This document shows positions 1-45,345 of a DNA stretch of 45,345 nucleotides, in pieces. Under the pieces are notes generated by a model. It worked only from the letters and a program-made list of their open reading frames with translations. It searched no databases and was not told where the DNA came from. Both the position numbers and the translations under genes were made by a program. Numbering within the stretch: position 1 is the first letter of the stretch; every line of letters starts with the position of its first letter. This DNA comes from Rhodospirillales bacterium (GTDB lineage Bacteria; Pseudomonadota; Alphaproteobacteria; Acetobacterales; Acetobacteraceae), in the NCBI GenBank assembly GCA_043746535.1, contig JAYTQW010000345.1, forward strand, positions 1-45,345. Direction: 5' to 3'.

Positions 1-36
1 GCCGAACGACTACAGCGACAGGAAGTTTGGCCGGAC

Positions 37-1389
37 ATGGTGCCTCCTTTGACAACCATCGCGCTGGAGAGCGTGGCGCGCATCGCCGTCCCGGTGCGCG
101 AGAGCGTCAAGCAGACGGTGGCGACCGGGCGCATCGGCCGGCTGCGCGCGGATTACGGCCTCGACCTGCTCAACCTGTTCATCGCCGATGTGCAGACCGG
201 GTTCGGGCCGTTCATCGCCGTCTATCTGACCGCGCGGACCTGGACAGCGGCGGAGATCGGCGCGGCGCTCAGCGTCGGCGCGCTGATCGCCATGCTGGCG
301 CAGGTGCCGGCGGGTGCGCTGATCGATGCCATACACCGCAAGCGGCTTGCCGGCGTGGTGGCACTGGGCTCAGTCGGCATCAGCGCCATGATGCTGGCGT
401 TGTTCCCGACGCGTGGGCCGGTGCTGACGGCGGAGGTGTTGCACGGCGTGGCGAGTTGCCTGCTGGGGCCTTCGGTCGCGGCGATCACATTGAGCCGGGT
501 CGGACGCCGCAACCTCGGCGAACGGCTCGGCCGCAACGCCCGGTTCTCGGCCATGGGCGCTGTGATCGGCGCCGGCACCATGGGGGCACTTGGCACCTGG
601 TGGGCGGCGCAGTCGGTGTTTTGGGCGGCGGCAGTGCTGACCTTGCCGGCCATCGTCGCCATCCTGACGCTGCCGCCGCGCCACGAGACGGAGCCTCGCC
701 CGGAGACGATCCGCCCGGCGCTGGTGGCGGTGCGCAAGGCGACCGGCGAGGGCTGGCACGTGCTGCTGGACCGGCGGCTGCTCATCTTCTGCGGCTGCGT
801 GGCCATGTTTCACCTCAGCAACGCCGCGATGCTACCGCTGGCGGCGGGCGCGTTGAGCGGCGTCGCCGGCAACCACGCCAACCTGGTGGTGGCGGGCGCG
901 CTGATGGTGCCGCAGGCGATCGTCGCCCTGCTGTCGCCCTGGACCGGGCGGCTGGCGGAGCGGCGCGGGCGGCGGCTCATGCTCATGCTTGGGTTTGCCG
1001 CCTTGCCGGCGCGCGGCATCCTGCTGGCGATCTTCACCACGCCGGGCATGGTCATCGCAACACAGGCGCTGGACGGCATCGGCGGCGCGGTGATGGGGGT
1101 GGCGCTGCCGCTGCTGGCCAGCGACATCACCCGGGGCACCAACCGCTTCAACCTCTGCCTCGGTCTGTTCGGGCTGGCGGTCGGCATCGGTGCCTCGCTT
1201 GGCCTCAGCGGCAGCGGCTGGATCGCCACGCATTTCGGCCACTCCGCCGCATTCTGCGCGCTGGCCGGGGTCGGCGCCGCCGGGCTGCTGCTGGTGGCGC
1301 TGACGATGCCGGAAACAAAGCCAGGCGAGAGCGGCGAGGCGCCGTCGAAAGCCTCAGACCCGCTGCCACTCGCCAGTGCGGGCGGGTAG
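37..1389 (+). CDS. MFS transporter (start uncertain)
   Basis: This frame gives many hydrophobic helices (GFGPFIAVYLTARTW, LSVGALIAMLAQVPAGALID, GFAALPARGILLAIF). The overlapping 27..1574 frame is Arg/Gly/Pro-rich off-frame junk. The 3' end overlaps the convergent symporter by 36 nt. Confidence 0.75.
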   Translation: MVPPLTTIALESVARIAVPVRESVKQTVATGRIGRLRADYGLDLLNLFIADVQTGFGPFIAVYLTARTWTAAEIGAALSVGALIAMLAQVPAGALIDAIHRKRLAGVVALGSVGISAMMLALFPTRGPVLTAEVLHGVASCLLGPSVAAITLSRVGRRNLGERLGRNARFSAMGAVIGAGTMGALGTWWAAQSVFWAAAVLTLPAIVAILTLPPRHETEPRPETIRPALVAVRKATGEGWHVLLDRRLLIFCGCVAMFHLSNAAMLPLAAGALSGVAGNHANLVVAGALMVPQAIVALLSPWTGRLAERRGRRLMLMLGFAALPARGILLAIFTTPGMVIATQALDGIGGAVMGVALPLLASDITRGTNRFNLCLGLFGLAVGIGASLGLSGSGWIATHFGHSAAFCALAGVGAAGLLLVALTMPETKPGESGEAPSKASDPLPLASAGG

Positions 1390-2853
1390 CGCCCACGACA
1401 CCGCCGCCGCCACGACGATGTTCAGCGCCAGCGCCAGCACGCCGATATAGACCGTGTAGCCGGGCAGGATGGCATAGGTCGGCTTCAGCCCGGCGGCCAC
1501 CGCCAGCACGGTGCCGAACACGAAGCCGGCCGCCCAGCCCGCCAGCAGGCCGGGAGCGCGGAAGCGGTCGGTGAACAGGCCGAACACCACCGCCGGGAAT
1601 GTCTGCAGGATCCACATGCCGCCGAGCAGTTGCAGGTCGAGCGCGTACTGGGTCGGCAGGAACAGGATCACCAGCAGCGCGCCGACCTTGACAAGCAGGC
1701 TGGTGGCCTTTGCCACCGCCGCCTCGCCGGAAGGCGTCACCGCCGGGTTGACATAGGCCTTCCAGACGTTGCGGGTGAACAGGTTGGCGGCCCCGATCGA
1801 CATCACCGCCGCCGGCACCAATGCGCCGATGGCGATGGCGGCGAAGGCAAAGCCCACGAACCAGCCGGGGAACAGCGCCTGGAACAGTGCCGGCACCACC
1901 TCGTTGCCGTTCGTGACGCGCACCCCGGCGGCATAGGCCATGTAGCCCATCAGCGCGATCAGGCCGAGCAGCAGCGTGTAGATCGGCAGCAGCAGCGCGT
2001 TCTTTCGGATGGTGTCGGCGCTGCGGGCGGCGAACACCCCGGTCAGCGTGTGCGGATACATGAACGCGGCAATGGCGGAGCCGAGCGCCAGCGTCGCATA
2101 CGGCAGCATCTGCGCCGACGTCAGCGTCAAGCCCCCGCTGCCCTTGGCCTTGAACGCCGCATCGGCGGCGGCGAACACCGCGCCATAGCCGCCCAACTGG
2201 CTGGGGATCAACGCCACCGCCACCAGCACCACGACGTAGATCATGATGTCCTTGACGAAGGCGATCAGCGCCGGCGCGCGCAGGCCGGACGAGTAGGTGA
2301 ACAGCGCCAGGATGGTGAACGCCGCCGCCAGTGACAGCTCCGACGGCAGGCCGAGCGCCTTGATGACCACGCCCATGCCGATCAGTTGCAGCGCGATGTA
2401 TGGCATCGTCGCCAGCACCCCGGTCGCCGCCACCGCCAGCTCCAATGCGCGCGAGCCGTAGCGGCCATGCACCACGTCGGCGGCGGTGACGTGGCCGGCC
2501 CGCTGCGCCACCGTCCACAGGCGCGGCATGATGGCGAACACGATCGGATAGACGATGATGGTGTACGGCAGCGCGAAAAACCCGTACGCGCCGACGCCAT
2601 AGACCAGCGCCGGCACCGCGATGACGGTGTAGGCGGTGTAGAAATCGCCGCCGACCAGGAACCAGGTGATCCAGGTGCCGAACTGGCGCCCGCCCAGCCC
2701 CCACTCGTCCAGATGGGCAAGCGTGGCCGGACGCCGCCAGCGCGCGGCGACGAGGCCCATGACGGTAATAAGCAGGAAGAACGCCAGGAACACCGCCAGC
2801 GCCGCCCGGTCGAGAGTGACGCTCACGACCTGTGGCTCCGATAGACGAGCCAA
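1354..2853 (-). CDS. Sodium:solute symporter (SSF) family permease
   Basis: 499 aa polytopic membrane protein. The N-terminal region (GGRQFGTWITWFLVGGDFYTAYTVIAVPALVYG) is typical of SSF permeases, and it is paired with an upstream DUF3311 gene, as in known SSF two-gene units. Confidence 0.85.
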   Translation of the reverse strand: MARLSEPQVVSVTLDRAALAVFLAFFLLITVMGLVAARWRRPATLAHLDEWGLGGRQFGTWITWFLVGGDFYTAYTVIAVPALVYGVGAYGFFALPYTIIVYPIVFAIMPRLWTVAQRAGHVTAADVVHGRYGSRALELAVAATGVLATMPYIALQLIGMGVVIKALGLPSELSLAAAFTILALFTYSSGLRAPALIAFVKDIMIYVVVLVAVALIPSQLGGYGAVFAAADAAFKAKGSGGLTLTSAQMLPYATLALGSAIAAFMYPHTLTGVFAARSADTIRKNALLLPIYTLLLGLIALMGYMAYAAGVRVTNGNEVVPALFQALFPGWFVGFAFAAIAIGALVPAAVMSIGAANLFTRNVWKAYVNPAVTPSGEAAVAKATSLLVKVGALLVILFLPTQYALDLQLLGGMWILQTFPAVVFGLFTDRFRAPGLLAGWAAGFVFGTVLAVAAGLKPTYAILPGYTVYIGVLALALNIVVAAAVSWALPARTGEWQRV

Positions 2854-2999
2854 GTGAGGAGCATGGTCAGCGGCACCCAGGCCAACTGGTACCAGTAGAA
2901 GAACGGGAAGCCGAACAGGACCGGGTCGCGCCCGTTATAGAACGGCACCCATAGCAGGCCCACGAACGGCAGCAGCAGCAACAGGCGCATCGTCCGCAT
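2823..2999 (-). CDS. DUF3311-type small membrane protein (symporter partner)
   Basis: 58 aa (MRTMRLLLLLPFVGLLWVPFYNGRDPVLFGFPFFYWYQLAWVPL...) taken from the C-terminal part of ORF 2823..3635. It overlaps the symporter start by 31 nt. The rest of the 270-aa ORF is low-complexity. Confidence 0.7.
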   Translation of the reverse strand: MRTMRLLLLLPFVGLLWVPFYNGRDPVLFGFPFFYWYQLAWVPLTMLLTWLVYRSHRS

Positions 3000-3064
3000 C
3001 CCCCAACGCGCCGCCCTGGCGGGCGGCTGGTTGGGGCAATTCGACAGGACGGCGCGCGGTCGCG

Positions 3065-3622
3065 TCAACCACGAATGCGGCGGTAGGCATTGCGGGCGTC
3101 CCGCTGGTATTGCGGCGGCGCCAGCGGGCGGGGAGACAGCGGGCGGGGCGCCAGCGGGCGGGGCGCCAGCGGGCGGGGCGACAGGCCGCCGGCGATCACC
3201 GCGACCATCATGCCGAACAGGGCGTGCAGGCCGACCCGTTCCACCACCACCGCCGGCAGTTCCGGCGTCGCCTCGCGGGCAACGCCTGCTCCGGATACCG
3301 GCCGCATGTAACGCCCCGCATACAGCATCAGGCCATAGACGCTGCCGGCCAGCAGTGGATGCGCCGGATGCCTCCGGCGTTGCAGGACGCCGTAGAGCGC
3401 ACCCGCCACGGTGGTCGCGGTCAGCCAGTTGGTGCGCGCGTACCGCCTGGCCGTGGCCGGACCCAGCCGGCGGTCGAGTGCCAGGGTGCGGCCGAGCGCC
3501 TGCTCCTGCTGCTCGACCGAGGTGTAGTTGATGAACCCGTTGCGTCGCCCGGCGCGGACCACCTCGCCGATCGTCACCCCCGCCAGCAAGCCGCCCAAGG
3601 CGCCGGTCACCATTCGTCCCAT
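3065..3622 (-). CDS. Hypothetical membrane protein with C-terminal (PRPLA)x4 repeat
   Basis: 185 aa with four hydrophobic segments (MVTGALGGLLAGVTIG, WLTATTVAGALYGVL, LLAGSVYGLMLYAG, LHALFGMMVAVIAGGL) followed by SPRPLAPRPLAPRPLSPRPLAPP. I do not recognise a family. Confidence 0.5.
   Translation of the reverse strand: MGRMVTGALGGLLAGVTIGEVVRAGRRNGFINYTSVEQQEQALGRTLALDRRLGPATARRYARTNWLTATTVAGALYGVLQRRRHPAHPLLAGSVYGLMLYAGRYMRPVSGAGVAREATPELPAVVVERVGLHALFGMMVAVIAGGLSPRPLAPRPLAPRPLSPRPLAPPQYQRDARNAYRRIRG
3119..3181. repeat. 15-bp tandem repeat x4 (ccagcgggcggggcg units), in-frame within CDS 3065..3622
   Basis: Direct reading gives ccagcgggcggggag / acagcgggcggggcg / ccagcgggcggggcg / ccagcgggcggggcg. 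On the minus strand this encodes PRPL(A/S) x4. Confidence 0.9.
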
Positions 3623-3695
3623 CGCCGCACTCCATGCCGATTGAGCAACAACAACATCCAGGAAGGCCGGGAGTTCGCCGGCGCTCGATGCGGTC

Positions 3696-6600
3696 CTAAT
3701 ACTCGAACTGATACGTCAGCCCGATGCTGGTGCCGGTCGACTGCGTGCTGGCCGCCGCGCCCGTAGCTGAGCCGCCGCCGGTGCCGACCGCAGTTTCCAG
3801 CTTGAGCCGCTTGGTCAGGTCGACCTGCACCGTCGCCTGGGTGCCGTTGCCCGACGTGCTCTGCTTGGCGCCGACATAGACGCCGCGCGCCACGTATTTG
3901 CCGGCCTCGACCATGCTGCTGGTCCCGCCGCCGCCGCCGCCGACCGAAAGCCGGTCCAGGCCGAGGCCCTGGCGCACCGCGCTGAGCGGGTCGAAGCTGC
4001 CGCTGGCCCCGGTCGTCATCTGCGCCAGCGCCGCGGCGATCTGCGCCAGTTGGAACGGCCCCAGGCTGGCGGCGCTCTGGCCGAACAGCAGCCGCGCCAG
4101 CACCTCGTCCTGCGGCGCTTCGGGCACCGAGCTCAGCGTGATCTTCGGGTTGCTGGCATAGCCGCCGATGGTCAGCGTGGCGACGAAATTGCCCGAATTG
4201 CTGGTGGCGACGAAGTTTAGCGTAGGGTCGAGCCTGCCACTGCCGTCGAAGCCGACCTGGCCGCTGGTGAAGGTGAGGGTCTGCCCGGCCAGGCTGAAGA
4301 TCCCGTGCCGCAGCTTGAACGTCCCATCGGGGCGCGGCGCGCTGGCGGTGCCGCCGATGTGGAACGAGCCTTCCAGCTCCGCGTCGAGGCCACGTCCGCG
4401 CACGAACACCTGGCCGGGCGCGTTGAGCGTGAGGTCGAGCGACACGTCCGGTCCAGGCGCTGGCGGCGGGGCTGGTTTGTCGCCCGGCCGGCGCACCGCC
4501 AGCGTGGCAAGCGAGACCGGCAACTGTTCCGGCACGCGGATCTCGGCGCCGTCGACGGTGATCCGGCCGCTGGCCGCCAGCGCGCCCTGCAACGCGCCGC
4601 GCAAGGCGAGGTCGGAGTCCAGCACGGCGGTCAGCTTGTCGCTGGCCAGCGGCTTGGCGCGGCGCATGACCAGATGCAGGTCGACCGGCATCGGCGCCGC
4701 CACGCCGAGGGAGCCGGTGACGGCGATGGTACCCTCGCCGGCGCGGGCGTTCAGGTGCTGGATGACGATGCTCTGGCCCGCCGCCTGGAGCAGCGCGTCG
4801 ATATGATCGATGCGCGCACCCTGGGCGAAGTCCTGCACCTCGCCCCCGGTCAGCCGCAGCGTGCCGGCGACGCTGGGGGCGGACAGCGTGCCGGTGGCGG
4901 CGGCGTCGACGGCGAGCTGGCCGCGCGCGCGCTGGCCACGTGCGGACAGGACCGGGTCAAGCAGCGTGAGGTCGATGCCGCCGATTGCCCGCAGGTCCAT
5001 GCGCGCGCCGGGATCGATCGGCGCCGTCCCGGTGAGGCGCAGGTCGTTGCGGCCGAGCCGCAACTCGGCATTCACCTGCGCCGTGACCCCGGCCAGCGTG
5101 GCGTCGGCAGTCACCGAGGCCGGCGGCAGCGAGGCCGCCGGGCCGCCGCGCATGTGCAGGCCGGTGGCGGCCAGATGCACGCTGCCGGCGGGCCGCGCAA
5201 GCGAGCCGGTCAGGCGGGCGCGGGCGGACAGCGTGCCGCTGGCCTGGAGGTTAGGCACAACGATGCGCGCCAGGTCGGCGGTCGCGTGGTCGAGGCTGGC
5301 GGTGACGTCGAGCGTGGGGGACACGCGCCCGGCGATGTCGAGCAGCGCGCCGCCCAGCCCAAGCCGCAACCGGTCCACCGCCACGGTGTCGCCGAACGAC
5401 ACCCGCGCCGGCGTCAGCAGTCGCAACGCCGCTCCCTTCGCAGTCGCCTCGAACGCGGACAGCGCCACCGTCCTTGCGGGCAGGTCGAGCACGACGCTGG
5501 CGCTCGCCGTGGCAGGGCCGGCGGCGTGGGTGTTGGCGGTAAGGCTGGCCCGGATCGCCAGCGCGTCCCGCGGCCCGGACACGCTGGCCCGCGCGTCGGC
5601 CGACACGCCGCTCGCCTGCACGCCACGGGCGACCAGCCTGGCGTCCACGCTCATTGCGCCGAGCGGGTCGAGCACGCGGGCGTCCAGCGTGGCCAGGCCG
5701 ACCGATGCGGTGCCGGGCAGCCCGGCGCGGACGGCGCGCAAGCTGGCCTGCGCGGTGGTGTGGCCGGCGGCCTCGGTGAGGTCGGCCACCGCCTCCACCG
5801 ATCCGGTCAGTGCCTTGCCGGTCAGCCGGCGCAGGTCGTCCAGGCTGGCCATGCGCAACTCGACATGGCCGAGCGGCAGGCTGGCGCCGCTGGCCAGGGT
5901 CAATTTGCCCTGGGCGTGCGCGCTTTTCCAATCACCGCGCTGGATGTCGATTTGTGTCGCGCCATCCGCACCCCGTTGTGCCGACGCCGCCAGTTCGACG
6001 GGTGCTCCGTCAAGCATTCCGGAGGCGGTTACGGTGCCGGCGGGAGTGCCCGGCAGGCCGGTGGCCCGCACGCTGGCGGTGACATGGCCGCGTGCCATGC
6101 CGGTGGTGGCGATATCGCCGGCAAGGTCCGCCTCCGCCGCCAGGGCATCGAGCGGGCCGGCGGCATGGGCGGTCAGCGTGGCATTGCCCGCGAGCGTCGG
6201 GACAACATCGTGCAAATCGGCCAGGGCAATCGTGGTCGCGAGGTCGAGCCTACGCGCCACCAGCCCGCCTTTGGCCGACAGGTTCAGGCTGTGCCCGGCC
6301 AGTTCGAACCGCGACACGGTGACATCGCCGCCATGCAGCGCCGCCGAGACGCCGAGGCTCGCATCCGGCCCGATCAACGCCGGCACTGGCGCTGGGCCGC
6401 CGGTGATGCCGAGCGTGCCGTCCAGGGTCAGGTTCTCCGTACCGCCGCCGATGGCCGCCGCCACGTCGAACGCGCCGTGGCCGGCCAGGTCGACACCGCC
6501 CATCGCGGCCAACGGGTGCAGGTCGGGCGCCTCGATATGCGCCTTCACCTGGATCGCGCCGCCGGTGTCGGCGGTGCCATGCACGGCCAGCAGCGGATGC

Positions 6601-7748
6601 GTCAGGCTGAACGCCACCGGGCGGTTCGGCTGGTCCAGCTTGACCTCGCCCGCCAGCAGCAGCGGGTCGGCTTCCAGCAATCCGGGTTGCGGCCCCGGCA
6701 GGCGCAGGCCGGTGGCGGTGGCTTTCAGGCTGACCGCGCCGCGACTGCCTTGCAGGTTGGCGGCCAGATGGCGTAGGGCCGCGCCGCCCGCCTCCAGGCC
6801 GTCAAGGTCCAGATGCCCGGTCGCATCCGGCCGCGCGAACGGGCCGGCGACATGCGCGGTCAGCGCCAGGCTTTTGAACGCCACGCCCGCGACCGGACTC
6901 ATCGCCGGCGCGTGGGCGGCGATGTCGAGGTCGGCGGCCGAGTGGGTCACGTCGATGGTGCCATGCGCCGCCGCCCTCAGCGGCCCGGCGGCGAGGTCGA
7001 GCGCGGTCGCCACCGCCGCCCACGGCCCCTCGGCGGTCGCGTGCAGGTCGATGGCGCCCACATTGCCGGGCAGCCTTGCCGCCTTGGCAATGGCGCCGCC
7101 CGCCGTCTCGGTCACGTCCAGCGCCGCCCGCAGCATGGCCGGGTCGATATGGCCGCGCGCGTGATAGACCCCCGCGCCCGTCCCCAAACCCGCCCCCGAA
7201 CCCGCATCGCGTGCGCGCAGCGTCAGCTCGGCGTCGCCCTGCCGCAACGAGACGACATGCGCGGAGCCGTCGAGAGCCGCGTCGATGGCAAAGCCCACAA
7301 CCGGAGCGGCCAGTTCCACCCGGTCGACATGCAGCGCCCGCACATCGACCTGCACCGGCAATTGAAATGATTCGCCCCCGCCGGTGCTCGCCGTCGAGGC
7401 GCCGACCGGCTGGCGCATCACCGCGACCCGACGCGCCGACAGGCGTTGCACCTCGGCCACGCGGCCAAGCAGGCGGAGCGGCGTCCAGTCCAGCGCCGCG
7501 TCCTCGATCACCAGCCAGGTGCCCTGGGCATCACGCAGCTCGATGCGGCGGATGCGCGGGGCCGCCGGGAAGCTGCCGGAGATGCCTTGCAGCGCCACCA
7601 TGCCGCCTGTCAGCGAGGCGACTTGCGTCTCGGCCAGTCGCTGGCCAAAGCCGGTGTTGAGCAGGCCCAGCACCGCCGCCACCGCCAGCACCGGGACCAG
7701 CGCGATCACGGCAATGAGCCACAACAGCCAACGCCCGGTCCGCCGCAT
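3696..7748 (-). CDS. tamB: Translocation and assembly module protein TamB (DUF490)
   Basis: 1350 aa with an N-terminal membrane anchor (RWLLWLIAVIALVPVLAVAAVLGLL), a long beta-rich Gly/Ala/Thr body and a C-terminus GLTYQFEY. The start overlaps the tamA stop by 1 nt (TGATG). Confidence 0.9.
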   Translation of the reverse strand: MRRTGRWLLWLIAVIALVPVLAVAAVLGLLNTGFGQRLAETQVASLTGGMVALQGISGSFPAAPRIRRIELRDAQGTWLVIEDAALDWTPLRLLGRVAEVQRLSARRVAVMRQPVGASTASTGGGESFQLPVQVDVRALHVDRVELAAPVVGFAIDAALDGSAHVVSLRQGDAELTLRARDAGSGAGLGTGAGVYHARGHIDPAMLRAALDVTETAGGAIAKAARLPGNVGAIDLHATAEGPWAAVATALDLAAGPLRAAAHGTIDVTHSAADLDIAAHAPAMSPVAGVAFKSLALTAHVAGPFARPDATGHLDLDGLEAGGAALRHLAANLQGSRGAVSLKATATGLRLPGPQPGLLEADPLLLAGEVKLDQPNRPVAFSLTHPLLAVHGTADTGGAIQVKAHIEAPDLHPLAAMGGVDLAGHGAFDVAAAIGGGTENLTLDGTLGITGGPAPVPALIGPDASLGVSAALHGGDVTVSRFELAGHSLNLSAKGGLVARRLDLATTIALADLHDVVPTLAGNATLTAHAAGPLDALAAEADLAGDIATTGMARGHVTASVRATGLPGTPAGTVTASGMLDGAPVELAASAQRGADGATQIDIQRGDWKSAHAQGKLTLASGASLPLGHVELRMASLDDLRRLTGKALTGSVEAVADLTEAAGHTTAQASLRAVRAGLPGTASVGLATLDARVLDPLGAMSVDARLVARGVQASGVSADARASVSGPRDALAIRASLTANTHAAGPATASASVVLDLPARTVALSAFEATAKGAALRLLTPARVSFGDTVAVDRLRLGLGGALLDIAGRVSPTLDVTASLDHATADLARIVVPNLQASGTLSARARLTGSLARPAGSVHLAATGLHMRGGPAASLPPASVTADATLAGVTAQVNAELRLGRNDLRLTGTAPIDPGARMDLRAIGGIDLTLLDPVLSARGQRARGQLAVDAAATGTLSAPSVAGTLRLTGGEVQDFAQGARIDHIDALLQAAGQSIVIQHLNARAGEGTIAVTGSLGVAAPMPVDLHLVMRRAKPLASDKLTAVLDSDLALRGALQGALAASGRITVDGAEIRVPEQLPVSLATLAVRRPGDKPAPPPAPGPDVSLDLTLNAPGQVFVRGRGLDAELEGSFHIGGTASAPRPDGTFKLRHGIFSLAGQTLTFTSGQVGFDGSGRLDPTLNFVATSNSGNFVATLTIGGYASNPKITLSSVPEAPQDEVLARLLFGQSAASLGPFQLAQIAAALAQMTTGASGSFDPLSAVRQGLGLDRLSVGGGGGGTSSMVEAGKYVARGVYVGAKQSTSGNGTQATVQVDLTKRLKLETAVGTGGGSATGAAASTQSTGTSIGLTYQFEY

Positions 7749-9718
7749 CAGAACGCCTGGCCGATGCCGATATACGCCTCGACGATGTCGGTCTTCTCGC
7801 GCGTGTCCTTGTTCAGCGGCACGGCGACATCGAGCCGGATCGGGCCGATCGGCGTGTAGTAGCGGAAACCCGCGCCAGCGCCGATGCGCAGCGTGTTGGC
7901 GCCGTACAGTCGGCTCGACGAGGCGCCGACCTGGCCGGCATCGGCGAACACCACCGCGCCGTAGCTGGCGCCGAACCGCTGCCGGTACTCGAGCGTGCCA
8001 ACCTCGACCGAGGTGCCGCCGGCCGGCACGCCGTCGGCGAAGTGCGGGCCGACCGACTGGAAGCGGTAGCCGCGCACGGTGCCGCCGCCGCCAGCGTAGA
8101 AGCGCTGGTCCGGCGGCACGTCGAACGACTGCGCGCCGTTGATCTCGCCGACCAGCCCGCGCACCGCCAGCACGCTGCGCCCGCGCTGGCCGCCGAACAG
8201 GGCGGCCATGTCCAGGTAGGTCGAGCCGGATGCCTGCAACACCACGAATTCGGCGCTGCGGCCCGTACCGGCCACTGAACTGCCGCGACCACCGCTGGGC
8301 AGGCTCAGGCTGGGCGTGACATTGAGCGATACCCGCACGCCGTGGACCGGATCGAACAGCGAGCCAGTGGAGTCGTAGGCCGCCGTCAGCGGCGCCTGCA
8401 CCAGATTGTAGGTGCGTCGCGCGCCCTCTTGCCTGATCTGCGCCAGTTCGGTGGACAGGCCGCCGCTCAGGGTCAGTTCCGGCGTGATCCTGCGGCTGAA
8501 GATGGCGGAACCGAGGATGGCGGTGCGCTCGTAGGCCTGCAGATACTCCTGCAACGCGGTGGCGCCGAAGGTCAGCGACTGGTTGCGCGCCAGCCAGTCC
8601 GGCAGCAGCAGCGTGGCGCCGACATTATAGCCGGGCTGGCGCGACGCCGAGCCGCCAAGCTGGGTCGCAGCGGCGCTCAGCGTGAGTTGCTCGGCGTTGC
8701 CAAACAGGTTGCGGTGGGTCCAGGCTGCCGTAAGGCTGCCACCCTGGTCGGTGGAGAACGCCCCACTCAGCGTCACCGCGCGCAGCGGGCGTTCGGTCAC
8801 GTCGACGCGCACCGGCAAGCGTCCGGCGGCATCCAGCGCATCGGCGGGGGTGATGCGGACGCCGCCGAGCACCGGCACAGCGGCCAGGTCCTGCCGTGCC
8901 GCCTCGATGGCGCGGGGATCGAAGCGCTGGCCGGGTTGCAGCGGCAGACGGCGGCGGATGTAGCTCTCGCGCAAGGTCTGTTCGCCCGCCACGGTGATCG
9001 GGCCGAGGTCGACGCGCGGCCCCGCCGCCACCGCGTAGCTGACATCCAGCGTGTTGTGCGCCACGTCCAGCGTCGCCACCGGGCTGTCGACACGGGCCAA
9101 CGCCCGTCCGGCGTCGAGCAGGCCGCCCAGCAGGCGGTCGCGCGCGGCCAGCACGTCCGCCGCCCGCGCTGGCGCGCCAGGCGCCAGATGCAGCAGCGCC
9201 ACCGAGCCGGACGGCACGTCACCGGTCAGCCTGACCTGACCCAGATGGAACAGTTGGTTCGGCGTCACGGTGACGACCACCACCGCCGCCGGCTTGGCTG
9301 GCGCCGCGTCGAGCAATGCCGGCAGGGCCGGGTCGTCCAGGTCGCGTCCGGCAATGACGACTCCGACCGAGCCGAGATAGTAGCCGTAGCTGTGCAGCGC
9401 CTCGGTGATCCGGCCGACATCGCCGCGCGCCCGCGCCACCAGCCCGAACGAGCCGACCGGGGCGTTGTCGCGCAACGTCAGCAGCGTCGCCGATCCCTTG
9501 ATCGCCGCGTCCAGCGCCGGCTCGCCGGTCGGCTTGATGGTGACGACATAGGGCTGCGGATCGGCCGCGAAGACCGGATGGGGCAGCGCCAGCAGCGCGG
9601 CACCGAGCAGGAAGCCGGGTCCTACCAGCCCGCGTCGCGCGCGCGCCAGGCGCAAACTATCCCGGTGGAAAATACTATGTGTCCCGGTCATGTCGCCGAT
9701 TAACGCGCAGGAAAGCAC
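7748..9718 (-). CDS. tamA: Outer-membrane protein assembly factor TamA (Omp85/BamA family)
   Basis: 656-aa ORF with a signal peptide (LLGAALLALPHPVFAADP), POTRA-like repeats and a beta-barrel ending ...YIGIGQAF with terminal Phe. It lies directly upstream of tamB. The real start may be the internal Met at 9691. Confidence 0.9.
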   Translation of the reverse strand: MLSCALIGDMTGTHSIFHRDSLRLARARRGLVGPGFLLGAALLALPHPVFAADPQPYVVTIKPTGEPALDAAIKGSATLLTLRDNAPVGSFGLVARARGDVGRITEALHSYGYYLGSVGVVIAGRDLDDPALPALLDAAPAKPAAVVVVTVTPNQLFHLGQVRLTGDVPSGSVALLHLAPGAPARAADVLAARDRLLGGLLDAGRALARVDSPVATLDVAHNTLDVSYAVAAGPRVDLGPITVAGEQTLRESYIRRRLPLQPGQRFDPRAIEAARQDLAAVPVLGGVRITPADALDAAGRLPVRVDVTERPLRAVTLSGAFSTDQGGSLTAAWTHRNLFGNAEQLTLSAAATQLGGSASRQPGYNVGATLLLPDWLARNQSLTFGATALQEYLQAYERTAILGSAIFSRRITPELTLSGGLSTELAQIRQEGARRTYNLVQAPLTAAYDSTGSLFDPVHGVRVSLNVTPSLSLPSGGRGSSVAGTGRSAEFVVLQASGSTYLDMAALFGGQRGRSVLAVRGLVGEINGAQSFDVPPDQRFYAGGGGTVRGYRFQSVGPHFADGVPAGGTSVEVGTLEYRQRFGASYGAVVFADAGQVGASSSRLYGANTLRIGAGAGFRYYTPIGPIRLDVAVPLNKDTREKTDIVEAYIGIGQAF

Positions 9719-9817
9719 GAAGCTGCAACCCTAATCGCCGCACTGGCCACGCGGGAATCAAGCAAACATCATCACCCTGTCATTGTTGCAACCTGTGCCG
9801 CACGCTATGCTTTCGGC

Positions 9818-10789
9818 ATGGTGCAGTTCGCTCCGCCGCGTTCCGTCCGCAAGCGCGTCCCCCTGTTGCGCCGCGCGTGGGGCGAGATGGACGAGAACGG
9901 CTTCGTGCTGCCGGCCAATCCCAGCCGCCGCATCCTACGCCCGCTCCGCGCCATCCGTCGGGCCACGACGATCCTGGCCTGGACCGCGCTCAGCATCGTC
10001 GTGCAGGCGCTCCTGATCGTGCTGCCCGGTCCCGCCAAGGTGGTGTTCGCGCGCCTCTACTGGTCGTGCGTGTGCCGGCTGCTCGGCCTGTCGGTGCGCA
10101 CCATCGGCCAGCCGGCGCGGCGCACCGCCGATGGCCGCCCGGTCGTGTTCGTCTCCAACCATTCCTCCTGGCTCGACATCCTGGTGCTGGGCGGCAGGCT
10201 GGAGGCTTGCTTCATCGCCAAGCACGAGGTCGGCGGCTGGCCGTTGATCGGCTGGGTGGCGCGGCTGGGCCGCAGCGTGTTCATCGCCCGCCGCCGCACC
10301 GCCACCGGGCGCGAGCGCGACGACATGCGGGCACGCCTCGCCGGCGGCGACAACCTGATCCTGTTCCCGGAAGGCACCACCTCGGACGGCTCTCGCGTGA
10401 TGCCGTTCCGCTCCGCGTTCCTGTCCATCGCCGAACTGCCGGCGACCGCGGCCGGGCTGCCGCCGATCGTGCAGCCGGTCTCGGTGGTGTACGACCGGCT
10501 CGCCTTCCTGCCGACCGGACGCGCCACGCGGCCACTGTTCGCCTGGTATGGCGACATGGATATCGCCTCGCATTTCTGGCGGCTGGCGCAGCATCGCGGC
10601 CTGCGCGCCACTGTGCTGCTGCACGCGCCGCTCGACCCGCGCCACTTCGCCGACCGCAAGGCGCTGTCGCAGGCATGCTGGGCCGCCGTCGCCGGAGGCG
10701 CCGCGACATTGCGCCAGAACCGTCCCGCCCGCCCGCTCGGCGACGCCGCATCGCAGGGCAGCGACGCCGCCGCTGCGGCATTCGCATGA
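9818..10789 (+). CDS. Lysophospholipid (1-acyl-sn-glycerol-3-phosphate) acyltransferase family protein
   Basis: Contains the H(X)4D motif (FVSNHSSWLDILVL) and the FPEGTTSDG block of PlsC-type acyltransferases, plus an N-terminal TM segment. Confidence 0.85.
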   Translation: MVQFAPPRSVRKRVPLLRRAWGEMDENGFVLPANPSRRILRPLRAIRRATTILAWTALSIVVQALLIVLPGPAKVVFARLYWSCVCRLLGLSVRTIGQPARRTADGRPVVFVSNHSSWLDILVLGGRLEACFIAKHEVGGWPLIGWVARLGRSVFIARRRTATGRERDDMRARLAGGDNLILFPEGTTSDGSRVMPFRSAFLSIAELPATAAGLPPIVQPVSVVYDRLAFLPTGRATRPLFAWYGDMDIASHFWRLAQHRGLRATVLLHAPLDPRHFADRKALSQACWAAVAGGAATLRQNRPARPLGDAASQGSDAAAAAFA

Positions 10790-10980
10790 CAGCGCCATGA
10801 ACAGCTCGTGTCCGTCGTCAGGATCGGTTGACAACCACGCCCGTTCATCGGGCATGCTGATGCTCATGGTTCGATCCGCAATCCAACCGAGCGTGCCCGC
10901 CGCTTGACCAGCGGCAACCCGGGCAGCATTGCTCCCTCCAGCTTGCGCATGACCGCGCAACGGACAGGAGGGCGGCCACC

Positions 10981-12354
10981 TTGACGACCGATCAGCACCC
11001 CAAGCGCCTGCATATGATCACCTGGGGCTGCCAGATGAACGTCTATGACAGCGGGCGGATGGCCGACGTGCTGCGCCCGCTCGGCTATTCCCCGGCCGAT
11101 GGCGCCGAGGACGCCGACATGGTGATCCTCAACACATGCCACATCCGCGACCGCGCGGCGGAGAAGGTGTTCTCCGAACTTGGCCGCCTGCGTGTGGCGA
11201 AGGACGCGCGCGCCACCGCCGGGAAGCGCACCATCCTTGCCGTGGCCGGTTGCGTGGCGCAGGCCGAGGGCGCCGAAATCCTCGCCCGCGCGCCGTATGT
11301 CGATATCGTGCTCGGCCCGCAGACCTATCACCGCCTCCCGGAGATGGTGGCCCGCGCCAGCCGCGCCGCCGGTGCGGTGATCGAGACCGATTTCGCGGTC
11401 GAGGAGAAGTTCGACCAGCTCCCGGCGCAGGCCGGCGCACAGGGCGTCACCGCGTTCCTGACCATCCAGGAAGGCTGCGACAAGTTCTGCAGCTTCTGCG
11501 TGGTTCCCTACACGCGCGGTGCCGAGAGCAGCCGCCCGGTCTCCGCCATCGTCGCGGAGGCGGAGGCTCTGGTCGCCCACGGCGCGCGTGAGATCACGCT
11601 GCTGGGCCAGAACGTCAACGCCTGGCACGGCCTGGACGCGGGCGGGCATATATCCGATTTCGGCGCGCTGGTGCGCAGGCTTGCCGCCGTCTCGGGCCTG
11701 CTGCGCATCCGCTACACCACCTCGCACCCGCGCGACATGGACGCCAGCCTGATCGCCGCCCATGCCGAGGTGCCGGCGCTGATGCCGTTCCTGCATCTGC
11801 CGGTGCAGTCCGGCTCCGACCGCATGCTGGCGGCGATGAACCGCCGGCACACGGTCGCCCACTACCTCGGTCTGGTCGGGCAGTTGCGCGCGGCGCGGCC
11901 GGACATCGCGCTGTCGTCGGACTTCATCGTCGGCCACCCCGGCGAGACCGAGGTGGATTTCGAGGCGACGCTCGACCTGGTGCGGCAGGTGGGCTTCGCG
12001 CAGGCGTTCAGCTTCAAATACTCGCGCCGCCCCGGCACCCCCGCCGCCGCCGCGCCCGGTCAGGTCGACGAGGCGGAGAAGGACCGGCGGCTGCAAACGC
12101 TACAGGCATTGCTGCGCGAGCAGCAGGCGACGTTCAACGCGGCCAGCACCGGCCTCGTGGTCCCGGTGCTGGTGACCGGGGCGGGCCGCCGCCCCGGCCA
12201 GATCGGCGGCCGCACGCCCTGGCTGCAACCCGTCCATGCCGAGGGGCCGGAAAGCCTGATTGGCCAAGAGGTGATGATGAAGATTCTCGCCGGACGTCCC
12301 ACATCCCTGACTGGAACACTGCACCCCGAACGACAGGAGCGAATTTGCGCCTAA
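10981..12354 (+). CDS. miaB: tRNA-2-methylthio-N6-dimethylallyladenosine synthase MiaB
   Basis: The N-terminus ([17 protein letters not shown]) and the radical-SAM motif ([15 protein letters not shown]) fit MiaB. The start is TTG, preceded by AGGAGGG about 9 nt upstream. Confidence 0.92.
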
Positions 12355-13421
12355 ACCAGATCGCCACCCACTCGGCTGGCCCAGCCGCCTTGCACAACGC
12401 CTCGGCCCAGACTCCGGGCAAGGCCGTGACCTTGCACTTCAACGACAACGCCCTGCTGCCGCTGTTGCTGGGCGACCACGACCGGCATCTGGTCCGATTG
12501 GAACAGGCGCTGGGCGTCCGCCTGTCGTGTCGCGGCAACCGTGTGGCCATCGCCGGCGAACAGGCGCGGGTGGAAGCGGCGCAGGCGGCGCTGAACGGCC
12601 TGTATGCGCGGCTGGTGCGCGGCGAGGGCATCAGCCTGGGCGATGTGGACGCGGCCGTGCGCATGAGCGAGGTGGACGATCCCCGGCTGCCGCTGTCCGA
12701 CCTGCCGGCGATCCGCACCCGCCGCGGCGCGGTGGGCCCGCGCAGTCCGGGCCAGGCCGAGTATATCGACGCGCTCGGCAAATACGAGATGACGTTCGGC
12801 ATCGGCCCGGCCGGCACCGGCAAGACCTATCTGGCGGTGGCGCAGGCGGTGGCGATGCTCACCGCCGGGCGGGTCGACCGCATCATCCTGTCGCGCCCGG
12901 CGGTGGAGGCGGGCGAGCGGCTGGGCTTCCTGCCGGGCGACCTCAAGGACAAGATCGACCCGTACCTGCGCCCGTTATACGACGCGCTCGGCGACATGAT
13001 GCCGGCCGACCAGGTGATCCGGCGCATGGCCACCGGCGAGATCGAGGTGGCGCCGCTGGCGTTCATGCGCGGCCGCACGCTGGCGCACGCCTTCGTCATA
13101 TTGGACGAGGCGCAGAACACCACCTCGGTGCAGATGAAGATGTTCCTGACCCGCATGGGCGAGGGCACCCGCATGGTCATCACCGGCGACCTGACCCAGA
13201 TCGACCTGCCCGGCAGCACCCGCTCCGGCCTGAAGGATGCGCTCGACACGCTGGAAGGCGTCGCCGGAATCGGGGTATGTCGTTTCGATAAGCGCGATGT
13301 GGTACGGCATCCGCTGGTGGCCCGCATCGTCGATGCTTATGACCAGCGTGCCACCGCCGAAAAGGAGCGCCAGCGCACCCGCGCGCCGGCGCCCGCCGAC
13401 AACGTGCCGTCGGGCAAGTAG
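12345..13421 (+). CDS. ybeZ: PhoH-like ATPase (YbeZ)
   Basis: Walker A motif ([19 protein letters not shown]), PhoH core ([34 protein letters not shown]) and ILDEAQN. The start is TTG and overlaps the miaB end, so its position is uncertain. Confidence 0.9.
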
Positions 13422-13544
13422 CCGTGCCTAACCCATAGTTGGAGCAGTTCGATCAGCCCGGATGGCAGTAGCGGCCCCGCGATCCCTGAGGGGCAGGGAG
13501 CGGGGTTCCAGATAAGTCTCGACGATCCGGGGTGGCGCCGCCTG

Positions 13545-13921
13545 GTGCCGCGCGCCGATCTGGTGGTGGCCCGCGCGCTGCGGGTGGCCGGCATCCCCGC
13601 CAGCGTGGTGCTGACCAGCGACCGCGTGGTGCGTGGCCTGAATGCCGCGCATCGTGGCCGCAACAAGCCGACCAACGTGCTGACGTTCGAGGCGCCGGCG
13701 CCGGGCATGTGCGGTGAGATCATTCTGGCCCAGGGCGTTGTCCGGCGTGAGGCCGCCGCCGCCGGGCGCAGGCCGGCGCATCATCTGGCGCATCTGGTCA
13801 TCCATGGCGCGCTCCATCTCGACGGCCACGATCATGGCGGCGCCGGCGAGGCGCGGCGGATGGAGATGGCCGAGGCAAGGGCACTTGCCCGCATCGGTGT
13901 GCCGAACCCGTGGCGCACCCG

Positions 13922-13925
<4 letters not shown>
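13545..13925 (+). CDS. ybeY: Endoribonuclease YbeY (5' end uncertain)
   Basis: Contains the zinc motif HLVIHGALHLDGHDH and KPTNVLTF. Homology-like sequence (FQISLDDPGWRRLVP) continues upstream of the GTG at 13545 with no canonical start codon. Confidence 0.85.
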
Positions 13926-14839
<914 letters not shown>

Positions 14840-14934
14840 CGCGGTCGCGAAGACACTGTCGCCAAACTGTAATTTGCCGCCTCCATACCTGCCTGCGAGC
14901 GTTCGGATGTGAGTAGGACGCAAGGAGTGCCAAC

Positions 14935-16290
14935 ATGACCAGGACGCCATCGCGCAAGCCAAAGCGCGGCTCGCCACCAGATCTTGGCTACAACGTGCCA
15001 ACGAATCCCTCGGTGCCGATCGACAATACCCAATCGCACGCGGTCGACCAGCCGGTGTTCGCGCAGCCGGTGGCGACGGTCGATCCGACCCAGTTCACCG
15101 TCCGGCACAGCAACGACACCGAGGCCTACAAGACGCTCGATGCGCAGAACAAGAGCCACGCCCTGCAACCGCTGCCGTTCCCGGCGCCGCGCGGCCTGCC
15201 GGAGCCGGTGCTGACGCTGGCGCAGGTGCTCGGCGCGCGAGGCGCCGACACCGTGGCGGCGGTGACCAAGGCCGGCAGGCTGGTGTTCCACTCGGTCGGC
15301 GACACCGGCAACACGCGCGGCCCCGACCCGCAGAACCTGGTCGCCGACAAGATGATCGGCGACTTTCAGGAGGCGAATGCCGGCGAGGTGCCGCTGTTCT
15401 ACTTCCATCTGGGCGATGTGATCTACAACTTCGGCGAGCGGCTGTATTACTACGACCAGTTCTACGACCCGTATCGCGGCTATCCCGCGCCGATCCTGGC
15501 GCTGGCCGGCAACCATGACGGCATGATCGCGCCCAACACGCACGCCATCACCCTGGACGCCTTCCTTGAAAACTTCTGCGCCGATGGTTTTCGCATCGCG
15601 CCGGAAGCTGGCGGCCTCAGCCGCACCGCGCAGATCCAGCCGGGCGTGTTCTTCACCTTCGAGGCGCCGTTCGTGCGCATCCTGGCGCTGTACAGCAACA
15701 CGCTCGAAGACCCCGGCGTGATCTCGACCCAGGGCGGCGCCTTTCCCGAACTGAATGACTCGCAGCTTGACTTCCTGCGCGCGGCGCTGGGGCGGGTGAA
15801 GCGGGAGAAGTTCGCCGGCGCGTTGATCGTGGCGCACCATCACCCGTCCTACACCGCCGGCGCCAAGCACGGCTGGAGCATCGACGTGCGCACCGAGATC
15901 GATGCCATCTGCAACGAAGTCGGCGTCTGGCCGCACGCGGTACTGTCGGCGCACGCCCACAACTACCAACGCTTCACCCGCACGCACGGCGACACCCAGA
16001 TCCCCTACATCATCGCCGGGGGCGGCGGCCACGGCCTCGGCAAGCTGACCCGCAAGGCCACCGGCCCGCTGCGGGTGCCGATGGAGATCGAGCCGGCGTC
16101 GGCCACCGATGACCGGGTGGTGCTGGAAAGCTACGACGACCAGAACTACGGCTACCTGCGCATCCTGGTGACCGCAACACAGCTCCGCATCGAATACCAC
16201 CCGGCCAGCGACGGCACCGCCGCCAAGACGCCCGACGATACCGTCACGGTCGACCTCGCCACCCGCAAGTTCGCCTATTTCCAAAGCTGA
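14935..16290 (+). CDS. Metallophosphoesterase (calcineurin-like) family protein
   Basis: Motifs FHSVGDTGN, FHLGDVIYN, LAGNHDG and AHHHP...SAHAHNYQR match the metallophosphoesterase signature. AAGGAG lies 7 nt upstream of the ATG. Confidence 0.8.
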   Translation: MTRTPSRKPKRGSPPDLGYNVPTNPSVPIDNTQSHAVDQPVFAQPVATVDPTQFTVRHSNDTEAYKTLDAQNKSHALQPLPFPAPRGLPEPVLTLAQVLGARGADTVAAVTKAGRLVFHSVGDTGNTRGPDPQNLVADKMIGDFQEANAGEVPLFYFHLGDVIYNFGERLYYYDQFYDPYRGYPAPILALAGNHDGMIAPNTHAITLDAFLENFCADGFRIAPEAGGLSRTAQIQPGVFFTFEAPFVRILALYSNTLEDPGVISTQGGAFPELNDSQLDFLRAALGRVKREKFAGALIVAHHHPSYTAGAKHGWSIDVRTEIDAICNEVGVWPHAVLSAHAHNYQRFTRTHGDTQIPYIIAGGGGHGLGKLTRKATGPLRVPMEIEPASATDDRVVLESYDDQNYGYLRILVTATQLRIEYHPASDGTAAKTPDDTVTVDLATRKFAYFQS

Positions 16291-16321
16291 CAGGCTGTTG
16301 AGAACATCGAGGCTGCATATA

Positions 16322-16446
16322 TAGGCAAGGCCATGGGCTTTGCCCCTGGACCCCAGCAAAGGCTGAGCCTTTGCAATTCACTTGTCTTGAGAAATGGGGT
16401 TTGGGGCCTGCGGCCCCAATGGGTCGAGGGCGACGCCCTCGCCTGC
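16322..16446 (+). repeat. Structured intergenic repeat, copy 1 (four tandem GC hairpins)
   Basis: Near-identical to 31371..31495, 42170..42293 and 43834..43995. Hairpins: ggcaaggcc-atg-ggctttgcc, gcaaaggc-tga-gcctttgc, ggggcc-tgc-ggcccc, cgagggc-gac-gccctcg. Confidence 0.9.
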
Positions 16447-17363
16447 TACAACGGTGTACCGACCCCGAGCAGCGCCTCGCCCTGGCTCACCGACAGGCTG
16501 GTAAGCCGGTACAGCACGGTGCCGCTCGTCTCCGAGCGCACCGTGGCCAGCACAACGCCGAACAGGTCGCGGATCTCGCCCAGGATGTCGCCCGCCGTGA
16601 CCACCTCCGCCACCTGCTTGGCCGAATACCACAGCCCATCTGCTGGGGCGGCCGGCACCCACATGGTCATCAGCTCCACCGGGAGCGACTCGACGATGCC
16701 CTCCCGCATCCCGAGATGGCGCATGACGCGGGCGATGCCGGTGGAGAGTTGGCCCACGCTGGCCTCGTCCCACAGCCCGTTGCCGCTCACCTCGGCGATG
16801 ATGCCGGGCACGCCGACGCGGTGCGCCGCGTTGATGGTGTAGCCCTCGCCGCCGGCCGAGACGGCGACCGGCAGGCCGAACGCGACGGCCAGCGCCTGCG
16901 CCGTCGCCGAGCCGGCCGGGAACAACGAGAACGGCGCCAATGCCTCGTCCAGATCGCCGCCATGCAGGTCGAGATAGGCGTCCACCTGTGAGAACACACG
17001 GGTCACAAGCCAATCGGCCAGACGTTCGCTGACGCTGCCGTCCGGCCTGCCCGGGAACATGCGGTTCAGGTTGCGGCCGTCCTCCGGCATGACGTAGATG
17101 GCTCGCTCGCGAAAGCCGCGCATGTTGAGCACCGGCAGCACCAGCAAGGTGCCGGCGATGTCCTCCGGCCGGGTCCGCAGCAGGCGCAAGGCTGCCTCGA
17201 TCGAGCAGAACTCCGATCCATGCACCCCGGCGGTGACCAGCAGGCGCGGGCCGGAACGCGCGCCCTCGATCAGGCCGAACGGGATTTCCAGGCCCTCGAC
17301 CGGGCGCAGGGTGCCCTGTTCGTGGCGGGGCTTTCCGGTGCGCAGCGGTGGCAGCGACGACAT
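16446..17363 (-). CDS. Succinylglutamate desuccinylase/aspartoacylase (M14-like deacylase) family protein
   Basis: 305 aa starting MSSLPPL. Zinc-ligand context AGVHGSEF and LDLHGG. It is the C-terminal part of the 636-aa ORF 16446..18356, whose N-terminal extension is off-frame junk over the EamA gene. Confidence 0.85.
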   Translation of the reverse strand: MSSLPPLRTGKPRHEQGTLRPVEGLEIPFGLIEGARSGPRLLVTAGVHGSEFCSIEAALRLLRTRPEDIAGTLLVLPVLNMRGFRERAIYVMPEDGRNLNRMFPGRPDGSVSERLADWLVTRVFSQVDAYLDLHGGDLDEALAPFSLFPAGSATAQALAVAFGLPVAVSAGGEGYTINAAHRVGVPGIIAEVSGNGLWDEASVGQLSTGIARVMRHLGMREGIVESLPVELMTMWVPAAPADGLWYSAKQVAEVVTAGDILGEIRDLFGVVLATVRSETSGTVLYRLTSLSVSQGEALLGVGTPL

Positions 17364-17380
17364 GGCTGATCCTGCTTCGG

Positions 17381-18256
17381 TCAAGTCGGTGACGCCAGCG
17401 ACAGGGCAACACCGGGCCGGGCCGGCATGGCCGCGAGCAGCCCGCCGCCGGCGACCAGGGCCGCCGCCGCCAGCAGCGTGGCCGTGAACGGCGCGTAGCC
17501 GGCGGCGCACAGCAGCAAGGTGGAGGCGACCGGCGCCGCGTAGGCGAGGGTGCCGAGCAGGCGTGGGTCGCCGCGCTTCATGCCGATGTCCCAAAGGAAG
17601 AACGCGCCGCCGACCGGACCCAGGCCGAGGGCCACCGCCGCCATCCAGGCATGGATGCTCGGCATCATGCGCGGCTCGAATGCGGCATGGCACAAGGCCG
17701 CCAACACGGCGGTCGCGGCGCAGAATCCGGCCACTGCCCCCGTCGGCACGTCGCGGAACCGTCGTGCCAGCACCGAGTAGAACGCCCAGATGACGGCACT
17801 CGCCGCCGCCGCGACATAGCCCGGCAGCGCCGCGACGCTGAAATGCGCGCCGCCGCCCAGCAGCAGCGCGCAACCGGCCGCGCCGAGCGCCACGCCGAGC
17901 AGTTGCCGTGGCAGCAGGCGCTGGCCCAGCGTCCAGGCGGACAGCAGCACCACCAGCAGCGGCCAGGAGTAGTTCAGCAGGTTCGCCTCCGCAGCCGGCG
18001 CCCAGGCGAGGGCGGCGAAGAACAGCGCGTGGAAGCCGAACAGCCCGCCGACGCCATGCGCCCACGCCCACGGCGGCTGCCGCAGGTCGCACAGCCGTCC
18101 GAATGCCGCCAGCAGCAGCAGGCCCGATCCGCCGGACACGGCGAAGCAGATTGCCACCAGCTCGAACGGCGGCACGGCGGCGGCGGCGCGCGACAGCAGG
18201 GCGAGGAATGCCCAACTGGCGATGGCACCGACGCCGAGGAGGTTGGCCCGCCTCAA
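17381..18256 (-). CDS. EamA/DMT-superfamily transporter
   Basis: 291 aa with about 10 hydrophobic helices and a duplicated EamA-like architecture. The TTG start overlaps the phaB stop region. Confidence 0.75.
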   Translation of the reverse strand: MRRANLLGVGAIASWAFLALLSRAAAAVPPFELVAICFAVSGGSGLLLLAAFGRLCDLRQPPWAWAHGVGGLFGFHALFFAALAWAPAAEANLLNYSWPLLVVLLSAWTLGQRLLPRQLLGVALGAAGCALLLGGGAHFSVAALPGYVAAAASAVIWAFYSVLARRFRDVPTGAVAGFCAATAVLAALCHAAFEPRMMPSIHAWMAAVALGLGPVGGAFFLWDIGMKRGDPRLLGTLAYAAPVASTLLLCAAGYAPFTATLLAAAALVAGGGLLAAMPARPGVALSLASPT

Positions 18257-18975
18257 TACATGTGCTGCCCGCCATTGATCGACAGCGTCGATCCGGTGAT
18301 GAAGTCGGCATCGTCGGAGGTGAGGAACAACACCCCGCGCGCGATGTCCTCGGCATGACCCAGCCGCCCTACCGGGATGCGGGCGACGATCTTCTGCAGC
18401 ACCTCGGGCGGCACCGCGCGCACCATTTCAGTGTCGACATAGCCGGGTGCGATGGCATTGCAGGTGATGTTGAAGCGGGCGCCCTCCTGCGCCAACGCCT
18501 TGGTGAAGCCGTGGATGCCCGACTTGGCGGCGGCGTAGTTGACCTGGCCATATTGCCCGGCCTGGCCGTTGATGCTGCCGATGTTGACGATGCGGCCGAA
18601 CCTGGCCGCGCGCATGGCGTCGAAGGTCAGCTTGCATAGGTTGAAGCAACTGCCCAGGTTGGTGTCCAGCACCGCGTCCCACATGTCGCGCGACAGCTTG
18701 GCGATGGTGGCGTCGCGGGTGATGCCTGCGTTGTTGACCAGGATCTCGATCGGCCCGGTCTCGGCGGTGATCGCCGCCACCGCCTCCGCGCACGCCTCGA
18801 AGCTGCCGGCGTCGAACTTGCGCACCATGATGCCGGTAGCGGCCTTGAAGGCCTCGGCGGCGGCGTCGTTGCCGGCGTAGCTGGCGACCACCGTGCGGCC
18901 GGCGGCCTGCAACTGCCGGCTGATCTCGGCGCCGATGCCGCGCGTGCCGCCGGTGACCAATGCGACCTTGCTCAT
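18253..18975 (-). CDS. phaB: Acetoacetyl-CoA reductase (SDR)
   Basis: MSKVALVTGGTRGIG, NNAGITRD, and the YAAAK catalytic motif in the context GQVNYAAAKSG, ending GSTLSINGGQHMY. This is the classic PhaB/PhbB pattern. Thiolase lies upstream in the same orientation. Confidence 0.9.
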   Translation of the reverse strand: MSKVALVTGGTRGIGAEISRQLQAAGRTVVASYAGNDAAAEAFKAATGIMVRKFDAGSFEACAEAVAAITAETGPIEILVNNAGITRDATIAKLSRDMWDAVLDTNLGSCFNLCKLTFDAMRAARFGRIVNIGSINGQAGQYGQVNYAAAKSGIHGFTKALAQEGARFNITCNAIAPGYVDTEMVRAVPPEVLQKIVARIPVGRLGHAEDIARGVLFLTSDDADFITGSTLSINGGQHMY

Positions 18976-19071
18976 GGGTTCCCTCCCGTTGCCCCGTTTC
19001 CGGCAGCGTAGCACCGGATCGCCTCTGCGCTACACTGGCAGGGGCGGCAGGGAGCGTGGGCCTATGCACAT

Positions 19072-19806
19072 CTATTTTCTAGCAAATGACTCAATAAGTC
19101 CGGATAGCTTTTGATTTATGTCTGCCCAATGGGGCAGGAGAGATGCGTTAAATTGGAATGCGAGGTGTATGTCGCCAATTATGTATTTTTGAGCGTTGCA
19201 TTGCTCTGTCTGAACAAGTTGACCGGAAACTGGGGTATCTACTCTGACCGCATCTATAGTTCCTGGAAAAGCGACTAGAATGCCAGAGACAGTACGCATT
19301 CGATAGAGATCATATGGTCCAGGCTCAAGTTCATCATCTTTCCACGGCCCAACGAATGCGGCGACCCGCTCTGGCTCGTCGTGCCCGACGAGCACCGCAT
19401 AGATCAGGTCAGGGTGTCTTGCGGCGGACAAGACCCGAAACTCGGCAATCCGGTTCGGTGGGATCGGCGTCATGCCGGGATAAAGAAACGCTAACTGCGG
19501 CGCATAAACCTTGCCGCATACGCCATGCCCAGATAAGCAGTAGAGTGGGTTGACGAACATCCCCACTACCATGCTGCGCGGGATGTCGAGCGTGACGTGC
19601 CCAATCGTGACCGCAACCGTAGCGTGCGACTCGGCATCGAACCCTGCGACTGAACTAGCCGGCAGCGAGTTGGCTGGCGCTACGCTCATGCCAGGATCGG
19701 ACGCCATTGAGTCAGGCGCGGCAGACCAGGCGTGACGCGGCGGCAGGCCAAATAAAAGTGCCGCCAACACCAGCGGTATGCGAAACGCTAGAACCGCCTG
19801 GAGCAT
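19072..19806 (-). CDS. Hypothetical secreted protein (ORFan, atypically low GC)
   Basis: 244 aa with a signal peptide (MLQAVLAFRIPLVLAALLFGLPPRHAWSA). I recognise no family motif. By hand count, 107 G+C in 240 nt at 19081..19320 (about 45%) versus about 75% in the phaB flank. Confidence 0.6.
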   Translation of the reverse strand: MLQAVLAFRIPLVLAALLFGLPPRHAWSAAPDSMASDPGMSVAPANSLPASSVAGFDAESHATVAVTIGHVTLDIPRSMVVGMFVNPLYCLSGHGVCGKVYAPQLAFLYPGMTPIPPNRIAEFRVLSAARHPDLIYAVLVGHDEPERVAAFVGPWKDDELEPGPYDLYRMRTVSGILVAFPGTIDAVRVDTPVSGQLVQTEQCNAQKYIIGDIHLAFQFNASLLPHWADINQKLSGLIESFARK

Positions 19807-19818
19807 AAAGAAAGGCCG

Positions 19819-20991
<1,173 letters not shown>

Positions 20992-21066
20992 GGTCCGGCT
21001 GTCCCCCATTGCTGTTGCGCGAAACATAGAGTGCCGTCCGGCTTGCGCCAAATTCGCGGTGGCGGA

Positions 21067-22131
21067 TCAGGCGTGGGCCATCCAGTCGGCGGCGCGGCGG
21101 TCGGCGCCGGACAACAGCATTCCGGCGGGGTCCCGCATCCAGCCCAGGATATCGTTGATCGGCGCCGCGCGGCCATGGTCGCGCAGCAGCAGGTGGTAGC
21201 TGTTCGGGTAGTAGGCCAGCCGAACCCGCCGATGCCGCCCCAGCATCCGCCATGCCGCGCGCATCGCCGGCTTCGGCACCAGTTCGTCATGCCCGCCGTA
21301 CAGGAACAGCCCGGGCGCGGTGAATGCGGGGGCGGCGGCCAGGGCGTCGTCCATCAGGTCAACCAAGCCGCGCAGGGTGCGGAGGCGGGTGTCGTGCAAC
21401 GTCAGCGGATCGCGCGACAGCCGGCGCAGGGCGGCGATGTTGTCGCTGGCGCGCACCGTCACCGGCCCGCCGTCGCGCACGCTGTAGCCAGGCGCCGCGT
21501 GCGAGACCACCCACAGCCCGGTGCGCAGGAACAGGTCCATCTGCTCGCGGCCCCACACCGCCGGCGACGCCATGACATAGCCGGCGACACCGGCGACCTG
21601 CCGCGTGGCGGCCAGCCGCATCAGCACCGCGCCACCCATGCTCTCGCCCAACAGGAACAGCTTGCTGCCTGGATGCAGGCGCACCAGAAGTTCCGCCATC
21701 GCCTGCGCGTCCGCGGCCATCTGGTCGGCCCCGGCCCAGACGCCGCGCACGGCCGCTTCGCCAAAACCGCGCTGGTCGGGCGCATAGAAGGCGATGCCGA
21801 TGGCGGCGAAATCGGGCGCCGACAGCTCGAACGCATCGCGGCTGTCGTTGAAGCCATGCAGCGCCAGCACCACGGCATTCGGCTCGCCCGCCGGCAACCA
21901 GGCCCGCATCGGCAAGGCCACGCCGTCGGACATGACGAAGGCGCCGTCCAGTGTCGGCGGGTGCCCACGCTCGGCGGCCACTCTTGGCATTGCGGCGCAG
22001 CCGGCAAGCAAGGCGGCACTCGCCGACAGCAGGACCCGGCGCGTAACCCGACGCTGCGCGGCGTGCGGCGGGTTTGAAACAACCGGCGGCCCGACTATCA
22101 TGGAGGCCTGCCTCATCAGGGAGTCACCCAT
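21067..22131 (-). CDS. Alpha/beta hydrolase (lysophospholipase-like), probable lipoprotein
   Basis: HGFNDS and the nucleophile elbow [10 protein letters not shown]. Lipobox (SAALLAGC) preceded by an RR-containing n-region ([10 protein letters not shown]). The true start is probably an internal Met (22116 or 22101). Confidence 0.8.
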
Positions 22132-22372
22132 GCCGGACTACGTCCCGCCCGCGTCCGACGCCACGCTGCATCCCGGCACGCCGCATGCGCCGGTGGCCAA
22201 GCCCACCGAGATCATCGTGGTCGACGAACGTACCGTTGCATGCGACGGCGGCCAGGGCGCGCTGGGCCATCCGCGCGTGTGGCTGCGCATCCCCGGACGT
22301 GACACCATCTGCTCGTACTGCTCGCGGCAGTTCGTGCTGGCCGAAGGCGCTGGGAACGGCGGCGGCCACTGA
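22130..22372 (+). CDS. Zinc-finger (zf-CHCC type) domain protein
   Basis: 80 aa. [19 protein letters not shown]...ICSYCSRQF matches the C-x-n-H-x-n-C-x2-C zf-CHCC pattern. The stop lies 1 nt before the polA ATG. Confidence 0.8.
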
Positions 22373-22373
22373 C

Positions 22374-25208
22374 ATGGGCGACGACGACGCCGCTGATCTG
22401 GCACTCGATGCGGCGGTCGAGGCCATGGAGGCGGGGCCGCCCGCGCCGAATGCGTCCGCACTGCATCTCATCCTGATCGACGGATCGGGCTTCATCTTCC
22501 GCGCCTTCCATGCTCTGCCGCCGATGAACCGCGCCGATGGCACGCCCGTCAACGCCGTGTTCGGCTTCACCAACATGCTGACGCGGCTGCTGCGCGACCA
22601 TGTCGGCACCCATATCGCCGTGATCTTCGATGCCGGGCGCACAACCTTCCGCAACCGGTTGTACGACCAGTATAAGGCGCACCGACCGGAGCCGCCGCCC
22701 GAGCTGGTGCCGCAATTCGCACTGGTGCGCGAGGCCACGCGCGCGTTCGGCGTCGCCGCCATCGAGCTGCCGGACTGGGAGGCCGACGACCTCATCGCCG
22801 CCTATGCGCGCGCCTGTGGCGAGATGGGCGGGCGCACCACCATCGTCTCGTCCGACAAGGACCTGATGCAGTTGGTGCGCGAAGGCGTCGACATGCTCGA
22901 CCCCATCAAGCAGAAGCCGATTGGCGCGGCCGACGTGATCGAGAAGTTCGGGGTGCCGCCGCACAAGCTGATCGACGTGCAGGCGCTGATGGGCGACAGC
23001 GTCGACAATGTGCCCGGCGTGCCCGGCATCGGCCCAAAAGGTGCGGCACAGCTCATCGTCGAATACGGCGACCTCGAAGGCGCGCTCGCCGCAGCCCCCG
23101 CCATGAAGCCGTCGAAGCGCCGTGACCTGCTCATTGCCTACGCCGAGCAGGCACGCCTGTCGCGCGTGCTGGTGACGCTGGACGACCGCGCGCCGCTGCC
23201 GGAGACGATCGAGAGCCTGGTGGTGCGGGAGCCGCAGCGCGGCGTGCTGCGCGCATGGCTGCACGAGCAGGGGTTCCGCAGCACCGCCACCCGCCTCGGC
23301 CTGGACGGCGGCGAGGTGATGCCAAGGGGTGCGCCGCAAGGCCAACTGGCGTTCACCGGGCAGCCCGCCGCCGAGCCGGCTGGACCGGGAGCGCCTGGGG
23401 AGAGCTTCGGCCCGTATGCCTGTGTCACCAAACTGGACGACCTGCAAAGCTGGGTGGCGGAGGGCGTGGCCGCCGGCGTCATCGCCATCGACACCGAGAC
23501 GGACGGCCTGGACGCCCTGCGTGCCAGCCTGATCGGCTTTTCGCTCGCGACCGCGCCCGGCCGTGCCTGCTATGTGCCATTGCGCCACACGGCGGAAGGG
23601 CCACAGATCGCTGTTGCGGACGCGCTCGCCGCACTCGCGCCGATGCTGGTCGATCCGGCGGTGCTGAAGGTGTTCCAGAACGAAAAATTCGATCAACTGA
23701 TCCTGACCGGCGCGGGCGCTCCACATGCCACGCCCACCGACGACGTGATGCTGATAAGCTGCGCGCTCGACGCCGGACGCCATGGCCACGGGCTCGACGA
23801 ACTATGCGCACTCCATCTCGGCCACACGCCGATCTCCTACAACCAGGTCACCGGAACCGGGCGCGCACGGCTGCCGTTCGCACAGGTGCCACTCGACCGC
23901 GCCACCGCCTATGCCGCCGAGGACGCCGACATGGCATGGCGGTTGTGGCAGGTGCTGCGGCCCCGGCTGCGCGAGGCGAAGGCGTTGTCCATCTATGAGC
24001 AGATGGAGCGCCGGCTGACCCCGGTGCTGATGGACATGGAGCGCGCCGGGGTAAAGGTGGATGCCGACGATCTGCGCGCCATGAGCCTGGATTTCGCCGC
24101 GCGCATGGCGGTGATCGAGGCGGAGGCGCACCGGCTGGCCGGCGACAGCTTCAACATCGGCAGCGCCAAGCAACTCGGCGAGGTGCTGTTCGACCGCATG
24201 AAGTTGCCGGGAGGCAAGCGCATGAAGACCGGCGCCTGGGGTACCGACGCCGCGGTGTTGCAGGCGCTGGCGGACCAGGGCGAGGCGTTGCCGGCGCGGG
24301 TGCTGGAGTGGCGGCAACTGGCCAAGCTGAAATCGACCTACGCCGACGCGCTGGTCGAGCAGATCAACCCCGCCACCGGGCGCGTCCACACCAGCTTCGC
24401 GATGGCCCTCACCAGCACCGGGCGGCTGTCCTCGACCGATCCCAATTTGCAGAATATCCCGATCCGCACCCAGGAAGGGGCGCGCATCCGCCGCGCCTTC
24501 GTGGCCGAGCCGGGGCATGTGCTGATCAGCGCCGACTACTCGCAGATCGAGTTGCGGCTGTTGGCCCATGTCGCCGACATCCCGGCCCTGCGCGACAGCT
24601 TCCGCGCCGGTGAGGACATCCACGCCCGCACCGCCAGCGAGGTGTTCGGCGTGCCGATGGCGCGGATGGACAGCGCCACCCGCCGCCGCGCCAAGGCGAT
24701 CAACTTCGGCATCATCTACGGCATCAGCGCATTCGGCCTCGGCCGGCAGCTCGGCATCGAGCCGGGCGAGGCGCGCGGCTATATCGAGGCCTATTTCGCC
24801 CGCTATCCCACCATTCGCGACTACATCCGACGCACCCGCGAGGAGGCGCGCAGCTATGGCTTCGTGCTGACCCCGTTCGGGCGGCGCTGCTGGGTGCCCG
24901 GCATCGCCGAAAAGAACGCGGCCATGCGCAGCTACGCCGAACGCCAGGCGAGCAACGCGCCGTTGCAGGGCGGAGCCGCCGACATCATCAAACGGGCCAT
25001 GGTGCGCCTGCCACAGGCACTGCGCGACGCCGGGCTGTCGGCACGGCTGCTGTTGCAGGTGCATGACGAACTGCTGTTCGAGGCGAGCGAGGCGGAGGCC
25101 TCCGCCACCGCCGCCCTGGCACAGTCGGTGATGCAGGCGGCGGCAACATTGTCGGTGCCGCTGGTGGTGGAGACCGGGACCGGGCGGACCTGGGCGGAGG
25201 CGCACTGA
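22374..25208 (+). CDS. polA: DNA polymerase I
   Basis: 944 aa from MGDDDAAD. 5' nuclease (LILIDGSGFIFRAFHAL), 3'-5' exonuclease (IAIDTETDGLD), and polymerase motifs (DYSQIELRLLAH, RRRAKAINFGIIYG, QVHDELLFE). Confidence 0.95.
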   Translation: MGDDDAADLALDAAVEAMEAGPPAPNASALHLILIDGSGFIFRAFHALPPMNRADGTPVNAVFGFTNMLTRLLRDHVGTHIAVIFDAGRTTFRNRLYDQYKAHRPEPPPELVPQFALVREATRAFGVAAIELPDWEADDLIAAYARACGEMGGRTTIVSSDKDLMQLVREGVDMLDPIKQKPIGAADVIEKFGVPPHKLIDVQALMGDSVDNVPGVPGIGPKGAAQLIVEYGDLEGALAAAPAMKPSKRRDLLIAYAEQARLSRVLVTLDDRAPLPETIESLVVREPQRGVLRAWLHEQGFRSTATRLGLDGGEVMPRGAPQGQLAFTGQPAAEPAGPGAPGESFGPYACVTKLDDLQSWVAEGVAAGVIAIDTETDGLDALRASLIGFSLATAPGRACYVPLRHTAEGPQIAVADALAALAPMLVDPAVLKVFQNEKFDQLILTGAGAPHATPTDDVMLISCALDAGRHGHGLDELCALHLGHTPISYNQVTGTGRARLPFAQVPLDRATAYAAEDADMAWRLWQVLRPRLREAKALSIYEQMERRLTPVLMDMERAGVKVDADDLRAMSLDFAARMAVIEAEAHRLAGDSFNIGSAKQLGEVLFDRMKLPGGKRMKTGAWGTDAAVLQALADQGEALPARVLEWRQLAKLKSTYADALVEQINPATGRVHTSFAMALTSTGRLSSTDPNLQNIPIRTQEGARIRRAFVAEPGHVLISADYSQIELRLLAHVADIPALRDSFRAGEDIHARTASEVFGVPMARMDSATRRRAKAINFGIIYGISAFGLGRQLGIEPGEARGYIEAYFARYPTIRDYIRRTREEARSYGFVLTPFGRRCWVPGIAEKNAAMRSYAERQASNAPLQGGAADIIKRAMVRLPQALRDAGLSARLLLQVHDELLFEASEAEASATAALAQSVMQAAATLSVPLVVETGTGRTWAEAH

Positions 25209-25236
25209 TAATGCCTCTCCAAAAAGCCAGGCAAGC

Positions 25237-25258
25237 AGTGCTTTTTTGCAAAAAAGCA
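25237..25258. repeat. Perfect 22-bp palindrome GTGCTTTTTTGCAAAAAAGCAC (possible polA terminator or binding site)
   Basis: Self-complementary on direct reading. Lies 29 nt after the polA stop in an AT-rich spacer. Confidence 0.6.
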
Positions 25259-25325
25259 CCAAAAAACTTTGACTGATTAAGCGTGCGTTTGCTCTACCTC
25301 GCGCATCGGCGGAGAAAAGGTTTTT

Positions 25326-25347
25326 GCTTCTTTTTACAAAAAGAAGC
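25326..25347. repeat. Palindrome GCTTCTTTTT-AC-AAAAAGAAGC (possible modC terminator or binding site)
   Basis: 10-bp arms with a 2-nt centre, same architecture as 25237..25258. Lies about 40 nt downstream of the modC stop on the minus strand. Confidence 0.6.
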
Positions 25348-25386
25348 GCTTCCTCACTGTGTGCAATCGTCATGGCGTGATCGGCA

Positions 25387-26466
25387 TCAAGCCGCGACGA
25401 TCAGCTCCACCGAGACCGACTTGATCAACGCCAGCACCGGCGCTCCCGGCGCCAGTTGCAGGCGGACCAGCGCGTCCGGCGTCACCCGGGCCAGCAGCAC
25501 GCAACCGCCCGCCGCAATCTCGACCATGGCGGTATGGCGGCGCTGGTCGATGCTGGCCGCCCGGACGTGGCCGGGGATGATGTTGTGCAGGCTGATTTCC
25601 CGGGGCGCCGCCGTCGCCAGGATGATCTCCCGCGCCAGCACGCGGATACGGCACCGGGCGCTCACCGATAGCGGCAGCAGCGGCGCCCACAGTTCCAGCG
25701 CATGGGCGCGCAGCAGGGTCAGGCGGCGCGCTGTGTCATGGGCGAGCACGGTTGCCACGAGCACGCTGCCGGCATCGTCGCGGGCTGCCAGGGCCACACC
25801 GCTCTGGGCTGAGAGATGCTCCAGCGTCCCCTGAGCCATCAGGCGGCCGGCGTCCAGCATGACGACGTGATCGGCCAGTGCCACCAGTTCGTCCATCGCA
25901 TGCGTGACATAAACAATCGGGATGCCGAGCGTGTCGCGCAACTGTGCCAGGAACGGCAGGATTTCCGCCTTGCGGGCGGCATCGAGGCTGGCGAGCGGCT
26001 CGTCCATCAGCAGCAGGCGCGGTTGCGACAACACCGCCCGGCCAATCGCCACGCGCTGGCGTTCGCCCCCCGACAGCGTGTGCGGCTGCCGCCGCAGCAA
26101 GGGACGCAAGGCAAGGAGCTCGACCACCCGCTTAGTACCGATCGGCCCCGGCGGGGCACGGCGTTGGCCATAGGCCAGGTTGGCGGCGACGCTCATATGC
26201 GGGAACAGGCGCGGCTCCTGGAACACCATGCCGATCCGCCGCGCCTCCGGGCGCAGCCAGATCCCGGCCTCGCTGTCGGACAGGATGGCGCCGCCCAGGG
26301 CCACGCGACTGGATTGTGGCCGCAACAGGCCGGCCACGGCGGCGACGATGGTGGATTTGCCAGCGCCGGATGGCCCGAACAGGACGGTCGCCTGGGGCGA
26401 GGGCGCGCTGAACGCGACATCCAGGGTAAAACCACCCTGGCGATGCCGGAGCGCCACCTCGATCAT
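25387..26466 (-). CDS. modC: Molybdate ABC transporter ATP-binding protein
   Basis: 359 aa from MIEVALRH. Walker A (GPSGAGKST), LSGGERQRVAIGRA, LLLMDEPLASLD, and a C-terminal Mop/TOBE-like domain. Confidence 0.92.
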   Translation of the reverse strand: MIEVALRHRQGGFTLDVAFSAPSPQATVLFGPSGAGKSTIVAAVAGLLRPQSSRVALGGAILSDSEAGIWLRPEARRIGMVFQEPRLFPHMSVAANLAYGQRRAPPGPIGTKRVVELLALRPLLRRQPHTLSGGERQRVAIGRAVLSQPRLLLMDEPLASLDAARKAEILPFLAQLRDTLGIPIVYVTHAMDELVALADHVVMLDAGRLMAQGTLEHLSAQSGVALAARDDAGSVLVATVLAHDTARRLTLLRAHALELWAPLLPLSVSARCRIRVLAREIILATAAPREISLHNIIPGHVRAASIDQRRHTAMVEIAAGGCVLLARVTPDALVRLQLAPGAPVLALIKSVSVELIVAA

Positions 26467-27149
26467 CGGCCGATACGGCGATCCAGCCAGCGCCCACCCG
26501 CATCCGCCGCCAGCAGCAACACGAGCGCCAGCACGACGGAGATGATGGATAGGCGAGCCGCGGTGGCATCGCCACCGGCACTCTGCAACGCGCTGTAGAT
26601 CGCCAACGGCAACGTCTGGGTCTGGCCGGGGATGTTGGCGGCGAAGGTGATGACCGCGCCGAACTCGCCGAGGCAGGCGGCGAACCCGATCAATGCCGCC
26701 GCCAGGATACCGGGTGCCGCCAACGGCAAGGTGATCGTGAGCAGGCGGTCGAGCGGACCGGCCCCCAAGGTGCGGGCAGCCTGTTCGAGCGCCGCCTCGC
26801 CGGCATCGAGCGCCTGGCGGATTGGCCGCACCATCAGCGGCAATGTCATGGCAATGCAGGCGATGGCCGCGCCCCAGGTGGTGAACACCAGCCGGATGCC
26901 GAACTGGGCCAGCAATACGGCGCCGATCGGCCCACGTACGCCCAACAGCATCAGCAACATCCAGCCGATCACCACCGGCGGCAACACGATGGGCAGATGC
27001 ACGAGCGCGTCGAGCACGGCGCGGCCGGCGAAGCGCCCGCGCGACAACAGCAATGCCAGCAGAAGCGCCAACGGCAGGCCGCACACGGTGCTGCGTGCGG
27101 CCACCACCAGGGTGAGGTGGACGATGACCCAGTCATGTGCCGTCAGCAC
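26463..27149 (-). CDS. modB: Molybdate ABC transporter permease
   Basis: 228 aa from a GTG start, with the permease EAA-type loop (LEQAARTLGAGPLDRLLTITLPLAAPG). Overlaps the modC start by 4 nt. Confidence 0.9.
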   Translation of the reverse strand: MLTAHDWVIVHLTLVVAARSTVCGLPLALLLALLLSRGRFAGRAVLDALVHLPIVLPPVVIGWMLLMLLGVRGPIGAVLLAQFGIRLVFTTWGAAIACIAMTLPLMVRPIRQALDAGEAALEQAARTLGAGPLDRLLTITLPLAAPGILAAALIGFAACLGEFGAVITFAANIPGQTQTLPLAIYSALQSAGGDATAARLSIISVVLALVLLLAADAGGRWLDRRIGR

Positions 27150-27150
27150 A

Positions 27151-27924
27151 TCAGGGAGTTCCCAGCACCTGAAAGCCCGCCGCCTGGAACAGCGCGCGCG
27201 CCTCCGGGCCGGCAAGGAAGCCGAGCAGGGCGCGCGCTTGCGGGGTGTCGCCAGCGCGGGTGACGGCGAACGGGTACACGATCGGCTCGTGACTGGCGTC
27301 CGGGACGACTCCCAAAATCCGGACATTCGGCACCAGGGCGGTATCGGTGGCATAGACGATGCCGACCGGCGCCTCGCCACGCGCGACCAGTTGCAGCGCG
27401 GAGCGCACACTGTCGGCCCGCGCCAGACGCGGCTCCAGGCGTGCCCACAGGCCCAGTTGAGTGAGCGATTGCTGCGCGTAGATGCCCGCCGGGACGTGGC
27501 TAGGGTCGCCCACGGCGAGGCGTCCATTGGCTCCCAGCAAGGTCATCAGGTCGGGCATACCGTGTGTCGCGGCCGTCAGGTTGCTGGCGGGCACGACGAT
27601 GACGAGGCTGTTTCCCAGCAGGTCACGCCTGGTGTCGGCCGCAAGCAAATGCCGCGTGGCTGCCCAATCCATCCATTGCCTGTCGGCGGAAGCGAAGATG
27701 CTGGCCGTGGCACCCTGGTCGAGCTGGCGTGCCAAGGTCGAACTGGCAGCGAAATTGAAGCGCAACGCCTCATGGCCGTTTGCCTGCCAACGTGATGCGA
27801 CCTGCTTCATCACGTCCGTCAAGCTGGCAGCCGCGAACACGATCAGGCCCTCCGCATGCGCCTGCGAGACAGGCCCAAACAGCAGCGACAGCAGCAGCAG
27901 CCCGCTCACCAATATCCGCCGCAT
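27151..27924 (-). CDS. modA: Molybdate ABC transporter periplasmic binding protein
   Basis: Signal peptide (LLLLSLLFGPVSQAHA), then VFAAASLTDVM...FNFAASSTLARQLDQGA...FASAD, typical of ModA. AGGAGG lies upstream. Confidence 0.9.
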   Translation of the reverse strand: MRRILVSGLLLLSLLFGPVSQAHAEGLIVFAAASLTDVMKQVASRWQANGHEALRFNFAASSTLARQLDQGATASIFASADRQWMDWAATRHLLAADTRRDLLGNSLVIVVPASNLTAATHGMPDLMTLLGANGRLAVGDPSHVPAGIYAQQSLTQLGLWARLEPRLARADSVRSALQLVARGEAPVGIVYATDTALVPNVRILGVVPDASHEPIVYPFAVTRAGDTPQARALLGFLAGPEARALFQAAGFQVLGTP

Positions 27925-27951
27925 CGATGGATTCCCGCCTCCTGGTGAGAC

Positions 27952-27975
27952 CGCTATACGCGATCGGGTATGACG
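27952..27975. promoter_or_regulatory. Candidate ModE-type Mo-box operator upstream of modA
   Basis: CGCTATACGCGATCGGGTATGACG is an imperfect 24-bp palindrome (18/24 self-complementary). Its left half is CGnTATA-like. It lies 28-51 nt upstream of the modA ATG. Confidence 0.3.
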
Positions 27976-27995
27976 CCGCCAGGAAGACCGAGCCC

Positions 27996-28967
27996 TTATG
28001 GCACCAGGATGGTGCTGCCGGTGGTCTGCCTCGCCTCCAAGGCCGCATGGGCGGCAGCGGCTTCGCGCAGCGGGAAGCTCTGGTTCACCGCCACACTGAT
28101 GGCGCCGCTACGGACCGCCTCGAACAGCGTCGCGGCGGCGCTGCGCAATTCGCTGGTCTTGGCCATATAGGTGGCAAGGCTGGGCCTGGTCAGGAACAGG
28201 CTGCCCTTGGCGGCGAGTTGGCTGATATCGACCGGGGGCACCGGGCCGGATGCATTGCCGAAGCTGACCATCAGCCCCAACGGCGCCAGGCAGTCCAGGC
28301 TGGCCTCGAAGGTGTCGCGCCCGATGCTGTCATAGACGACCGGCACCATCGCGCCATGGGTCAGCCGCTTCACCGTCGCGGGCAGGTCGTCATAGCCGAC
28401 GATCACCTCCGCCGCGCCATACGCCCGGGCAATGTCCGCCTTGGCGGCCGAGGACACCACGCCAATGACATGCGCGCCCAGATGCCGCGCCCATTGGCAC
28501 AGGAACAGCCCCACCCCGCCGGCGGCGGCATGCACCAGTATGGTGACACCTGGACGGACCACGAAGGTCCGATGCAGCAGGTAATGCGCGGTGATGCCTT
28601 GCAGCATAACCGCAGCCGCAGTGGCGGCCGGCATCCAATCCGGCAAGGGCACCGCTCGGTCCGCCGGCAGCACCCGTTCGGTGGCATAGCCCCCGGGCGG
28701 CCCACCGCAATAAGCCACCCGGTCCCCAGGTCTGATATCGGTCACGGCAGCTCCGGCCTTCAGGACGACGCCGGCGCCTTCAAGGCCGATGATCGCGGGC
28801 AACTGCGTCTTGTAGACGCCGGTGCGAAAGTAGACGTCGATATAGTTCAGCCCGATCGCCTCATGTCGCAGCAGTATTTCATTGGCCGCGGGTTCTGGCG
28901 TAGGCACATGCTCCCATTGTAGGACCGAAGGCCCTCCAGTGGCGTGCATACGAATCGCTTCGGTCAT
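27996..28967 (-). CDS. qor: NADPH:quinone oxidoreductase (zeta-crystallin/MDR family)
   Basis: 323 aa from MTEAIRMHA. GLNYIDVYFRTGVY, GLEGAGVV and the nucleotide motif HAAAGGVGL. Confidence 0.88.
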   Translation of the reverse strand: MTEAIRMHATGGPSVLQWEHVPTPEPAANEILLRHEAIGLNYIDVYFRTGVYKTQLPAIIGLEGAGVVLKAGAAVTDIRPGDRVAYCGGPPGGYATERVLPADRAVPLPDWMPAATAAAVMLQGITAHYLLHRTFVVRPGVTILVHAAAGGVGLFLCQWARHLGAHVIGVVSSAAKADIARAYGAAEVIVGYDDLPATVKRLTHGAMVPVVYDSIGRDTFEASLDCLAPLGLMVSFGNASGPVPPVDISQLAAKGSLFLTRPSLATYMAKTSELRSAAATLFEAVRSGAISVAVNQSFPLREAAAAHAALEARQTTGSTILVP

Positions 28968-29087
28968 GAACTCAGCCTCTTCAGGATTCGATGCGTGTGG
29001 GACGTGTGCGTGGCGCGAAATCGATTGGTCGAACGGGCTGATCCCTGTCGGACCTTCGTGCATGTGGAAAGGACGGGGACGATCACT

Positions 29088-29687
29088 ATGAGCGCTGCAC
29101 AAGAGTTGTTGGACAGTGTTCCACGTGAAACAATGGTGCGCCTCGAGCGATATGTCGCATTGCTGGAGCGATGGGCGGCGCGCGTCAACCTTGTCGGACG
29201 TTCCACAATCCCCGATCTTTGGACTCGCCATGTCGCCGATTGCCTACAGTTGCAGGCTTCGATGTCGCAGGACGTTACCCATGCGGTCGATGTCGGCAGC
29301 GGCGCCGGCTTCCCCGGCCTCGTACTCGCCATTGCGACCGGCACATATTTCACCCTGGTGGAGTCCGACAGCCGCAAAGCCGCCTTTTTGAACGAGGCCA
29401 TTCGTGTGACCAGCGCCCCGGCCGAAGTGTTCAACGGACGCTTCGAGCTTAAGCGTTCGCTGGCGCCACTGATCACCGCGCGCGCGTTCGCCCCGCTCCG
29501 GCACATCTTGACGGCCACTCCCGCAGCCCAGCGCGACATCGCGACATACCTGTTGTTGAAAGGTGGGTCAGCACGTGCGGAGATAGACGAAGCACGGCAG
29601 GATTTTGCGTTTGACCTCGACTTGATCCCTAGCTTGACCGATACCCGAGGGAGTATTTTGAAGTTGCGCAATGTCCGTCCGATCTGA
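29088..29687 (+). CDS. rsmG: 16S rRNA (guanine527-N7)-methyltransferase RsmG (GidB)
   Basis: 199 aa. NLVGRSTIPDLWTRHVADCLQL and the SAM motif VDVGSGAGFPGLVLA. Lies directly upstream of parAB. Confidence 0.9.
   Translation: MSAAQELLDSVPRETMVRLERYVALLERWAARVNLVGRSTIPDLWTRHVADCLQLQASMSQDVTHAVDVGSGAGFPGLVLAIATGTYFTLVESDSRKAAFLNEAIRVTSAPAEVFNGRFELKRSLAPLITARAFAPLRHILTATPAAQRDIATYLLLKGGSARAEIDEARQDFAFDLDLIPSLTDTRGSILKLRNVRPI
29117..29132. promoter_or_regulatory. parS centromere-like site
   Basis: TGTTCCACGTGAAACA matches the widely conserved parS consensus TGTTNCACGTGAAACA. It lies within the 5' part of rsmG, about 0.55 kb upstream of parA. Confidence 0.8.
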
Positions 29688-30513
29688 GCCGAAGCTACCG
29701 AAATTCGTCGCCCCCCGTTGCATCGCCGTGGCCAACCAAAAGGGGGGCGTCGGCAAAACCACCACCGCCGTCAACCTGGCCGCCGCAATGGCGGCTCGTG
29801 GCGACCGTATCCTGCTCATCGACCTCGATCCACAGGGCAACGCCTCCACCAACCTTGGCAGCGGTCGCGGCTCCACCGAGAATGACAGCTACCGATTGCT
29901 GACCGACGCTGACGCGGCCAACTTGCTGCCACAGGCAACCGGGGTCGCCCGGCTGTCGCTTATCCCAGCCAACATGGACTTGGTGGGCGCCGAAATCGAG
30001 CTGGTCGGCATCGCCCAGCGGGAGCATCAGCTACAGGCCGCCCTGAACCGTCTCGGAGTATTGACCGAGTACCACGCCGTCGTCATCGATTGCCCGCCAT
30101 CGCTTGGCCTGCTCACCATCAATGCCCTGGTGGCGGCGGACGCCGTGCTGATCCCGCTGCAATGCGAGTTCTTTGCCCTGGAGGGCCTGGCGCACCTGAT
30201 GCGGACCATCGCCACGGTCCGTCAAAAACTCAATCCCGGCTTGCAGATCGAAGGCATCCTGCTGACCATGTTCGATCGCCGCAACAACCTGTCCGAACTG
30301 GTCGCCGCCGATGCACGCAGCTTCTTTGGCGACAAGATCCTGGAGACGGTCATCCCCCGCAACGTCCGCATCTCCGAAGCACCCAGTCACGGTCAGCCGG
30401 TTTCCACCTACGACCCACGCTCGCCCGGCGCGTTGTCCTATGCGCGCCTGGCTGAAGAGCTGAGCCAACGCCAGACGCGACATGTGCCCGCAGCACTGCG
30501 GCGGCCAGCATGA
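29671..30513 (+). CDS. parA: Chromosome partitioning ATPase ParA
   Basis: The deviant Walker A motif KGGVGKTT in the context [18 protein letters not shown], followed by [12 protein letters not shown]. Confidence 0.95.
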
Positions 30514-31373
30514 GCGGGCGTGAGGCGGGGTCACGGCTGGGGAGAGGGTTGGCATCGCTCATGGGTGACGCTTCGCTCGGCGGCGACAGCGACCGCCATT
30601 CCCGCGCCATCCCCGTGGAGTCGCTGTCGCCAAACCCGTTCCAGCCGCGCGGCCCCATCGACCCGGCCAGCCTCGACGAGCTTGTGCGTTCGGTGCGTGA
30701 GCAGGGCATCCTGCAACCATTGCTGGTGCGGCCCGATCCGCAGGCCCATGGCCGCTTCCAGATCATCGCCGGCGAACGGCGCTGGCGGGCGGCGCAACGG
30801 GCAGAGCTTGCGGAAGTACCGTGCCTCATCCGCATGATGACCGACGCGCAGGCCTCGGCGGCGGCACTGGTCGAGAACCTGCAACGCCACGATCTGAACG
30901 CCATCGAGGAGGCGGAGGGTTTCCGGCGGCTGTCAACGGATTTCGGGTTCACCCAGGACGCGCTCGCCAACGTCGTCGGAAAAAGCCGCAGCCATGTCGC
31001 CAACACGGTGCGGTTGCTCAACCTGCCTGAACAGGTGCAGGCAGCCGTCCGCAATGGCCAATTGTCCGCCGGACATGCCCGCGCGCTGTTGACACACCCG
31101 GACCCGACCGCGGCGGCGCAGGCGGTGATCGACCGCGGCCTGAACGTGCGCCAGACCGAGACGCTCGCAGGCAGCGCACAACGCGGCGAGTCGAGGCCGC
31201 CAGCCACGCCCCGGCCAGTCGATCCCGATATCCAGGCGCTGGAGCATGACCTCAGCGAACGCCTGGGCCTGCGCGTCAGCATCCGCAGCACAGGACCGGG
31301 TGGGCGGATCATCCTCAGCTATCAGACACTGGACCAGCTCGACGGCATCATTCAGTTACTTGGCCAGAGCTAG
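30510..31373 (+). CDS. parB: Chromosome partitioning protein ParB
   Basis: GRGLASLMGD, NPFQPR, LLVRP...FQIIAGERRWRAA and an HTH region. ATGA overlap with parA. The TAG stop is the first 3 nt of repeat copy 2. Confidence 0.95.
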   Translation: MSGREAGSRLGRGLASLMGDASLGGDSDRHSRAIPVESLSPNPFQPRGPIDPASLDELVRSVREQGILQPLLVRPDPQAHGRFQIIAGERRWRAAQRAELAEVPCLIRMMTDAQASAAALVENLQRHDLNAIEEAEGFRRLSTDFGFTQDALANVVGKSRSHVANTVRLLNLPEQVQAAVRNGQLSAGHARALLTHPDPTAAAQAVIDRGLNVRQTETLAGSAQRGESRPPATPRPVDPDIQALEHDLSERLGLRVSIRSTGPGGRIILSYQTLDQLDGIIQLLGQS

Positions 31374-31495
31374 GCAAGGCCAAGGGCTTTGCCCCTGGAC
31401 CCCAGCAAAGGCTGAGCCTTTGCAATCCTCTTGTCTTAAGCAATGGGGTTTGGGGCCTGCGGCCCCAATGGGTCGAGGGCCAGCCCTCGCCTACC
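31371..31495 (+). repeat. Structured intergenic repeat, copy 2
   Basis: Aligns over its full length with copy 1. The differences are in hairpin loops (atg to aag, gac to ca), in the central linker (aattcac to aatcctc, gagaaa to aagcaa) and at the right end (gcctgc to gcctacc). Confidence 0.9.
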
Positions 31496-31513
31496 TTCTC
31501 GTGATCAACCCGA

Positions 31514-32569
31514 TCATGCATTGACTCGCGCACGAGCAGCGCGTCGTGCCGCCTCCTGCGCGCAGGACAACACCGCGCGCCGTGCCAGCAACTCGGCGGG
31601 TGAGCCGGTGCTCTTGCAAGCGCGTTCGCACGCCCAAAGCTCGCTCAGTGCGTAGTCCAGGCGTGCGACGCTCCACAGTGTCATCGCGCGTGCGAATGGC
31701 GCCTGTTGCCGGAAGAACACCGGCGGCCGCAACGCGCGCCCGGCATCGGCGGCGCTCATTCCGCCGGCGACCAGCAAGGCCGCCTGACGCAGCCGCTGGA
31801 ACGCCAGCAAGGCGCCGCGAACGATCCCGACGGCGGTGGCGCCTTCGGCCATGGCCCGTTCCAGTGCCGCATCCGCATTCGCCACATTGCCTGCGGCAGC
31901 GGCCTGATAGGCGTCATCGGCCAGCCCGGCGGCATCGCCGGCGCAGCAGGCCAGCACGTCCTCAGCCGATACAGCCGTGGTCGCGCCCATATACAAAGCG
32001 AGCTTCGCCGCCTCGCCGCGAGCCGTCTCCATGCCTGGACCCGCCAGCCGGGCCAGCAATGCAAGCGTGTCCGCCTCCAGCGAAAGCCCGGCGGCACGTA
32101 GCTCCGCCCCCAACAGCTTGGCCAAGGCGGGCGGCTCCAACGGGTAGCAGGCCACCGCCGTAGCGCCCGCCGCGCGCTCGAACAGCACGCGCAGCTTGGA
32201 GCGCGGCGTCAGCGCCCCGGCTTCCAGCACCAGCAGGCCAAGTCGCGTCGATGCCGGCCCCTGGCCCTCCAGCATTGCCTGCACCGCGCCGAGCATGGCG
32301 TCACCGGCATCGCGGACGCGGACCACCATGCGGCCGCCACCCATTGGCAGGGTGGCCACCGCATCGGCCACGCCGCCGGGATTTTTCTTGATCTGCTCGG
32401 GGCTCAGTTCGGTGACCAGGAACGGGTCATCCAGTCGGCCCGCCACGGTCCGCACCAGGGTGGCCGCGCGGGCATGCACCAGGCCGGCATCCTCGCCGAA
32501 CAGCAGCACCGCCTGGATGCGGTCCGGCGCGCGCAGCAAGGCCTCGAAGCCGCGCGCATCGACCTTCAC
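31514..32569 (-). CDS. holA: DNA polymerase III delta subunit
   Basis: 351 aa with the N-terminus AVLLFGEDAGLVHARAATL...DPFLVTEL. Canonical position downstream of lptE and leuS. Confidence 0.85.
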   Translation of the reverse strand: MKVDARGFEALLRAPDRIQAVLLFGEDAGLVHARAATLVRTVAGRLDDPFLVTELSPEQIKKNPGGVADAVATLPMGGGRMVVRVRDAGDAMLGAVQAMLEGQGPASTRLGLLVLEAGALTPRSKLRVLFERAAGATAVACYPLEPPALAKLLGAELRAAGLSLEADTLALLARLAGPGMETARGEAAKLALYMGATTAVSAEDVLACCAGDAAGLADDAYQAAAAGNVANADAALERAMAEGATAVGIVRGALLAFQRLRQAALLVAGGMSAADAGRALRPPVFFRQQAPFARAMTLWSVARLDYALSELWACERACKSTGSPAELLARRAVLSCAQEAARRAARARVNA

Positions 32570-33114
32570 GCGGTCTGCGGCGTCCGGTGGAAGTAGGCGG
32601 CGATCTGCAAGGCGATCTGGTCGGCCAGCGCCTCGGCGATGCGCCGGGTGACGGCCTCCCGCTCCAGATCCTGGGAAAAGAACTCCTGGCCGATCGCATT
32701 CAGGCCGTCGAGCGACCGCGCGGTGCCGGAGAGCAATGTCGACTGGCCGGCGTCATGCGCCTGCAAGGTGAACACCGCCGTGCCGGTGATGCGGATGCGG
32801 GTACTGGTGCTGTCCTGGGCGATGGCCACGCCCTCCTCCGCCAGCGTGAACGATGTCGCCAGGTCGTAGCGGGGAGCGGCGGCGCCATAGCCCCGCTCCA
32901 GCCGTTCCTGTAGGGCGTTGCGCAACAACTGGCCCGAACGCTCCGGGATCAGCCGCACGTTCACCGCCGCCAGCGCCGCCGCCACATCGGGGCTGGCCGG
33001 CCCTGCGGCGCGATAGACGGGCGACCAGCCGCAGCCGTTCAGCAGTGCCACTCCCAGCGCGCCGAGACCGCCGCGCGCGAGACTTCTCCGGCCCATGCCT
33101 CGGCGACTCGTCAT
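32566..33114 (-). CDS. lptE: LPS-assembly lipoprotein LptE
   Basis: 182 aa with a lipobox (ALLNGC). 4-nt overlaps with leuS upstream and holA downstream give the conserved leuS-lptE-holA order. Confidence 0.8.
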
Positions 33115-35777
33115 GTTCCTTGCCCCACCACGAAATTCACGATCCGGCCCGGCACGTAGATCCGCCGCCGCACAGCGTGGCCCGCCAACGCCCGCGCGAC
33201 ATTCTCCTCGGCCGCCGCCGCCGCCAGCACGGTCGCCTCGTCGGCGTCGAGGGCCACCTGGATCGAGCCGCGCAGCTTGCCCATCACCTGGATGCCGATG
33301 GTGAGCGTGTCGGCGACCAGCAGCGCCGCCTCCGCCACCGGCCAGCCGGACAGCGCCACCAGGGGCGCGTCCTCGCCCAGGATGCGCGCGTTCAGCTCCT
33401 CGGCCAGATGCGGCATCATCGGCCCGATCAGGCGAACCAATGTCCGCACCGCCTCCGCCCGCACCGCCAGCAATGCCGGGGCCGGCTCACCCGCCTGCTG
33501 CCGGTCGGCACGCTCGATGGCGTTGACCAGCTCATGCACCCGCGCCACCGCGACGTTGAAGGCGAAACTTTCCAGCGCGTCGGTCACGGCGGCAATGGTG
33601 CGATGCGTGGCCTGACGGAGAGCGTATGCACGCGGGTCGTCCGCCGCCGCCGCAAGGTCGGCCGGGTCGGCCGCCTGCCCCGCCAGCGCCAAGCGATACA
33701 GCCGTTGCGTGAACCGGAACGATCCCACAACACCGGTTTCGGTCCACTGCATGTCCCGCTCCGGCGGGTTGTCGGACAGGATGAACCAGCGCGCGGTGTC
33801 GGCGCCATATTGGCCGATGATCGCCGCCGGATCGACCGTGTTGCGCTTGGACTTCGACATCGCCTCGATACGGCCGACCGTCACCGGGGCGCCGGTGTCG
33901 CGCTCGACCAACTGCCCATCCGCAGCGGCCACGGTCTCCTCGGGATACAGCCAGGCGCCGCTGGCGCTGCGGTAGCTCTCATGCGTGACCATGCCCTGGG
34001 TGAACAGGCCGCTGAACGGCTCGGCGGTTTCGACATAGCCAGCCTGTCGCATGGCCCGGCAGAAGAAGCGGGAATACAGCAGGTGCAGGATGGCGTGCTC
34101 GATGCCGCCGATATACTGGTCGACCGGCAGCCACGACTTCGCCGCCGCCGGATCGACCGGGACGGCGCTGTGCGGGCTGCAGAACCGGGCGAAGTACCAC
34201 GAGCTGTCGACGAAGGTGTCGCAGGTGTCGGTCTCGCGCCGCCCGGGGCCGCCGCAGGCCGGGCACGGCACATGCTTCCAGCTCGGATGGTGGTCGAGCG
34301 GGTTGCCCGGCCGGTCGAACGTCACGTCGTCGGGCAGCAGCACCGGGAGCTGCGCCGCCGGCACCGGGACGATGCCGCACGCCGCGCAGTGGATGACCGG
34401 GATCGGGCAGCCCCAGTAGCGCTGGCGGCTGATGCCCCAGTCGCGCAGCCGCCAGTTGACCACTCCGCTGCCGGCCGACCGTGCCTCCAGCGCGGCGATC
34501 GCGGCGCGCTTGGCGTCGTCGGTCGACAGCCCGTCCAGGAAGCCGGAGTTGACGATGCGGCCCGGCCCGACATAGGCCGCATCCGCCGGCACGCCGCCCG
34601 CGTCCGGCGGCGCCACCACCGGCAGGATGTCCAGGCCGTATTTGCGCGCGAAGTCGAAGTCGCGCTGGTCATGCGCCGGGCAGCCGAAGATGGCGCCGGT
34701 GCCGTAGTCCATCAGCACGAAATTGGCGACCCACACCGGGAAGGTGACGCCGGCGATGAACGGGTGACGCACGCGCAGGCCGGTGTCGACGCCGCGCTTC
34801 TCCGCCGTCTCGATCACCGCCTCGCTGGTGCCCATGCTGCGGCACTCGGCGACGAAGGCGGCCACCTCCGGCGAGCGCGCGGCGGCGGCGGCGGCCAGCG
34901 GGTGATCGGCGGCAAGGGCCACGAACGACATGCCGAACAGCGTGTCGGGGCGGGTGGTGTACACCGCCACATCCGCCACGCCGTCCAGCGCATGATCGAG
35001 GTCGAAGCGCACCCGCGCGCCCTCGCTGCGGCCGATCCACTTCGCCTGCATGACCCGCACCCGCTCCGGCCAGCGGTCGAGCGTGTCGAGTGCTGCCAGC
35101 AGGTCGGGGGCGAAATCGGTGATGCGGAAGAACCACGATGCCAGCCGGCGCTGCTCGACCAGTGCGCCGGAGCGCCAGCCACGGCCGTCGATGACCTGCT
35201 CGTTGGCCAGCACGGTGTGGTCGACCGGGTCCCAGTTGACCGAACTCTCACGGCGGTCGACCAGGCCGCGTTCCAGCATGTCGAGGAACAACTTCTGCTG
35301 CTGGCCGTAATAGTCCGGGTCGCAGGTGGCGAACTCGCGGGTCCAGTCGATCGACAGGCCCATGCGGCGCAGTTCGGTGCGCATGGCGGCGATGTTGGCG
35401 CGGGTCCAGGCGGCCGGGTGCACGCCCCGCTCACGCGCCGCGTTCTCCGCTGGAAGGCCGAACGCGTCCCAGCCCATCGGATGCAGCACCGCGAAGCCGC
35501 GCGCCCGCTTGTAGCGCGCGACCACGTCGCCGAGCGTGTAGTTGCGCACGTGGCCCATGTGGATCTTGCCGCTGGGGTACGGGAACATTTCCAGGACGTA
35601 GTACTTGCCCTGGCCGGACGGGGCCACATCCTCGGCGGCGAAGCATTGCCGCGCGTCCCACACCGCCTGCCAGTGCCGCTCGGCGGCGGAGAAATCGTAG
35701 CGGTTCGGATCGGCCGCAAGCTCGCCGGGCACGCCGCCAAGTGTTGCGTCAGGGTTCAGGCTGGTCGCTTGCGACAT
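33111..35777 (-). CDS. leuS: Leucine--tRNA ligase
   Basis: 888 aa from [12 protein letters not shown] motif ([15 protein letters not shown]) and KMSKS motif (AMSKSKRN). The 133-aa N-terminal extension in ORF 33111..36176 is Arg-rich junk. Confidence 0.95.
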
Positions 35778-35875
35778 GGACGCCGATCTCGGTGGTATGT
35801 CTCCTGTATCGGGCGTTTTCGCCGCGCGGGCAACGCTGGACCGCCTGAACCTCGGCGTTGCAAGGGCGAGGCGTC

Positions 35876-36460
35876 TCAGTTGGAGGCGGATTGCGAGCGC
35901 AGCTCGCGCGCACGGGCCAGGACCTTGTTCTCGATCTCGTTCACCATGGCCGGCGCCACCGGGGCATCGGTCCATTGGCCGTCGGCCATGACCTGCCGGA
36001 AGATGGCGACCTTCACGCCGTCGGCGCGCAGTTGCTGGCCCAGGATATAGGCGGTGGCCTTGAACCGCTCGGCGTTGGCGGCGGATGGCTGATACCAGTC
36101 GGTGATGATGACGCCGCCGAACGGGTCGGCCGAGGCCAGCGGCATGAACGACAGCGTGTCGAGCGACGCCCGCCACAGGTAGGCGTTGACGCCAAGGCCG
36201 CCGCCGCCGCTCCCGGTGGCGCCGGCATCCTGCGCGCTGGTCTTGGCGTTGGTGAACAGGGTGAAGTCCTTGGGATGGCCGCCCAGCGACTCGATGGCCA
36301 GATCGGCGTGGTTGGCCACCGACGGTGCTGGCGGCGCGGTGCTGGTCACCAGGCTGCAGGCGCCCAGCGCCAGGATCAGGACCAGGGCCGCTGCCCAGCC
36401 ATAGGCGCGTCCCGCATGACGCGAGGTGGCGGCGGCCGGAAGGGTGGAGCGGAGCGTCAT
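35876..36460 (-). CDS. DUF3576-type lipoprotein
   Basis: 194 aa from MTLRSTL with a lipobox (ILALGAC). The conserved block ([33 protein letters not shown]) is what I associate with DUF3576 genes next to leuS in alphaproteobacteria. Confidence 0.7.
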
Positions 36461-36546
36461 GGGGGCACCTGCCAACGGAGTGTCACGCAATCGTCGTGGT
36501 GGCTTACCCGACCTTGGCCGCAGCGCCAACAAGGCATCGTGATTGC

Positions 36547-36581
36547 GCAAAAGCAAAGGGCGGTGGATTGCTCCACCGCCC
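36547..36581 (-). terminator. Rho-independent terminator of the porin gene
   Basis: On the minus strand, a 9-bp GC stem (GGGCGGTGG / CCACCGCCC, 6-nt loop) is followed by TTTGCTTTTGCG. It lies about 70 nt after the porin stop. Confidence 0.7.
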
Positions 36582-36651
36582 TCGTTGCCCAGTCTGGCAT
36601 GGCGTCCCAGCGTGGGACGTATCAGGTCAGGCTGTTAGCACTTGAAGCCTG

Positions 36652-37965
36652 TTACCACTTGAAGATGGTACCGAGGCCGACGCCAGAGGCGTTGGTCGCG
36701 CGGCCGAAGTTGGCGGGGTTGACAGTGGTGCCGTTTGCGGCGGCGCCCAGGTCGAAGCCGTTGACCTTCTGCCGGCCCCACAGCCCTTCGAGGTACACCG
36801 TGGCACCGGGAGCCAGGGTGTAGGTGCCGCCGACGACAACGCCGCTGCCATTCAACTGGCCCGGGTTGCTGACAGTGCCGTCCGCCAGGGTCTGGCCCTG
36901 GCCCTTGTACTCGCCGGAGCTGTAGCCGTAATACGCGGCGCCCACACCGAACGGACCGAAGGCGTAGCTGGCGCCAACGTCGATGGAGAGGGCGCCCTTG
37001 GCGCCGGCGGCGATGGTGCTGAGACCGCCACCGATGTTGCCGCCGACCAGGTTGCCGCCGACGGTGAAGCCAGCCGCCGTGACCTCGAGGCCGGCCGTGT
37101 ACATCTCGTACTTCTTGGCCTGCCGCGCCAGCGCGGTGTTGGCAGTCACGCCCAGCGACTCGGAACCACCGATGTTGGCGCCGAAACCGAGTGAGCCGAA
37201 CGTGCCCTTGTACTGGAGGTTCGCGTCGAACGTGTTGCGGCGGCCGCCGGCGCCGAGCTTTCCATCCTGGTTGTTGTAGGTGGTGCCGTTGAACGACGCG
37301 ATGCGCTCGGCGCCGTTGTCGACGAAGTACTTGGCGTTGTCGTTCGGCTCGAACGACACGCCGAACTCGAAGCCCGAGAAGCTGGGCGAGGTGTAGGCGA
37401 TTTTGTTGGCGCCGTCGTTGGTGTCGATCAGGAAGTCGTTGAGGTTGGTGAGGTTCGAGGCGCCAGTGAAGAAGCCGTTGTAGTTGCCGTCCCAGCCGCA
37501 GGTGGCGACATAGCAGCTCGCCTGGCCGACGCTGAGGGCTTCGGAAGGCTGCACGGCGCCGCCGAGGGTCACGGTGCCGAACTTGGTGGAGCCGAGATAC
37601 ATGTTCTCACGGTCGATATAGACCGCCGAGTTGCCGATCGAGTTGTTCACGGCGCTCTGCGTGCGCATTTCGAAGGTGGCGCCATAGACCAAGCCGTTCG
37701 CCAGTGTGGCGGCGAAGCTCGGCGCCAGGCGCGAGCGGATGCCGGTGGTGTAGTTGTTGACCTTAGAGCCGACGCCGTACTGCTCGGTCTTGTAGTTGCT
37801 GGAGCCGGTGTACACGGCCCACTCCATGTAGCCGCCCAGGCTCACCGCATAGGTGCCGGGAGCGGGCACGGGGGCATTTGGGGTCAGCGTGGCCGCATTG
37901 GCGGCGCCAGCGATGGCAATCGAAGCGCTCAGTAGGGCCGAGGTGGCCAGCAGGAGCTTACGCAT
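36652..37965 (-). CDS. Outer-membrane porin
   Basis: 437 aa from MRKLLLATSALLSASIAIAGAANA. Gly/Thr/Asn/Tyr-rich alternating beta-strand pattern with the C-terminus GLGTIFKW. GAGGAGG lies 7 nt upstream of the ATG. Confidence 0.85.
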   Translation of the reverse strand: MRKLLLATSALLSASIAIAGAANAATLTPNAPVPAPGTYAVSLGGYMEWAVYTGSSNYKTEQYGVGSKVNNYTTGIRSRLAPSFAATLANGLVYGATFEMRTQSAVNNSIGNSAVYIDRENMYLGSTKFGTVTLGGAVQPSEALSVGQASCYVATCGWDGNYNGFFTGASNLTNLNDFLIDTNDGANKIAYTSPSFSGFEFGVSFEPNDNAKYFVDNGAERIASFNGTTYNNQDGKLGAGGRRNTFDANLQYKGTFGSLGFGANIGGSESLGVTANTALARQAKKYEMYTAGLEVTAAGFTVGGNLVGGNIGGGLSTIAAGAKGALSIDVGASYAFGPFGVGAAYYGYSSGEYKGQGQTLADGTVSNPGQLNGSGVVVGGTYTLAPGATVYLEGLWGRQKVNGFDLGAAANGTTVNPANFGRATNASGVGLGTIFKW

Positions 37966-38156
37966 TGAAATCCTCCTCACAACGCCGGACACTCCGGCAG
38001 GCATATCAGTTCCCGCCCCGTTTCCCCCCTTGCATCCGCTTGTCGCGCGGCGGCTTTAAAACGGGCGGGGCAGCCGGTCCTGTCACGCGATATGACCCGC
38101 TCGTTCACAATCCCGCAACTCCTGACATAGGGCTGACATGGCAATTGCGAAACACT

Positions 38157-38172
38157 GTGGCAATGTTGCCAC
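38157..38172. promoter_or_regulatory. Inverted repeat GTGGCAA-TG-TTGCCAC upstream of the porin gene
   Basis: Perfect 7-bp arms about 190 nt upstream of the porin ATG, in a 222-bp non-coding region. Function unknown. Confidence 0.3.
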
Positions 38173-38187
38173 GACAGGCCAGTTTCC

Positions 38188-38814
38188 CTATACATCAAGA
38201 GCTTCGATTGCGCCGACAGCCACGCAGTCGGGGCCAAGGCGGCGGATGCCAGCGCCGGACACACCTCCGAGAGCGCCGCGGCGGCGGTGAACCGTTGCGC
38301 GGGAAAGCTGGCGCCAGCGCCGCGCGCCGAGGCCGGCAGCGCCTGGATGGCTGGCGGTGGCGAACACCGGCGACACGAACGTGATGCCCACACCGGCTCG
38401 CGCCGCCCGCAGCACGCCGGCGCCGCCATGCGCGGAAGCGGTCAGCCGGCGCATCCAGCGCGGCGGCACACCCCCCCGCGGCAGGCCGGGGCCATGCGGC
38501 GGGTCGGCCAGCCGGCCCTCGCGCAGATGCAGCCCGGCGCCGACCGCCGCCGCCAGCCGCCAATCCCCGGCCACCGCCAGCACCAGCCGGCGGCGGCGGC
38601 ACAGCCGGGCCAGGTCACGCGCCAGCTCGCGCCGCCCCGGCGCGCCGTCATGGCGCAACACGACACCCGCCAGCCCGCGCGGCAACGCCGCCACCGCCGC
38701 CCGCGGGTCCGGCAGCCGTAGCGCATCCGTGAACAGCCATAACGGCGGCGGGCTGCCGGTGGCGCCATACCGCGCCTTGACCGCGCGCGCCCAGGCGACA
38801 AGCCTGACATCCAT
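38188..38814 (-). CDS. Thiamine-phosphate synthase (ThiE/TenI) family protein
   Basis: 208 aa. LWLFTD, GLHL, TASAH, FVSPVFATASHPG and ALGGV blocks follow the ThiE/TenI block order. The rest of ORF 38188..39228 is an extension over yggS. Confidence 0.7.
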   Translation of the reverse strand: MDVRLVAWARAVKARYGATGSPPPLWLFTDALRLPDPRAAVAALPRGLAGVVLRHDGAPGRRELARDLARLCRRRRLVLAVAGDWRLAAAVGAGLHLREGRLADPPHGPGLPRGGVPPRWMRRLTASAHGGAGVLRAARAGVGITFVSPVFATASHPGAAGLGARRWRQLSRATVHRRRGALGGVSGAGIRRLGPDCVAVGAIEALDV

Positions 38815-39574
38815 GACCGACCCCCTTGCCCACCAGACCGCCACAACGACCGCCACACCGTCCGACCCCACGGACATCGGCGCAAACCTTGCGGCGATCC
38901 GCGCCCGCATCGCCGCCGCCGCGCGCGCGGGCGGACGCGACCTGGGCGACGTTACCCTGGTCGCCGTCTCCAAGACACACCCCGCCAGTGCCGTCGTCAC
39001 GGCGCTGGGCTGCGGGCAACACGTGTTCGGCGAGAACCGGGTGCAGGAGGCGGCGGCCAAGTTCCCGGCATTGCGCGACAGCCACCCGCAGTTGCGCCTG
39101 CACCTGATCGGCGGCCTGCAAACCAACAAGGCGCGTGAGGCGGTGCGCCTCGCGGACACGATAGAGAGCCTGGACCGCCCGCGCCTGGCCCTGGCACTGG
39201 CCGACGCGATCCAGCGCGAGGGCCGCACCCCGGCGCTGCTGGTTCAGGTCAACGTGGGCGACGAGGCGCAAAAATCCGGGGTCGCGCGCGCGGAGGCGGA
39301 CGGCTTCATCGCCGCCTGCATGGCCCGCTTCGGCCCCGCCCTGCGCGGGCTGATGGCGGTGCCGCCGGAGGGCCGCGACCCAACGGCGCATTTCCGCTGG
39401 CTGGCCGAGTGCGCGCGGCGGCACGGGCTGCCGGTGGTCTCCATGGGCATGTCGGCCGATTTCGAGCTGGCCATCCGGCTCGGCGCCACCCATGTCCGGG
39501 TCGGCAGCGCCGTATTCGGCAGCCGCCCGCCACAGGCCCCGCTGCCAGCCCCGTCCCAAGCCATGCGCGCATGA
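38813..39574 (+). CDS. yggS: YggS-family pyridoxal-phosphate homeostasis protein
   Basis: LVAVSKTHP (PLP lysine), HVFGENRVQE, LHLIGGLQTNK, SMGMSADFELAI, GATHVRVGSAVFG. Confidence 0.9.
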   Translation: MTDPLAHQTATTTATPSDPTDIGANLAAIRARIAAAARAGGRDLGDVTLVAVSKTHPASAVVTALGCGQHVFGENRVQEAAAKFPALRDSHPQLRLHLIGGLQTNKAREAVRLADTIESLDRPRLALALADAIQREGRTPALLVQVNVGDEAQKSGVARAEADGFIAACMARFGPALRGLMAVPPEGRDPTAHFRWLAECARRHGLPVVSMGMSADFELAIRLGATHVRVGSAVFGSRPPQAPLPAPSQAMRA

Positions 39575-39744
39575 CCGGCGGGCCGCGCGGCCCCGGCGCT
39601 TGCACCCGGATCGGCTGCGGCGTATCGCTCCGCCGCCACATTGCCTGGACCTGTCAACCGCCAGCGTCCCGGCGGATGGCGCGCCTCGCACGACGCGGGC
39701 CGAGGTTGCCCGACGGCCATCTTTTACGAAGGTATGACTAAGGT

Positions 39745-41766
39745 ATGGTTCACCCACCGGGTCCGCCCATGCATGACAGCCCGGCCACCGCGTCGGTGCC
39801 GTCGGGCTTAGCGCAGTCGGGCCTAGCACAGTCGGGCCTAGCGCCGTTAGGCCAGGTGCGCGACCGTTCATCGGAGCCGACGGCCAGCCATGCCGCCGGG
39901 CTGCGGTCGCAGAAGCTGCGCCTGCCGGCCCTGCTCGGCGTGCTCGGCATTGTCTATGGCGACATTGGCACCAGCCCGCTCTATGCGTTCAAGACCAGCC
40001 TCGACCATTTCCAGCACACCGGCATGAACATGCCGGAGGTGCTGGGCATCCTGTCGCTGATCTTCTGGGCGCTGATCCTGATCGTCACCTTCAAGTACGT
40101 CCTCCTGGTGATGCGCGCCGACAACCGGGGCGAGGGCGGCATCCTGGCGCTGATGGCGATGGCGCAGCGCTCCGCGTCGGGACCGCGCGTGCGGACGGCG
40201 CTCGCCTTCGCGGGCATCGCCGGCGCTTGCCTGTTCTTCGGCGACGGCGCCATCACTCCCGCGATCTCCGTACTGTCGGCGGTGGAGGGGCTGGAGGTGG
40301 CCTCGCCACAGCTCGCGACCTTCGTGCTGCCGGCCTCCGCCGTCATCATCGTCATCCTGTTCGCCGTGCAGTGGCGCGGCACCGGCAGCGTGGGCCGGGT
40401 GTTCGGGCCGGTCATGGTGGTCTGGTTCGCCGCGATCGGGCTGCTCGGGCTGGCCCAGGTGGCGCAGCACCCCGCCGTGCTGCAAGCCCTCTCGCCCAGC
40501 TACGGCGTCATGCTGTGCGTCCACTACAGGCTGGTCGCCTTCCTGGCGCTCGGCTCGGTCGTGCTGGCGGTGACCGGGGCGGAGGCGCTGTACGCTGACA
40601 TGGGCCATTTCGGCGCGCGGCCGATCCGCATGGTGTGGCTGGCATTCGTGCTGCCCTGCCTCGTACTCAACTATTTCGGCCAGGGCGCCCTGGTGCTGAG
40701 CGACCCGACCGCCGTCGCCAACCCGTTCTTCCTGATGGCGCCGCACTGGCTGCGGCTGCCGCTGGTGCTGCTGGCGACGATGGCGACGGTGATCGCCAGC
40801 CAGGCGCTGATCTCCGGCGCCTACTCGATGGCGCGGCAGTGCATGCAGTTGGGCTTCCTGCCGCGCATGACGGTGACCCACACCAGCGCCACCGAGGAAG
40901 GCCAGATCTACGTGCCGCAGATCAACACCGCGCTGATGATCGGCGTGTTGCTGCTGGTGTTCGCCTTCCGCACCAGCGACGCGCTCGCCTCCGCCTACGG
41001 CATCGCCGTCACCGGCACGTTCATCTGCACCGGTGTCCTGGCGGCGTTCGTGTTCCGCCGCCAGTTCGGCTGGTCGCGCTGGCGCGCGCTGTCGGTGTGG
41101 GGCGGCTTCTTCGTCATCGACTGCATCTTCTTCGCGGCCAACCTGCCGAAGGTGCCGGAGGGCGGCTGGGTGCCGCTGGTGCTGGGCGGCGCGCTGCTGC
41201 TGATGATGACCTCGTGGAAGCGCGGACGCGACCTGCTGTTCGCCCGCTGGAAGCAGGACAGCCTGCTGCTGGCCTCGTTCCTGGCCCGGCTGCCGCAGTC
41301 GCGCACCGTCCGCGTGCCCGGCATGGCGGTGTTCATGACCGGCAACCCGGACTACGTCCCGGCGGCGCTGCTGCACAACCTGAAGCACAACAAGGTGCTG
41401 CACGAGCGGGTGCTGTTCGTCACCATCTCCAACCTGGACGTGCCGGAGGTGGCGCCCGACGAGCGCATAGAGGTGACCACCCTGGCGCCGGGCATCCACC
41501 GCGTGCTGATCCGCTACGGCTTCATGGAAAGCCCGAACATGCCGCGCGACCTGCTGGGGCTGCGGGAGAGGGGAGTCGATTTCGACCCGATGCAGGCCAG
41601 CTACTTCCTGGGCCGGGAGACGCTGGTGCCGGCCATCGTGCCGCGCCTGCCGATCTGGCGGCTGTGGCTGTTCCTGGTGATGGCGCGCAATGCCGCCTCG
41701 GCCGTCGAGTTCCTGCGGATCCCCAGCGACCGCGTGGTCGAGCTGGGCGTCCGCATCGCGATCTGA
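39745..41766 (+). CDS. kup: Potassium uptake protein Kup (KUP/HAK/KT family); start uncertain
   Basis: [16 protein letters not shown] signature, about 12 TM helices and a cytoplasmic C-terminal domain. An in-frame GTG at 39856 would give a more typical N-terminal length. Confidence 0.92.
39801..39845. repeat. 15-bp tandem repeat x3 (gtcgggcctagcgca units) at the kup 5' end
   Basis: Units are gtcgggcttagcgca / gtcgggcctagcaca / gtcgggcctagcgcc, followed by a degenerate fourth unit. If translated, it encodes [15 protein letters not shown]. Confidence 0.9.
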
Positions 41767-41786
41767 GCCACGCAACCTGAGCCATG

Positions 41787-41813
41787 CGGGCGCCGCCGGC
41801 CGGGCGGCGCCTG
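41787..41813. terminator. GC hairpin between convergent kup and glsB (possible bidirectional terminator)
   Basis: GGCGCCGCC-ggccg-GGCGGCGCC is a perfect 9-bp stem, extendable to 11 bp. The trailing T-tract is weak (TGCTTGG). Confidence 0.45.
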
Positions 41814-41824
41814 CTTGGCTGTCG

Positions 41825-42088
41825 TCAGACGCGCCGCCGCGAGCCGCCGGCGATGGCGTGGTAGATCACCAGCACCACCACCGCGCCGACGATGGCGACG
41901 ATCATGCTGTAGATGTTGAACCCGTTGACGCCGACATGGCCGAAGAAGTTGAAGATGTAGCCGCCGACGACGGCGCCGACGACGCCCAGAAGAATGTCCA
42001 CGAACACGCCCTGGCCGCTGCCGCTCACCAGTTTGCTGGCGATGAAGCCGGCGATCAGTCCCAAGACAATCCAGCCGATAATGCCCAT
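41825..42088 (-). CDS. GlsB/YeaQ/YmgE-family stress-response membrane protein
   Basis: 87 aa (MGIIGWIVLGLIAGFIASKL...GVVGAVVGGYIF), the typical transglycosylase-associated small membrane protein pattern. The upstream part of ORF 41825..42316 merely translates repeat copy 3. Confidence 0.85.
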   Translation of the reverse strand: MGIIGWIVLGLIAGFIASKLVSGSGQGVFVDILLGVVGAVVGGYIFNFFGHVGVNGFNIYSMIVAIVGAVVVLVIYHAIAGGSRRRV

Positions 42089-42169
42089 CGCGCAACCTCC
42101 CAAGCCGGCTTCATTGCCCGCATGGCAAGCAAACGCGCAAAGCCGCCGGTCGTTGCCAGAGTGCCCGCA

Positions 42170-42293
42170 TAGGCAAGGCCATGGGCTTTGCCCCTGGACC
42201 CCAGCAAAGGCTGAGCCTTTGCAATCCTCTCTTTTAGAAACGGGGTTTGGGGCCTGTGGTCCCAATGGGTCGAGGGCGACGCCCTCGCCTGCC
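42170..42293 (+). repeat. Structured intergenic repeat, copy 3
   Basis: Full-length match to copies 1, 2 and 4. Hairpin C carries a loop c-to-t change and a stem c-to-t change giving G-U. Confidence 0.9.
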
Positions 42294-42296
42294 TTT

Positions 42297-42779
42297 CTAG
42301 GGAGCCGAGGCGCCAATCCCGGCCACGCTGGCGGTCACCGTCACCGGCGCCGCGTGCTGGAACGTCACCGTCACCGGAAAGCTGTCACCAACGCGGAGCG
42401 GGTGCGCCAGGCTCATCAGCATGACGTGCGTCCCGCCTGGCCGCATCGTCATTGTCGCATTCGCCGGCAAGGGCACCTGGCCGATGTCGCGCATCTTCAT
42501 CACGCCCCGATCGTCCTCGCTGCTGTGCAGCGTCGCCATGGTCGCGGCCGGAGTGGCGACGCCGGTGATGGCGTCGGCTGCGGCACCTTCCTTCACGACG
42601 AGATAGAGGGCGCCATTGGTGACGTCGCCCGGCGTGGCCCGTGCCCATGCGGTCACCATCGGCGCCTCGCCCGCCACGGCGGCACCCGCCAGCAGCAGCA
42701 TGGCGGCGATGCAGGCCCGGTTGGCGATGGCCCCCATGATCGGGCGTTCCATGATCGGGTGTTCCTGGGCGATGGTCAT
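42297..42779 (-). CDS. Periplasmic copper chaperone PCu(A)C (DUF461)
   Basis: Signal peptide, GALYLVVKEG, and a Met/His-rich copper motif region (MATLHSSEDDRGVMKMR...GGTHVMLM). The start overlaps the sco1 stop (ATGA). Confidence 0.88.
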   Translation of the reverse strand: MTIAQEHPIMERPIMGAIANRACIAAMLLLAGAAVAGEAPMVTAWARATPGDVTNGALYLVVKEGAAADAITGVATPAATMATLHSSEDDRGVMKMRDIGQVPLPANATMTMRPGGTHVMLMSLAHPLRVGDSFPVTVTFQHAAPVTVTASVAGIGASAP

Positions 42780-43381
42780 GACAGATGGCGTTTGATGTCG
42801 GCGGCCATTGCCTCGGGTGGCTCGTCGGCGCGGATCGGCGCCACGAACGCGCCATCCGGCCCCATCAGGTACAACAGCGAGCTATGGTCCATGGTATAGT
42901 CGAGCGGACCGGGGCCGGTACGGTGCTGCGCGTAATAGACCCGGTAGGCGCGCGCCACCGCCGCCACCTGCTCCGGCGTGCCGGTCAGGCCGATCAGGCG
43001 AGGCGAGAACGCGGCGACGTAGTCATGCACCAGCTTCGGCGTGTCGCGCTGCGGGTCGATGCTGATGAACACCGGCTGCACCTTGGCGGCATCGGCTCCA
43101 AGCTTGTCCAGCGCCGCGGCCATGTCGTTCAGCGTGGTCGGGCACACGTCCGGGCAGAAGGTGTAGCCGAAGTAGATCAGCGCGAAATGGCCGCGCAGGT
43201 CGCGCTCGGTCACCGTATGGCCGCCGCCGTCCTCCAGCGTGAACGGCCCGCCGATGTCCATTGCCGAGTTCCCGTCCGGTCCAGGCCGCGTGGCGGAGAA
43301 CCACAGGATCGCCGCCACCGCGACCAGCGCCACGGGTGCGGCCACCAGCAAAGGACGGCGCCAACCGAAGGCCAGGGCCAT
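42776..43381 (-). CDS. SCO1/SenC-family copper-binding thioredoxin-like protein
   Basis: 201 aa from MALAFGW with GGAGG 5 nt upstream. TM anchor, the CxxxC motif (FGYTFCPDVCP) and conserved DHSS. The ORF extension to 43552 runs through the tRNA. Confidence 0.9.
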   Translation of the reverse strand: MALAFGWRRPLLVAAPVALVAVAAILWFSATRPGPDGNSAMDIGGPFTLEDGGGHTVTERDLRGHFALIYFGYTFCPDVCPTTLNDMAAALDKLGADAAKVQPVFISIDPQRDTPKLVHDYVAAFSPRLIGLTGTPEQVAAVARAYRVYYAQHRTGPGPLDYTMDHSSLLYLMGPDGAFVAPIRADEPPEAMAADIKRHLS

Positions 43382-43421
43382 CACCGCCTCCATCCAGAAA
43401 GGAGAATGCCAAGAAGGCAAA

Positions 43422-43497
<76 letters not shown>

Positions 43498-43523
43498 ACG
43501 AGCCGCAAGCTGCGGGAGGCGCG

Positions 43524-43552
43524 CACATACCGCGCCGCCACGACGGGGGCAA
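43524..43552 (-). promoter_or_regulatory. Possible sigma70-type promoter for tRNA-Ala
   Basis: On the minus strand, TTGCCC, a 17-nt spacer, then TATGTG. The -10 element ends about 26 nt upstream of the mature tRNA 5' end. Confidence 0.25.
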
Positions 43553-43572
43553 GGGGCGGTGCCGAACTAACC

Positions 43573-43836
43573 ATGGCGACCACGCCCCCCGACGATAGCT
43601 GGCCGCCCAGCTCCGAGCGCGCCGCCGCCAGCAACCTCACAGCCTTCGTCGAGTGGCTGCGCGCCACCGGACGCGACCCGGACGCAACGCCCGCACGATG
43701 CCGCACCCGCGCGGGCCGGGACGCCGACGACTGGCGCCAGCATGTGGCGGCGTTCGCAGGCTTGCCGGCGGCCACGACGCCAGCCGAGATCGACGCCATC
43801 GCCGCCGCATTGTTCGCGGACGAGGCGCCGGTATAG
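43573..43836 (+). pseudogene. 87-aa ORF, possible 5' remnant of an acetoacetyl-CoA synthetase-like gene
   Basis: WPPSSERAAASNLTAFVEWLRATGRD resembles the N-terminal W-x-P...S-x-L-x-x-F pattern of acetoacetyl-CoA synthetases. The ORF is terminated by the TAG that begins repeat copy 4. Confidence 0.3.
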
Positions 43837-43995
43837 GCAAGGCCATGGGCTTTGCCCCTGGACCCTAGCAAAGGCTGAGCCTTTGCAATCCTCTCCTTTA
43901 AGAATGGGGTTTGGGGCCTGCGGCCCCCCACTCTTTAAAAAATGGGGTTTGGGGCCTGCGGCCCCAATGGGTCGAGGGCGACGCCCTCGCCTGCC
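43834..43995 (+). repeat. Structured intergenic repeat, copy 4 (internal duplication of the hairpin C module)
   Basis: Same as the other copies, but aatggggtttggggcctgcggcccc occurs twice, separated by ccactctttaaaa. Length 162 bp. Confidence 0.9.
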
Positions 43996-44000
43996 TGTCC

Positions 44001-44615
44001 CTACGCCAGCAACACCCCATGCTGGCGCAGGAACCCCAGCAGCGGCAACAGCGGCAGCCCGAGGATAGCGGCGTGTTCCCCGCTCACGCTGTCGAACAAC
44101 TGCAATCCCAGGCCCTCCAGCCGGTACGCGCCGACGCAGGCCAGCAGCGCGGCGCCCTCGGCCTCCAGGTAGGCGTCGAGGAAGGCGTCGGAGAAGCGGC
44201 GCATCGTCAGCAGCGGCCGGGCGACGTGGTGCCAGACGCGCTGGTTGCCGCGTTGGCAGGCCACTGCGGTCATCAGCGTGTGCGGCTGGCCGCGCAGGGC
44301 CAGCAGGTGGGTCCGCGCCTCGGCCAGCGTCGCCGGCTTGTCGAACCAGCGCCCGTTGCATACCAGCAGCTGGTCGGCGCCGATCACCAGCGCATCCGGC
44401 CATGCGCGCGCCACCCGCGCCGCCTTCAACTCGGCCAGCAACAGCGCGGTCTCCTCCGGGCCGATGCCTTCCGCGCGGGCGCTGCGCCTGATCTCGTGCT
44501 CGTCGATCGCGGCGGGGCAGACCTCGACGACGACGCCCGCCGCCGCCAGCACCGCCCGCCGCGCCGTGGATGCGCTCGCCAGCACCAGCGCCGGATGCGG
44601 GCGCTGCCAGCTCAC
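44001..44615 (-). CDS. maf: Maf-family nucleoside triphosphate pyrophosphatase
   Basis: 204 aa from a GTG that overlaps the upstream stop (GTGA). [22 protein letters not shown] and AYRLEGLG blocks. Confidence 0.88.
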
Positions 44616-45345
44616 GCCGGCTTCCCAGCCACCCGTGTCTCGGCCACCCGCGCCTCGGCGGCACGCTTGGCGCGTTCGTGCCAGGCCTCCATCATTTGCA
44701 GCACCGTCGCCGCCGTCTCCTCGATCGACCGCCTCGTCACGTCGATCACCGGCCAACCGCGGCGGGCGCACATGCGGCGGGCCCAGAGCAACTCGGCCTT
44801 CACCGCCTCGACATCGATGTAGTCGGTCTGCTCGTTCCTGATCCGCCCGGTGTCGCCGCCGGCGGCGATCAGCTTCAGGCGATGGCGGCGGATCTCGATC
44901 AGCGCCATGGGATCGAGCGTCAGGCCGACGACCGGGCAGGCCGGTTCCTCGAGGCCGGGCGGATCGGGCGTGCCGGGCACCAGGGGGACGTTGGCGGCCT
45001 TGATGCCGCGGTTGGCGAGATAGAACGACGTCGGCGTCTTGCTGCTGCGCGACACGCCGACCATCACGACGTCCGCCTCGCGGATGCCGGCCTGCGCCTG
45101 GCCGTCGTCGTGCGCCAACACATAGTGCATGGCGTCGATACGACGGAAGTAGTCGGCGTCCAGCACGTACTGGCGACCGGGACGGGACTGCGCGGTTTCG
45201 CCGAGCTGCTCCTGCAGGAGCGTCATCACCGGGTCGAGCACGTTCACGACCGAGACGCCGAGACGCTGGCACGTCGTCTCGAGGTCGTTGCGGAGCGCCA
45301 GGTCGATTACCGTGGACAGCACTGGGCCCGGCTCGGCCTCGATGC
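44612..45345 (-). CDS. Pyruvate,phosphate dikinase / PEP synthase regulatory protein (DUF299 kinase/pyrophosphorylase), 5'-partial at window edge
   Basis: P-loop ([15 protein letters not shown]) and a conserved C-terminal half. The reading frame stays open to the end of the window, so the N-terminus is missing. Confidence 0.85.

Follow-up and report, generated by a model that had tools for sequence, protein, structure and literature searches.

Locus and repeat copies

The window (the whole stretch of 45,345 nt analyzed here; G+C content, 69.5%) carries four intergenic copies of a short element without coding capacity, all on the plus strand and designated c1 to c4 (Table 1). c1 lies between a Metallophos gene and an AstE/AspA-like deacylase gene, c2 between parB and a holA-like gene, c3 between a Transgly_assoc/YeaQ-like gene and a PCuAC copper-chaperone gene, and c4 between a small unannotated open reading frame (ORF) and maf. 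Every copy has the stop codon of some minus-strand gene within 0 to 18 nt of its right end, and at c1 the deacylase stop codon (CTA) shares a base with the last position of the element. A first-pass annotation of this DNA had placed three copies between convergent gene ends; the number stands, with c1 and c2 as clear cases and c4 counting only if its small ORF is real, whereas c3 lies between co-directional genes. A plus-strand ORF (41690-42172) that ends in the TAG of c3 was rejected as spurious, its codon composition being noncoding and the real gene there being the minus-strand Transgly_assoc gene. No transposase gene is encoded in the window, as had been remarked, and this extends to the flanking 16 kb.

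An nhmmer profile built from the four copies and a blastn search both matched the same four positions and nothing else in the window (nhmmer E = 1e-42 to 1e-44 for c1 to c3), and the copies align over their full length, which bears out the coordinates and strand originally read off the sequence. Pairwise identity among the four is 90-94%. c4 is longer than the others because of a 38-nt tandem duplication of linker and hairpin 3 (units 43890-43927 and 43928-43965); it gives two nhmmer matches because profile positions 61-98 are present twice. Tandem Repeats Finder did not report this duplication, though alignment and profile search show it. A covariance model run on the flanks of the window (10 kb on the left, about 5.9 kb on the right) found no extra copy; the density is four intergenic copies per ~61 kb of window plus flanks, which cover only part of the source genome. 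The uniform plus orientation (4 of 4) has a p value of 0.125, and GC skew across the window is too weak for placing a replication origin or the replication orientation. The window DNA also occurs in an ENA metagenome scaffold (ERZ28573575 scaffold_375) and in a 96-kb contig of ERZ27314304. The window ParB shares 63% identity with its Rhodovastum atsumiense counterpart, which places the source, an uncultured bacterium, within or next to the Acetobacteraceae.

Table 1. Copies of the element, internal features of c1 and c4, neighboring genes, and orthologous copies in relatives A and B (L142 and L146 denote sequences of these relatives)
Feature	Position	Strand	Remarks
c1	16322..16446	+	125 nt; alignment, nhmmer
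c2	31371..31495	+	125 nt; alignment, nhmmer
c3	42170..42293	+	124 nt; alignment, nhmmer
c4	43834..43995	+	162 nt; alignment, nhmmer
c1 hairpin 1, family register	16331..16349	+	CCATGGGC-ttt-GCCCCTGG, T·C mismatch
c1 hairpin 1, alternative register (first-pass annotation)	16324-16344	+	
c1 hairpin 2	16356..16374	+	GCAAAGGC-tga-GCCTTTGC, then AAT(T/C)C; most conserved family core
c1 linker	16375..16401	+	Variable, T-rich, with GGGGTT lead-in to hairpin 3
c1 hairpin 3	16402..16418	+	TGGGGCC-tgc-GGCCCCA
c1 hairpin 4	16425..16441	+	CGAGGGC-gac-GCCCTCG
c4 tandem duplication	43890..43965	+	2 x 38 nt (linker + hairpin 3); alignment, profile
c1 left neighbor, Metallophos gene	Ends 16290	+	
c1 right neighbor, AstE/AspA-like deacylase gene	Stop CTA 16446-16448	-	Convergent
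c2 left neighbor, parB	30510-31373	+	Stop codon = first three bases of c2, TAG
c2 right neighbor, holA-like gene	Stop 31514-31516	-	Convergent
c3 left neighbor, Transgly_assoc/YeaQ-like gene (5' end)	About 41830-42094	-	
c3 right neighbor, PCuAC copper-chaperone gene	Stop 42297-42299	-	Stop 3 nt past element; co-directional
c4 left neighbor, small unannotated ORF	43573-43836	+	No Pfam match; ends in element TAG
c4 right neighbor, maf	Stop 44001-44003	-	Stop 5 nt past element; convergent if small ORF real
c1 orthologue, relative A	L146 10912-11045		Full copy
c3 orthologue, relative B	L142 3161-3286		Same junctions
c4 orthologue, relative B	L142 1547-1676		125 nt; same junctions

Hairpin structure and covariation

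Each copy is a string of four hairpins with 3-nt loops and stems that begin with G·C or C·G, flanked by AAGG/ACCC, CCCA/AATC, GGTT/ATGG, and GGGT/CCTG, respectively. The T-rich linker, which starts 5 nt past hairpin 2, is not an unbroken T-run. Folding z-scores are -5.0 for DNA and, for RNA, -3.8 (plus strand) and -4.0 (minus strand). Hairpins 2, 3, and 4 stand as first described, but hairpin 1 takes another register across the family (CCAGGGGC/GCCCCTGG). In the window copies, the fold described earlier (GGCAAGGCC-atg-GGCTTTGCC) has the minimum free energy, because the family-register stem there contains a mismatch (T·C; A·C in c2). Across 14 copies of this ~125-bp short form from different genomes, the GGCAAGGCC/GGCTTTGCC register is 76% paired, no better than shuffles; the CCAGGGGC-ttt-GCCCCTGG register is 96% paired in the family, with four pairs changed on both sides, and is recovered independently by RNAalifold.

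The imperfect terminal inverted repeat reported at first is present and longer than claimed (~30 nt, ~70% complementarity), and each end is itself one hairpin. The right end (GGGT-CGAGGGC-gac-GCCCTCG-CCTGCC) and the left end (GGCAAGG-CCATGGGC-ttt-GCCCCTGG-ACCC) are inverted counterparts, hairpin 4 plus CCTGC(C) forming the right terminal inverted repeat and answering GGCAAGG plus hairpin 1. Family-wide, the left end reads (N-AAG)n-GG-CCAGGGGC-nnn-GCCCCTGG, and the right end is the same GC hairpin inverted, followed by CCTT-(NCTT)n; between them lie a conserved hairpin (AGCAAAGGC-nnn-GCCTTTGC-AATCC), the variable linker, and a third hairpin. The hairpin-end motif is AAGGCCAGGGGC.

Stem-preserving covariation, which the first-pass annotation had named as a check, is present. 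When the four-hairpin structure was scored on the 14 short-form copies, 97.9% of cells formed standard pairs, and pairs changed on both sides numbered 11, compared with 4.3 in shuffles (none of 500 reached 11); sliding the pairing partners by 1 to 3 columns left only 28-56% pairing. RNAalifold finds the same four hairpins independently. The strong conservation of hairpin 2 is partly a matter of ascertainment, because this hairpin was fixed by the search pattern; compensated variants of it (CCAAAGGC/GCCTTTGG and CCAAGGGC/GCCCTTGG) occur in copies found by covariance model without that pattern.

The level at which pairing is maintained can be read from single mismatches. Selection on one RNA strand is expected to tolerate G·U and not A·C. 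In 552 family hairpins placed in a common orientation, G·T/T·G mismatches (36) were as frequent as A·C/C·A mismatches (34), a symmetry that fits either palindromes maintained as DNA or relevance of both strands. This points to a constraint that acts on DNA rather than on one RNA strand, with which a function as RNA of either strand is still compatible.

Orthologous sites

Two related genomes share parts of the locus: relative A (ERZ27314308 contig/GCA_043742145.1; 93-96.5% DNA identity to the window, 90% at third codon positions) and relative B (GCA_043745815.1; 86.7% DNA identity, 77-81% at third codon positions). The window copies appear old because the sites of c1, c3, and c4 are also occupied in these sister genomes (Table 1), and by this comparison the three copies predate the split from the sister genomes and are old residents. 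Of the MITE-like character suggested in the first-pass annotation, the terminal inverted repeats remain, but these are not recent insertions, three of the four sites being shared. The 38-nt duplication of c4 is missing from the orthologue in relative B. The flanking TA said to precede every copy is constant in the window (TAGGCAAGG in 4 of 4) but not beyond it; because orthologous copies in the sister genomes start with CAGGAAAGG or AGAGAAGG, the TA is, judged from these alignments, part of the local consensus end and not a target duplication.

The c2 site has a different history. Relative A keeps only a 45-nt remnant there (TAAGCAAGG...CCTGCTTA); homology to the window ends about 22 nt past the parB stop, and parB is followed by rdgB-rph-hrcA in relative A versus holA-lptE-leuS in the window. 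The element thus marks a change in gene order whose break, in relative A, falls inside a copy. The parB stop codon is the element's TAG in the window and the remnant's TAA in relative A, while a more distant ParB ends one residue earlier at a TGA of its own. Presence and absence differ between related genomes: one distant relative (L140) has no element at the c2 site, where parB and holA overlap, and another (L145) has none at the c3 site, which is a 75-nt spacer.

Identity at the same site is 92.8% for c1 (window and relative A), 76.7% for c3, and 86.4% for c4 (both window and relative B), a divergence that about matches that of third codon positions, and c3 and c4 of relative B are 73.6% identical to each other. 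Although c3 and c4 were in place before the split from relative B, the window copies (90-94%) are much closer to each other than this split allows. All four have in common a 12-nt end, TAGGCAAGGCCA, that the orthologues do not share (these begin CAGGAAAGGCCA, AGAGAAGGCCG, and TAGGCAAGGCTA), and in the relative B orthologues hairpin 2 decays at about the neutral rate. These three orthologous pairs suggest that the window lineage was homogenized, by gene conversion or master-copy replacement, while copies in relative B decayed freely. Purifying selection in the window lineage, combined with decay in relative B, gives the same numbers for the three pairs and may be the cause instead.

Wider family and long forms

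Genome and metagenome collections were both scanned with a hairpin-2 pattern as the query. The 22-nt core of hairpin 2 was found at 12 loci; the 9 genome bins concerned are mostly Acetobacteraceae (Acidocella, Rhodovastum, and others). The core with a free loop was found at at least 120 loci in JGI metagenomes and at two loci in IMG/VR. The hosts of the family are Acetobacteraceae and related Alphaproteobacteria of acidic peat and soil, in which it resides on chromosomes. Among the matches listed, 44 of 135 lie no more than 150 nt from a contig end (12.8 expected; p about 1e-13), and a second assembly of the window organism breaks 32 nt after parB. Contig breaks at the element are the usual signature of a multicopy repeat. 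Together with the variation in sites among distant relatives, these breaks suggest that the family was inserted and lost over time and spread in the past.

The architecture of the short form recurs in related loci, and the majority of the listed matches are long forms of 300-400 nt with extra hairpins in each arm. Their central stem has a median length of 50 bp and is 94.8% paired, yet from one element to another its distal 25 nt share only about 54% identity. Inverted ends in relatives measure 13-28 nt or more, with outer repeats often lying farther out (e.g., GGGCAATCGGGTGAAG...CTTCACCCGATTGCCC). The last hairpin and the ends are common to both forms, which suggests that the short form arose from the long ones by internal deletion.

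Many family copies abut gene 3' ends. Flanking genes are arranged as (+,-) in 12 cases, (+,+) in 12, (-,-) in 9, and (-,+) in 13, a tally that uses crude GC3-based gene calls (the same approach miscalled the neighbors of c4). The four contexts are about equally frequent, and therefore the convergent setting and uniform orientation seen in the window are not properties of the family. When 833 ORFs of about 130 loci were clustered all against all, no recurring partner gene emerged beyond generic families (ABC transporters, binding proteins, and dehydrogenases), and no autonomous insertion sequence with the same ends was found among these loci or in the plasmid and phage collections.

The first-pass annotation could not place the element in a named family, and this holds for Rfam, PLSDB, phage records, and the literature searched. 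At the Rfam gathering score, the window gives only tRNA-Ala and 16 related loci give nothing; in E-value mode, c1 gives chance-level matches only. Short- and long-form queries against PLSDB (72,556 plasmids) returned nothing useful (one 48-nt match in an uncultured record), phage records gave no match, and no description of the element was found in the searched literature. It is best classed as a new, apparently undescribed family of intergenic palindromic repeats, which are a known class in bacteria; as such it is a repeat of an ordinary bacterial kind rather than a new type of system.

Comparison with described repeats

The element shares much with the REP/BIME repeats of Enterobacteria and Pseudomonas, which are mobilized by RAYTs and include REPINs: these too are short, GC-rich, multicopy extragenic palindromes arranged as mosaics with conserved linkers, often paired in inverted fashion so that larger folds can form, and located mostly after gene 3' ends. 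BIMEs join REP units of alternating orientation through conserved linker motifs. In the element, the left and right halves are mutually inverted and the linkers (ACCCC and AATCC) are conserved, but because each hairpin unit is itself symmetric, the orientation of a unit is poorly defined. Gene conversion was reportedly proposed for REP evolution by Higgins et al. in 1988. Unlike these repeats, the element is one fixed 125-nt unit with three different hairpin sequences. It has no unpaired GTAG or CGTC (TGTC/CCTC) tag, its loops are of 3 nt, and its stems open with a G·C or C·G pair, whereas CGTC-type REPs have 4- to 5-nt loops and stems of 8-9 bp that open with A·T pairs (PMC3733652). No RAYT (Y1 transposase) gene, which the repeats flank in REP systems, was seen in the window and the flanking 16 kb, and none recurs in the about 130 loci; RAYTs are typically single-copy genes (PMC5581495). 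Acetobacteraceae are reported to be without CGTC REPs, the type otherwise found in Alphaproteobacteria (PMC3733652), and the reported effects of REPs and BIMEs on mRNA stability and attenuation are regarded as by-products for the host (PMC3733652, PMC3738161).

MITEs resemble the element in their terminal inverted repeats, size (124-162 nt here), lack of coding capacity, and presence/absence differences. They differ in having a target-site duplication: TA...TA occurs only at c1, c2 to c4 and the orthologues have no matching direct repeats, and family-wide no target-site duplications were found, with inverted repeats often extending farther out than expected. The Correia/NEMIS elements, MITEs of Neisseria, are likewise 100-160 bp long and noncoding, have inverted ends that can supply stop codons, exist in size variants made by internal deletion, and lie beside genes. 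However, they carry a TA duplication at both ends and a defined 26-bp inverted repeat, while here TA follows the right end only in c1, the ends are self-complementary hairpins, no parent insertion sequence was seen in the loci and collections searched, and the copies are old and shared between genomes.

ERIC/IRU repeats of Enterobacteria are imperfect palindromes of ~125 bp found in transcribed intergenic regions, with size variants due to internal indels. By description, they match the element in length (about 125 bp) and in having size variants, but where the element strings together local hairpins, ERIC forms a single long imperfect palindrome, and the hosts are unrelated. The nearest analogues described in Alphaproteobacteria, again compared by description, are the RIME/Sm-repeats of Sinorhizobium meliloti, which are alphaproteobacterial mosaics of intergenic palindromes. 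They belong to another host family, and the element has no blastn match among PLSDB plasmids. PLSDB is believed to include the S. meliloti megaplasmids. RIMEs are transcribed and number in the hundreds (209 copies in S. meliloti 2011; PMC3738161).

Origin and persistence

The element is probably the short form of a large noncoding, nonautonomous family of palindromic mosaics, of the REP/BIME/MITE kind, that was moved in trans and persists at gene 3' ends. Copies would originally have been moved by an enzyme that recognizes hairpinned single-stranded ends, as REP/RAYT and IS200/IS605-type Y1 systems do; with neither a mobilizing enzyme found nor a target-site duplication visible, this transposition step is argued by analogy. 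Copies would then survive at the extreme 3' ends of genes, presumably because insertions there do little harm, and ends bearing TAG or TAA could stand in for a stop codon that had been lost. As a side effect, the stacked GC hairpins there would probably hinder read-through and 3' exonucleases and protect or end transcripts, and the dispersed copies of the window genome would be kept alike, most simply by gene conversion.

A selected function in RNA would account for some of the same observations. The element could be a cis-acting module of 3' untranslated regions (UTRs) that terminates transcription without a U-tract or blocks 3' exonucleases and is held by purifying selection; we consider this unlikely. 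Terminators without a U-tract have been proposed for high-GC bacteria, and such a module would fit the closeness of all four window copies to minus-strand stop codons, the many family copies that abut gene 3' ends, the very stable hairpins, and the fact that window copies have changed less than third codon positions. RIMEs and BIMEs are transcribed, and roles of BIMEs in attenuation and mRNA stabilization have been reported (PMC3738161; PMC3733652). However, no T-run follows any hairpin on either strand of the four window copies, so that, unlike in a canonical intrinsic terminator, no GC hairpin is directly trailed by one, and the terminator first suggested is not borne out in that form. The about equal share of convergent, co-directional, and divergent contexts in both orientations, the equal frequency of G·U-type and A·C-type mismatches, the near-neutral decay of hairpin 2 in the relative B orthologues, and the loss of most of the c2 copy in relative A also speak against a selected 3'-UTR module. 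A small RNA, likewise proposed in the first-pass annotation, fares worse: that the copies represent trans-acting small RNA genes of one family, or some other structured noncoding RNA, transcribed from the plus strand, is very improbable. The four-hairpin fold with its covariation and the common strand of all window copies would agree with it, but the covariation is that of local palindromes that fold equally on both strands, the symmetry of mismatch types argues against an RNA selected on one strand, no promoter-like site was found at any of the four window copies, Rfam gives no match, and the element is wedged against, or overlaps, the stop codons of converging genes.

Mobility of a more conventional sort is also improbable, though less so than a small RNA. 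A classical and currently active MITE, that is, a deletion derivative of an insertion sequence (e.g., an IS630/Tc1-like element that duplicates TA) with its transposase encoded elsewhere, would have the terminal inverted repeats, small size, and lack of coding capacity seen here; TA stands beside the left end of all four copies (in c1 beside the right end too), the family comes in short and long sizes, and distant relatives differ in presence and absence. But TA follows the right end only in c1 and orthologues are without the left TA, flanking direct repeats are absent family-wide, neither a recurrent transposase gene nor a full-length parent lies near the about 130 copies, nothing similar was found in 72,556 plasmids, and three of the four sites were occupied before the sister genomes split off. 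A bolder variant of trans mobilization, which we hold to be unlikely, is that short and long forms are substrates of a hitherto unrecognized hairpin-specific recombinase or transposase of Acetobacteraceae that moves and homogenizes copies. If true, such a system would explain the ~50-bp central stem of the long forms, which is 95% paired while its sequence is nearly free between genomes.

As a nonautonomous palindromic mosaic, the family extends REP/BIME-like repeats to a bacterial family reported to be without REPs of the CGTC (alphaproteobacterial) type. Because orthologues and paralogues are both available for comparison, the concerted evolution of dispersed palindromes is measurable here. 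The long forms stand out as most unusual, their central stem being paired but variable in sequence; overall interest is moderate, and this stem and the homogenization within a genome are the features worth further work. The family also explains assembly breaks in peat and soil Acetobacteraceae and many spurious "hypothetical proteins" (translations such as ...DCKGSAFAGG...).

The copies of the ~125-bp hairpin-rich palindromic repeat in the window are 90 to 94% identical to one another, and their 12-nt left ends are identical. Copies at the same site in the window and in sister genomes (c1, 16322-16446, versus L146 10912-11045 in relative A; c3, 42170-42293, versus L142 3161-3286 and c4, 43834-43995, versus L142 1547-1676 in relative B) share 77 to 93% identity, and the two copies of relative B are 74% alike. 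The higher likeness within the window points to a single lineage in which copies underwent gene conversion or replacement.

Compared with relative A (93 to 96.5% identical), a gene-order break falls within the c2 element (window 31371-31395 versus L137 10865-10909). Homology stops ~22 nt past the parB stop; the c2 site in relative A holds a 45-nt element remnant (TAAGCAAGG...CCTGCTTA), downstream of which rdgB-rph-hrcA replaces the holA-lptE-leuS of the window. A stretch of ~830 bp also did not align between the two genomes (window 19067-19818 versus L146 7463-8296), with both flanks ~96% identical; in relative A it contains an alpha/beta-hydrolase gene, and replacement of the gene or its rapid divergence may explain the difference.

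The ortholog of c4 in relative B lacks the internal tandem duplication (table), which is therefore recent in the window lineage. The TAG of c4 forms the end of a small open reading frame in the window and relative B alike. This frame has high third-position G+C and no Pfam match; its product presumably resembles the N terminus of acetoacetyl-CoA synthetase, on which basis it may be a gene fragment from rearrangement at the element. Two long open reading frames nearby, 42776-43552 (minus strand) and 43261-43836 (plus strand), were judged wrong or overextended because they overlap tRNA-Ala(GGC). A 160-amino-acid plus-strand frame at 41690-42172, which apparently ends in the TAG of c3, was rejected as spurious (codon-position G+C, 0.78/0.57/0.66); the true gene at this site is the minus-strand Transgly_assoc/YeaQ-like gene.

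Features at and beside repeat copies c3 and c4
Feature	Window position	Strand	Details
Transgly_assoc/YeaQ-like gene	~41830-42094	-	Pfam E value, 5e-14; annotated in relatives too
tRNA-Ala(GGC)	43422-43497	-	336 nt left of c4
Small open reading frame	43573-43836	+	87 amino acids from ATG; 126 amino acids as called in the assembly
Internal tandem duplication of c4	43890-43965		2 × 38 nt; linker plus hairpin 3

Just past the right end of the window (L149 3627-5880), hemE (URO-D) is divergent from kinase/pyrophosphorylase-maf genes across a spacer of ~320 nt. Combined with the presence of gidB-parA-parB within the window, the arrangement suggests a replication origin close by, and the entire window may therefore lie on one replication arm. 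GC skew across the window was too weak to decide.

Long-form relatives of the repeat (L018, L021, L025, L094, L098, L113, L128, and ~20 other metagenome loci) carry a central hairpin in the 200 nt on the 3' side of their AGCAAAGGC...GCCTTTGCAATCC core. Its median stem is 50 bp and 94.8% paired, and the distal 25 nt of the stem arm are only ~54% identical between elements; thus, pairing is maintained while the sequence drifts.

A 315-kb contig (L003, CAVOOS010000025.1) whose bin is assigned to Solirubrobacterales (Actinobacteria) carries one short-form copy, and two copies were located in IMG/VR "viral" contigs (L135 and L136). Misbinning or prophage calls made on chromosomal DNA could account for these occurrences, or the repeat family may have spread horizontally. 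A symmetric subfamily, with arms that are near mirror images about AATCC-att-GGATT (L037 3176-3295 and 5506-5622), gives scores on either strand and is present in three copies within one 8.6-kb contig.

Follow-up and report, generated by a model that had tools for sequence, protein, structure and literature searches.

A horizontally acquired gene between phaA and phaB encodes a predicted exported protein distantly related to Smlt3025 and FrpD

Smlt3025, FrpD and the pha locus

Smlt3025 of Stenotrophomonas maltophilia is a periplasmic immunity protein that neutralises Smlt3024, a toxin delivered by a type IV secretion system (T4SS) (PMC6759196). [quoted passage not shown] These are the two characterised members of the Smlt3025/FrpD fold cited here. 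We analysed a gene for what appears to be a very distant relative, located between phaA and phaB in a 45,345-nt stretch of DNA from a Rhodospirillales bacterium (the window). Our preferred reading, to which we assign a probability of about 0.55, is that the gene is a horizontally acquired orphan whose product is an exported immunity or binding protein related to Smlt3025 and FrpD. Within this reading we infer the function of the protein, its binding mode and immunity role, and its co-transcription with the pha genes.

The window protein resembles Smlt3025 (an X-Tfi; PDB entry 6PDK) in being destined for the periplasm, which for the window protein is a prediction, and in that conservation centres on N-terminal hairpins in both. 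Smlt3025 is a lipoprotein, whereas the window protein has no lipobox, and the Cys-Cys hairpin motif of the window family falls where the aligned 6PDK segment is largely gapped and has no cysteine. The genetic settings differ as well: the window gene stands alone within a metabolic operon, flanked by phaA and phaB, with no adjacent cognate effector (an X-Tfe bearing a VirD4-binding domain) and no T4SS visible. In this it is closer to orphan immunity genes, with which it shares remote immunity homology, the lack of an adjacent effector, foreign composition and a patchy distribution, and several copies of its family adjoin transposase genes, as orphan immunity genes do. It differs from them in being single and not part of an array on a mobile island, and in sitting cleanly between two housekeeping genes without recombinase or repeats. 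Judged by sequence, the combination of immunity homology, missing effector and signs of horizontal transfer that marks orphan immunity genes appears to be present in the window gene.

A foreign gene inserted between phaA and phaB

The original prediction had reported a 244-aa ORF between phaA and phaB, and its coordinates and orientation were borne out: the inserted gene starts with ATG and occupies positions 19072..19806 of the reverse strand, which carries all features described here, in the same orientation as phaA and phaB. The coding part of the native upstream gene phaA (acetyl-CoA acetyltransferase; 19819..20991) matches Thiolase_N (E 1.7e-104), Thiolase_C (E 3e-52) and TIGR01930 (471 bits), and its product is 82-83% identical to thiolases from Acetobacteraceae MAGs. 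The coding part of the native downstream gene phaB (acetoacetyl-CoA reductase; 18253..18975) scores 322 bits against TIGR01829 (acetoacetyl-CoA reductase), for which the cutoff is 302 bits.

Both edges of the insert were read from the sequence. At the upstream edge, a 12-nt spacer (CGGCCTTTCTTT; 19807..19818) separates phaA from the ORF and holds no Shine-Dalgarno motif. At the downstream edge, a 96-nt spacer of high GC content (18976..19071) leads to phaB and contains the phaB ribosome-binding site (GGGAGGGAACCC-ATG); RNA structure in this spacer was not significant (z -0.45), and a scan of it gave neither promoter nor terminator. We found no sigma-70 promoter and two weak terminator sites, with about one expected by chance; at 19831-19817, across the phaA stop, lies a weak hairpin of 5 bp that resembles a terminator. 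Because the ORF begins 12 nt past the end of phaA, and neither a strong terminator nor a promoter of its own was found, the gene is probably transcribed together with phaAB by read-through.

The composition of the ORF is foreign. It has a GC content of 0.55 and a GC3 of 0.57, against GC3 values of 0.88-0.94 in the four neighbouring genes (0.94 in phaA and 0.92 in phaB), and the GC minimum of the entire 45 kb falls inside it. This minimum lies in the 3' third of the gene (19081..19320), where the earlier count of 107 G+C in 240 nt proved exact (44.6% GC; GC3 0.29-0.43), corresponding to a z of -5.5 relative to all 240-nt windows of the sequence (mean 0.695, sd 0.045). The climb toward the 5' half was also seen, at a measured GC of 0.58-0.64, whereas the figure of about 75% GC first given for neighbouring phaB was an overstatement, phaB having 0.67 overall and 0.64-0.72 locally. 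Along the ORF, GC3 is 0.66-0.74 in codons 1-140, 0.49 in codons 141-175 and 0.29-0.43 in codons 176-244.

That phaA and phaB are normally adjacent was confirmed in 61 alphaproteobacterial loci, where the two genes lie a median of 129 nt apart and the gap reaches 846 nt or more in five. None of the 61 carries the window gene. The original prediction had proposed a foreign origin and had named a conserved position across the family, with similar composition, as the observation that would speak against it; we looked for this in the related loci and did not find it. Homologues were instead found at unrelated loci, in one MAG between ispG and hisS and on short contigs beside an HNH gene or transposases of the IS630 or IS1380 type, and GC content is below that of the neighbours in every family member. 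The ORF is thus a horizontally acquired insertion between phaA and phaB.

The same comparisons bear on the idea that the protein was recruited as an accessory of polyhydroxybutyrate (PHB) metabolism, for example in the handling of extracellular polymer. Only the position between phaA and phaB and the probable co-transcription speak for it. Elsewhere in the family, linkage to pha genes was not seen, the gene is missing from all 61 phaA-phaB loci, and the protein has no similarity in Pfam or NCBIfam to phasins, PhaR or depolymerases (PhaZ), so that neither sequence nor conserved linkage marks it as an accessory member of the PHB operon. Moreover, PHB synthesis is cytoplasmic, yet the window protein carries an export signal. 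We regard such a role as very improbable.

As had been noted from the sequence, no IS element, transposase or integrase lies within 8 kb of the ORF, and no direct or inverted repeats beyond chance flank it. The 96-nt downstream spacer holds no attC-like structure, as judged by eye. Repeats, attC and recombinase, the hallmarks of an IS element, an integron cassette or an integrase-borne island, were accordingly not found at the ORF. We rejected an integron cassette for want of attC-like or repeat features, and a tRNA-linked island after Rfam and tRNA scans gave only a distant tRNA-Ala. The phaA-phaB spacers of relatives, compared to locate the edges of the insert, were too divergent to align (phaA proteins about 80% identical).

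Relatives, a second copy and selection on the gene

The original prediction had described the product as an ORFan. This did not hold: a tiny family was found, with remote, convergent links to Smlt3025/FrpD-type proteins. Roughly 15 billion proteins yielded only about 12 relatives. In a word-indexed search, 5.8 billion clusters gave three matches and an exhaustive HMMER search of 1.84 billion representatives gave six, and profile searches raised the total to about 12. The candidate P0006, an FG-GAP-like repeat protein of 1002 aa, aligned in nine short stretches and was set aside as a repeat or compositional artefact. The window protein and its subfamily had no usable match in Pfam, NCBIfam, PADLOC or PDB sequences and a single match, at E 0.2, in PHROGs. 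A scan of a viral-contig collection gave no relative, and of two metagenome scans one gave none and the other a single short locus (L088). A plasmid collection yielded no match in tblastn with P0001, P0012 or the N-terminal domain of the giant protein described below.

P0002 is a full-length homologue, 54% identical, with an intact frame at another locus. L002 is a second copy from the same sample that is truncated or chimeric at codon 130: blastn aligned it to the ORF at 77% identity over window positions 19776-19417, with no similarity thereafter. The DNA similarity ends abruptly at 19417 (codon 130), beyond which L002 changes to unrelated sequence of 27-40% GC. The L002 locus also carries an HNH gene and a weak match to the PoNi_N immunity domain (E 1.4e-3).

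A chimeric origin, which had been suggested from the GC gradient, gained indirect support from the switch in L002 at codon 130 and from P0002, in which GC3 falls in the 5'-to-3' direction as it does in the window ORF.

The ORF and the L002 copy give a dN/dS of 0.34 across 129 codons; for codons 55-129 alone the value is 0.22. Because of these values (0.22-0.34), we conclude that the ORF is a real gene. Two other accounts, a spurious ORF and a gene born de novo from the spacer, were rejected, given homologues elsewhere and purifying selection. An identical protein was found on four contigs (an ENA assembly and a Logan run).

We also considered that the gene may have no function, being a leftover piece of a mobile toxin-immunity or adhesin module whose frame is open by chance and which is decaying or neutral. 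Several features fit this idea: no partner was found, the start codon lacks a ribosome-binding site, GC3 is uneven along the gene, the sister copy L002 is truncated or chimeric at codon 130, and the family is extremely rare. However, the 244-aa frame is intact and keeps every family-invariant residue (P76, R77, Y89, C90, G93, C97, G98, L108 and P110), dN/dS is low, the full-length P0002, 54% identical, is intact at its other locus, and the identical sequence recurs on several contigs. Taken with these points, a decaying or neutral fragment seems quite unlikely to us, and we return to the preferred reading of an orphan immunity or binding protein.

Export, fold and candidate partners

The product is predicted to be exported to the periplasm and not to be a lipoprotein. 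From sequence and hydropathy, residues 1-28 (19723..19806) form a predicted Sec signal peptide: the N-terminus reads MLQAVLAFR, then IPLVLAALLFGL, then PPRHAWS, with cleavage predicted after the A-W-S motif and before AAPD. Hydropathy over 12 residues reaches its maximum of 2.68 at residues 10-21. The signal region (MLQAVLAFRIPLVLAALLFGLPPRHAWS, followed by AAPD) contains no cysteine and no lipobox, and the signal is thus of type I. Equivalent N-terminal signals are present in P0003, P0004, P0005, P0012 and L088. The signal peptide and periplasmic location foreseen in the original prediction therefore find support, at the level of sequence, in the hydrophobic N-termini of most full-length members and in a conserved Cys pair.

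Conservation is highest in a block at residues 60-110 (19477..19629), for which alignment and model indicate two predicted beta-hairpins. It contains the motifs D-I-P-R-(N/S), Y-C-x-S-G-x-G-V-C-G, which includes the Cys pair, and L-Y-P-G-M. The second conserved element, defined by motif and model, is a C-terminal amphipathic helix at residues 221-244 (19075..19146), whose motif L-L-P-H-W-x-x-I-N-x-K-L-x-x-L-I-E-S-F is conserved in both subfamilies of the family. The two subfamilies were joined by hhalign, which aligned that of the window protein to the second with a probability of 98.1% (E 7.9e-14, 177 columns).

An AlphaFold model of the window protein had a mean pLDDT of 60.9, and one of five models was folded. 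In it, strands 63-68, 71-76, 80-89 and 96-108 reach a pLDDT of 80-85 and helix 221-241 one of 75-85. The predicted chain begins with two hairpins, continues in an antiparallel sheet and ends in a long helix, the same order of elements as published for Smlt3025 (PMC6759196). A Foldseek search of the PDB with this model returned 6PDK (Smlt3025) on top (E 4.6e-5, probability 1.00, TM 0.46/0.45), with the runner-up at E 3e-2; the structural alignment to 6PDK has 12% identity. By this measure the Smlt3025 fold is recognised in the window model, at the pLDDT of 60.9 and with the one folded model of five stated above. FrpD (5EDF) did not appear in the first 50 Foldseek matches. A second AlphaFold model, made with P0004 as query, had a pLDDT of 41.7 and was unusable, so that the model has no independent structural replicate.

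Profile comparisons pointed to the same protein. A whole-family profile that included the window ORF matched only 6PDK_A among 177,635 PDB sequences (E 0.016), in two colinear stretches that correspond to the two family motifs: the conserved hairpin block aligns with FRIPANYL...WPDM of 6PDK and the C-terminal helix motif with FLKDWKRMEEAVRDVI. Five of 11 members matched NF050129 (Smlt3025 family type IV secretion system inhibitor), the sole NCBIfam family matched by any member, with E-values of 1.3e-7 for P0011, 3.6e-4 for P0010 and 1.1e-3 for P0012. The scores of these relatives, 11-31 bits, are far under the 500-bit cutoff and indicate remote homology only. The window protein itself had no match to NF050129 at E <= 10, let alone at the cutoff, and its link to Smlt3025 at the sequence level is transitive, via hhalign. 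From the top Foldseek match to 6PDK, the profile match to 6PDK and the NF050129 matches together, we conclude that the window family is probably related, by remote homology, to proteins of the Smlt3025/FrpD fold.

Two distant relatives have large genes as neighbours. Three nucleotides downstream of P0012 begins the gene of a repetitive protein of 2676 aa (L089), in which a unit of about 80 aa recurs in tandem at least 14 times; a tandem paralogue of P0012 lies upstream, and the surrounding genes are typical of mobile elements (a phage-type integrase, ArdC, DUF736 and a DNA methyltransferase). P0011 is followed by a large ORF (L092), which over its first 290 aa shares 40% identity with the N-terminal end of this giant (E 3e-52). 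The large proteins with a common N-terminal domain encoded downstream of P0012 and P0011 are thus likely partners of these two. Neither large protein has a Pfam or NCBIfam domain, and the giant had no match in the PDB either. The giant was first read as an RTX protein, a view that we downgraded once its motifs were counted: none was a strict GGxGxD, and only the degenerate GGGVDTL, GGGTDTL and GDGGADTYVL occurred.

This layout parallels the frpDC operon and the Smlt3025/Smlt3024 pair (PMC5233953, PMC6759196): frpD and frpC lie in one operon, and P0012 and P0011 likewise precede large proteins. The surface by which FrpD contacts its partner, formed by N-terminal strands and a C-terminal helix, corresponds to the two most conserved blocks of the window family. 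There are differences too, since FrpD is an outer-membrane lipoprotein whereas the signal of the window protein is of type I, and FrpC is an RTX protein whereas the large neighbours of the relatives lack strict RTX nonapeptides. Linkage of the frpDC type to a large secreted protein, present at P0012 and P0011, was not found in the window. No homologue of the partner N-terminal domain was detected in the window, in L003 (a 16.7-kb excerpt of a 72-kb scaffold) or at the other lone-copy loci, and the examined parts of the window held only core genes, with no partner gene and no toxin-secretion genes. Because no partner is present in the window, we regard the window copy as an orphan.

Analogy with Smlt3025 and FrpD suggests how the protein may act. 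It would be exported by Sec, and its second beta-hairpin would be stapled by the conserved Cys90-Cys97 pair. The hairpin block (IPRN, YCxSGxGVCG) together with the C-terminal helix (LLPHWxxINxKLxxLIESF) would bind a partner domain. In its most probable role, the protein would serve as an orphan immunity or decoy factor and neutralise a toxin domain that competing bacteria deliver. Alternatively, the protein may not be an orphan: its ligand could be a large secreted protein whose gene lies in another part of this genome, and as a receptor or tether like FrpD it would keep the N-terminal domain of that ligand at the cell envelope, for adhesion or retention and not for immunity. Binding and possible surface tethering are what is described for FrpD (PMC5233953), large proteins adjoin P0012 and P0011, with repeats next to P0012 that look adhesin-like, and the visible part of the genome is limited to 45 kb. 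On the other hand, the partner N-terminal domain is missing from the window, the L003 excerpt and the other lone-copy loci, the window protein lacks the lipid anchor by which FrpD can tether, lone copies beside transposase genes suit stray immunity genes better, and sequence searches reach only one experimentally characterised relative, which is an immunity protein. We therefore consider a tether unlikely and favour an orphan immunity or binding protein.

A broader proposal would be that these genes form an undescribed and extremely rare family, mobile and coding for exported proteins of the FrpD/Smlt3025 kind, with the N-terminal domains of the giants as partners, swapping of 3' halves, and a spread of lone copies in the manner of a 'vaccination'. 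The swapping is suggested because the GC3 step is common to the copies and the L002 chimera breaks at codon 130. On this proposal, the capture of one copy by the PHB operon would co-express a defence against a competitor's toxin with carbon storage. As a whole, the proposal is speculative and we give it little weight.

The apparent ORFan thereby becomes a testable case, a candidate for a distant branch of the fold seen in Smlt3025 and FrpD, without their lipoprotein character. The conserved N-terminal domain of about 290 aa in the L089 and L092 giants provides candidate partners, which could reveal the ligand of the fold. The practical significance is modest, this being one stray gene whose function we infer. 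If the preferred reading is true, it would mean that a single defence-type gene can enter a core metabolic operon cleanly, without mobile-element scars, an insertion of a kind that island-based searches for immunity genes would overlook.

The gene between phaA and phaB

The 244-aa ORF, with an ATG start, was located exactly where the original prediction had placed it, at 19072..19806 on the minus strand, between and on the same strand as phaA (thiolase; 19819..20991, minus strand; Thiolase_N E 1.7e-104, Thiolase_C E 3e-52, TIGR01930) and phaB (acetoacetyl-CoA reductase; 18253..18975, minus strand; TIGR01829, 322 bits against a cutoff of 302). The ORF starts 12 nt after the phaA stop codon and stops 96 nt before the phaB start. 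Given the 12-nt spacing, and since a sequence scan of the phaA-ORF-phaB region found no ribosome-binding site, strong terminator or promoter for the ORF, it would be expressed by read-through within this unit, possibly with translational coupling. A weak terminator-like hairpin with a 5-bp stem (window:19817-19831 (-), CGTCGAGCGCTGACG then GCCTTTCTTT) overlaps the phaA stop codon directly before the ORF start; chance alone would yield about one such site in the region.

The examined rest of the window is core chromosome (TamB, Omp85, leuS, kup, gidB, parB, polA, miaB, ybeY), and no toxin, secretion-system, integrase or transposase genes were seen in the examined parts. Flanking repeats were not above chance, in line with the earlier statement that direct repeats, IS elements and an integrase are absent.

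A recount of 19081..19320 reproduced the 107 G+C per 240 nt reported before (44.6%; z = -5.5 versus all 240-nt windows of the stretch), and no segment of the 45 kb is lower in GC than the one that contains this interval. The sole overstatement concerned phaB, whose GC had been given as about 75% and was measured at 0.67. The GC3 of the ORF is 0.57 versus 0.88-0.94 in the four flanking genes, and declines from 0.66-0.74 up to codon 140 to 0.49 in codons 141-175 and 0.29-0.43 in codons 176-244. The same 5'-to-3' fall is present in P0002, a full-length homologue in another MAG. This gradient, together with the break in the L002 copy described below, may reflect an ancestral gene of low GC in which the 5' part was resident in high-GC hosts for longer, or recombination that exchanged the 3' part. 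Two other dips, over gidB (rsmG; window:28781-29780, GC about 0.59, GC3 0.68) and in an AT-richer intergenic stretch after polA (window:25101-25500, minimum 0.50), are mild and come nowhere near the depth of that in the ORF.

To compare phaA-phaB spacers in relatives of this Acetobacteraceae host, as had been proposed, we used 80 fetched loci encoding phaA relatives (best phaA identities 82-83%), 61 of which have phaB after phaA. The median gap was 129 nt (interquartile range 105-257); gaps of at least 846 nt, the size at the ORF locus, occurred in 5 of the 61 loci, and the ORF gene in none. Together with its GC3, this upholds the reading of a foreign gene for a predicted exported product, which by these sequence comparisons is inserted into the pha operon. 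A PHB-related role, to be weighed against the same 0/61 count for a gene lying between two pha genes, is highly improbable.

Two relatives have other contents in this gap. In a related Acetobacteraceae MAG, a 605-nt spacer holds a different 152-aa ORF (L008:5254-5712 (+)) with a clear signal peptide (MRMIAVAGLLLALTTAAEAQ...) and in Pfam only a weak Ig-like match (E 0.024); GC in this spacer drops to 0.52 toward phaB. The 719-nt spacer of another (L006:5171-5889) may encode a 143-aa protein on the minus strand. Small foreign genes may thus be tolerated in the gap between phaA and phaB.

A rare, low-GC family

Comparison with its homologues shows that the ORF is a real gene and excludes a spurious one. 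The same sequencing run contains a second copy on another contig (L002), with 77% DNA identity over window 19776-19417 and a dN/dS of 0.34 overall and 0.22 in codons 55-129; P0002 is intact and 54% identical to the window protein; and four contigs, drawn from an ENA assembly and a Logan run, encode the identical protein. Set against these data, the alternative that the ORF is a functionless stranded remnant appears unlikely.

The second copy (L002:983-1983) is chimeric. Over the first 129 codons it shares 69% identity with the window protein, and after the common 5' 390 nt it breaks at codon 130 into unrelated sequence of 27-40% GC, fused in frame, which weakly matches the immunity domain PoNi_N (PF08928, E 1.4e-3). 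Next comes a low-GC ORF of 96 aa, and on the upstream side there is a gene for an HNH endonuclease.

Members of the family are extremely scarce. Three matches came from a word-indexed search of 5.8 billion protein clusters and six, one of them spurious, from exhaustive HMMER searching of 1.84 billion representatives; with profile searches the count reached about a dozen. Every member has a lower GC than its neighbours (GC3 0.43 versus 0.89 for P0005 and 0.67 versus 0.95 for P0002; GC 0.42 versus 0.625 for P0004 and 0.43 versus 0.57-0.60 for P0012). Because low GC is seen in every host (L001, L085-L092 and the window), even beside a presumed partner gene (0.43 for P0012, 0.60 for the giant gene), it seems to be characteristic of the family and not just a sign that the genes arrived recently.

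Genomic context varies: P0002 lies between ispG and hisS, P0004 and P0007 adjoin IS630-type transposase genes, P0008 an apparent IS1380-type transposase start (judged by eye), and P0003 an HNH gene. Next after P0002 comes a coiled-coil-like ORF of 94 aa (L001:8850-9134; GC 0.61 versus 0.70-0.73 in flanking genes) that gave no significant family match; the two may have arrived together.

Most full-length members carry a hydrophobic export signal at the N-terminus. Invariant residues of the window's subfamily cluster in D-I-P-R-N, Y-C-x-x-G-x-x-x-C-G and L-x-P, and the whole family shares the C-terminal motif L-L-P-H-W-x-E-I-N-x-K-x-x-x-L-I-x-S-F.

Resemblance to Smlt3025 and FrpD

The window protein had no direct library matches. 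Its AlphaFold model, built from a 6-sequence alignment (pLDDT 60.9, pTM 0.60), was searched against the PDB with Foldseek, as the original prediction had suggested, and the top match was 6PDK, the entry of Smlt3025 (E 4.6e-5, probability 1.00, TM 0.46; runner-up E 3e-2). A second model, of P0004, failed to give a usable fold. In the window protein's model, two hairpins at the N-terminus precede an antiparallel sheet, and a long helix ends the chain; this predicted order is the one published for Smlt3025, the periplasmic immunity protein of the bacteria-killing T4SS of Stenotrophomonas maltophilia (PMC6759196).

Members of a second subfamily (P0009-P0012), which is homologous to that of the window protein (hhalign 98.1%, E 7.9e-14, 177 columns), matched NF050129 ('Smlt3025 family type IV secretion system inhibitor'). 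This was the only NCBIfam family matched by any member (5 of 11, best E 1.3e-7), with all scores far under the 500-bit cutoff. A whole-family profile including the ORF gave exactly one match in 177,635 PDB sequences, 6PDK_A (E 0.016), in two colinear stretches that coincide with the two family motifs: FRIPANYL...WPDM aligned with IPRNY...LYPD, and FLKDWKRMEEAVRDVI with LLPHWQEINQKVTKLI.

The structure, family-model and PDB-sequence routes, each weak alone, thus converge on Smlt3025, and because three independent signals agree, superfamily-level homology is likely (probability about 0.8). Instead of 'ORFan', the protein is better described as a lone and divergent representative of the Smlt3025/FrpD-like fold.

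Putative partners and role

Smlt3025 neutralises Smlt3024, homologues of which are N-terminal domains of large RTX proteins, and FrpD, which binds FrpC, is its structural twin. The distant relatives P0012 and P0011 show an arrangement comparable to these published pairs. Three nt after P0012 begins the gene of a Ser/Thr/Ala-rich protein of 2676 aa, in which a unit of about 80-83 aa is repeated in tandem at least 14 times; a paralogue (38% identical) stands in tandem before P0012, so that two paralogues lie directly upstream of the giant gene (L089:9153-18786; likewise in L090). The genes around them are ones typically associated with mobile elements (phage-type integrase, RES, ArdC, DUF736, N6/N4 DNA methyltransferase). 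The large ORF after P0011 (L092) is 40% identical over its first 290 aa to the giant protein's N-terminus (E 3e-52). Neither a Pfam or NCBIfam domain nor a strict RTX nonapeptide was found in the giant protein.

The window protein would be exported by Sec; its signal is of type I, lacks a lipobox and is predicted to be cleaved after A-W-S (residue 28). A Cys90-Cys97 pair may staple the second hairpin, and the conserved hairpin block and C-terminal helix, whose counterparts in FrpD contact FrpC, would form the binding surface. The giant-type N-terminal domain is encoded neither in the window nor at any other lone-copy locus. That the protein is a tether of the FrpD kind, with its partner encoded at another place in the genome, is rather unlikely. 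Because no partner is nearby, the best reading of the window copy is a putative orphan gene that would confer immunity to, or act as a decoy for, the toxin domain of a competitor. The finding is chiefly useful as a pointer to a rare family and to the giant proteins presumed to be its partners.
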